Shown: positions 1-42,487 of the stretch, piece by piece
Layout: every line of letters begins with the position of its first letter
Numbering within the stretch: the stretch's first letter is position 1
Assembly: GCA_025454635.1 (NCBI GenBank)
Contig: JALOOB010000002.1
Span: 1 to 42,487 of the forward strand
Length of the DNA stretch: 42,487 bases
DNA from: Anaerolineae bacterium
GTDB lineage: Bacteria; Chloroflexota; Anaerolineae; CG2-30-64-16
Direction: 5' to 3'
The notes under the pieces: model-generated
What the model was told of the DNA's origin: nothing
Seen by the model: the letters and a program-made list of their open reading frames with translations, nothing else
Databases searched by the model: none
Program-made: the position numbers and the translations under genes

Positions 1-549
1 TTTACGAGCGTCATCGAGGGCGTGATTCGCCTCGGTCTGTTCCTGGGTTACCTCTGGTTAATCGGCTTCATGCCCGACATCCGCCGTGTCTTCGCTTATC
101 ACGGCGCGGAGCACAAGACGATCAACGCCTACGAGGCGGGCGCGCAGCTTACGCCCGAGGTCGTGGCGAAATACAGCACTGCGCACACGCGCTGCGGCAC
201 CGGCTTCCTGCTCTCGGTCATGATCATTTCGATCCTGGTTTTTGCGCCGTTCCATTTTGACAATCTGTTCCTGCGGCTCGCGTCGCGAATTTTGCTTGTG
301 CCTGTGGTTGCGGGGATCGCGTACGAGTTCATGCGTTTCAATGCGAGCCACCAGCATTGGGCCTGGGTCCGCGCGCTCACGGCGCCAGGGCTGGGCCTAC
401 AGCGCCTGACCACGCGCGAGCCGGAGCCGGCCATGCTCGAGTGCGCCATTGCCGCGCTCAAGCCGGTTCTCGCGGCCGACGGCATCGTCGTCGAAGCGCA
501 GCCTGTATCGGGACAACAACCGGCGCCGGCGCCTGTAGCCAGCGCCTGA
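1..549 (+). CDS. DUF1385 family membrane protein (5'-truncated by window edge)
   Basis: Frame open from base 1 ([11 protein letters not shown]...); motifs YHGAEHK, HTRCGT and LQRLTTREP typical of DUF1385/YqhQ. Confidence 0.85.
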
Positions 550-643
550 CAATCGCATATTCCGTCCTCCGCACCGCTCACCGCTGCGCGGCCGCGTTCC
601 GTCGCGTTGAGCGGGCTTATTGGCCGTCGAAAGGAGAGTCTTG

Positions 644-1579
644 ATGAGCAAGGTGAGCATTATCGGCGCCGGGTTCGTAGGCAGTACGGTGGCGCACTGG
701 GCGATGATTTCGGGTGGCTGTCAAATCGTCCTTCTTGACGTTGTCGACGGCCTGGCCAAGGGTAAAGTGCTCGACCTGATCCAATCCGGCCCCATTGCCG
801 GCCATGCGATCGACGCTATCGGCACGACGGATTATGCCGACACCGCGGACTCTGAGATCGTGATCGTCACGGCCGGCGTTGCGCGTAAACCGGGCATGAC
901 GCGCGAAGATCTGGTCAGCATCAATGCCGGCATCGTACGCGATGTCGTGCAGCGCGTCGTCGAGAAGTCGCCGAACGCAATCCTCATCATGATGACCAAT
1001 CCCCTCGACACCATGACCTACCTTGCGCACCAGGTAAGCGGGCTCCCGCGCGAGCGTGTCATCGGCCAGGCGGGCGTGCTCGACGGCGGGCGCATGAAGA
1101 CCTTTATCGCGATGGAGACGGGCATCAGCCCTGAGAACATCCATACGACGGTGCTCGGCGGCCACGGGGACGAAATGGTGCCTCTCGTCCGCTACTCCAC
1201 CATCGCCGGCATGCCGCTCACCTACTTCCTCTCTCAGGAGCAGATCGACCACATCGTCGCCCGGACCCGTGACGGCGGCGCGGAGATTGTCCGCTACCTG
1301 AAGACGGGCAGCGCCTACTACGCGCCTGGCGCGTCGGCGTGCAAGATGGCCCAGGCGATTATCCGCAACCAGCATCATATCTACCCGGCGTCGGTGTACC
1401 TGCAGGGCGAGTACGGCCTGAACGATATTTGCTTCGGCGTGCCCGTCGTCCTCGGCAAGAACGGTATCGAGCGCATCATCGAGATCGACCTCGACGAGGA
1501 AGAGAAGACAATGATGCGCAAGTCGGCCGACCTGATCCGAAGCACGATGGCGCACCTCGGTCAGCCCGCGCATTCGTAA
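644..1579 (+). CDS. mdh: Malate dehydrogenase (LDH-like)
   Basis: AAGGAG SD before ATG 644; GAGFVG Rossmann motif, ARKPGMTREDL substrate loop, NPLD, LGGHGD, GSAYYAP. Confidence 0.95.
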   Translation: MSKVSIIGAGFVGSTVAHWAMISGGCQIVLLDVVDGLAKGKVLDLIQSGPIAGHAIDAIGTTDYADTADSEIVIVTAGVARKPGMTREDLVSINAGIVRDVVQRVVEKSPNAILIMMTNPLDTMTYLAHQVSGLPRERVIGQAGVLDGGRMKTFIAMETGISPENIHTTVLGGHGDEMVPLVRYSTIAGMPLTYFLSQEQIDHIVARTRDGGAEIVRYLKTGSAYYAPGASACKMAQAIIRNQHHIYPASVYLQGEYGLNDICFGVPVVLGKNGIERIIEIDLDEEEKTMMRKSADLIRSTMAHLGQPAHS

Positions 1580-1633
1580 GAAGCCTGTGGTTCAAGCGTC
1601 AGTCCGGATGGCAAGCGCCGGCCGGAGTGACGA

Positions 1634-1686
1634 AGAGACCTGGTTTCGGGGTGCGCCTTTTCATGAGCGCGCGAAGCCAGGTTTCT
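1634..1686. repeat. Intergenic inverted repeat, AGAAAC/GTTTCT family
   Basis: AGAGACCTGGTTTCG ... CGAAGCCAGGTTTCT arms; related to 25129-25159 and 41625-41654. Confidence 0.65.
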
Positions 1687-1719
1687 CCTCGTGCTCAGCG
1701 TTGAGACAGGAGGTGATCG

Positions 1720-3531
1720 GTGGCCTACGAGGTCAAGAACGCCAGGCTCGTTGCCTGGGTCGATGAAATCGCCGGGTTGTGTCAGCCCGAAGCCGTGCAC
1801 TGGTGCGATGGCAGCCGTGAGGAGTACGACCGGCTGATGGCGCAAATGGTGGATTCGGGCATGGCCGAGCCGTTGCAGCAGCGCCGGCACAGCCACCTGT
1901 TCCGCAGTGATCCCTCGGATGTGGCGCGGGTCGAAGCGCGCACATACATCAGCACGACGAGCCAGGACGACGCGGGTCCGACAAACAATTGGGTCGCGCC
2001 GGACGAGCTTAAGAAGACAATGCTCGCCCTGTACGATGGATGCATGAAGGGGCGCACGCTCTACGTGATCCCGTTCTCCATGGGACCCATCGGCTCGCCG
2101 ATGGCGAAGATCGGCGTGGAGTTGACTGACAGCCCCTACGTCGTGTGCAACATGCATATCATGACGCGCGTCGGGGCAGACGTCGTCGCGGAGCTTGGAC
2201 CGGACGGCGAATTTGTCCCTTGCCTGCACTCCATCGGCGCGCCCTTGGAGCCCGGAGTTGCTGACGTCAAGTGGCCGTGCGCGCCCATGGAGCAGAAGTA
2301 CATCAGCCACTTCCCCGAAGAAAACCTGATCTGGTCCTACGGGTCGGGCTATGGCGGGAATGCGTTGCTCGGCAAGAAGTGCTTCGCCCTGCGTATCGCC
2401 TCTGCGATGGCGCACCGCGAAGGGTGGATGGCCGAGCATATGCTTATCCTGCGGCTGATCAGCCCCGAAGGCAAGCGCTACCATATCGCGGCTGCGTTCC
2501 CGTCCGCGTGCGGCAAGACCAACCTGGCGATGATTCAGCCCACGCTGCCCGGCTGGCGCGCGGAGACGCTCGGCGACGACATCGCGTGGATGAAGATCGG
2601 GCCGGACGGTCGCCTGTATGCGATCAACCCGGAGGCCGGCTTCTTCGGCGTGGCGCCGGGCACATCCTACGGCTCGAACCCCGTCGCAATGGACACAGTC
2701 CGCGAGAATGTGATCTTCACCAACTGCGCGCTGACGGACGAGGGCGACATCTGGTGGGAGGGAATGGGCGTTCCCGCGCCGCGGCACGCGATCGACTGGA
2801 AGGGCCGCGACTGGACGCCCGACAGGGGCGAGCCCGCCGCGCATCCGAATGCCCGTTTCACCGCGCCGGCGCAACAGTGCCCGTCGATCAGCCCCGACTG
2901 GGAAGCTCCGCAGGGCGTCCCGATCGACATCTTTGTGTTTGGCGGCCGTCGCGCAGGCATGGTCCCGCTCGTCACGGAGGCGTTCGATTGGGATCACGGC
3001 GTGTTTCTCGGCGCGACGGCGTCCTCCGAGACCACGGCGGCGAACATCGGCGCGGTGGGCAATCTGCGCCGCGATCCGTTTGCGATGCAGCCCTTCTGCG
3101 GCTATAACATGGCTGACTACTTCGGGCACTGGCTGGCGATGGGCGATCGCTTAGGCCCGAATGCGCCGCGCATCTTCTACGTGAACTGGTTCCGCAAGTC
3201 GCCGGAAGGCAAGTGGCTCTGGCCGGGATACGGCGAGAACAGCCGGGTGCTCAAGTGGATGTGCGCGCGCATCGAGGGCAAGGTCGGCGCGGAGCGCACA
3301 CCCATCGGCCTGCTGCCGCGCGTGGGGGACCTCGACCTGAGCGGCCTGCAGCTCGCGCCGGAGAACCTGGTCGAACTGCTGCGCGTGGATTCTGCCATGT
3401 GGCAGGCGGAGGTGCCTGACATCGAGCGCCACTTCAGCCAGTTCGGCGACCGTCTGCCGCCGCGCATGGCCGCGCAGGTGGATCAACTGGCCGCGCGACT
3501 GCGTGAGTCTCAGCCGGTGGCGCAAGCGTAA
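1720..3531 (+). CDS. pckG: Phosphoenolpyruvate carboxykinase (GTP)
   Basis: AGGAGGT SD and GTG start; motifs [48 protein letters not shown]. Confidence 0.96.
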
Positions 3532-3543
3532 CACTTGAGAATC

Positions 3544-3589
3544 GGAGATTGAAGATCGAAGATGCCCGCGTTTTCGATCTTCAATCTTC
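3544..3589. repeat. Heptamer-periodic inverted repeat (GAAGATT/AATCTTC)
   Basis: GGAGATTGAAGATCGAAGAT ... GTTTTCGATCTTCAATCTTC; a similar element lies at 39611-39706. Confidence 0.75.
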
Positions 3590-3616
3590 AATCCGGGATC
3601 TGAGCCAGATAGCATT

Positions 3617-4330
3617 TTGAATCGCTCATACCGTTACTATGACATCATCATGGCGTCCTTCGTGGCGGTGCTGCTCCTCAGCAACATCGCCTCGTCCGCC
3701 AAGATTATCGACTGGGGCGTGTCGATCGCGGGCCTGCCGCTGGCCTTCGATGCGGGCACGCTTCTCTTTCCGATTAGCTACATCTTCGGGGATATCCTGA
3801 CCGAGGTGTACGGGTACGGGGCTGCCCGACGCGTGATCTGGACAGGCTTCGCGCTCTCCGCGGTCATGGCGTTCACGTTCTTCGTGGTGGCGCGGCTGCC
3901 GGGCGAGGCCAATTGGGAGGCCGCGGCGGGCCAGGCGGCGTTTGACGCGATTCTCGGCGGCGTAAGCACCGGCGCGATCGTGGCTGCCAGCCTTGCTGCT
4001 TACCTGGCCGGTTCCTTCACCAACTCGTTTGTCCTCGCTAAGCTCAAGGTTCGGACGCATGGCCGCTGGCTCTGGCTGCGGACCATTAGTTCGACGCTTG
4101 TTGGGGAGGGCATCGACACGACCGTGTTTGTGCTGATCGCCTCCGCGCTCGGCGTCTTTCCTTGGGCGGCTGCGTTGAGCATCATTGTGGCGAACTACAT
4201 CTTCAAGGTTGGAGTCGAGGTCCTGTTTACGCCCGTCACTTATCGAGTGGTGGGCGGACTGAAACGCGCCGAGGGCGTGGACGCCTATGACGTGAGTACG
4301 AACTTCAACCCGTTCCGGGTGAAGGCATGA
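3617..4330 (+). CDS. Queuosine precursor transporter (QPTR/YhhQ/Vut_1 family)
   Basis: Multi-TM; LLSNIASSAK, FPISYIFGDILTEVYG, LWLRTISSTLVGEGIDT, C-terminal FNPF. TTG start uncertain. Confidence 0.88.
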   Translation: MNRSYRYYDIIMASFVAVLLLSNIASSAKIIDWGVSIAGLPLAFDAGTLLFPISYIFGDILTEVYGYGAARRVIWTGFALSAVMAFTFFVVARLPGEANWEAAAGQAAFDAILGGVSTGAIVAASLAAYLAGSFTNSFVLAKLKVRTHGRWLWLRTISSTLVGEGIDTTVFVLIASALGVFPWAAALSIIVANYIFKVGVEVLFTPVTYRVVGGLKRAEGVDAYDVSTNFNPFRVKA

Positions 4331-5406
4331 GCGACGCCCAGGAGTCGAAGCCGTTCGGGGAGGCGGGCGAGTCGGAGTCCGGCGGGCCCGACGTGATCGA
4401 CGCGTTCTTCGGGCAGCATGAGCGCGAAGTTCGTGAAGACTTCCGGGCAGGCTTCGTCGCAGTGCTCGGCCGCCCAAATGTCGGAAAATCCACCCTGATC
4501 AACGCGCTGCTCGGCCAGAAGGTGAGCATCGTCTCGCCGAAGCCGCAGACAACGCGCAATCGCCTGCTCGGGATTCTGACGCGCGACGACGCGCAGATTA
4601 TCTTTCTGGACACCCCCGGCATTCACAACCCGCTGCGCAGGCTCGGCGAGATCATGGTCGAGACGGCAGCGGCCACCTTGCCCGACGCCGACGCGCTGCT
4701 GTGGGTGGTCGACGCGGCCGCGCCGCCAACGGACGAGGATCGTAAAGTCGGTGAGATCATTCGCGCGGCAAGGACGCGAATACCCTTCCTGCTCGGACTG
4801 AACAAGATCGACCGGCTCGAAGGCAAGACGTCGAAGCATGAGGCGGAGCACCGCGCTCTCGCCCCTGAGGCTGAACCGTTCCGCGTTTCCGCGCTGCAGG
4901 GCGACGGCCTGGATGCGCTGGCCGACCGACTCGCGCAGTTGGTCCCGCTCAGTCCGCCCCTGTTCCCCGAGGACCAGGTGACGGACCAACAGGTGCGCTT
5001 CATGGCGGGCGAGTTGGTACGCGAGGCGGTGCTGCTGCACCTGCGCGACGAAGTGCCGCACTCGGTCGCGGTTTTGGTGAACGAGTTCAGCGAGCGCGAA
5101 AATGGGGTCACGTTCATCGCCGCCACAGTGTACGTCGAGCGCCCGACGCAGAAGATGATTATTCTGGGCAAAGACGGCGCGATGATCAAGAAGATCGGGC
5201 AAGCCGCGCGCGGCCAGATCGAAGAACTGGTCGAGACGAAGGTCTTTCTCGAGTTGTGGGTCAAGGTGCGCCCGAAATGGCGCACTGACGAGGAGGAGCT
5301 TCGCCGCCTCGGTTATCAGATGCCCAAGAAAAAGAAGGGCAAGAAAGGAGGCTCGCGCCGAGCGCAGGGCCAGCGACCCGCGGACCAGCAGTCCCACGAA
5401 CCGTAA
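4327..5406 (+). CDS. era: GTPase Era
   Basis: GRPNVGKST, PQTTR, DTPG, NKID, KH domain EVPHS...ILGKDG...LELWVKV; ATGA overlap with the upstream gene. Confidence 0.96.
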   Translation: MSDAQESKPFGEAGESESGGPDVIDAFFGQHEREVREDFRAGFVAVLGRPNVGKSTLINALLGQKVSIVSPKPQTTRNRLLGILTRDDAQIIFLDTPGIHNPLRRLGEIMVETAAATLPDADALLWVVDAAAPPTDEDRKVGEIIRAARTRIPFLLGLNKIDRLEGKTSKHEAEHRALAPEAEPFRVSALQGDGLDALADRLAQLVPLSPPLFPEDQVTDQQVRFMAGELVREAVLLHLRDEVPHSVAVLVNEFSERENGVTFIAATVYVERPTQKMIILGKDGAMIKKIGQAARGQIEELVETKVFLELWVKVRPKWRTDEEELRRLGYQMPKKKKGKKGGSRRAQGQRPADQQSHEP

Positions 5407-5435
5407 CCGCACCAATCATCCATCGGAGGGTTCAC

Positions 5436-6026
5436 ATGGACTTCAATCGCATTATCAATGGCATGATGCGCGCCATCCGCCTCGATAAGACATTTTTCGA
5501 GGAAGTCGAGAACGACCCGAGCTACAATCAGGACGCTCTTGGTGTCGTCATCATCGTGGCTGCCATCGGTTCCATCGGCAGCTTCATCGGCGCGCTTGTC
5601 ACCGGCGCGGGCTTTCTTGCCGCGATCGGCGGCCTCATCGTCTCCCTTGTGTTGGCGATCCTGGGCTACTTCCTGTGGGTCTTTGTGGCGCACTGGATCG
5701 GCACGCAGTTTTTCAAGGGTGTGGGCGATCGCGGGGAAGTGCAGCGTGCGCTGGGCTTTGCCTACGCGCCGCAGGCCCTCAATATCCTGAGCTTCATCCC
5801 CTGCGTTGGCGGAATCATTGCGTTTGCCGCGTGGATCTGGTCCATCGTTGCCGCTTTCATCGCCATCCGGCAGTCGCTTGAACAGGACGACGCCAATGCG
5901 GCGCTGACCGTCATCATTTCCGGTATCGCGATCATGATCGTCGTCGGCCTGATCGGCGCGATCTTCGCCGGCCTCGGCCTCGGCGTGGCTGCGCTGTCTG
6001 GCGCGCTGGGCAGCATCGGCCAGTAG
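5436..6026 (+). CDS. Yip1 family membrane protein
   Basis: GGAGG SD; about 5 TM segments; N-terminal FFEEVEND and RALGFAYAP motif. Confidence 0.75.
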   Translation: MDFNRIINGMMRAIRLDKTFFEEVENDPSYNQDALGVVIIVAAIGSIGSFIGALVTGAGFLAAIGGLIVSLVLAILGYFLWVFVAHWIGTQFFKGVGDRGEVQRALGFAYAPQALNILSFIPCVGGIIAFAAWIWSIVAAFIAIRQSLEQDDANAALTVIISGIAIMIVVGLIGAIFAGLGLGVAALSGALGSIGQ

Positions 6027-6070
6027 TCGGTCGCCACCCACCCCATCACATTCGTCGCACGGAGGTACTT

Positions 6071-6715
6071 ATGCTCGTAGGCGAGCGGATGACCCGCAAC
6101 CCTGTCACTATCCTCGATACGGCCAGCATCGACGACGGCATCCATCTGATGCGCGAGCGGAAGGTGCGCCGCCTGCCCGTCCTGGACGAGTCCGGCAAGA
6201 TGGTCGGCATCGTCTCGGACAAGGATTTGCTTCATGCGGCTCCGTCGCCCGCAACCTCGCTGAGCGTCTACGAGCTGCACTACCTGTTGGCGAAGCTGAC
6301 GATCAAGCAGGTGATGTCCAGCCCCGTGATCTCGGTCAGCCCGGACACGCCCCTCGAAGAGGCCGCGCGCGTAATGGCCGACAACAAGATTGGCGGCCTG
6401 CCCGTGAGCGAGGGCGATAAGCTCGTCGGCATCATCACCGAGACTGACGTCTTCAAGATCCTGGTCGAACTGCTGGGCGCACGGACTCCCGGACAGCGCG
6501 TGACGATCCGGGTAACTGAAGGAAAGGGCGTGCTGGCAAGGCTGACACAGGCCCTGTCGGACCTCGGCGCGAACATCATCAGCGTCGTGACCTACGCCGG
6601 CGCCAATGCGTCTGAGCGTCTCATCATGGTGAAGCTGAGCGACGCAGACTCGTCCGCGGTGCGCGGCGCGCTGGCAGGGCTCGGCGTCGAAGTGGTCGAC
6701 TTCCGCGGGGAGTAA
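6071..6715 (+). CDS. CBS-pair plus ACT domain protein (AcuB-like)
   Basis: GGAGG SD; RRLPVLD..GIVSDKD and IGGLPV..VGIITETD CBS motifs; C-terminal GVLARLTQAL...NIISV ACT domain. Confidence 0.85.
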   Translation: MLVGERMTRNPVTILDTASIDDGIHLMRERKVRRLPVLDESGKMVGIVSDKDLLHAAPSPATSLSVYELHYLLAKLTIKQVMSSPVISVSPDTPLEEAARVMADNKIGGLPVSEGDKLVGIITETDVFKILVELLGARTPGQRVTIRVTEGKGVLARLTQALSDLGANIISVVTYAGANASERLIMVKLSDADSSAVRGALAGLGVEVVDFRGE

Positions 6716-6722
6716 CGGAGGA

Positions 6723-6751
6723 TGTAGCGCAAGTTGCCAACTTGCGCTACA
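6723..6751. repeat. Perfect REP-like palindrome (GTAG family)
   Basis: TGTAGCGCAAGTTG-C-CAACTTGCGCTACA, 14-bp arms; related copy at 14222-14246. Confidence 0.85.
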
Positions 6752-6760
6752 GCTCAGACA

Positions 6761-7555
6761 TTGCGCCAGTATCTCGACCTAATGCGTCACATCATGGAGA
6801 GCGGCGCGGACAAGGGTGACCGCACCGGCACTGGCACGCGCTCCGTCTTCGGCTACCAGATGCGGTTCGACCTGGCCGCAGGCTTCCCCGTGCTCACCAC
6901 GAAGCGGCTGCACCTCAAGTCGATTATCTACGAACTGCTGTGGTTCATCCGCGGCGACACAAACGCGCGGTGGCTGCAGGAGCGCGGGGTGCGCATCTGG
7001 GACGAGTGGGCGGACGCAGGGGGCGAGCTGGGGCCCGTATACGGCAAGCAGTGGCGATCGTGGCCCGCCGCAGATGGTCGCGCAATCGACCAGTTGGGCG
7101 AGGTGATCGACCAGATTAAGCGCAATCCCAACTCGAGGCGCCTGATCGTCAGCGCGTGGAACGTCGGCGACATCGACAAGATGGCGCTGCCGCCATGCCA
7201 CGCGCTCTTCCAGTTCTATGTGGCAGACGGGCGGCTCTCGTGTCAGTTGTATCAGCGGTCGGTCGACGTGTTTCTCGGGCTGCCGTTCAACATCGCCTCG
7301 TACGCGCTGCTAACCATGATGGTGGCGCAGGTCTGCGACCTCGGCTATGGCGAATTCATCCACACGAGCGGCGATGCGCACCTCTACCGCAACCACTTCG
7401 ACCAGGCGCAGCTCCAGCTTGCCCGCGAGCCGCGCCCGCTCCCTACAATGCGCATCAATCCGGCCGTCAAGGAGATCGAAGGGTTCAGGTACGAGGATTT
7501 CGAGTTGGTCGGCTACGATCCGCACCCGCACATCAAGGCGGACGTTTCAGTGTGA
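6761..7555 (+). CDS. thyA: Thymidylate synthase
   Basis: TTG 6761 gives (M)RQYLDLM, matching the usual ThyA N-terminus; DRTGTGT, IWDEWA, LPPCH catalytic motif, [14 protein letters not shown]. Alternative TTG at 6734. Confidence 0.96.
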
Positions 7556-7566
7556 GAGCGACGGAT

Positions 7567-7612
7567 AACACAAAGACACGAGGGAAATAAGCTGACCTTG
7601 TGTCTTTGTGTT
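7567..7612. terminator. Hairpin between convergent thyA and ribF (ACACAAAG repeat family), possible bidirectional terminator
   Basis: AACACAAAGACACGAGG ... CCTTGTGTCTTTGTGTT arms. Confidence 0.65.
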
Positions 7613-7618
7613 GAAAGC

Positions 7619-8971
7619 TTAGACGTCGAAGGTCACGCGCGCTTCCCAGCCCGCCTCGGTGCGGCGCACGCGCAAATCGTGATAAGTCACGGCTTTGATG
7701 GCCGTGTGCGCGGGCGTGCCTTTGTGCCCGTACGCGACCCCGCGAATTCCCCGCTCGCTGAGCTCGTAGATCTCGAAGCGGGTGTGCATTTCGCCGCCCA
7801 ACTCCTGCCCCAGCAGCAGGCGGTTCAGCCACGCAACGAGCAGCTCCTCGAAGCCTTCGGCGTCCGCGCTGATTGCGCGGGCGACAGTCACCGGCTGCGC
7901 CGCGTCCGCGTCCTGTAGCGCGTACATGGCGGCGGCCGCGTTGGCGAATAGCCCCCGCTCGTCCTCGCCCGTCACGTCGATGGCCCAGTCTGCGGTGTGA
8001 ACCAACTCGCGCCAGGCGCCTTCTTCCGGCCGCTGCGCGTCTGTCGGCGGCGACGCCAGGATGCGGCGGGCAGTTTCTGCGTCCGTGGTGATCTGCGCGA
8101 CCAGTTCGTCGATGCTGGTGAATTTCTTCTCCCCGCGCAGCCGCGCGACAAAGCTCAAGCCAAGAACCTCGCCGTACAGGTTGCCGGAGAAGTCGAGCAG
8201 GTAGGCCTCGATGGAGGGATGGCCGTTGTCGAAGCTCGGGCGGACGCCGACGTTCACCACAGCTGGACAGCCGGTGTCGCCTCGCCACGCCCAACAAGCA
8301 TACACGCCGTAGGCTGGCGTGAGCCGTTCCTGTGGGAGCAGCAAATTGGCGGTTGGGAAGCCGAGCGTGCGCCCTCGCTGCGCGCCGAGCACGACTTTGC
8401 CCCACACCCGGTACGGCCGCCCCAGCAGGTCCGCCGCTTCCTCAACTGCGCCTTGCTCGCTCAGGAGAGTGCGAATGCGGCTGGAGCGCACCTGCTCCCC
8501 GCGCCACACGAACGGTGGCACGATGCGCAGGTCATAACCTAGCGCGCGGCCGAGCTCCGCGAGCCGCTCCGTGTTGCCCTCGCGGCCCTTGCCGAGCGCG
8601 AAGTCCGGCCCGACCCACAACTCGCGCAGCGGCAGATGTCGGGTGAGCTGCGCGAGGAAGTCCGCGGCAGGGGTGGCGGCGGTGTCGCGGGTGAATGGAT
8701 GCGCAACGACGAAGTCGAGGCCGAGCGCGGCCAGCAGATCGGTGCGTTCCTCGTTCGTCGTCAGGCGGGCGGTCTTGAGTTCGGGGCGGAGCACCGCAAC
8801 CGGATGCGGCTCGAAGGTGAGCAGCCCGGCGCGGCCCCCTGCGGTGTGCGCGGCAGCGGCCAGCTCGCCAATGAGCATCTGGTGCCCGCGATGCACGCCG
8901 TCGAAGTTGCCGATCGCCAGGTAGACCGGGCCGTCAAGAGGTGGGCTGGGGAAACCCTCGAAGACGTCCAT
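7619..8971 (-). CDS. ribF: Bifunctional FAD synthetase/riboflavin kinase fused to a C-terminal archease domain
   Basis: ATG overlaps the truB stop (TGATG). RibF motifs GNFDGVHRGHQ, TFEPHP, GRTLGFPTAN, NVGVRPSF, RLRGEKKF; then archease motifs VHTAD, LLVAWLNRLL, IKAVTYH and terminal TFDV (7619-8014). Confidence 0.92.
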   Translation of the reverse strand: MDVFEGFPSPPLDGPVYLAIGNFDGVHRGHQMLIGELAAAAHTAGGRAGLLTFEPHPVAVLRPELKTARLTTNEERTDLLAALGLDFVVAHPFTRDTAATPAADFLAQLTRHLPLRELWVGPDFALGKGREGNTERLAELGRALGYDLRIVPPFVWRGEQVRSSRIRTLLSEQGAVEEAADLLGRPYRVWGKVVLGAQRGRTLGFPTANLLLPQERLTPAYGVYACWAWRGDTGCPAVVNVGVRPSFDNGHPSIEAYLLDFSGNLYGEVLGLSFVARLRGEKKFTSIDELVAQITTDAETARRILASPPTDAQRPEEGAWRELVHTADWAIDVTGEDERGLFANAAAAMYALQDADAAQPVTVARAISADAEGFEELLVAWLNRLLLGQELGGEMHTRFEIYELSERGIRGVAYGHKGTPAHTAIKAVTYHDLRVRRTEAGWEARVTFDV

Positions 8972-9855
8972 CACTCGCCTGCCGCAAACACCTTGTCCGG
9001 CCACCATTCGCTCGGCGCTTCATGGCGCAGAATGGCGACAACGCTGCCATCGTCGCCCAGCGCGTAACCGGCGCGACTGTGCGCGGCGTTGCCGTCGATG
9101 GGCTGTCCGTTGCGAAGCCGCTTGATCTGCTCCGCGTTCACCGGCACGGGCGTCAGGGCGGAGAGGGCGGTCGAGATGGGATGCAAATGGCGGTTCAACT
9201 CGCCCGCCCGGTGGGCTTCGGCCATGCCTTCCGGGCTCAGCCCGTCCTCCACGAGAAACCGCCCGCTGCGCGTGCGGCGCAGTCCGGCCAGCGCGCCGCC
9301 GCAGCCAAGCGACTGTCCAAGATCATGGGCCAGGCTGCGGATGTACGTGCCGGGTTCGCAGGTCACGTCGAGCGTCAGACACGGCGGCGCCCAGTTAACC
9401 ATTTGGATGCTGTGGATCGTGACCGCACGCGCAGAAGGCCTGACCTCCTCGCCGCGTCGCGCCCGGCGGTGCAGCGGCACGCCGTCCTGCTTAATCGCGG
9501 AGTAGGCGGGCGGCGCCTGCATGATCTCGCCCACGAAGTGGCCGAGCGCCTGCCAGATCACGCCGCGGTCGATCTCCGCGGGCAGCGGCCGCGACTCGAT
9601 CACCTCGCCGTCCAGGTCGTACGTGTCGGTGATCGTGCCCAACTGGATATCGGCCCGGTAGGTCTTGTCAGAGGCCATCAGGTACTCGCTGACGCGAGTT
9701 GCCTGGCCGACGCAGACCAACAGGACGCCGGTGGCAAGTGGGTCGAGTGTGCCGGCATGACCAACGCGTTTCACCTTGAGCACGCGGCGGATCCATGCGA
9801 CGACATCGTGCGAGGTCCAGCCTTGCGGCTTGTCAATGTTCAGGATACCGTCCAA
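8971..9855 (-). CDS. truB: tRNA pseudouridine(55) synthase
   Basis: GILNIDKPQGWTSHDVV, GHAGTLDPLATG, PPAYSAIK, GTYIRSL; TTG start at 9855 inferred from homology. Confidence 0.95.
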   Translation of the reverse strand: MDGILNIDKPQGWTSHDVVAWIRRVLKVKRVGHAGTLDPLATGVLLVCVGQATRVSEYLMASDKTYRADIQLGTITDTYDLDGEVIESRPLPAEIDRGVIWQALGHFVGEIMQAPPAYSAIKQDGVPLHRRARRGEEVRPSARAVTIHSIQMVNWAPPCLTLDVTCEPGTYIRSLAHDLGQSLGCGGALAGLRRTRSGRFLVEDGLSPEGMAEAHRAGELNRHLHPISTALSALTPVPVNAEQIKRLRNGQPIDGNAAHSRAGYALGDDGSVVAILRHEAPSEWWPDKVFAAGE

Positions 9856-9886
9856 ACTACTTCTCGCTTCGATGAAATCGACGACA

Positions 9887-9949
9887 AACACAAAGATACA
9901 AAGTCACAAGGAAGACTATGTTGCCATCGTGTCTTTGTGTCTTGGTGTT
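9887..9949. repeat. Octamer-periodic inverted repeat (ACACAAAG) overlapping the nrnA stop
   Basis: AACACAAAGATACAAAGTCACAAG ... TCGTGTCTTTGTGTCTTGGTGTT. Confidence 0.75.
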
Positions 9950-10938
9950 GACGACGAGCTCAGGCTCGCGGCATGAACAAGCGGCAGCACGCGCGCCTGC
10001 GCATCGGCCAGCGGGCCGGTCAGCAGGCAGCCGGCTGCCTGCGGATGTCCGCCGCCGCCGAGGCTCAACGCGACTGTTGCGACGTCGTAACCCGGCCGCG
10101 ACCGGAAGTCCACCTCGATGCGACCGTCCGCCAGCTCGTTGAAGACCACGGCGACCCGCGCCTCGGCCGCGTTGATGAGCTGGCTGACCAGCCCGCCGTC
10201 GTCCTCGTCCAGGATGCCCGCAGCCTCGCGCATCGCCTTTGTGACTTCCGCCCACAAGACATAACCGTCAAGATGCGCCCGCTCGAACGCCATGCCCCAC
10301 AGCCGCATGTGCTTGAAGGGACGGGTGGCAAGCGTTCGTTGGCTTACGTCGGCCAGATTCGCGCCGGCCTCAATGAGGCGGACGGCAGCGGCCAGCTCGG
10401 CCGCGGTGACGTTGCTCGTGCGGAAGCCGAGCGTGTCGGTCACGAGGCCGACGAGCAGGGGCGTGGCCGCTTCCTTCGGCAGGGGCACGCCAAGCGCGTC
10501 CGCGAGCGCGATGACAAGCTGGCTTGTCGAAGCCGCTTCGGGCGCGACATAGTTCAGGTTGCCGAAGTGCAGGTTGGTGATGTGGTGGTCGACGACGATC
10601 AGTGGGGTCGGCGTGAACGCGAGGTTCGAGAAGATGGCGCCCAGCCGCGCCGGATCGCTCGCGTCGAGCGAGACAACAAGGTCGGGCTGGAAGCCCTCGG
10701 GCAGCGCGTTGACGATGCGCTCGACGCCGGGCACGAAGAACAGGGATTCCGGCGGGCGGTCCTGGCACGCCAGGACGACGGCGCGCTCGCCGGGCAGAGC
10801 GTCCAGAACGTACCCCAGCCCGAGCAGCGACCCGATTGCGTCGCCGTCTGGGTTGACGTGGCAGAACGCCACGAGGGACGCGGCCCCCATGATGGGGGCC
10901 ACGAGGTCACTCAGATTCGCGCTGTTCGGCGTCGGCAT
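9916..10938 (-). CDS. nrnA: DHH/DHHA1 phosphoesterase (nanoRNase/pAp phosphatase)
   Basis: HVNPDGDAIGS, VDHH, LVTDT, GGGGHPQAAG; usual position between rbfA and truB. Start approximate. Confidence 0.9.
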   Translation of the reverse strand: MPTPNSANLSDLVAPIMGAASLVAFCHVNPDGDAIGSLLGLGYVLDALPGERAVVLACQDRPPESLFFVPGVERIVNALPEGFQPDLVVSLDASDPARLGAIFSNLAFTPTPLIVVDHHITNLHFGNLNYVAPEAASTSQLVIALADALGVPLPKEAATPLLVGLVTDTLGFRTSNVTAAELAAAVRLIEAGANLADVSQRTLATRPFKHMRLWGMAFERAHLDGYVLWAEVTKAMREAAGILDEDDGGLVSQLINAAEARVAVVFNELADGRIEVDFRSRPGYDVATVALSLGGGGHPQAAGCLLTGPLADAQARVLPLVHAASLSSSSTPRHKDTMAT

Positions 10939-11335
10939 GGTGATCCTGTCCCGGCGCTTGCGCGGCCGCCCGCTCGGCGGATTTTCGCTCCGCAGCGATC
11001 TGATCGAGGATGTCGTCCACATGCGAGGCGCGCTTCTCTGTGTCGTCTACGACGAAGTGCAACTCGGGCACCACGCGCAGGTGAAGGTTCTCCACCAGCG
11101 CGCGGCGCAGGAACGTGGTCGAGTGCTGCAATGCGCTCAGCACGTGGCGCGTCTGCGAATCGGGCAGCGCGTGCTGGATAAACACGCGCGCGTTGCCCAA
11201 ATCCGCCGAAACCTGCACGTCCGTGACGGTGACCATCGCGTCTTCCAGTCGCGGATCGGTTAGTTCGCTGCCAATGAGAAGCCCAAGCTCCTCAGTTAAC
11301 ACCTCGGCAATGCGTTCTTGCCGGCGAGAAGTCAT
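10907..11335 (-). CDS. rbfA: Ribosome-binding factor A
   Basis: RQERIAE, DPRL, VTVTDVQVSADL, LRVVPELHFVVD; TAATG coupling to infB. Confidence 0.95.
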   Translation of the reverse strand: MTSRRQERIAEVLTEELGLLIGSELTDPRLEDAMVTVTDVQVSADLGNARVFIQHALPDSQTRHVLSALQHSTTFLRRALVENLHLRVVPELHFVVDDTEKRASHVDDILDQIAAERKSAERAAAQAPGQDHHADAEQRESE

Positions 11336-13947
11336 TACAGCACCCGTTCCTTCTTGTAGGCCTCCAGCACGTCGCCCGTCTCGAAGTCATGGAAGTTGTG
11401 CAGGTGGATGCCGCACTCGAATCCTGTCTTGACCTCGGGGACGTCCTCCTGGAACCGCTTCAACGCGGCGATCTTGTCCTCGGCGATCACCTCGCCCGCG
11501 CGCTTCACCCGAACCGGGGAGTTGCGCTGGATCTCGCCGTCCAGGATATAGCAGCCGGCCACCTTGCCGACCTTCGACACCCGGAAGACCTGGCGAATTT
11601 CCGCATGGCCCGTGACGACTTCCTTATACACGGGCTCCAACATCCCCTGGAGCGCCTTCTGCACGTCCTCAATGATGTTGTAGATGATGTTGTAGATGCG
11701 AATGTCGATGCCTTCGGCCTCGGCCATCTTCTGCGCGCCGCCGTCCGCAACGACGGAGAAGCCGACGACGATGGCGTGCGACGCGACCGCGAGCATGACG
11801 TCCGACTCGCTGATGTTGCCCGTGCCCTGGTGCAGAATCTTCACCTTCAGCTTGTCCGTGCTGAGCTTTTCGAGCGAGTTCACGATCGGCTCGATGGACC
11901 CCTGCACGTCCGCCTTCAGGATCAAGTTGAGTTCCTTCACCTGGCCCGCTTCAGCCGCAGCGAAGATGCTCTCCAGCGTGCGCGCCGGCGCCGGGCCTGC
12001 GGCCGCCTTCTTGGCAAGCTGCCGTTCGGATGCAATCCCCCGCGCGGTCCGGTCGTCCGCAACCACCTTGAACGTTTCGCCAGCAACCGGCACGTCGGAG
12101 AAGCCCAGGATCTGCACCGGCCTCGCGGGCTTGGCCTCCGTTATCGGCTCGCCCTTGTCATCATACATGGCGCGAATCTTGGCGTAAGTTTCCCCGCTCA
12201 CGATGCTGTCGCTCACGTGGAGCGTGCCGTTCTGGACCAGCAAGGTCGCCATCGGGCCGCGCTGCTTGTCGAGCCGGCTCTCGATGACCGTGCCCACGCA
12301 GTCGCCTTTCGGGTTTGCTGTCTGCGGGTCGACGTCGGCCAGGAGCAGGATGCTCTCGAGCAGGTCATCGATGCCGCGGCGCATCTTGGCCGAAACCGGG
12401 ACGCACATGACGTCGCCGCCGTACTCTTCGATGAGCACGCCGTTGTCCGCCAGCTCCTGCTTGACCCGGTCCGGGTTAGCCTGCGCCTTGTCGATCTTGT
12501 TCAGCGCCACGATGATCGGCACTTGGGCCGCTTTGACGTGCGCGATCGCCTCTTTTGTCTGCGGCATGACGCCGTCGTCCGCGGCCACCACCACGATGGC
12601 GATGTCGGTCACCTGGGCGCCGCGCGCGCGCATGGCCGTAAACGCCTCATGGCCGGGTGTGTCGAGGAACGTGATCTTGCGCCCGTTAATCTCGACCTGG
12701 TACGCGCCGATGTGCTGCGTGATGCCGCCCGCTTCGCCTTCGACCACGCGCGTCTCGCGGATCGCATCGAGCAGGGTGGTCTTGCCGTGGTCGACATGGC
12801 CGAGCACAACGACGACCGGCGGGCGAACCTCCATGTCCTCCGCCTTCTCCTGCGCCAGGATGCGCTGTCGCAACGTCTGCGGCGCAGCCTCGGGCTCGGC
12901 GGCCACTTCGGGCTCGGGCGCCTTTTCGCGGTTGACCGCAATGCCAAGTTCTTCGCCGATGAGCGCAGCCGTGTCGTAGTCGATGGACTCGGTGATGGTG
13001 ACCATCATGCCGTAATTCATCAGGGTCTTGATGACCTCGATCGGGCTCTTCCGCATCTTCTCGGCGAGATCGCGAATCGTGATCGTGTCGCCGATGACCA
13101 GCTCCGTTACAGCCGCCTGGGCTGCCGCAGTGGGCCGGGCCGCGCCGGTGAGGGGCGGCGGCGCAAGGCGTTCGCCGGGTGGCAACTGAGCCTGACGCGA
13201 CTTGCCCTGCGGCCGACGCTGGTTGTTGCCGCCCGGACGGTTGCCGCCCGACGGACCCCCGCCGGTGCGCTGTTGCGGGCCGGTCCGTTGCGGGCCGCCG
13301 CGATCCGGCGCGCCGAATCCGCCGCCACCGCTCGGCGCGCCACCGCCGCCACCGCCGTAACCGCCGCCCGGGCGGCCCTGCGAGGGTCCACGGTTCTGAC
13401 CGCCGTAGCCCCCTTGGGGGCCACCACCACCACCGCCGCCGCCACCACCACTGTAACCGCCACCGGGCCGGCCCTGTGAGGGACCGCGGTTCTGTCCGCC
13501 GTAGCCGCCCGCCGGCCGCGGGCCGCTGGGCGCGGGGCGTCCGCGTGGAACGACTGTGTCCTCGGACGTGGGGTCGAAGACGCGTTGGTTGAACACCTCG
13601 TCATCGCCCCCCTGGTTTGGCTGCCCGCCCGGCCGGTTGCCGGGGCGAGTCTCGCCGGGACGCGAAGGCGCGGGGCTGCGATTGCCGTCCGGCGCGGAGC
13701 CGGGCTTGGCCCCCGGGGCCGATGGTTTGGCAAAGGAGGGCGTTTTGGGCTGCCGGCTCGCATCGTTGCGCTGGCCGTTTTCCGCCGGCTTGCTCCCTGG
13801 GCGCGCCGCCTGGTCAGGCGTCTGTGGTCGCCCTTGGCCCTGGCCGGCAGGTCGCGCCTGCGGCTGGCGCGGTGTATTCTGGTTCTGGGTTTCGTTTTCA
13901 GTCGAGGCCCCGCTGGGCTGCTCGGCTTTCGGGTTGTCGTTCGCCAT
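11335..13947 (-). CDS. infB: Translation initiation factor IF-2
   Basis: AGGAGG SD; [33 protein letters not shown]; long Gly/Pro/Gln-rich N-terminus. Confidence 0.97.
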
Positions 13948-14126
13948 TCATCATCCTCCTTGAGCCGCCCGCGAGGCGCAGAGTTCGTTCTGGGCGAAGT
14001 CCAGAGACGACGCGCGGTCAACCAGCCGGGCGTAAGCCGGGGCTGGGGGGCAAGCCGATTCCTATTCACGGTCAAACCACGGGGGAAGGACAGGGGGACG
14101 TTCAGGGAGGGAGGGGGTTTATGCCA

Positions 14127-14207
14127 CTACTTACGCATAAGGCCTTCCTCGGAGCGTCGGGTTCCTTCGCCCATCGGTTGTGTTAGCGGTCGCGTGGCCG
14201 CTACCAT
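14127..14207 (-). CDS. Possible 26-aa small ORF upstream of infB (MVAATRPLTQPMGEGTRRSEEGLMRK)
   Basis: AGGAG 6 nt before ATG 14207; TAG at 14127-14129; no recognised homology. Confidence 0.3.
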   Translation of the reverse strand: MVAATRPLTQPMGEGTRRSEEGLMRK

Positions 14208-14221
14208 GAGTTGCTCCTGTT

Positions 14222-14246
14222 GTGGCGCAAGTAGACCTTGCGCCAC
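14222..14246. repeat. REP-like palindrome just after ylxR
   Basis: GTGGCGCAAG-TAGAC-CTTGCGCCAC; resembles 6723-6751. Confidence 0.7.
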
Positions 14247-14250
14247 GTCA

Positions 14251-14559
14251 TTATTCCTCCGGCAGCGTCTCAGCGTATGCCTTCAACGCTGTCGTGTCTT
14301 CCGCTGTCAAACTTGTCTTCAGCGCCGTATTCAGACGCTGCGTGAAGCCGGGAACGTTCCAGCAGTCCCGCGCTTTGCACAAATAAGCGCCCCGGCCTGC
14401 GGCCTTGCCGGTTGGATCCACGTGGACTTCGCCGGCTGGCGTCCGCACGATGCGCACCAGCTCCCGCTTGCCCCGTTCCGACCGGCAGACAACGCATGTC
14501 CGCTGCGGCACGTGTTTGGGGCGCGGCCCCTTCGGCTTGGAGGCTTGCCCCGATGGCAT
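14251..14559 (-). CDS. ylxR: YlxR/RnpM (DUF448) RNA-binding protein
   Basis: PQRTCVVCR, ELVRIVR, GRGAYLC; lies between nusA and infB. Confidence 0.92.
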   Translation of the reverse strand: MPSGQASKPKGPRPKHVPQRTCVVCRSERGKRELVRIVRTPAGEVHVDPTGKAAGRGAYLCKARDCWNVPGFTQRLNTALKTSLTAEDTTALKAYAETLPEE

Positions 14560-14562
14560 GGC

Positions 14563-16206
14563 CTAGTATTCCACGTCGCCCCAGCCGCCGCGGCCCGGCT
14601 TGCGCTTGCGCCGCGCAACCACCTCGCCCAGGTCCTCGTCGAAGACCAGCTCGCGCTTCTTAGTGTCCTTCTTAACCTTCTTCGCCGGGGCCTTCTTCCC
14701 TGCGCCGCCCTCTTCCTCGTCTTCGATCAATTCGTCGTCCACGAAGGCTTCGGGCACGAGGAACTGCTCACCCGCGTCGCCCATGCTCTGGGGCTCGGGC
14801 TCTGCCGGCGCGACCTCCGCCGGCCCAGGCTCGGCGGCGACCTCTTCTTCCTCAACGGCGGGCGCAACGGCTTCCGCAACTTCAGGAGCGGCGGCTTCGG
14901 CCTCGACCATCTCAGTTTCGGGCTGGGCCTCTGCCTCTTCTTCGATTTGCGGCAGGTCGGGCCGGTTCTGATCGGCCTGCGCCAGCAAGCGAGCGGCCGT
15001 TTCCAGAGTGGCCTGCGTCTTGTCGCGTTCGCGCAGCAGCCATTCCGCGCGGCTGAGGAGGTCGTCGCCCGCGGGCAGCGCCGCGGCCTTGTCCTGCAGC
15101 GAGCGCTGGCGGATCATCTGCATCTGCTGCCGCTTAATCTCGGCCAGGCCCTCGGTCGCAGCCTCGGTCTCGCTCTTGATGTCGATGCGCCAACCGGTCA
15201 GCTTGGCCGCAAGGCGCGCATTCTGGCCTTCCTTGCCAATGGCGAGCGAGAGCTGGCGGTCAGGCACCACTACGATAGCGGTGCGGATATCGCCTTCTTC
15301 GATCAGGATCGTATCGGTCGGCTTGGCGGGGCTGAGCGCGTTGCTAATGAAGCTGCGCACGTCAGCAGACCATTCGACCACGTCGATCTTCTCGCCGTTC
15401 AGTTCGTCCACGATGTTCTGGATGCGTGTGCCGCGCAGGCCGACACAGGAGCCGACGGGATCGACGCCGGGCTGGCTGGCGGAGACGGCTACCTTCGAGC
15501 GCTGGCCCGGTTCGCGAGCGATGCTCTTGATTTCGACCGTGCCGCTGTAAATTTCGGGGATTTCGCGCTCGAGCAGGCGGCGTAGCATATTGCGATGTGT
15601 GCGCGACAGGCGAATCTGAGGCCCCCGCGTGCCCTTGTTGATCTCTGCGAGCAGCGTGCGGACGTTCATGCCCACGCGGTAGCGGTCGTTCGGAAGTTGG
15701 TCTTCCGCCGCAATGATGCCCTCGGCCTTCTTGCTGAGCGTGACCGTCACCGCGTTGCTGCGGTAGTCGATCGACTGCACCTGGCCGGTGATCAGTTCGC
15801 CTTCGCGCTGCTTGTAGAAATCGAACAGCTGGTCACGCTCTGCCTCATGGATGCGCTGGAGAATGACCTGTTTGGCCGTCTGCGCGGCAATGCGGCCGAA
15901 ATCCGCCGGCTCGCGGTGGTCGATGACCGTGCTGCCAAGTTCCGCGTCCTTGTCCAGCTTGCGGGCCTCGGGCAGGCCGATTTCGACCGCGGGATCCTCG
16001 ACCTTTTCAACCACGGTCTTCTCGCAGGAAATGCTGAGGTCGCCCGTGTTCGGATCGATGGTTGCTTGGACGTTGGCCGTGGCGTTGGCGTAATTGCGCC
16101 GGTAGGCGTGGACCAATGCTTCCTCGATGGCTCCCAGGATCGTCTCGCGCGGCAACTCTTTCTCCGCGCAGATCTGGTTGACAGCCATGATCAGCTCTTT
16201 GCTCAT
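14563..16206 (-). CDS. nusA: Transcription termination/antitermination factor NusA with long acidic C-terminal tail
   Basis: GAAGGA SD, ATG 16206; [41 protein letters not shown]. Confidence 0.96.
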
Positions 16207-16275
16207 TTCCTTCGTTCTCTCCCGCAAAATGCCCACCGGCCTGACGCCGGGTTTGTTCCGTTCCGGGACCCTTAC

Positions 16276-16306
16276 AACAAAGAAAGCCGGGGGGTTCCCG
16301 ACTTTC
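16276..16306 (-). terminator. Leader terminator/attenuator hairpin of the nusA operon
   Basis: GAAAGTCGGG ... CCCGGCTTTC hairpin followed by TTTGTT, located between the promoter and nusA. Confidence 0.65.
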
Positions 16307-16336
16307 CGCAGAAGAGTGCCTGAAGCTAATGTCAAG

Positions 16337-16365
16337 ATAATAGCATAGCTTTGCAGAAGGGTCAA
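16337..16365 (-). promoter_or_regulatory. Sigma70-type promoter of the nusA operon
   Basis: TTGACC-N17-TATTAT with extended -10 TG. Confidence 0.75.
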
Positions 16366-16383
16366 GTTCGCAGAGCGACGTCT

Positions 16384-17247
16384 TTAAGGCAGCACCGCGA
16401 ACCGTCCAGCGACAACTTCCTGCCCCGCCGGACTGGCAACGAAGTCGACCAGCGCGCGGACCTGAGGGGTGAGCGGCGCCCGAGCGCCGAGATAGAGCGT
16501 GCGCGCCAGATAGTACGCGCCGCTGCGAATGTCCTCGGTCGACGGCGGCAGCCCCTCGACGGGCACGATGCGGACGCGACTATCGGCGGCAGATGCGGAG
16601 ACGTAGCCGACGGAGAGAGGATGAGATGCGACATAATCAATGACGGCTTGTGTTGTGGGCATGACCAGCGCGTTCAGCGTCACTCGCTGGCCGCCCATCA
16701 CCCGCGCCTCGAACGCGGCGCGAGTGCCCGAGCCGTCCTCGCGGCTCACAATTTGCGGCTCGCCCTCGATCCCGCCCAGCGCGCGCCAGTCCAACACCTC
16801 GCCGCCAAAAAGCGCGCGCAGCTGCAACGCGGTCACGTTCGAGATGGGGTTGCGCGGGTGGACGACCACCGCGACCCCATCGCGCGCGATGGGGACTAAC
16901 TGGAATTCGTCGGGGACGACCTGCGTCTCGTCCCAGTATGAGAGGGCTGCCACGTCGACGCGGCCGGCGCGCAATTCGTCCCAGCCGATCTGCGTCCCGC
17001 CGCCCTGGACCTCGACCAGCAGATTTGGGTTCTGTGCCTGCAGCGTCGCCGCGAGCTCACCGAGGGCAGGCGCCATCGTCGTTGAGCCGGCGATGCGGAG
17101 GCGCGTTGGCGGCGGCGTTGCGGTCGGACCGGCTGCGCAGGCGGCAAGGACAAGCAGGCCGACCATCAACCCCAACCACGAATATGCGAATGGGCGCAGG
17201 CGCCCGTGCTGATTCGCTGCTCGGGTTGCGTTCGGCGTCGATTTCAT
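16384..17247 (-). CDS. Phosphate-binding PstS-family lipoprotein (orphan)
   Basis: Lipobox LVLAAC; IAGSTT, GGTQIG, IARDGVAVVVHP, SREDGSGTR, YYLARTLY; ATG overlaps the uppP stop. Confidence 0.85.
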   Translation of the reverse strand: MKSTPNATRAANQHGRLRPFAYSWLGLMVGLLVLAACAAGPTATPPPTRLRIAGSTTMAPALGELAATLQAQNPNLLVEVQGGGTQIGWDELRAGRVDVAALSYWDETQVVPDEFQLVPIARDGVAVVVHPRNPISNVTALQLRALFGGEVLDWRALGGIEGEPQIVSREDGSGTRAAFEARVMGGQRVTLNALVMPTTQAVIDYVASHPLSVGYVSASAADSRVRIVPVEGLPPSTEDIRSGAYYLARTLYLGARAPLTPQVRALVDFVASPAGQEVVAGRFAVLP

Positions 17248-18083
17248 CAGAGCACGTTCGCCAGCACGACAATCACCCCTAGCGCGGCGCAGTAGGCAGC
17301 GAACACATACAGGCTGCCGCGGCGGAGGTAGGAGAGCAAGAAGCGGATGCACAGGTAGCCGACAATCCCCGCCGCGAGGGTCCCGGCAATCAGCGCGGCC
17401 GGCGAACTGTCGAGCATTTCGGTCCCCTGAGTGAGATCGAACAACTGCAGCACGCCTGCGCCGAGGATGGCGGGCGTCGCGAGCATGAAGCTGAAGCGGG
17501 CCGCGGCCTCGCGCGTGAGGCCCCGGCCCATGCCCGCAGCCATCGTCGCGCCGGAGCGGCTGATTCCGGGCGCCATCGCGATAGCCTGCGCAATGCCCAC
17601 GGTCAGTGAGTCGGGGAGATTCAGGTTCGCCAACGGCTTTTCGCGCCGGCCGATGCGTTCGGCCAACGCGAGCAGTCCGGCAGTGACCAACAAAAAGAAG
17701 CCGACCGCGACCGGCGCGGCGAACAGCTCCTCGATGAAATCCTTGAAGAGAAAACCGAGGACGACCGCGGGCAGCGTGCCGAGGATCAGGCCCCACGCAA
17801 GCCGGCTGTCCGGGTCGGCCAGCCGGCCGCCGGACGCGGCGCTCCACGGACCGTGGCCGAAAAGGCTGCGGAAGAACGCCCGAATGACCGCCAGCCACTC
17901 GCGCCAGAAATAGGTGACGACTGCCGCGAGCGTGCCCCAGTGGAGCAGCGTGTCGAAGAGCAAGCCAGGGTTCTGCCAGCCTAACGCCCAGGGAACGAGC
18001 ACGAGATGCGCTGACGAACTGACCGGGATGAACTCGGTCGCGCCCTGGACGATGCCGAGGATGATGGCTTGGATGATGTCCAT
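17247..18083 (-). CDS. uppP: Undecaprenyl-diphosphatase
   Basis: GIVQGATEFIPVSSSAH, PGISRSGAT, AARFSF. Confidence 0.96.
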   Translation of the reverse strand: MDIIQAIILGIVQGATEFIPVSSSAHLVLVPWALGWQNPGLLFDTLLHWGTLAAVVTYFWREWLAVIRAFFRSLFGHGPWSAASGGRLADPDSRLAWGLILGTLPAVVLGFLFKDFIEELFAAPVAVGFFLLVTAGLLALAERIGRREKPLANLNLPDSLTVGIAQAIAMAPGISRSGATMAAGMGRGLTREAAARFSFMLATPAILGAGVLQLFDLTQGTEMLDSSPAALIAGTLAAGIVGYLCIRFLLSYLRRGSLYVFAAYCAALGVIVVLANVL

Positions 18084-18088
18084 ACGCG

Positions 18089-19332
<1,244 letters not shown>

Positions 19333-19369
19333 TCACACGCACCACTCATCTTCCCCTCAGGAGGCAACG

Positions 19370-20422
19370 ATGCCTTTTGGCGAACTCCTCACCGGCTCAG
19401 TTCAACTGATTTGGCGCAACAAAAAGCTGCTTATCTTCCCCGCCATTGGCCTGGCCTTATACGCGATCGGTCTGCTCATCTATCAGCTGGCTGGCGCAGC
19501 GTGGCTGAGCCGCTACTTCGACTGGCTCAACGATATGATGCGCAGCCCCGACGCCATTCCCCCCGACATCATGGGCGAGTTCTTCACTGGCGTGGCGGCC
19601 ATGTGGATCGGCCTTGCCGTATTTCTCATGCTGAGCCTGCTCGGCTACATCGTCGGCCTCGTCGCAACATCCGGACTGATCCTCGAAGCGGATCGCGCGC
19701 GCGACGGCGAGCAGGTCGACGTCGGCCGGGGGTTGCGAGAAGGGCTGGGCCGTGCCGGGCATCTCTTCCTCGTGCAGCTCGCGTGGCTTTTGCCGGGCTT
19801 GCTCATCGGTTGCGTGGGGTTTGCCGGCTTCTTTCTGCTGGCGTTCGGCGCGGGCGCGGCCGGCAGCCGGAGCGACACCGCGAACGCGCTCGGCTTCGTC
19901 TGGCTCGCTTGCGTCTGCGGCGGTTTCTGCCTGGGCCTGCTTTATGCGGTCGTCGCGGGCATCTTCTCGCCGCTCATGCAGCAGTCTGCGGTGGCGGGCC
20001 GGCGCGGGGTGGTCGAAGCGATCCGCGAGGGCTGGGCGCTCACGCGCGCCAACCTGGGCACGGTCATCCTCGTGTGGATTCTGCTCCTGCTCGTGTCGTT
20101 TGCGGTGACAGTCCTGCTTCAGCTTGTCACGACCATCATTAGCCTGCCGCTGACAGGCGTTTGGCTGGCGGGCTTTGGCCGGCTCATGGAGGACGCGCAG
20201 CGCGGCGTTATGCCTCAGTTACCGCGTGTTAGCACGCCGTTATACCTCATTACCTCGCTCTTTTCGCTGCTGGTTACGGTTGGCGGGATGTGGCTGCTGC
20301 AAGCCTACATGCCGGTGGTGTGGAACGGGGTGTACCGGCGCCTGTCGCGGCCGGTGGTGGCGGCGCCAGCGGAACTGGTGGCCGCTGAAGATGATACAAC
20401 GCAGGACGAGCCGGCCGCTTAA
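19370..20422 (+). CDS. Polytopic membrane protein of unknown function
   Basis: AGGAGG SD before ATG 19370; 6-7 hydrophobic segments; EAIREGWALTRAN motif. The upstream part of the 768-aa track ORF is antisense to tgt. Confidence 0.8.
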   Translation: MPFGELLTGSVQLIWRNKKLLIFPAIGLALYAIGLLIYQLAGAAWLSRYFDWLNDMMRSPDAIPPDIMGEFFTGVAAMWIGLAVFLMLSLLGYIVGLVATSGLILEADRARDGEQVDVGRGLREGLGRAGHLFLVQLAWLLPGLLIGCVGFAGFFLLAFGAGAAGSRSDTANALGFVWLACVCGGFCLGLLYAVVAGIFSPLMQQSAVAGRRGVVEAIREGWALTRANLGTVILVWILLLLVSFAVTVLLQLVTTIISLPLTGVWLAGFGRLMEDAQRGVMPQLPRVSTPLYLITSLFSLLVTVGGMWLLQAYMPVVWNGVYRRLSRPVVAAPAELVAAEDDTTQDEPAA

Positions 20423-20426
20423 ATGC

Positions 20427-20493
20427 GTAGGGGGCGGGATCGGTCGACGCCTGCCGACACTCCTGCCCCCTGCCGCTTCCCCCAAAGGGGGAG
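20427..20493. terminator. Twin hairpins between convergent genes
   Basis: GTAGGGGGCGGGA...TCCTGCCCCCTGC followed by CTTCCCCC-AAA-GGGGGAG. Confidence 0.55.
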
Positions 20494-20494
20494 T

Positions 20495-20821
20495 TCAGTC
20501 TTCCTTCTTTGTTCCCGCGCTGGCCCCGCTTGGCTCCGAGCTAGTCGATGTCGTCGCTGGCGCGCTGTCTGTCTTCTTCTCCGTGGACGCGCTCGCCGGC
20601 GCGGCTTCGTCCTTCTTGCCCGCGGGGATGCCGGTCGACGACTTGCCTTTGTTATCCGTCACGTAGAACCCTGAGCCCTTGAAAATCACGCCGACGGGTT
20701 GAATCACGCGGTGCACGTGGCCGTTGCACTCGGGGCAATCCCGCAAGGGCGCTTCGGAATAAGATTGCAGTCGCTCGAACCGCACGCCGCAGTCGTCGCA
20801 TTCGTAAACATAAGTGGGCAT
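20495..20821 (-). CDS. FmdB family zinc-ribbon protein
   Basis: MPTYVYECDDCG...CPEC...FKGSGFYVTD plus low-complexity Ser/Thr tail. Confidence 0.92.
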   Translation of the reverse strand: MPTYVYECDDCGVRFERLQSYSEAPLRDCPECNGHVHRVIQPVGVIFKGSGFYVTDNKGKSSTGIPAGKKDEAAPASASTEKKTDSAPATTSTSSEPSGASAGTKKED

Positions 20822-20894
20822 CGCCGTAACCCCCGGTCCAACCTGACACGTAACATTCAGACCTCCGAGAGTATCCCCTCGGAGGCCAACCGTG

Positions 20895-20923
20895 ATTATA
20901 ACGCACTTCTGTTAGTGTTACAA
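20895..20923 (-). promoter_or_regulatory. Sigma70-type promoter for the FmdB-family gene
   Basis: TTGTAA-N17-TATAAT; followed by leader hairpin CCTCCGAG/CTCGGAGG (20862-20885). Confidence 0.7.
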
Positions 20924-20948
20924 ATGCGCGGCGCAAATTCCCCGCGCG

Positions 20949-22820
20949 TCAGCGGACGCGAATCTCCGCCAGCGTCACCGCGTCGCGCCCATCTTCGGTT
21001 ATCTGTCGCGGCTGCCCCTCCGCGTCCCCGTCGTAGAGCGCCAGAATCAGCCGGTAAGTGCCGGGCGGCAACGAAGCAGGCAGCCGGACGCCGTGACTGC
21101 TTCGCCCCCGGGTGATTTCGAGCGGCGCGTCGCTCTGCGCGACGAGCGCGCCGCCCTCATCGAGCAGTTGCAGCGTAATCTTGACCCCTGCCGGCAACTG
21201 GTCGCGCGGCCCTGACCATTGCAGATGAATGCCGAGCAGCGAGCCGGGGGCGACAAGCGCGCCCGGTTGCAGGCCGACCGTGTCGAGCCGGAGGCCGCCC
21301 TGGAATGTCGCGCTGAGCGGCTGCGCGGCATCGGGTGGAAGCTCCCCAACGACAACTTCGCGGCCGGCCACGCTTAGCGTCTGGATGATGTCGTAACGAG
21401 ATGCCAATGCAGCGCGCGCGATCCTGTCGCCGTCCCACCCGTCGCCCGACGCGAGCGGAACCACGACGCGATCGACCCCGGCTTGGACGAGATCCTCCGT
21501 CACTCGCTCGGCGCCGGCCGTATCTCCGGGCGCGAAGGGGATCGCCCAGCGCGTCTCTTGCTGTGGGTAGTAGTACCAGAGCGTCGGATCAGCGCCGTTC
21601 ACGAGGACCCAGGCTCGCGCGGGGTCAAATCCATCAGTGAGCGCGGTCAATTCCCTGACCAACTCGCGCCACCCGCGCGATTTGCTGTAGGCCGGGTCGA
21701 ACAGGTAGTGCGCGCTCGCAATGAGCGACAGAATCACCAGGACGCCGGTGAGCGCGGCCGCGACCTCGCGTTCCGGCCGCGGCTGCCGCCGCTCGACGGC
21801 TGCGGCCAGCAGGAGGATCAGGCCGGGCAGGGCCGCGACCAGATAGCGCTCGTTGAAGATCGGCCGGCCGCGGCTGCTGAGCCACGTTGCGGCGAGCGGG
21901 ACGACCAACAGCAGCGCGGCGAACGCCAGGTCGCGCCCGGTGTCGCTGCGCCGCCGTAGCGCGCCGGCGATCAGGAGGAGCAGGATCGCCGCAGCGGTCA
22001 GCGCAGCCGCGTTGCGCACGGGGAGCGGGGCCATTTCGCCTGCGGTGAGGGCGCGCGCGGTGCGCAGGAGCGCGTCGAGCAGGCCCGGCGAATCGCCGTT
22101 GCCGCGATAACCGGTGAGCGTGTCACGCGCGACAATCAACCAGGGGAGAAACAGCGCAAAGAGGGCGGTTTGCGCGGCCACCCAGTATCTGAGCGGACGC
22201 CAGAACCTGCCGGTTTTTGCGCCCCGAATTGCGCGCCAAGCCACCCAGGCATTCTGCGCGACGATCACAAACGCGGCGAAGTAGTGGGTGTGGAGCGCAA
22301 GTAGGCTAGACAGCACGTAGGCAGCCCCTGTGCCGAATCGCGGCCGGCGGAAGAAGGCAATCGCCAGCGCCGAACTGAGCAGGGTCAGCGCGAGGCTCAT
22401 GCTGTACATCCGCGCATCCTGGCTGTGCCAGAGAGCGTACGGGCTGAGCGCAAGCAGCCAAGCCGCGAGCGCAGACGCGCGCCCACTGAGGCCAATGCGG
22501 CGCGCGAGCGCGTAAATCAGCGCAATGCTGAGTGTCCCGAAAAATAGGCTGGTGAACCGCAGCGCGAACTCGGAGTGACCGGCTGCGTCAAGCCAGTGAT
22601 GCTGGATCCAGTACGAGGCAACGGGGTGCGGCTCGCGTAGTTCGAGCGTGCCGGACACAATTCGGCCTAGGCCGTTGAGGCTGAAGAAGTAGCCGAACGT
22701 CTCATCCCCGCGCAACTCCTGGTGGCCGAGACGGAAAGCGCGGAGCCCGAACCCGGCGAGGACGGCGAGCGTTGCGAGGACACGCGGCGCCAGGACGGCG
22801 CGCGCAGCGAGGCGGATCAT
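20949..22820 (-). CDS. GT-C fold glycosyltransferase (GT39/PMT-like) with extracytoplasmic C-terminal domain
   Basis: LRGDE after TM1, HPVASY, EFALRF, SQDARMY, ERY; multiple TMs; tail PASLPPGTYRLILALYD. Confidence 0.82.
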   Translation of the reverse strand: MIRLAARAVLAPRVLATLAVLAGFGLRAFRLGHQELRGDETFGYFFSLNGLGRIVSGTLELREPHPVASYWIQHHWLDAAGHSEFALRFTSLFFGTLSIALIYALARRIGLSGRASALAAWLLALSPYALWHSQDARMYSMSLALTLLSSALAIAFFRRPRFGTGAAYVLSSLLALHTHYFAAFVIVAQNAWVAWRAIRGAKTGRFWRPLRYWVAAQTALFALFLPWLIVARDTLTGYRGNGDSPGLLDALLRTARALTAGEMAPLPVRNAAALTAAAILLLLIAGALRRRSDTGRDLAFAALLLVVPLAATWLSSRGRPIFNERYLVAALPGLILLLAAAVERRQPRPEREVAAALTGVLVILSLIASAHYLFDPAYSKSRGWRELVRELTALTDGFDPARAWVLVNGADPTLWYYYPQQETRWAIPFAPGDTAGAERVTEDLVQAGVDRVVVPLASGDGWDGDRIARAALASRYDIIQTLSVAGREVVVGELPPDAAQPLSATFQGGLRLDTVGLQPGALVAPGSLLGIHLQWSGPRDQLPAGVKITLQLLDEGGALVAQSDAPLEITRGRSSHGVRLPASLPPGTYRLILALYDGDAEGQPRQITEDGRDAVTLAEIRVR

Positions 22821-25108
22821 GCGGGAGCGCGCAGCTCAGGCTCCGGCTTGCGCGCGGCGGCCCGGCTCTCCAGGATCAGCGCAGCGAGCAGCCCGACGGC
22901 CACGGCGAGAAGCGCAACGAGCGAGATAATCAGGCCAGTCGGGCGCGGCCGGAAAGCCAGCGTCACCGTGTGCGTGCCCGCAGGCATCGCTACCGCCCGG
23001 AGCACAGCGTCGGCAGTGAGGATCGGCGCCGGCGCATCGTCGATTGCCGCTTGCCAGCCGGGATACGCAATCTCGCTGAGGGTCAGGACGCACGGCGCAT
23101 CGGTCGTGACCTCGAGCGCGAGAAATTCGGGCGTCCGGCGTGTCCATTCTACCGTTCCCGCGCAGTTGGGATCAGGCGCAGGGTCGGGCGGGGCGGACAG
23201 GATCACGTCGGCCTGGGGATCGAAGCCGGGCGCCAGCACGCGGGCAAGCTGCCCATCGGCGGACGGCTCAACCGAAAAGCGGCCGTTCAACCACGCCCGC
23301 GGGCGGGGATCGTTCAAGCGATAGACATAAATAGGATTTCCGTCCCCGCCGGTCTGCTCGGCCAGGCGCTCCGCCGGCTCCTCGAGCTCGGGACGCCATG
23401 TGAACACGTACTTCACGCCGAGCAGTCGCCACAGCAGCGGCCGCGGCGCCTCGCGGAGCAGGCGGTCATAGGCTGTCAGCTTGAGGGGACTCGCGCCCGT
23501 GATCTCATCGAACCCGTATCCGTACCCGATGTGCTCCGTCAACGGCCCCTCGTTCGCTGTGCGAAAGACGCCTGTGTCTGCCCGAACCGCATCAAAGATC
23601 GGGCCGGGAGGGAACGGCTGCGCGGACGCGGCTGTGCCCGCGTGCTGCCCGCTGACCACGGTGAACAGATCGATCACTATGACAAGGATCATCAGCGCCG
23701 GCCGGCCGCTCCACACGGCCCCGCCTGCGGCGGCGAGCATCAGGCTAAGCCACATCGCCGCGGCGGTGAAGCCCCACAGCCCCTCGTTGCCGGCTTGATA
23801 GCCGATGAAGCACGCGGCGGCGAACACCAGCGCAGACATAGCCGCAATCCAGAAGCCCCTTGCGAGGCCTAATCCGGGCCGGGTATTGCTTCCGTCTGGC
23901 TTGCTTGTGAGCGAGCGGGCCAGGGCAGCCGCGCCGAACCCCGCAAGCATCGCAAGGCCGAAAACCACCCAGACAGCCAGCCGCTCCTGCCCGCGGAACA
24001 GCCGCCAGCCCGGCAGCGCCAGATACGCGAGCTGATAGACCGGGGTGATGTTGCCGAACGAGAGAAGCAAGCCCGCGCCTGCGAGTCCGCCGAAGAAGCC
24101 GACGAGGTCGCGCGGGAGAGCCAACGCCGGGTCGCGCCGAGCGGCGCCGAAAAGCGCGAAGATGGCGAGGCCGAGGGCAAGCACGCCGATGTAAAGCGCT
24201 GCGACGGGAGTGGCGATTTGCGGAAAAATGAACTGGATCAGGTCATACGGCATGAAGCCCGAGCCTGCCGCGTCGATGGTCAGGCCGGCGCGGGTGGACA
24301 GGCGCATGTATTCGAGCGCGGGGAGCAGTTGCGCGGCTGCCAGCGCCGCGCCGAGGGGCAGGAACGCGACGAGCGCGGCCAGCCTGCCCAGAACGGCGGG
24401 CCACGCGCGCGCGCGGGCCATCTGGAAGGCCCGGAACACGGCGAACGCCAGCCCGGCATAACCCACGAGCAGCGCCGATTGCGGATGACCGGCCGTCAGC
24501 GCGACGCCGAACACTAGTCCGGCCAGCAGCACGGGCAGGATCGCGCGCCGCGCCCTGTCCGCAGCAAGGTGACTCGCCGCGTGGTCGAGCGCGAGGAAGA
24601 GCCACGGGAGCCAGACCACGGTTTCGAGGATCGCAAGCTGGAGCAGCGGGTAGCTGGTGAGGTACGAGCCGAAGGTGAACGCGACCGCCGCGACCCACGC
24701 GCCAAAGCGGCTGCGGGTGAGCCGTCGCGCGAGGAAGTACATGCCGAACGCAGCAATGGGATAGTGAAGAATGCCTTCGAGTTGGAGCGCCTGGTAACTG
24801 AATCCGGCCGCCTGTGTGAGGGCAATCGTCAGCCGGGCGGGGGGGTAGTAGGCGCCCGACTGGATGTCCGCGAGGAACGGATGCCCGCTCAGCGCGTGGG
24901 GGCTCCAAAGCGGCAACTCGCCCTGAGACAACCGCTCGGCGCGATAGGAAGCGAACGCGTAGAATTGGTTGCCGAAATCACCCGCGGCAAATCCGCGGTG
25001 GTCGACGCCCGCGAAGGGCAGGCTGCGCCAGAAAAAGAGCAGGCAGAGCGCGGCCAACAACAGCAGGTCGAGCAGGGTGAGCAGGCGGGCGCGTCGCGTA
25101 GGAGTCAT
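22817..25108 (-). CDS. YfhO family membrane protein (putative GT-C glycosyltransferase)
   Basis: GELPLWSPHALSGHPFLAD...YYPP, GHPQ, C-terminal LSEIAYPGWQAAID...RAVAMPAGTHTVTLAFRP. Confidence 0.85.
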   Translation of the reverse strand: MTPTRRARLLTLLDLLLLAALCLLFFWRSLPFAGVDHRGFAAGDFGNQFYAFASYRAERLSQGELPLWSPHALSGHPFLADIQSGAYYPPARLTIALTQAAGFSYQALQLEGILHYPIAAFGMYFLARRLTRSRFGAWVAAVAFTFGSYLTSYPLLQLAILETVVWLPWLFLALDHAASHLAADRARRAILPVLLAGLVFGVALTAGHPQSALLVGYAGLAFAVFRAFQMARARAWPAVLGRLAALVAFLPLGAALAAAQLLPALEYMRLSTRAGLTIDAAGSGFMPYDLIQFIFPQIATPVAALYIGVLALGLAIFALFGAARRDPALALPRDLVGFFGGLAGAGLLLSFGNITPVYQLAYLALPGWRLFRGQERLAVWVVFGLAMLAGFGAAALARSLTSKPDGSNTRPGLGLARGFWIAAMSALVFAAACFIGYQAGNEGLWGFTAAAMWLSLMLAAAGGAVWSGRPALMILVIVIDLFTVVSGQHAGTAASAQPFPPGPIFDAVRADTGVFRTANEGPLTEHIGYGYGFDEITGASPLKLTAYDRLLREAPRPLLWRLLGVKYVFTWRPELEEPAERLAEQTGGDGNPIYVYRLNDPRPRAWLNGRFSVEPSADGQLARVLAPGFDPQADVILSAPPDPAPDPNCAGTVEWTRRTPEFLALEVTTDAPCVLTLSEIAYPGWQAAIDDAPAPILTADAVLRAVAMPAGTHTVTLAFRPRPTGLIISLVALLAVAVGLLAALILESRAAARKPEPELRAPA

Positions 25109-25128
25109 CGACGAGAAATGATAACAAA

Positions 25129-25237
25129 GAAGCCCGGTTTCTGCCAGAAATCGGGCTTCATGTGGCCAGACACGAAGGCGCTAGAGTCCGTCGACTTCGC
25201 TCAGGATGCTCTGTGCCCTCCGTGTCCTCTGTGGCAA
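25129..25237. repeat. Cluster of palindromic repeats between fhs and the YfhO-like gene
   Basis: GAAGCCCGGTTTCTG-C-CAGAAATCGGGCTTC (25129-25159), then GACACGAAGGCGCTAGAG ... CTCTGTGCC CTCCGTGTC CTCTGTGGC. Confidence 0.7.
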
Positions 25238-25242
25238 GAAAG

Positions 25243-27114
<1,872 letters not shown>

Positions 27115-27196
27115 GCTGAGACTACCTCCAGACAGGGGTTGAGGTTTGCGGTCGCGGTACAAGATCACACGATACAGTATGAGCCGGGGACTGCGC

Positions 27197-27212
27197 CATG
27201 ACTTTCGTCATG
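27197..27212. promoter_or_regulatory. Palindromic candidate operator
   Basis: CATGAC-TTTC-GTCATG between divergent fhs and HTH genes. Confidence 0.45.
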
Positions 27213-27416
27213 CGCGTTGGCGCGAGCATAACCTTAAAAATGCGCTATATTTGCGGTTTCCCGACCGTTTCAACCATTAATAGCGCGTCTTTTTGTCGAT
27301 TCGCGACGTCTTGATTGTCGTATCAGCGCAACGCCGCCATGCCTGACCCCAAACACAGTACACCAGGCGGCGCAACGCTCCGGAGAGACAGGACTCACTC
27401 CGCAGAGGAGGAACAG

Positions 27417-27881
27417 ATGGCGCTGTATTCGCGAGCGCTCAAGGCGGATGAACGACTCCGAATGGAAGAGCTGTTGGCCGACGAGGACGAAGAGCTGGCG
27501 CGCCGGGTGCGCATCGTCCTGATGTCGAGTCAACGGGAGGGCGTCCACGAGATCAGCGCAGCCGTCGGGCTGCACCCGATCAACGTTCGCAAATGGATTC
27601 ACCGCTTCAATAAGTACGGGCTGAAGGGTCTGTACCCACGACGTTCTCCCGGGCGGCCGCGGCTCTTCACGCGCGAGCAGCGGGATGCAATCGTCGGACT
27701 CGCCACAACCGATCCGCGGGTGCTGGGCCTCGAGTTCGACAACTGGTCGCTGCAGCGGCTGCGGACTCAACTCATCGAGCGCGGCGTCATGAACGACGTG
27801 AGCGCGGAAACCATTCGCCAGGAACTGCTGCGCAGCGGTCTGGTGTTCGACGAGCGGCGGTGGGTGTCGCTGGAGCGGTAG
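27417..27881 (+). CDS. Stand-alone HTH protein homologous to the DNA-binding N-terminus of IS630 transposases
   Basis: GAGGAGG SD; RRVRIVLMS, NVRKWIHRFN..GL.GL, PGRP, WSLQRL, SAETIRQ; no DDE domain follows. Confidence 0.8.
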   Translation: MALYSRALKADERLRMEELLADEDEELARRVRIVLMSSQREGVHEISAAVGLHPINVRKWIHRFNKYGLKGLYPRRSPGRPRLFTREQRDAIVGLATTDPRVLGLEFDNWSLQRLRTQLIERGVMNDVSAETIRQELLRSGLVFDERRWVSLER

Positions 27882-27928
27882 CCGCAAGGCGATATGCTCG
27901 CAATGATGCGCGCGCATGCGTTCACCGG

Positions 27929-30277
27929 TTACGGCTCGGCGAACGGGATCCAGGTCTTTAACATCGCGCCCGCTAACCCAGAGCGCGCCTCATAAATGGT
28001 CTTTGAAGTTTGCGCGATGTCCTGCACCCAGGCCACCGCCATGCCGCGTCCGGAGAGCGCGAGCGAAGCGCTGTGCGCGGAGCCGGCCGGACCGGGCAGC
28101 GGCTCGGCAGCAGGCCATACTTGCGCGCCCAAGGGCGCCGAGGTCAGCTGGGGCGCGTTTTGGTCGTCCCACGTGGCGAAGAGCATGTTGTCCGCGCCGA
28201 GGTGGAGCGTCAGGCCGCTCGCGCGGGCTTGTTTCGGTCCAAGATTGACCGGCGCGGGCCAATAGTGGTCGCGCCCGAAGTCGTAGCGCGGCTGCCGGTC
28301 GCCATCGATCCAGCCAAGGTGAGCGTTGCCGTCTGGCCCTGCGACAAGGCTCGGGTCCTTTGATTCGGAGCCCGGGCTGTAACTCGCGTTGTCCGAGATG
28401 TTGACAGGTAGAAACCAGCCGGCCGCTGTCTGTTCCGAACCGAAGATATTGAGGATGCCGAGCGAGTCCGCGGGAGTGGGCACTCGGGCGTGCCAGGCCA
28501 CGAACAGATTGCCGTCGCGGAGCACTGCCAGACTTGGGCTGCTGCCGTTCGCATTTGGCACGGGGTAGTTGATCCAGAACTTGCCGTCAAACTGCCCGGT
28601 ATGCACCATCCATGCGCCCGACGTGTGATCCGTCCATGCGACATATAGTCCGCCGCTCTTGTCAGCCGCAAGCGCGGGCGCATTTGAGCTGCCGCTTGTG
28701 CTGGATACCTGTTTTGGCAGGGTCCACTGACTCCCCGGCTTGAGCATGACGTGATAGATATCGGAGCTCTCGAGGAAGCTGCTGACGTACGTCACGTGGA
28801 GCGTGCCTGCGGCATCAAAGATGGCCGTCGGGGCGGCGCCCTTCGCGAGTTTCTTCGGGGTTCCCCACGCCTCTCTCGGCGCCTGGACCATGTGGTAGAT
28901 GAACCCGTTCGACTCGTACACGAGATGCGCGGCGCCACTTTCGCTCAATAGCAGGGTGGGCGGACCGCCCGGATTCACGTCGCTCACCACGCTGGTCGGG
29001 CCGACCCAACTTACCGACGCGATGGCGCTTCTGCTGCCCGCAGGCGCTGCAAGCCGGGCCGCGTCGTCCTTCGTGGCCGCGCGTACCGACTTCACCACGA
29101 GCACTCCGCTTCTGAGCCGTACGCCGGTTACCACGACCGTCTCCTGCCCTACCGTCGCGGCGCTGCGCGCAAGGCGCGCCTGCTCGGCAAGTTCGTTCGA
29201 CGGCAGGTACACCGGTTGGCCATTGAGGCTCCACAGCCCATCTGCCATGCCTGGGAGCAGCCGGCCCGCGTTCTCGGCGGGCGCCGGCTGGTCAAGCCAG
29301 ATCATCTCCGCCTTGACGTCGACAGCATTGACTTTGCTGCCGTCGATGAAAGCCTCGATCTCCGGCTGTATGCTTGCGCGGTCTTCGCCTACGTAAGTGT
29401 CGTCCGCGACCAACACGTGGCGGATCAGCGGCCGTCCGGTCTCGAAGGTGACAACTTCCCAGGTCGACTCGTCTTCGCCGAAGCCCTCGATGGAGTTGAC
29501 GTAGGCGTCAAGACGCGCCTCGCGGGACAGGTCGATCACCTCGATGCGTTCTGCGACCAGCGTGCCGTCGCTCGCAACGAGCGCTCGCACCTGCACCCAG
29601 TCACCCTGTTTGATGCGGTTCGCGTCCGCAGCCTGCAGAATGATGCTCCGACCGTCGACGACGATCACTCCGTCTGCCGCGCGTTCGACAGTGCCTTCCA
29701 GGTTGACGGCGACCTGGTCCGCATCGACCGCAAGGACCTCGATCGACAGAGCGAAAACGCCCACGCCCTGCCGGGACCCTGTGACGCGCACCTGCGCGTA
29801 GAGCGGGGGCTCTGTCGGGCGGAGCGTTTCTTCATCGTAGTAGACTTCCGTCCCACTGACCAATGCGAATTGGGGGTTTTGGCTGAACTTGGTGAGCACA
29901 CCGACGAACTGGAGCGGGGGGGCTGCAGATCCGGTGGGGCGGAGCACATGGAGCACATCGGCGGTCACGGTGTCCGCCGCCATGTCGCCCCAGACGGCTA
30001 CCCACGCGCCCGCTTCCATCCGGCCGCGGCGTTCGTTGATGCCCGTTTGCGGAGTTATGGCAATGATCGTGTTCTCGACGAGCCACTGACCGTCAACCAG
30101 GCGAATGAACCCCTCGATGCGCGTGGGGACCGTTTCCGCGTCGTCTGCTGCGCTGACAGCGCGCGGGGCGGCGGTATTCGCGGAGACGGGCGCCGCGGTC
30201 AGAACGGCCAACAGCGCCAGGACCAGGCAGACGGCCCATCGCGGGCCGCGCCCTCGAGGGCGACGATCCGAATTCAC
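27929..30277 (-). CDS. Secreted protein with DUF5666-like repeats and C-terminal beta-propeller-like repeats
   Basis: GGGAG SD and GTG; signal peptide (RR.RGR, hydrophobic, VSA); repeated EG.V...GDWVQVRA...AERIEV units; repeated P.LA.D..G.LYVAW blades. Confidence 0.75.
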   Translation of the reverse strand: MNSDRRPRGRGPRWAVCLVLALLAVLTAAPVSANTAAPRAVSAADDAETVPTRIEGFIRLVDGQWLVENTIIAITPQTGINERRGRMEAGAWVAVWGDMAADTVTADVLHVLRPTGSAAPPLQFVGVLTKFSQNPQFALVSGTEVYYDEETLRPTEPPLYAQVRVTGSRQGVGVFALSIEVLAVDADQVAVNLEGTVERAADGVIVVDGRSIILQAADANRIKQGDWVQVRALVASDGTLVAERIEVIDLSREARLDAYVNSIEGFGEDESTWEVVTFETGRPLIRHVLVADDTYVGEDRASIQPEIEAFIDGSKVNAVDVKAEMIWLDQPAPAENAGRLLPGMADGLWSLNGQPVYLPSNELAEQARLARSAATVGQETVVVTGVRLRSGVLVVKSVRAATKDDAARLAAPAGSRSAIASVSWVGPTSVVSDVNPGGPPTLLLSESGAAHLVYESNGFIYHMVQAPREAWGTPKKLAKGAAPTAIFDAAGTLHVTYVSSFLESSDIYHVMLKPGSQWTLPKQVSSTSGSSNAPALAADKSGGLYVAWTDHTSGAWMVHTGQFDGKFWINYPVPNANGSSPSLAVLRDGNLFVAWHARVPTPADSLGILNIFGSEQTAAGWFLPVNISDNASYSPGSESKDPSLVAGPDGNAHLGWIDGDRQPRYDFGRDHYWPAPVNLGPKQARASGLTLHLGADNMLFATWDDQNAPQLTSAPLGAQVWPAAEPLPGPAGSAHSASLALSGRGMAVAWVQDIAQTSKTIYEARSGLAGAMLKTWIPFAEP

Positions 30278-30321
30278 GAGTGCTCCCAACCTTTTTAGGT
30301 ATGGGCGTCGCAGTCGGGTCG

Positions 30322-32097
30322 CTAGGGGGCAGTGGCGGTGGCAGGCGGCTCAACAGTTGCCGTGTCTGTCGGCGACGGAACGCTCGTGGGCGTCTCCGTG
30401 GGCACAGGCGACGGCGTAACGGTCGGCTCAAACACGACGAGTACCGTCGCGGTCAAGCTGCCGTCAGGGGACTGCAGGGCTTGGCAAGCGGCGGCCTTTC
30501 CGGCCGCCGGAGAACCGATGATCTGCGTCTGGCCGTTGATGGCGATGACCCAGCCATCGATTGTGATCGACGAGCCGGTATAGCTCTCGATCGTTCCGTC
30601 AATCTGGACTGTTTCAAAACGGACGGCTTCGATCCGTGTGGCTCGCAGCTCGCCCGTGTTGTACTTCAGGCCCTTGACATTCGCGAAGTCGCCCACGGCG
30701 GGGCTGTTGACGAGCTCAGTCTCGCCTGTCACCCGGATCCGGCTGCCCCCGATAGTCCACCACTCCCCGTCGATGCTCTTGATGTAATCGCTGAACTCAT
30801 ACGGCGTGGGCGGGGCGTCGGGCGGGGCCGTGACCACGATGCTCAACGCAAGCGGCCGGTTCGCGGGTCGATCGAGCGCCTCGCAGTCGACTGTTGCGCC
30901 GACGACCGCCGAACCTACAAGCTGCGTCGAAGAGTTAACCTCGACCTCGCTTCCGCCGATGGACCACACGCTCCCGTTCATCGAGATGATCGGGCCGACA
31001 ATCCGCACCTTCACGGTCGGTCGGGGCGGAACGGTCGCGGTCGCGGTTGCCGTTGCTGTGGGCGTTGGTGTCGAAGTGCGTGTCAGTGTCGGCGTCCGCG
31101 TTGGCGTGTTGGTTAGCGTCGGCGTCGGCGTCTTGGTGACGACGGGCGGGTCGCTGGGCTCGACCGGCGTGAGGCCGGGCAGAGACAGCGAACCGGGCGT
31201 TGCCGTCGACGTAGCTGGCGGAGCGGGCGTTTCCGTGGCCGTCGGGCTGCTCGTCGGCACTGGGCTTGCTGGCGCCGGCGAAGGAGCAGGAGTCGGATCC
31301 ACGGTCAGCGATTGGATGCTGCTGCTAGCCGTCGGCTCGACTGCCGCAGAGACCAGCACCAACGTCCCATCGCCTGGCGCCCGGAGCACAGCATCGACTC
31401 GACCGCCCCGCTCCACGTTCCCCTGGATCTTCGAGTTAGGCGTCACTGCGATGCTCAGTCCGGACACGACCCACTGCTGCTCGTCGAATGATTCGAGAGT
31501 GCCCTGCAGTCTTAAGTTGTCAATGAGCCGCCTGCGTTCGACAACAGCCTTAGCTTCATCGACGCGGCGCTGGCCATATGCGGCGCGCAACTCGTCACGG
31601 GTTTGATCTTCCAGCGTCAGAGCCAACCTCGCGTTCTCGGTGGCGGTCTTGACGCCGTAGAGGAAGTCGCCCGGCAGTGCGCTCGCAGCCAGGGTAACGC
31701 TACCAGAAAAGACTATACCACTAATAATTACAATTAGCAAAATCGCGAAAAGGCCCACGGGGCGCCTGGATGGAGCGCCAAAAGTAGCCCCCGGCGCCAG
31801 CGCCGTTAGGAGTTTTTGCCACCAGGGAATGGCCGCGGGGACGATGCCGCGGCGCGGCTGCAGCGCGAAGACCGCCTGCATGAAGGTATTGCGGGAGGCG
31901 AGCGCGACGTCGGCCGCGCGTGGGGGCACGGGGATGCGTTGAGCGCGGACGCCGGAGACGGTGCGCAGCATGGGTTCGAGGACGGCCGCGTCGTCGGGGT
32001 AGCGCGCGAGGCAGTCGGGGATGCCGGCGCCCGACATCAGCATGTCGACGCATTCAGCCAGCAGGCCGCTGATTCGTTCCTCGTCGCCCGGCATCAT
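30322..32097 (-). CDS. Putative membrane anti-sigma factor (DUF5667/DUF5666-like domains, Pro/Thr linkers)
   Basis: ATGA-coupled to the sigma gene; cytoplasmic CLARYP segment, one TM, ALPGDFLYGVKTATE, QRRVDEA, repeated G.I.S..G..W.IGG units, PT-rich linkers. Confidence 0.75.
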   Translation of the reverse strand: MMPGDEERISGLLAECVDMLMSGAGIPDCLARYPDDAAVLEPMLRTVSGVRAQRIPVPPRAADVALASRNTFMQAVFALQPRRGIVPAAIPWWQKLLTALAPGATFGAPSRRPVGLFAILLIVIISGIVFSGSVTLAASALPGDFLYGVKTATENARLALTLEDQTRDELRAAYGQRRVDEAKAVVERRRLIDNLRLQGTLESFDEQQWVVSGLSIAVTPNSKIQGNVERGGRVDAVLRAPGDGTLVLVSAAVEPTASSSIQSLTVDPTPAPSPAPASPVPTSSPTATETPAPPATSTATPGSLSLPGLTPVEPSDPPVVTKTPTPTLTNTPTRTPTLTRTSTPTPTATATATATVPPRPTVKVRIVGPIISMNGSVWSIGGSEVEVNSSTQLVGSAVVGATVDCEALDRPANRPLALSIVVTAPPDAPPTPYEFSDYIKSIDGEWWTIGGSRIRVTGETELVNSPAVGDFANVKGLKYNTGELRATRIEAVRFETVQIDGTIESYTGSSITIDGWVIAINGQTQIIGSPAAGKAAACQALQSPDGSLTATVLVVFEPTVTPSPVPTETPTSVPSPTDTATVEPPATATAP

Positions 32098-32726
32098 ACT
32101 TGCATCACCCGGCGAAGGTTGATCACGGCGCGGTATTGTAGCGCCTTGACTGCCCCTTCAGTTTTTTCCATGATCTCGGCGACCTCGGCGATGCTGAGAT
32201 CTTCCAGGAACCGCAGATTAATCACTTGCGCCTGTTCCTCTGTCAGCTCCGCCAAGGCTGCCCGCAATCTGTCTCGCTCAAATTGCGCTTCTGTCGAATC
32301 AACGGGATCGCCCGTTACCGCCTGAACGGGCGCCGCGTCGTCGAGATCTACGAAGGAAGCCCTTCCCCTGCGTCGGTAGTGGTCGATAACCAGGTTGTGC
32401 GCGATCCGGTAAAGCCAGCCGGAAAAGGAAGTGCGCCAACCGCGCCCCGTACGCACGGCTTCGAGCATCCGCATGAACACCTGACCGGTCAGGTCCTCCG
32501 CAAGATCGGTTGACCCCACCCGGTGATAGATGTAAGCGTAAATCTTTTCAACGTACTGGTCGTAGAGCATTCCGAGCGCGCCCGGCTCAGCTTGAATGGC
32601 CCTCTCCAGGAGGGCTTGCTGCTCGGCCAGGTCCGGGCGCGGTGGCTCTTCGCGCGTCCCATCACCTTTGAAGACGCCAAAGGTGGCAAAAGATAACGCT
32701 CCGACGAGCCAATTTACTAAACTCAT
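32094..32726 (-). CDS. ECF RNA polymerase sigma factor (BldN-like)
   Basis: LYDQY..IYAYIYHRVG...AEDLT, WLYRIAHN, LRFLEDLSIAEVAEIMEKTEGAVKALQYRA. Start uncertain. Confidence 0.92.
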   Translation of the reverse strand: MSLVNWLVGALSFATFGVFKGDGTREEPPRPDLAEQQALLERAIQAEPGALGMLYDQYVEKIYAYIYHRVGSTDLAEDLTGQVFMRMLEAVRTGRGWRTSFSGWLYRIAHNLVIDHYRRRGRASFVDLDDAAPVQAVTGDPVDSTEAQFERDRLRAALAELTEEQAQVINLRFLEDLSIAEVAEIMEKTEGAVKALQYRAVINLRRVMQV

Positions 32727-32757
32727 GTGAAATTCGTGGCCGCCATGGTAGCCACTA

Positions 32758-33339
32758 TCAGGCTGAGTTGGTCGCCCGCCATGTCACCAGGATGCGCTGG
32801 ATCGCCGTGATGCCCGCGAGCACCGCGATGATACCGAGCGCCCAGGTGAGCTGTCCGACGAGCAGGCCGGCGATGAGGACGACAAGCCGCTCGAAGCGCG
32901 TGAAGATCCCCTCCTTACACTGCAAGCCGACGCCTTCAGCGCGCGCTCGCGTATAGCTCACCAGTAAAGACATGGAAAGCGCCAGTACGGCCAGCATGGC
33001 GCCCAGATCGTTGTCAGCTTGAAGCATGACCCATGTGATGGCCACATACATGACTACTTCGGCCCACCGGTCAAGGGTCGAATCGAGGAACGCGCCGAAC
33101 TTCGACGTCTGGCCCAGGAGTCGGGCCAGCGTTCCGTCCACCGCGTCAAAGGCCAGGGTCACGATGAGGAGGATGCCAGCGAGGAAGAGACGGCCTGTCG
33201 CCAAGACGCCGGCTACGGCAACGGTGAGAAGAAACCCGAGGACGGTCACCGCGTTCGGTGTCAGCCCCAGCGATCCGAGGAACCGCGCGATCGGCTCGAT
33301 GATCCGCGCGCTCCAGGCTCTTGCCAGGTTCGCGACCAT
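32758..33339 (-). CDS. CDP-alcohol phosphatidyltransferase (PIP-synthase-like)
   Basis: TPNAVT, DAVDGTLAR...FGAFLDSTLDR, SYTRARAEG, RFER. Confidence 0.9.
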   Translation of the reverse strand: MVANLARAWSARIIEPIARFLGSLGLTPNAVTVLGFLLTVAVAGVLATGRLFLAGILLIVTLAFDAVDGTLARLLGQTSKFGAFLDSTLDRWAEVVMYVAITWVMLQADNDLGAMLAVLALSMSLLVSYTRARAEGVGLQCKEGIFTRFERLVVLIAGLLVGQLTWALGIIAVLAGITAIQRILVTWRATNSA

Positions 33340-33382
33340 AGTGCACGCTCTACAAAGGAGAATACGATTAAAATGCAAATAC

Positions 33383-33411
33383 AATATACATGAAGGTCGC
33401 GCGGCTGTCAA
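33383..33411 (-). promoter_or_regulatory. Sigma70-type promoter
   Basis: TTGACA-N17-TATATT in an AT-rich patch. Confidence 0.7.
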
Positions 33412-33509
33412 CCGCTTGCGGGGCCGCGTGATAGGCATTACAATAGCCGGGCAGTGTTGCGACGACAATTACGTGACGCAACCCGCTAACCCTGCGCAGC
33501 GGTGAGGCT

Positions 33510-34313
33510 GTGTTCGGCAAGAGGTCGTTTCGTTCTTCTTCACCGGTCGGCGCGCCTGCCAGCGCGCCCGCCCTCGACCGCGCAGTCGAGTTGCTGGCCG
33601 CGTCGCGCTACACGATTGCGCTCACCGGCGCGGGTGTCAGCACACCCTCGGGCATCCCCGACTTTCGCAGCGAGCGCTCGGGCATGTGGAAACACGTTGA
33701 TCCGCTCGAAGTGGCCTCGCTGTGGGGCTTCCACGACCACCCGGAACGGTTCTATGATTGGTTCCGTCCGCTCATGAACAAGGCAATGCGCGCCCAGCCG
33801 AACGCGGCCCACCGCGCGCTTGCGCGCATGGAAGCTGCGGGGCGGCTTATGGCCGTTATCACGCAGAACATCGACTCGCTGCACCAGCAGGCGGGCAGCC
33901 GTTGCGTGCTCGAACTGCATGGACACACGCGGACTGCCACTTGCCTGAGCTGCGGCGGTCAGGTGGACGCGGGCCCGTTGCTGCGCGCCGCGCTGAGCGA
34001 GGCGACGCCGCCGCGTTGCGAAGGGTGCGGGGGATTGCTGAAGCCCGACGTGATCCTCTTCGGCGAGCCGCTGCCCTATGACACGGTTACCCGCAGTCAG
34101 GCCGAGGCGCTGCGATGCGACGTCATGCTCGTCGTCGGCACCTCACTCGAGGTCATGCCCGCGGCCGACCTGCCGCTGCTCGCCCGCCGCCGCGGCGCAA
34201 AGCTGGTTCTCGTTAACCTCTCCCCGACCCCGCTCGACGCTGCCATGGACGTCGTCGTGCGCCTCGACGTGGAAGCTGCGCTCGGCCGAATCGCGGCCGG
34301 CCTCGGCGTTTAG
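33510..34313 (+). CDS. cobB: NAD-dependent protein deacylase (Sir2 family)
   Basis: TGAGVSTPSGIPDFR, TQNIDSLH, ELHG, two CxxC, KPDVILFGE, GTSLEV. Confidence 0.93.
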   Translation: MFGKRSFRSSSPVGAPASAPALDRAVELLAASRYTIALTGAGVSTPSGIPDFRSERSGMWKHVDPLEVASLWGFHDHPERFYDWFRPLMNKAMRAQPNAAHRALARMEAAGRLMAVITQNIDSLHQQAGSRCVLELHGHTRTATCLSCGGQVDAGPLLRAALSEATPPRCEGCGGLLKPDVILFGEPLPYDTVTRSQAEALRCDVMLVVGTSLEVMPAADLPLLARRRGAKLVLVNLSPTPLDAAMDVVVRLDVEAALGRIAAGLGV

Positions 34314-34322
34314 CCGACATCC

Positions 34323-35003
34323 ATGCCCGCCCCACGCCGGCCTTCGCTCTACCAGCGCGCGTTCGCGCGCGTCTATGGCTGGGCAACCCTTCGCCTGTAC
34401 GACGAACTCGCCTGGGCGTATGACCCGATTAGCCGCTGGGTCAGCGGCGGACGGTGGGATGCGTGGCGGCGCATGGCGCTCGACTATTTGACGGGGCCGC
34501 GCGTGCTGGAAGTGGGCTTCGGCACCGGCGAACTACTGATAGAGCTGCGCGAACGCGGCTACGAGGTCACAGGCATCGACGCGTCGCGCGCAATGCAGCG
34601 CGTGGCAGGGCGCAAGCTCCGCGCGCGCAGTTGCGCCATTCCCCGCCTCCTCGGCAGCGCGGCCGCGCTGCCCTTCGCGGCTCGTGTCTTCGACTCGATT
34701 GTCTCGACGTTCCCGGCGGGCTACATCCTCGAGGTCGCATCCTTGCGCGAGCTTGCGCGGGTGTTGCGACCCGGCGGCATTTTGGTCATTGCCGGCCTGG
34801 CGGTGGAGCTGCCGACGTCCCTCCGGTTTCCCCTCTCCATCGCGCCCGGCGAGTGGGCCCCTCTGTGGGAGTACTTCGTTCGGGCGGCGGGCGAGGCGGG
34901 CTTGCGCGCGGACGTGAGCTGGCGCGCGGATGGGCCGGCTCGCGTGCCGGTGATCGTTGCGACGCATCAGTTGGCGGAGCTGGGCGATGCGGGGCTTTCC
35001 TGA
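34323..35003 (+). CDS. Class I SAM-dependent methyltransferase
   Basis: VLEVGFGTG, GIDAS, LPF...FD, RVLRPGG. Confidence 0.88.
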   Translation: MPAPRRPSLYQRAFARVYGWATLRLYDELAWAYDPISRWVSGGRWDAWRRMALDYLTGPRVLEVGFGTGELLIELRERGYEVTGIDASRAMQRVAGRKLRARSCAIPRLLGSAAALPFAARVFDSIVSTFPAGYILEVASLRELARVLRPGGILVIAGLAVELPTSLRFPLSIAPGEWAPLWEYFVRAAGEAGLRADVSWRADGPARVPVIVATHQLAELGDAGLS

Positions 35004-35802
35004 CTACCAGGCCGGACGCGGTGACACGCTCGCCGACCTCGCGCCGCTCGCGCCGTGCTTGTCGGGCGACAGTGAGATCGCAGAGACGGGCGAGGGCTTT
35101 CGGCTTGCGGTGCTTTCCGGCGACCGGGACCGTTACAGCAATGCGCAGCTCGATGACTACCGATCGCTGCCGCGGCGGGCGTTTCCGAACCGTCCCCCGC
35201 TTGCGCTCGACGTCCGGGCGCGCTTCTCGAGCGAGCCGGCTTCGTCGGGGGAGGGGCCGGGCCTGCTCGGAACGGCCGGCTTCGGGTTCTGGAACGACCC
35301 GTTCGCGATGAGCGGAGCGCGCGTCCCGATGCTCCCGCGCGCGGCCTGGTTCTTCTACGCCAGCCCGCCCTCCAACATGAAGTTGGATCTCGACACGCCC
35401 GGATGGGGCTGGAAGGCCGCGACCCTGGATACGCTGCGCCCGGAAGCCCTCCCACCGGCGCTCGCCGCGCCCCTGCTCGTTCCTCTGATGCGCGCCCCCG
35501 CGCTGTACCGCCGCGTATGGCCGGGCATCCAGCGCCGCCTGCGCATCGCCGAGGCGCCCATTGTGGGTTCGCGAACGGAGTGGCGGGATTATCGGCTCGA
35601 ATGGGGCGAGCGACTGGCCCGCTTCTTCGTCGACGGTGCGCTGATCCTCGACGCGCCCGCGCCCGTCGGCCCGCTTGGCTTCGTCATCTGGTGCGACAAC
35701 CAGTACATGATTGCCACGCCGCAAGGACGATTCGGCTCCGGCACACTGTCCGCCGGCCCGCAGTGGCTGGAGTGCTCCCATCTCCGCTTTTCCCCTCTGT
35801 GA
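34987..35802 (+). CDS. Hypothetical protein, probable ConA-like/GH16-like beta-sandwich
   Basis: Overlaps the MTase stop; WRDYRLEW...RFFVDG pattern, GTAGFGFWNDPF, VIWCDNQY. Confidence 0.65.
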   Translation: MRGFPDYQAGRGDTLADLAPLAPCLSGDSEIAETGEGFRLAVLSGDRDRYSNAQLDDYRSLPRRAFPNRPPLALDVRARFSSEPASSGEGPGLLGTAGFGFWNDPFAMSGARVPMLPRAAWFFYASPPSNMKLDLDTPGWGWKAATLDTLRPEALPPALAAPLLVPLMRAPALYRRVWPGIQRRLRIAEAPIVGSRTEWRDYRLEWGERLARFFVDGALILDAPAPVGPLGFVIWCDNQYMIATPQGRFGSGTLSAGPQWLECSHLRFSPL

Positions 35803-35825
35803 CTTCTGTCGCGCTTCTGTGTCTA

Positions 35826-35854
35826 TTGACCGATATTAATAGATAAATCATATT
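35826..35854 (+). promoter_or_regulatory. AT-rich candidate promoter
   Basis: TTGACC-N17-CATATT within the most AT-rich local stretch. Confidence 0.45.
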
Positions 35855-35945
35855 TTATGGAACTCGCGCGGTTACCCTTCCGTTTGGCTTTCGTGCGTCG
35901 AACCACTTCGGCACGGCGCCAGCCAGGTGGGGGTGGCAGCAAGGG

Positions 35946-37190
35946 ATGCCAAACGAGGGGCGAGAATCAGCAGGTGCGGGCCGCGCATGGATGACGGGCG
36001 TGGGTGTCGCAGTCGCGCTGTTAGTCACACTGAGTGGGGCGGCATGGACCGCCCGCGCCGCAACCGTCGCCATTCTGCCGCCTCCGCGGCCACTTGCAGG
36101 CTCACAGCCCTTCGCAACGCTCCTGTGCAAGTTCGCCGGCGTTGCTGTTGAGCCGGTGTCGATATCCTATTTCGACCGTCTGATGCTTGAAGGACCGGAA
36201 AGCCTGGATCAGTATTGGCGCGCAATGTCGTCGGGCAGGATCAACGTGGCCGGCAGCCAGGCCTTCGGGTGGTTCGCCATGCCGCATCCGCCCCGCGTCT
36301 ACCGAAACAACGAGCCAGACAGCGCGGAACTCGAAGCGCTCGCGCGCGATTGCAGCGCCGCGGCCGACGCGGATGTCGATTTCACCAGGTTCACGGGTAT
36401 CAACCTCGTCTTCAACGAGTGCCTGCTGCGCCCGCGCGGGGGCGAAATGGCCCTGACTCTTGACGGGGTGCGGCGGCGCTTTCGCGTACTGTGGCTCTGC
36501 CCCGGCGCCTCGGCTGCTCACCAGATCGTCGCGCACGAGATGGGCCACTCCTTTGGCCTCACGCACTCGACAGATGAGGACGGCGACGAATACGGGAATA
36601 CCTGGGACGTCATGAGCGTTGCGGGGTATTGCGCGGGCGAGTCGGACTTCGGTCTCCTCGCGCAAGAGCCAATTGCGTTCAACAAGGATCTGCTCGGCTG
36701 GATACCGCCGGAACGCAAGTTCCGCTCTCCAGGCCGAGAGGCGCGGACCATCGTTCTCGATGCCGCAGACGGCGGGACGGGTTATCTGATCGCTGAAATC
36801 CCTCTGGGTAGGAGCCGGATGTACACGGTGGAGGCCCGCGTGCGCGCGGGGTTCGACGACGCGCTTTCAACCTCCGGCGTGTTGATACACGAGGTAGACT
36901 TCCGTCGTCAGAACAAAGCGCGTTTGGTCTCACCGCAGAGCAACCGCGCAGGGGACGTCGCGGGAATGTTCGGCGGTTGGAGCGCGGGTGCGACGTTTGA
37001 CGACGCAGTGAGCGGTGTGTCGGTGCGGGTGGACGAGGCGTTGGAGAATGGCTTCATCGTCACGATCAGCCAGGGAACCACGCCCGCGCAGATCGTTCGA
37101 TCCGGTGGGCCTGTGCGCCTTGCTCCCCACGCGTCCGGCCAACGAAGTTCTGCATCGAGCCCGATCTGCGGGGATGAGACGCGCAACTAA
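35946..37190 (+). CDS. Secreted zinc metalloprotease (M6/immune inhibitor A-like metzincin)
   Basis: Signal peptide ending ARA; YWRAMSSG, HEMGHSFGLTH, Met-turn WDVMS, KDLLGW, GVLIHEV. Confidence 0.82.
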   Translation: MPNEGRESAGAGRAWMTGVGVAVALLVTLSGAAWTARAATVAILPPPRPLAGSQPFATLLCKFAGVAVEPVSISYFDRLMLEGPESLDQYWRAMSSGRINVAGSQAFGWFAMPHPPRVYRNNEPDSAELEALARDCSAAADADVDFTRFTGINLVFNECLLRPRGGEMALTLDGVRRRFRVLWLCPGASAAHQIVAHEMGHSFGLTHSTDEDGDEYGNTWDVMSVAGYCAGESDFGLLAQEPIAFNKDLLGWIPPERKFRSPGREARTIVLDAADGGTGYLIAEIPLGRSRMYTVEARVRAGFDDALSTSGVLIHEVDFRRQNKARLVSPQSNRAGDVAGMFGGWSAGATFDDAVSGVSVRVDEALENGFIVTISQGTTPAQIVRSGGPVRLAPHASGQRSSASSPICGDETRN

Positions 37191-37247
37191 TCGGACTTGC
37201 GCTTCGTAGTGAAGGGTGTAATCATTGAGCCAGAAGGAGCCCTTCCT

Positions 37248-37787
37248 ATGAACGCAGATCGCACGCGCAGCCTCGCCTCTCTTGCCGTCGGCGCGGGCCT
37301 CATTGCCCTCGGCGCGCTGTTTCTGCTCGGCACGGTCTTCCGGATCAACGTCTGGGGCGCGCTGTGGCCGTTCTTTATCATCGTGCCCGGGCTGTTGTTC
37401 TTCGTGGGCATGTTCGCGCTTGGGAAGCCGGGCGCGCCGCTCGCGGTTCCCGGGAGCATCGTGACGACCGTCGGCCTGATCCTCTTCTTCCAGAACCTCA
37501 CCGGGCTGTGGGCGACGTGGGCATACGCGTGGGCGTTGATCTTCCCGACCGCGGTCGGCATCGGCATCGCGATTGCGGGGCTGTGGGGCGACGACACCAG
37601 CGCCGTCCGCGTCGGCACGGTCATGGCGGGCATTGGCCTGGCGATCCTGCTCTTCTTCGCCTTCTTCTTCGAGGTGATCCTTAACCTCAATGGCTTGCGG
37701 AGCGGCCTGTTCGGGTCGATCATGATCCCGGTGCTAATCATTGGCGCGGGGATCGTCTTCCTGATCTTTGCGCTGCGGCGGCGCTGA
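37248..37787 (+). CDS. Hydrophobic membrane protein (LiaF/LiaI-like TM repeats)
   Basis: AAGGAG SD; GLIALGALFLL, LWPFFIIVPG, PVLIIGAG; about 6 TMs. Confidence 0.75.
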   Translation: MNADRTRSLASLAVGAGLIALGALFLLGTVFRINVWGALWPFFIIVPGLLFFVGMFALGKPGAPLAVPGSIVTTVGLILFFQNLTGLWATWAYAWALIFPTAVGIGIAIAGLWGDDTSAVRVGTVMAGIGLAILLFFAFFFEVILNLNGLRSGLFGSIMIPVLIIGAGIVFLIFALRRR

Positions 37788-37842
37788 TCCCTGCCAAGGG
37801 GAGTTGAACTCACTGATATAGCGCTCACCGCCGTATGATAAT

Positions 37843-37878
37843 ACCGCCACGGACGCGCCGCGCACCGTGGCGGTTTTT
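37843..37878 (+). terminator. Intrinsic terminator-like hairpin
   Basis: ACCGCCACGG-N12-CCGTGGCGGT followed by TTTT. Confidence 0.6.
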
Positions 37879-37910
37879 CGCGTCCGCAATCTTCGCGGAG
37901 GCGCGCTGTT

Positions 37911-39614
37911 ATGGCGATACCGGTCATCCTGGCGGTCGACGACGACGCGGCGATCCTCGCCGCGGTGGAGCGCGATCTGAATGCGCGCTACGGTAGCGAA
38001 TACCGCGTGGTGACTGCGCCGTCCCTCGAAGCGGGCATCGAGGCGCTGACCGAAATGCGCGTGCGGGGCGAGGCCGTCGCGCTCGTCCTGGCGGACCTCC
38101 AGATGCCTGAGCGCGCAGGGTTCGCGCTGTTGCGCGCTGCGAGCGAGTTGGCGCCGGACGCGCGCCGCGTTGCGCTCGCAGCGTTTACGCAGGGCGATGC
38201 GGCGGTCGACGCGCTGGGTGAGGGCGTGTCACATCACACCTGCCTCAAACCGTGGGATCCGCCCGACGAGCGCGTCTTTCCGCTGCTCGACGACCTGCTC
38301 GCAGACTGGGTCGCGTGCTACCGGCCTGTGGAAGAAGCGATCCGCCTCGTCGGCTATCGGTGGTCACCGGACGACAGCGCGCTGCGCGCGTTCATGGCGC
38401 GCAACCAACTCCCGTACCGCTGGGTCGATGCGGGCGACGATGCAACGCGCGGCGAGGCCGAGGCCCTGCTCCACAGCGTAGGCTTAGACGAGGGGGACCT
38501 GCCCCTCGTTATCTTCCCCGACGGAACGCACCTGTCGCAGCCCGAGCCGCGCGCGCTTGCCGAGAAGGCGGGCTTGCAGACCGAGCCGGAAGAGCAGCAC
38601 TACGACTTCGTCATCGTGGGGGCTGGACCCGCCGGGCTTGCGGCAGCGGTCTACGCAGCTTCTGAAGGGCTGACAACGCTCGTCATCGAGCGCGAGGCGG
38701 CAGGCGGGCAAGCGGGGCAGAGCGCGCGCATCGAGAACTATCTCGGCTTTCCGAGCGGGCTGAGCGGGCAGGAATTGACGCATCGCGCGCGGCATCAAGC
38801 CACGCGATTTGGCGCGGAGATTCTCACCGCGCAGGAGGCAACCCGCATCGAGGCGCATGGCCGCTACAAGCGGGTCTTCCTGGGCGACAGTTCCCAGGTC
38901 TCGTGCGAGGCGCTGCTGATCGCCACCGGCGTGCAGTATCGTACGCTTGACATAACGGGGTGTGGCGATCTGATCGGCGCGGGGGTGTACTACGGCGCCG
39001 CGATGAGCGACACGATGTGCGTAATCAATAGCGAGGCGTATATCGTCGGCGCGGGGAATTCGGCGGGGCAGGCCGCGCTCTACCTGGCGCGCCATGCGCG
39101 TCGCGTGACCATCGTCGCACGCGGGGAGGACCTGGACGACAGCATGTCGCACTACCTGATCGACCGTATCGAGAAGGACCCTAAGATTCGCGTGCTCACG
39201 CAGACAGAGGTCGTCGCCGCCTTCGGTCGCCCGGGCGATGAACCCGGGGAGCAACGACTGGACAAGATCACACTGCGCAAGCGCGACACCGGCGACGAGG
39301 AGACCGTCGAGGCGTCGGGCCTGTTCATCTTCGTCGGCGCTGCGCCGCGCACCGATTGGCTGGCTGATCTGCTGCTGCGCGACGAGAACGGCTACGTCCT
39401 CACCGGGCCGGATGTGCTCCGCACGGGCCGCGGGGATCGTCAGGCCGGCGGGAATCCCTGGACGCTTGACCGGCAGCCTCTCTGGCTCGAAACCAGCGTG
39501 CCTGGCATTTTTGCGGCCGGTGACGTGCGCTCCCGCTCGATAAAACGGGTTGCCTCTGCCGTGGGTGAGGGCTCGATGTGCGTGGCCTTCGTCCACGAGT
39601 ATCTGCGGAGCTAA
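37911..39614 (+). CDS. Response-regulator receiver / thioredoxin-reductase-like FAD oxidoreductase fusion
   Basis: GGAGG SD; ILAVDDD, ADLQMP, KPW; GAGPAGLAAA, GGQAGQSARIENYLGFP, GAGNSAGQAA, ETSVPGIFAAGDVR. Confidence 0.9.
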   Translation: MAIPVILAVDDDAAILAAVERDLNARYGSEYRVVTAPSLEAGIEALTEMRVRGEAVALVLADLQMPERAGFALLRAASELAPDARRVALAAFTQGDAAVDALGEGVSHHTCLKPWDPPDERVFPLLDDLLADWVACYRPVEEAIRLVGYRWSPDDSALRAFMARNQLPYRWVDAGDDATRGEAEALLHSVGLDEGDLPLVIFPDGTHLSQPEPRALAEKAGLQTEPEEQHYDFVIVGAGPAGLAAAVYAASEGLTTLVIEREAAGGQAGQSARIENYLGFPSGLSGQELTHRARHQATRFGAEILTAQEATRIEAHGRYKRVFLGDSSQVSCEALLIATGVQYRTLDITGCGDLIGAGVYYGAAMSDTMCVINSEAYIVGAGNSAGQAALYLARHARRVTIVARGEDLDDSMSHYLIDRIEKDPKIRVLTQTEVVAAFGRPGDEPGEQRLDKITLRKRDTGDEETVEASGLFIFVGAAPRTDWLADLLLRDENGYVLTGPDVLRTGRGDRQAGGNPWTLDRQPLWLETSVPGIFAAGDVRSRSIKRVASAVGEGSMCVAFVHEYLRS

Positions 39615-39706
39615 ACCGATTGATGATTGAAGATGACAGATTAGGGGCGTCACTCAGGCGCAGGAATCAGGTCCGATCTGCGATGTTCAATCTTCAATCA
39701 GTTTAG
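39611..39706. repeat. Heptamer-periodic imperfect inverted repeat
   Basis: CTAAACCGATTGATGATTGAAGATG ... TGTTCAATCTTCAATCAGTTTAG. Confidence 0.7.
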
Positions 39707-39822
39707 TCGCGCCTGCCCTCCGCGGCGACCCGTCTCGTGAATTGCCCCTACCTCCGCACAGGCATATAATTGCCCGGTGTCTGGTCCACCCAGCGTATCA
39801 ATCGCTCGCAAAGGAGCAGCGT

Positions 39823-41620
39823 ATGGCTTCCGCATCCCCGCGTTGGGATCTTTCTAACGTCTTTCCCGGCCTCGAGTCACCCGAGTTTGCAGCAGCAATG
39901 GCGCGCTACGAGCAGAAGGTGGGCGAACTCGAGCAGGTCTTCGCCGGACGCGTCGCGGCGCTCGGGCCTGACTCGCCGCGCGCAGAGGTCGCGGCCGCGC
40001 TGGCGGACGTGCTCGCCCGGTTCAACGACCTCGGCGAGCGGGCCGGCACGCTGGGTCCCTATATCGCCTCATTCGTCACCACGGATTCTCGCAACACCTT
40101 TGCGCGGCGGCTTGACTCCGAGTTCGACCTCATAGGCGTCCGTTTTCGCCAGCTCAACACGCGCTTCCAGGCATGGGCCGGGTCGTTGGCGCCCGTTCTC
40201 GACGATCTCATCGCGTCCGAGCCCACAGTCGCGGCGCATACGTTTGTGGTGCGCGAGGCCGCTGAGCAGAGCCGCTACCTCATGCCGCAGGAGCAGGAAG
40301 AACTCGCTGCGGAGCTATCTTTGAGCAGCACGACCCTCTGGAGCAACCTGCAGGGCGTGGTGACCTCGCAGTTGACGTCCGAGTTCGAGTTGGACGGCGA
40401 AGTCAAGACGCTGCCCTTGCCCGCGCTCATCAACCTGCATTCGCATCCCGACGAGGCGGTGCGGCGCCGCGCATACGAGGCGGAGTTGGCGGTGCTCGCA
40501 TCCGCCCGCGAGCCGCTCGCCGCGGCGATGAATGGCATCAAGGGCACGACCAACACGATCAACCGGCGCCGCGGCCGCGCGGACGCGCTGCACCAGGCGC
40601 TCGACGATTCGCGTATCGACCGGGCCACGCTCGAAGCGATGCTCGGCGCGATGGAAGAGTCTTTCCTCACGTTCCGAAAATACTGGCGCGCGAAGGCGCA
40701 CCGGTTGGGGAAGGAGCAACTCCCGTGGTGGGACGTCGCCGTCGGGCGAGAGCAAGAAGGTGTACGGGTGGGAAGAGGCGCGGGCCTTCATCCTCCGGCA
40801 CTTTGCCGGTTTCTCGCCGAAACTTGCGGAGTTGGCGCGGCGCGCGTTCGACGGTGGCTGGATCGACGCGGAGCAGCGGCCGGGCAAGCGCGGCGGCGCA
40901 TTCTGCATGAAGGTGTGGGGGCCGCGCGAGTCGCGCGTCCTGAGCAACTTCGACGGCTCGCTCGACCAGGTCTCGACCCTCGCTCACGAGTTGGGGCACG
41001 CTTTTCATAACGAGTGCCTCTTCGCGGCCGGCAAGCCGCCGCTGCTCGCTGACACACCGATGGTGCTTGCGGAGACTGCATCGATCATGTGCGAGACGGT
41101 CGTGATGCAGGCGGTGCTGGGCGAGACGACCGATCCTGCGGAACAGCTTAACATCCTCGAAACGTCGCTGATCGGCGACGCGCAGGTCATCGTTGACATC
41201 TACTCGCGCTTCCTATTCGAGCGGGAGGTGTTTGAGCGCCGCGAGAAGAGCGAACTGTCGGCCGACGACCTCTGCGACGCGATGCGCCGCGCGCAACTGG
41301 CCACGTATGGCGACGCGCTGGACGAGCGATACCTGCATCCGTATATGTGGACGTGGAAGCCCCACTATTACCGCAGTGAGCTCTCCTTCTACAACTTCCC
41401 GTACGCGTTCGGCCTCCTGTTTGGCACGGGCTTGTACGCAATCTACCAGCAGCGGGGCGAGGCCTTCGTGCCGGACTACGTCGACCTGTTGGCCTCGACC
41501 GGCGAAGGCCCGGCCGCCGAGTTGGCCGCGCGCTTCGGCATCGACATTCGTGATCGCAAGTTCTGGTCGGACAGCCTCGCGGTGATTGGCGAGAAGATCG
41601 ACCGTTACTGCGCGCTCTAG
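39823..41620 (+). pseudogene. pepF: Oligoendopeptidase F (M3B), frameshifted near 40735-40745 (pseudogene or assembly error)
   Basis: AAGGAG SD, RWDLSNVFPG...LPWWD in one frame; GKRGGAFC, HELGH, ETAS, HYY...FYNFPYAFG in another. Confidence 0.85.
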
Positions 41621-41684
41621 CCAAGGCACGGGTTCCTCGTAAGAAACCTGTGTTCCACTCTCAACGCAAAGGACGCATCGCGCA

Positions 41685-42487
41685 ATGAACCTCGGAAAAA
41701 CCATCCGCCTCAAGCGGCTCTTCAGCCACCACACCGGCCGCTTCTGCTCCATCGCCGTCGACCACCTGCTTGGCTACGGCCAGGACATGCCTCCAGGGCT
41801 GCTCCACATCAAGCCGTCGCTGGCCGCCATCATGGCCGCGAAGCCGGATGCAGTGACCATGCACAAGGGCATCGCCGCATCGCTCTGGCCGCAGTACGCG
41901 GGGCAGGTCCCGCTGATCATTCAGGGGTCCGGCATCAAGACGGACGACAGCGCACAGGAGATGTTCGCGACGCCCGAAGATGCGGTCCGGCTCGGCGCGG
42001 ACGCGTTCGCCGTCGCGGCGTTCATTCGCGGCGCGACCGAGGGTTCGATGCTGCGCGCCGTCGCGGACTCAGTCCGCCAGGCGTCATACTACGAGATTCC
42101 CGTCATCTGCCACATCTACCCCCGGGTGTGGGACTCCAACGGCGCCGTCAGCATCTCGTACCGCCCCGAGGACATCGCTTGGGCCGCGCGCTGCGCGGTG
42201 GAGGTGGGCGCGGATGTGGTCAAGACGCCGTACTGCGGCGATATCGCGGCGCACCGGCAGATCGTTGACGACTGTCCCGTGCCGATGGTCGCCGCCGGCG
42301 GACCCAAGACCAGCACGTTCGAGGAGGCGCTCCAGCAGATGTGGGAGGTGGTCGAGGCGGGCGCGCTGGGAGCGACCATTGGCCGGAACGCCTGGGGCTT
42401 CCCCAACATCACCGCGAACGTCGAGGCATTCAAGGCCGTCATCCACGACCGCCTCACGCCGGCGGATGCGCTGGCGCAGGCCGGGCT
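41685..42487 (+). CDS. Class I aldolase, DhnA/FbaB/LsrF family (runs off the window end; absent from the ORF track)
   Basis: Manual translation: MNLGKTIRLKRLF...IAVDH, PDAVTMHKG, GADVVKTPY (Schiff-base Lys), VAAGGP, TIGRNAW. Confidence 0.88.
   Translation, partial: MNLGKTIRLKRLFSHHTGRFCSIAVDHLLGYGQDMPPGLLHIKPSLAAIMAAKPDAVTMHKGIAASLWPQYAGQVPLIIQGSGIKTDDSAQEMFATPEDAVRLGADAFAVAAFIRGATEGSMLRAVADSVRQASYYEIPVICHIYPRVWDSNGAVSISYRPEDIAWAARCAVEVGADVVKTPYCGDIAAHRQIVDDCPVPMVAAGGPKTSTFEEALQQMWEVVEAGALGATIGRNAWGFPNITANVEAFKAVIHDRLTPADALAQAG

Follow-up and report, generated by a model that had tools for sequence, protein, structure and literature searches.

A RibF-archease fusion in Anaerolineae and its probable origin from neighbouring genes

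The fusion gene and its surroundings

The minus strand of the window (the whole stretch of 42,487 nt that was analysed, from a MAG of 549 contigs and 76.8% completeness) holds a single open frame from 7619 to 9007, which encodes 462 aa. Within this frame, the ATG at 8971 gives a fusion product of 450 aa, followed by the stop codon at 7619-7621. This ATG is likely the true start of the gene, since it overlaps the stop codon of truB by one base and since 450 aa is the length of a 100%-identical protein (P0002). The database relatives listed are of similar length, 447-510 aa. The first-pass annotation had placed the gene at 7619-8971, and with the ATG at 8971 as the best start these coordinates are right. 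The features of the locus are as follows.

7619..8971, minus strand: ribF::archease fusion gene; the search of this MAG gave no second match to RibF or to archease
8477..8932, minus strand: FMN adenylyltransferase module (Pfam FAD_syn); its HxGH motif is present, with H27 and H30 invariant in alignment A1
8057..8425, minus strand: riboflavin kinase module (Pfam Flavokinase); the model matches the fold of Corynebacterium ammoniagenes FAD synthetase (2x0k, TMt 0.83)
8015..8056, minus strand: linker ASPPTDAQRPEEGA, 14 residues, crossed without indels by contigs from two runs
7622..8014, minus strand: complete archease domain, by Pfam, alignment with 4n2p and fold match
7997-7999 (His), 7988-7990 (Asp), 7694-7696 (Lys), 7625-7627 (Asp) and 7622-7624 (terminal Val), minus strand: tip residues of archease
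8003..8005, minus strand: in-frame TTG three codons before the tip His, with the purine-rich GGAAGAAGG about 14 nt upstream; a possible internal start, from reading of the sequence
8971..9891, minus strand: truB, whose stop codon (8973-8971) shares one base with the ATG of the fusion
9916-11022, minus strand: DHH/DHHA1 (NrnA-like) gene, upstream of the fusion
10907-11335, minus strand: rbfA, upstream of the fusion
11335-13947, minus strand: infB, upstream of the fusion
14563-16365, minus strand: nusA, upstream of the fusion
6734..7555, plus strand: thyA, convergent to the fusion, at the place where rtcB lies in relatives that keep the order truB-ribF(::)archease-rtcB

When the 462-aa frame was searched with Pfam, FAD_syn was found at residues 26-177 (E = 3e-40), Flavokinase at residues 195-317 (E = 1e-41) and Archease (PF01951) at residues 332-462, the last over profile positions 1-136 of 136 and with 93.2 bits against a cut-off of 25. 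In a genome-wide profile search the archease domain scores 96.8 bits. The RibF equivalog models of NCBIfam were also passed, both NF004160 (304.1 against 295) and TIGR00083 (236.1 against 184.35). With all three families in one frame and the archease profile matched from end to end, the earlier proposal of a real fusion with a complete archease is borne out. The residues H27, G29, H30, P206, T207 and N209 of the RibF part are invariant in alignment A1; we take HxGH to be the motif of the transferase and PTAN that of the kinase. The short motifs read from the letters at first, namely the linker, HTAD, IKAVTYH and the FDV end, are all present as stated, and the linker contains no ATG, with the in-frame TTG at 8005-8003 present instead. 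Among 45 fused relatives, the linker varies in length from 10 to 74 aa and has 29% identity, against 60% for the archease part and 65% for the RibF part. By this comparison, the archease part is conserved about as well as RibF, and the linker is not.

In Pyrococcus horikoshii archease, changes of H9, D12, K117 or D141, or deletion of I142, severely reduce RtcB activation (Desai et al. 2014, PMC3973293). In the human complex (PMC10944509), a third Mn is held at the gamma-phosphate of GTP by D51, D178 and the I179 carboxylate, K156 binds phosphate, and the archease that was crystallised with RTCB carried an N-terminal His tag. All of these positions can be followed into the fusion. Its HTAD aligns with HTAD of 4n2p, that is, with H9 and D12 of P. 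horikoshii. IKAVTYH aligns with VKAITYH of 4n2p, and its Lys (K426, invariant in alignment A1) is K117 of P. horikoshii and K156 of the human protein. The C-terminus, FDV followed by the stop, consists of Asp and one last residue, as do D141-I142 in P. horikoshii and D178-I179 in human. None of the 121 fused proteins has lost HxAD, KxxT or Asp-X-stop, and the same motifs persist in all 40 loci compared (26 of 26 fused, 14 of 14 adjacent). That archease invariably comes last is explained by its C-terminal carboxylate, a metal ligand that has to remain free. By analogy with the published structures, the join would be tolerated only in the order RibF-archease.

The operon context nusA-infB-rbfA-DHH/DHHA1-truB, named in the first-pass annotation, is present upstream of the fusion. 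When read as its longest frame, from 11022, the DHH/DHHA1 gene overlaps rbfA (10907-11335) by 116 nt; its real start is probably further downstream. As had also been said, rtcB is absent from the 42,487-nt window. The operon feature of archease next to rtcB is therefore not found here, and the convergent thyA adjoins the fusion instead.

Contigs from two metagenome runs cross the linker without a stop or an indel. The contig of run X2 spans 7500-8915 with four substitutions and zero gaps, and that of run X1, over 7500-8274, differs by a single substitution and by 8 bases inserted at 7597, outside the frame. The fusion frame remains open with the substitutions of either contig; one of these runs may be the source of the window itself. 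The insertion at 7597 reads TTGTGTCT and lies within the 63 nt that separate the fusion gene from the convergent thyA; it is a strain difference outside the frames. A metatranscriptome run (X13) gave two 151-base contigs of depth 2 over 8549-8863 only, which is too little to claim transcription. At 8850-8957, three metagenome runs show a 10- to 30-fold rise in summed contig depth, together with numerous short contigs and loose ends. This segment is the conserved N-terminal RibF motif region, which draws in contigs of other organisms, and the rise does not reflect copy number.

Spread of the fusion, gene order and the whereabouts of rtcB

The three-domain architecture was found in all 120 of the best 120 database relatives. 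Those of them that carry a name are Chloroflexi or Anaerolineae MAGs, annotated 'RibF' only. Among 80 public genome loci found with the fusion protein (all from uncultured MAGs, nearly all labelled Chloroflexota), 26 carry the two parts within a single open frame. Of 401 genomes sampled from the same class, 82 (among them the window's own) yield a match that extends across both parts; two unpublished genomes, G370 and G411, count in the denominator only. Most of these spanning matches (73/82) are free of any stop. Among the nine with a stop, that of G054 is a true gene pair split by TAG, and in G003 and G024 the archease match lies inside open frames of 447 and 454 aa. In the ESM Atlas, a cluster of 203 members carries the same three families, with Archease in 93% of them. 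A further 160 genomes of the phylum, largely from other classes, include 46 with archease, in no case within a frame of at least 400 aa. Many relatives thus share the fusion, and the two genes are not always separate.

These counts bear on the suspicion that two genes were wrongly joined by assembly or sequencing. In favour of it, the source genome is a fragmented MAG. However, the same architecture recurs in 120 of 120 best relatives from many sources, 26 loci from other assemblies have the fused frame, and contigs of two runs cross the linker without indels. An artefact is therefore rejected and can be regarded as practically excluded.

Some other archease genes were met in the course of this survey. 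In two genomes of another class (family f96), archease lies in open frames of 397 aa (G509:C154:9720-10118) and 339 aa (G562:C24:20548-20946), too short for RibF, and these may have a different N-terminal fusion partner. The family relative G022 has a stand-alone archease (C376:1909-2310, 141 bits) besides the fused one (C34:4617-5009, 85 bits); this genome is 7% contaminated, and the extra copy may be foreign.

The gene order in relatives offers a series of states between separate and fused genes. In G054 the order is truB, ribF (322 aa), TAG, archease (137 aa) and rtcB, and G056 has the same order with a gap of about 330 nt. At locus L079, the end of ribF (6001-6963) shares 20 nt with the start of archease (6944-7354), which is in another frame, and rtcB comes next, at 7391. 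In G059 and G041 the order is truB, ribF::archease, rtcB. Counted over the 80 loci, ribF and archease are adjacent and unfused in 15, with rtcB directly downstream in 11 of these, and no archease lies behind ribF in 39. Among the 26 fused loci, rtcB is directly downstream in seven and absent within 2 kb or more in 16; the remaining three are too short downstream. From this series, the origin of the fusion is most likely the adjacency of neighbouring genes. The ancestral Anaerolineae row would have been truB-ribF-archease-rtcB, in which the frame of ribF touched or overlapped that of archease. The two would then have been joined when the stop of ribF was lost or when a small (one-base) shift of frame arose in the overlap; some lineages would have kept rtcB behind the fusion, and in the window's family rtcB would later have moved to another locus. 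The fusion follows from gene order, since archease and rtcB already stand behind truB-ribF in unfused relatives. For the same reason, the first suggestion that the fusion newly puts archease under this operon is not supported, as the unfused relatives have archease and rtcB behind truB-ribF on the same strand. On a RibF tree the fused state has to change five times, but no more than one change is required by well-supported branches. This tree excludes loci in which the RibF match was partial or split or in which too little sequence lay downstream (L041, L042, L054, L056, L063, L068 and L069, and also L076, L077, L084, L085, L087, L091 and L095).

RtcB was found in all 36 family relatives, including seven of seven in the genus. 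Of 64 further genomes that carry the fusion, 61 have an RtcB match as well. The present MAG (76.8% complete) gave no such match, either with the family model or with an RtcB protein of the same genus at E values up to 1. In the three family relatives examined for its position, rtcB is flanked by a MoaA-like radical-SAM gene on one side and by B12-binding radical-SAM genes on the other, and an ArsR-type regulator precedes them. In this MAG, contig C547 ends within the MoaA-like gene, after its first 39 residues, and the B12-binding radical-SAM gene starts at base 3 of contig C257. Since the former runs off the end of one contig and the latter opens another, the expected place of rtcB is an assembly gap. 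Thus, rtcB is probably not lost from this MAG, its presence being judged from the flanking genes only. Loci L112-L114 (G003:C58, G024:C4 and G012:C6) show this block as an ArsR-HTH/MetOD1 regulator, a MoaA-like radical SAM, rtcB and a B12-binding radical SAM, of which the last occurs as two genes in G024.

Besides the window's own, four fusion genomes are without an RtcB match (G407, G098, G050 and G142). G407 is 75% complete and its fusion gene runs off the contig, so that it is uninformative. In G050 (97% complete) and G142 (94%), the archease tails score only 20 and 28 bits and have lost the His, the Lys and the Asp-X end, with the RibF domains intact at 137-148 bits. Decay of the tip in genomes without RtcB fits a tip that is kept for RtcB and not for RibF, in the two genomes of this kind. 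G098 (95% complete) is at odds with a simple 'decay after loss', as it has no RtcB match and its archease domain is intact except for His to Tyr. The degenerate tails of G050 and G142 (loci L108, G050:C74, and L109, G142:C27) are still open over about 120-135 residues and keep the central helix motif. This near-normal length hints at a second, structural role, and the RibF of these two genomes may depend on the docked domain.

The reverse state was met in the family relatives G001, G008 and G011 (65-80% complete), in which RtcB is present and the archease match is broken or partial. The splitting of rtcB itself in G001 and G011 suggests that the broken archease matches are assembly errors. As a separate observation, many Anaerolineae rtcB genes lie in open frames of about 940-1060 aa, in which the RtcB profile matches in two pieces, 1-50 and 46-426, with about 1.5 kb between them (for example G049:C1:2797622-2800456, G040:C78, G037:C248, G033:C10, G275:C150 and G216:C162). 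This pattern suggests an intein, or some other large insertion, following residue 50.

Predicted docking and the role of the archease part

AlphaFold2, run with 45 sequences, gave a model of the fusion with a mean pLDDT of 93.3, a pTM of 0.91 and no disordered stretch. In Foldseek, the first 320 residues match the C. ammoniagenes FAD synthetase 2x0k (TMt 0.83), and the archease part matches 4n2p_A (TMt 0.74), 8btx (0.72) and 8odo_B (0.68); the Foldseek search returned no structure entry that covers the RibF and archease parts together. When the two parts were given as separate chains, they were predicted to dock with a score of 0.87, against 0.00 for the best of three controls. Among solved complexes, 116 of 157 attain the mark applied to such scores, as do 2 of 215 mismatched pairs; these counts hold only roughly for the present pair, for which our own alignment was used. 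The docking runs agree in at least 96% of contacts, with partner pLDDT of at least 89, and the pass does not reflect a memorised structure, since no like complex has been solved. On the archease side the confident contacts are at 360-370, 388, 392 and 400-412. On the RibF side they are at residues 26 and 31 beside HxGH (V26 and Q31), at 78-84, at the inter-module hinge 184-185, at the hairpin 227-236 and in the last helix. The tip residues H325, D328, K426, T429, D449 and V450 are absent from the confident contacts. Archease is thus predicted to dock on RibF via a face other than the tip, and the tip appears to be free.

From these results we prefer, with a probability of about 0.7, the reading that the fusion was born of adjacency, that RibF does its usual job and that the docked archease still serves RtcB. 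The RibF part would go on producing FMN and FAD in the ordinary way. The archease tip (His, Asp, Lys, Asp and the terminal carboxylate) would insert into RtcB's active site and promote guanylylation, and archease would do so while carried on RibF and docked via a different face. The join would set archease and RibF at 1:1 under the truB-ribF transcript, and no coupling of flavin synthesis to RNA ligation needs to be assumed. That the archease part serves RtcB is suggested, at the sequence level, by its co-occurrence with RtcB and by its decay where RtcB was not found.

Other roles of the archease part have to be weighed against this reading. It may be mainly a structural element, a docked stabiliser of RibF, for which RtcB activation is secondary or has been lost in the window's family. 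The predicted docking and the persistence of the tails after loss of the tip in G050 and G142 would agree with this, as would the Archease HMM scores, which are 81-99 bits for most complete matches in the window's family and mostly 110-141 bits for stand-alone forms of the class. However, the tip is invariant throughout the 121 fused proteins, the majority of which belong to the window's own lineage, and RtcB was found in every one of the 36 family relatives, so that a mainly structural role seems unlikely; the view of the domain as a passenger is rejected as well. The idea that archease may act on RibF itself, raised in the first-pass annotation, goes further. Archease would then work in cis, either aiding adenylyl transfer by the FMN adenylyltransferase module as it aids guanylyl transfer by RtcB, or as an allosteric regulator. 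Docking of the separate chains, the high pTM of the whole protein, the contacts of V26 and Q31 flanking HxGH and the near-normal length of the degenerate tails can all be cited for a cis role, although the docking score is a confidence of the model and not a measurement. Against it, the catalytic tip residues are outside the predicted RibF contacts, the tip has decayed in the two genomes without detected RtcB while RibF is intact, and RibF does without archease elsewhere, as in the 39 loci that have none beside ribF. This idea is not supported, and we consider a cis role quite unlikely.

Two more proposals concern how archease is made and what it senses. Free archease could also be produced by internal initiation, for example at the TTG at 8005-8003, which would be compatible with service to RtcB from the docked state but would make the fusion protein less important to RtcB. 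This TTG is in frame and three codons before the His, with a purine-rich stretch upstream, and the archease of unfused relatives begins inside or just past the end of ribF. The product, however, would be without the Trp-x-Glu that precedes the His and is conserved in the A1 consensus, and such initiation is judged very unlikely. A link between flavin synthesis and RNA repair is unsupported, and it is very unlikely that the fusion is more than an accident of gene order in the sense that RtcB activation is tied to flavin or redox status via RibF. In one conceivable form, resting on the docked model, archease would sit rigidly beside the ATP site of the FMN adenylyltransferase, and the nucleotide or flavin state of RibF would gate exposure of the tip. 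In the other, RibF-bound flavin would act near the oxidation-sensitive cysteine of RtcB, by analogy with human PYROXD1. PYROXD1 is a FAD-containing protector of human RTCB and competes with archease at the RTCB active site (PMC12263435).

Comparison with known systems

The passages of PMC4275035 on archease do not mention a RibF fusion. No mention of a RibF-archease fusion was found in the literature searched, which lay outside subscription journals and the InterPro architecture tables. What appears to be new is the RibF::archease architecture of known parts; the sequences are already public and named only RibF. Archease has so far been studied as a free, transiently binding cofactor. This lineage offers a natural archease that is tethered at its N-terminus to a 35-kDa enzyme and predicted to be docked there. 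If the fusion still activates RtcB, it would show how much of the archease surface is dispensable, and it would be a ready-made, possibly more stable activator construct. The states separate, overlapping, fused with rtcB, fused with rtcB moved, and decayed in genomes without detected RtcB make a clean case of fusion by gene order, and a warning that not every fusion is a functional link. For annotation, hundreds of public 'RibF' proteins also carry the cell's sole archease.

Set beside known systems, the RibF part agrees with bifunctional RibF (C. ammoniagenes 2X0K; TIGR00083) in modules, motifs, fold (TMt 0.83) and the position of its gene downstream of truB, and differs in that the fusion adds a third, unrelated C-terminal domain of about 130 residues. 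PYROXD1 (PMC12263435) is likewise a flavin-linked protein meeting an RtcB-type ligase at the active site; however, it has no sequence or fold relation to RibF, and RibF makes FAD and is not an oxidoreductase. The likeness offers a lead only, and only for the flavin or redox proposal. The archease-rtcB 'tRNA splicing operon' (Desai et al. 2014, PMC3973293) has its counterpart in many relatives of the class, in which archease, free or fused, stands directly upstream of rtcB on the same strand. Here, in contrast, the pair is appended to truB-ribF, and in the window's family rtcB is gone from the locus. The closest likeness is to stand-alone archease (PF01951; 4N2P, 8BTX, 8ODO/8ODP), with which the fused part shares the full-length profile, the fold, the tip residues and the co-occurrence with RtcB. 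Stand-alone archease is a free 16-kDa protein, whereas in the window's family archease forms the C-terminal domain of a 49-kDa enzyme, on which it is predicted to dock, and is encoded away from rtcB.
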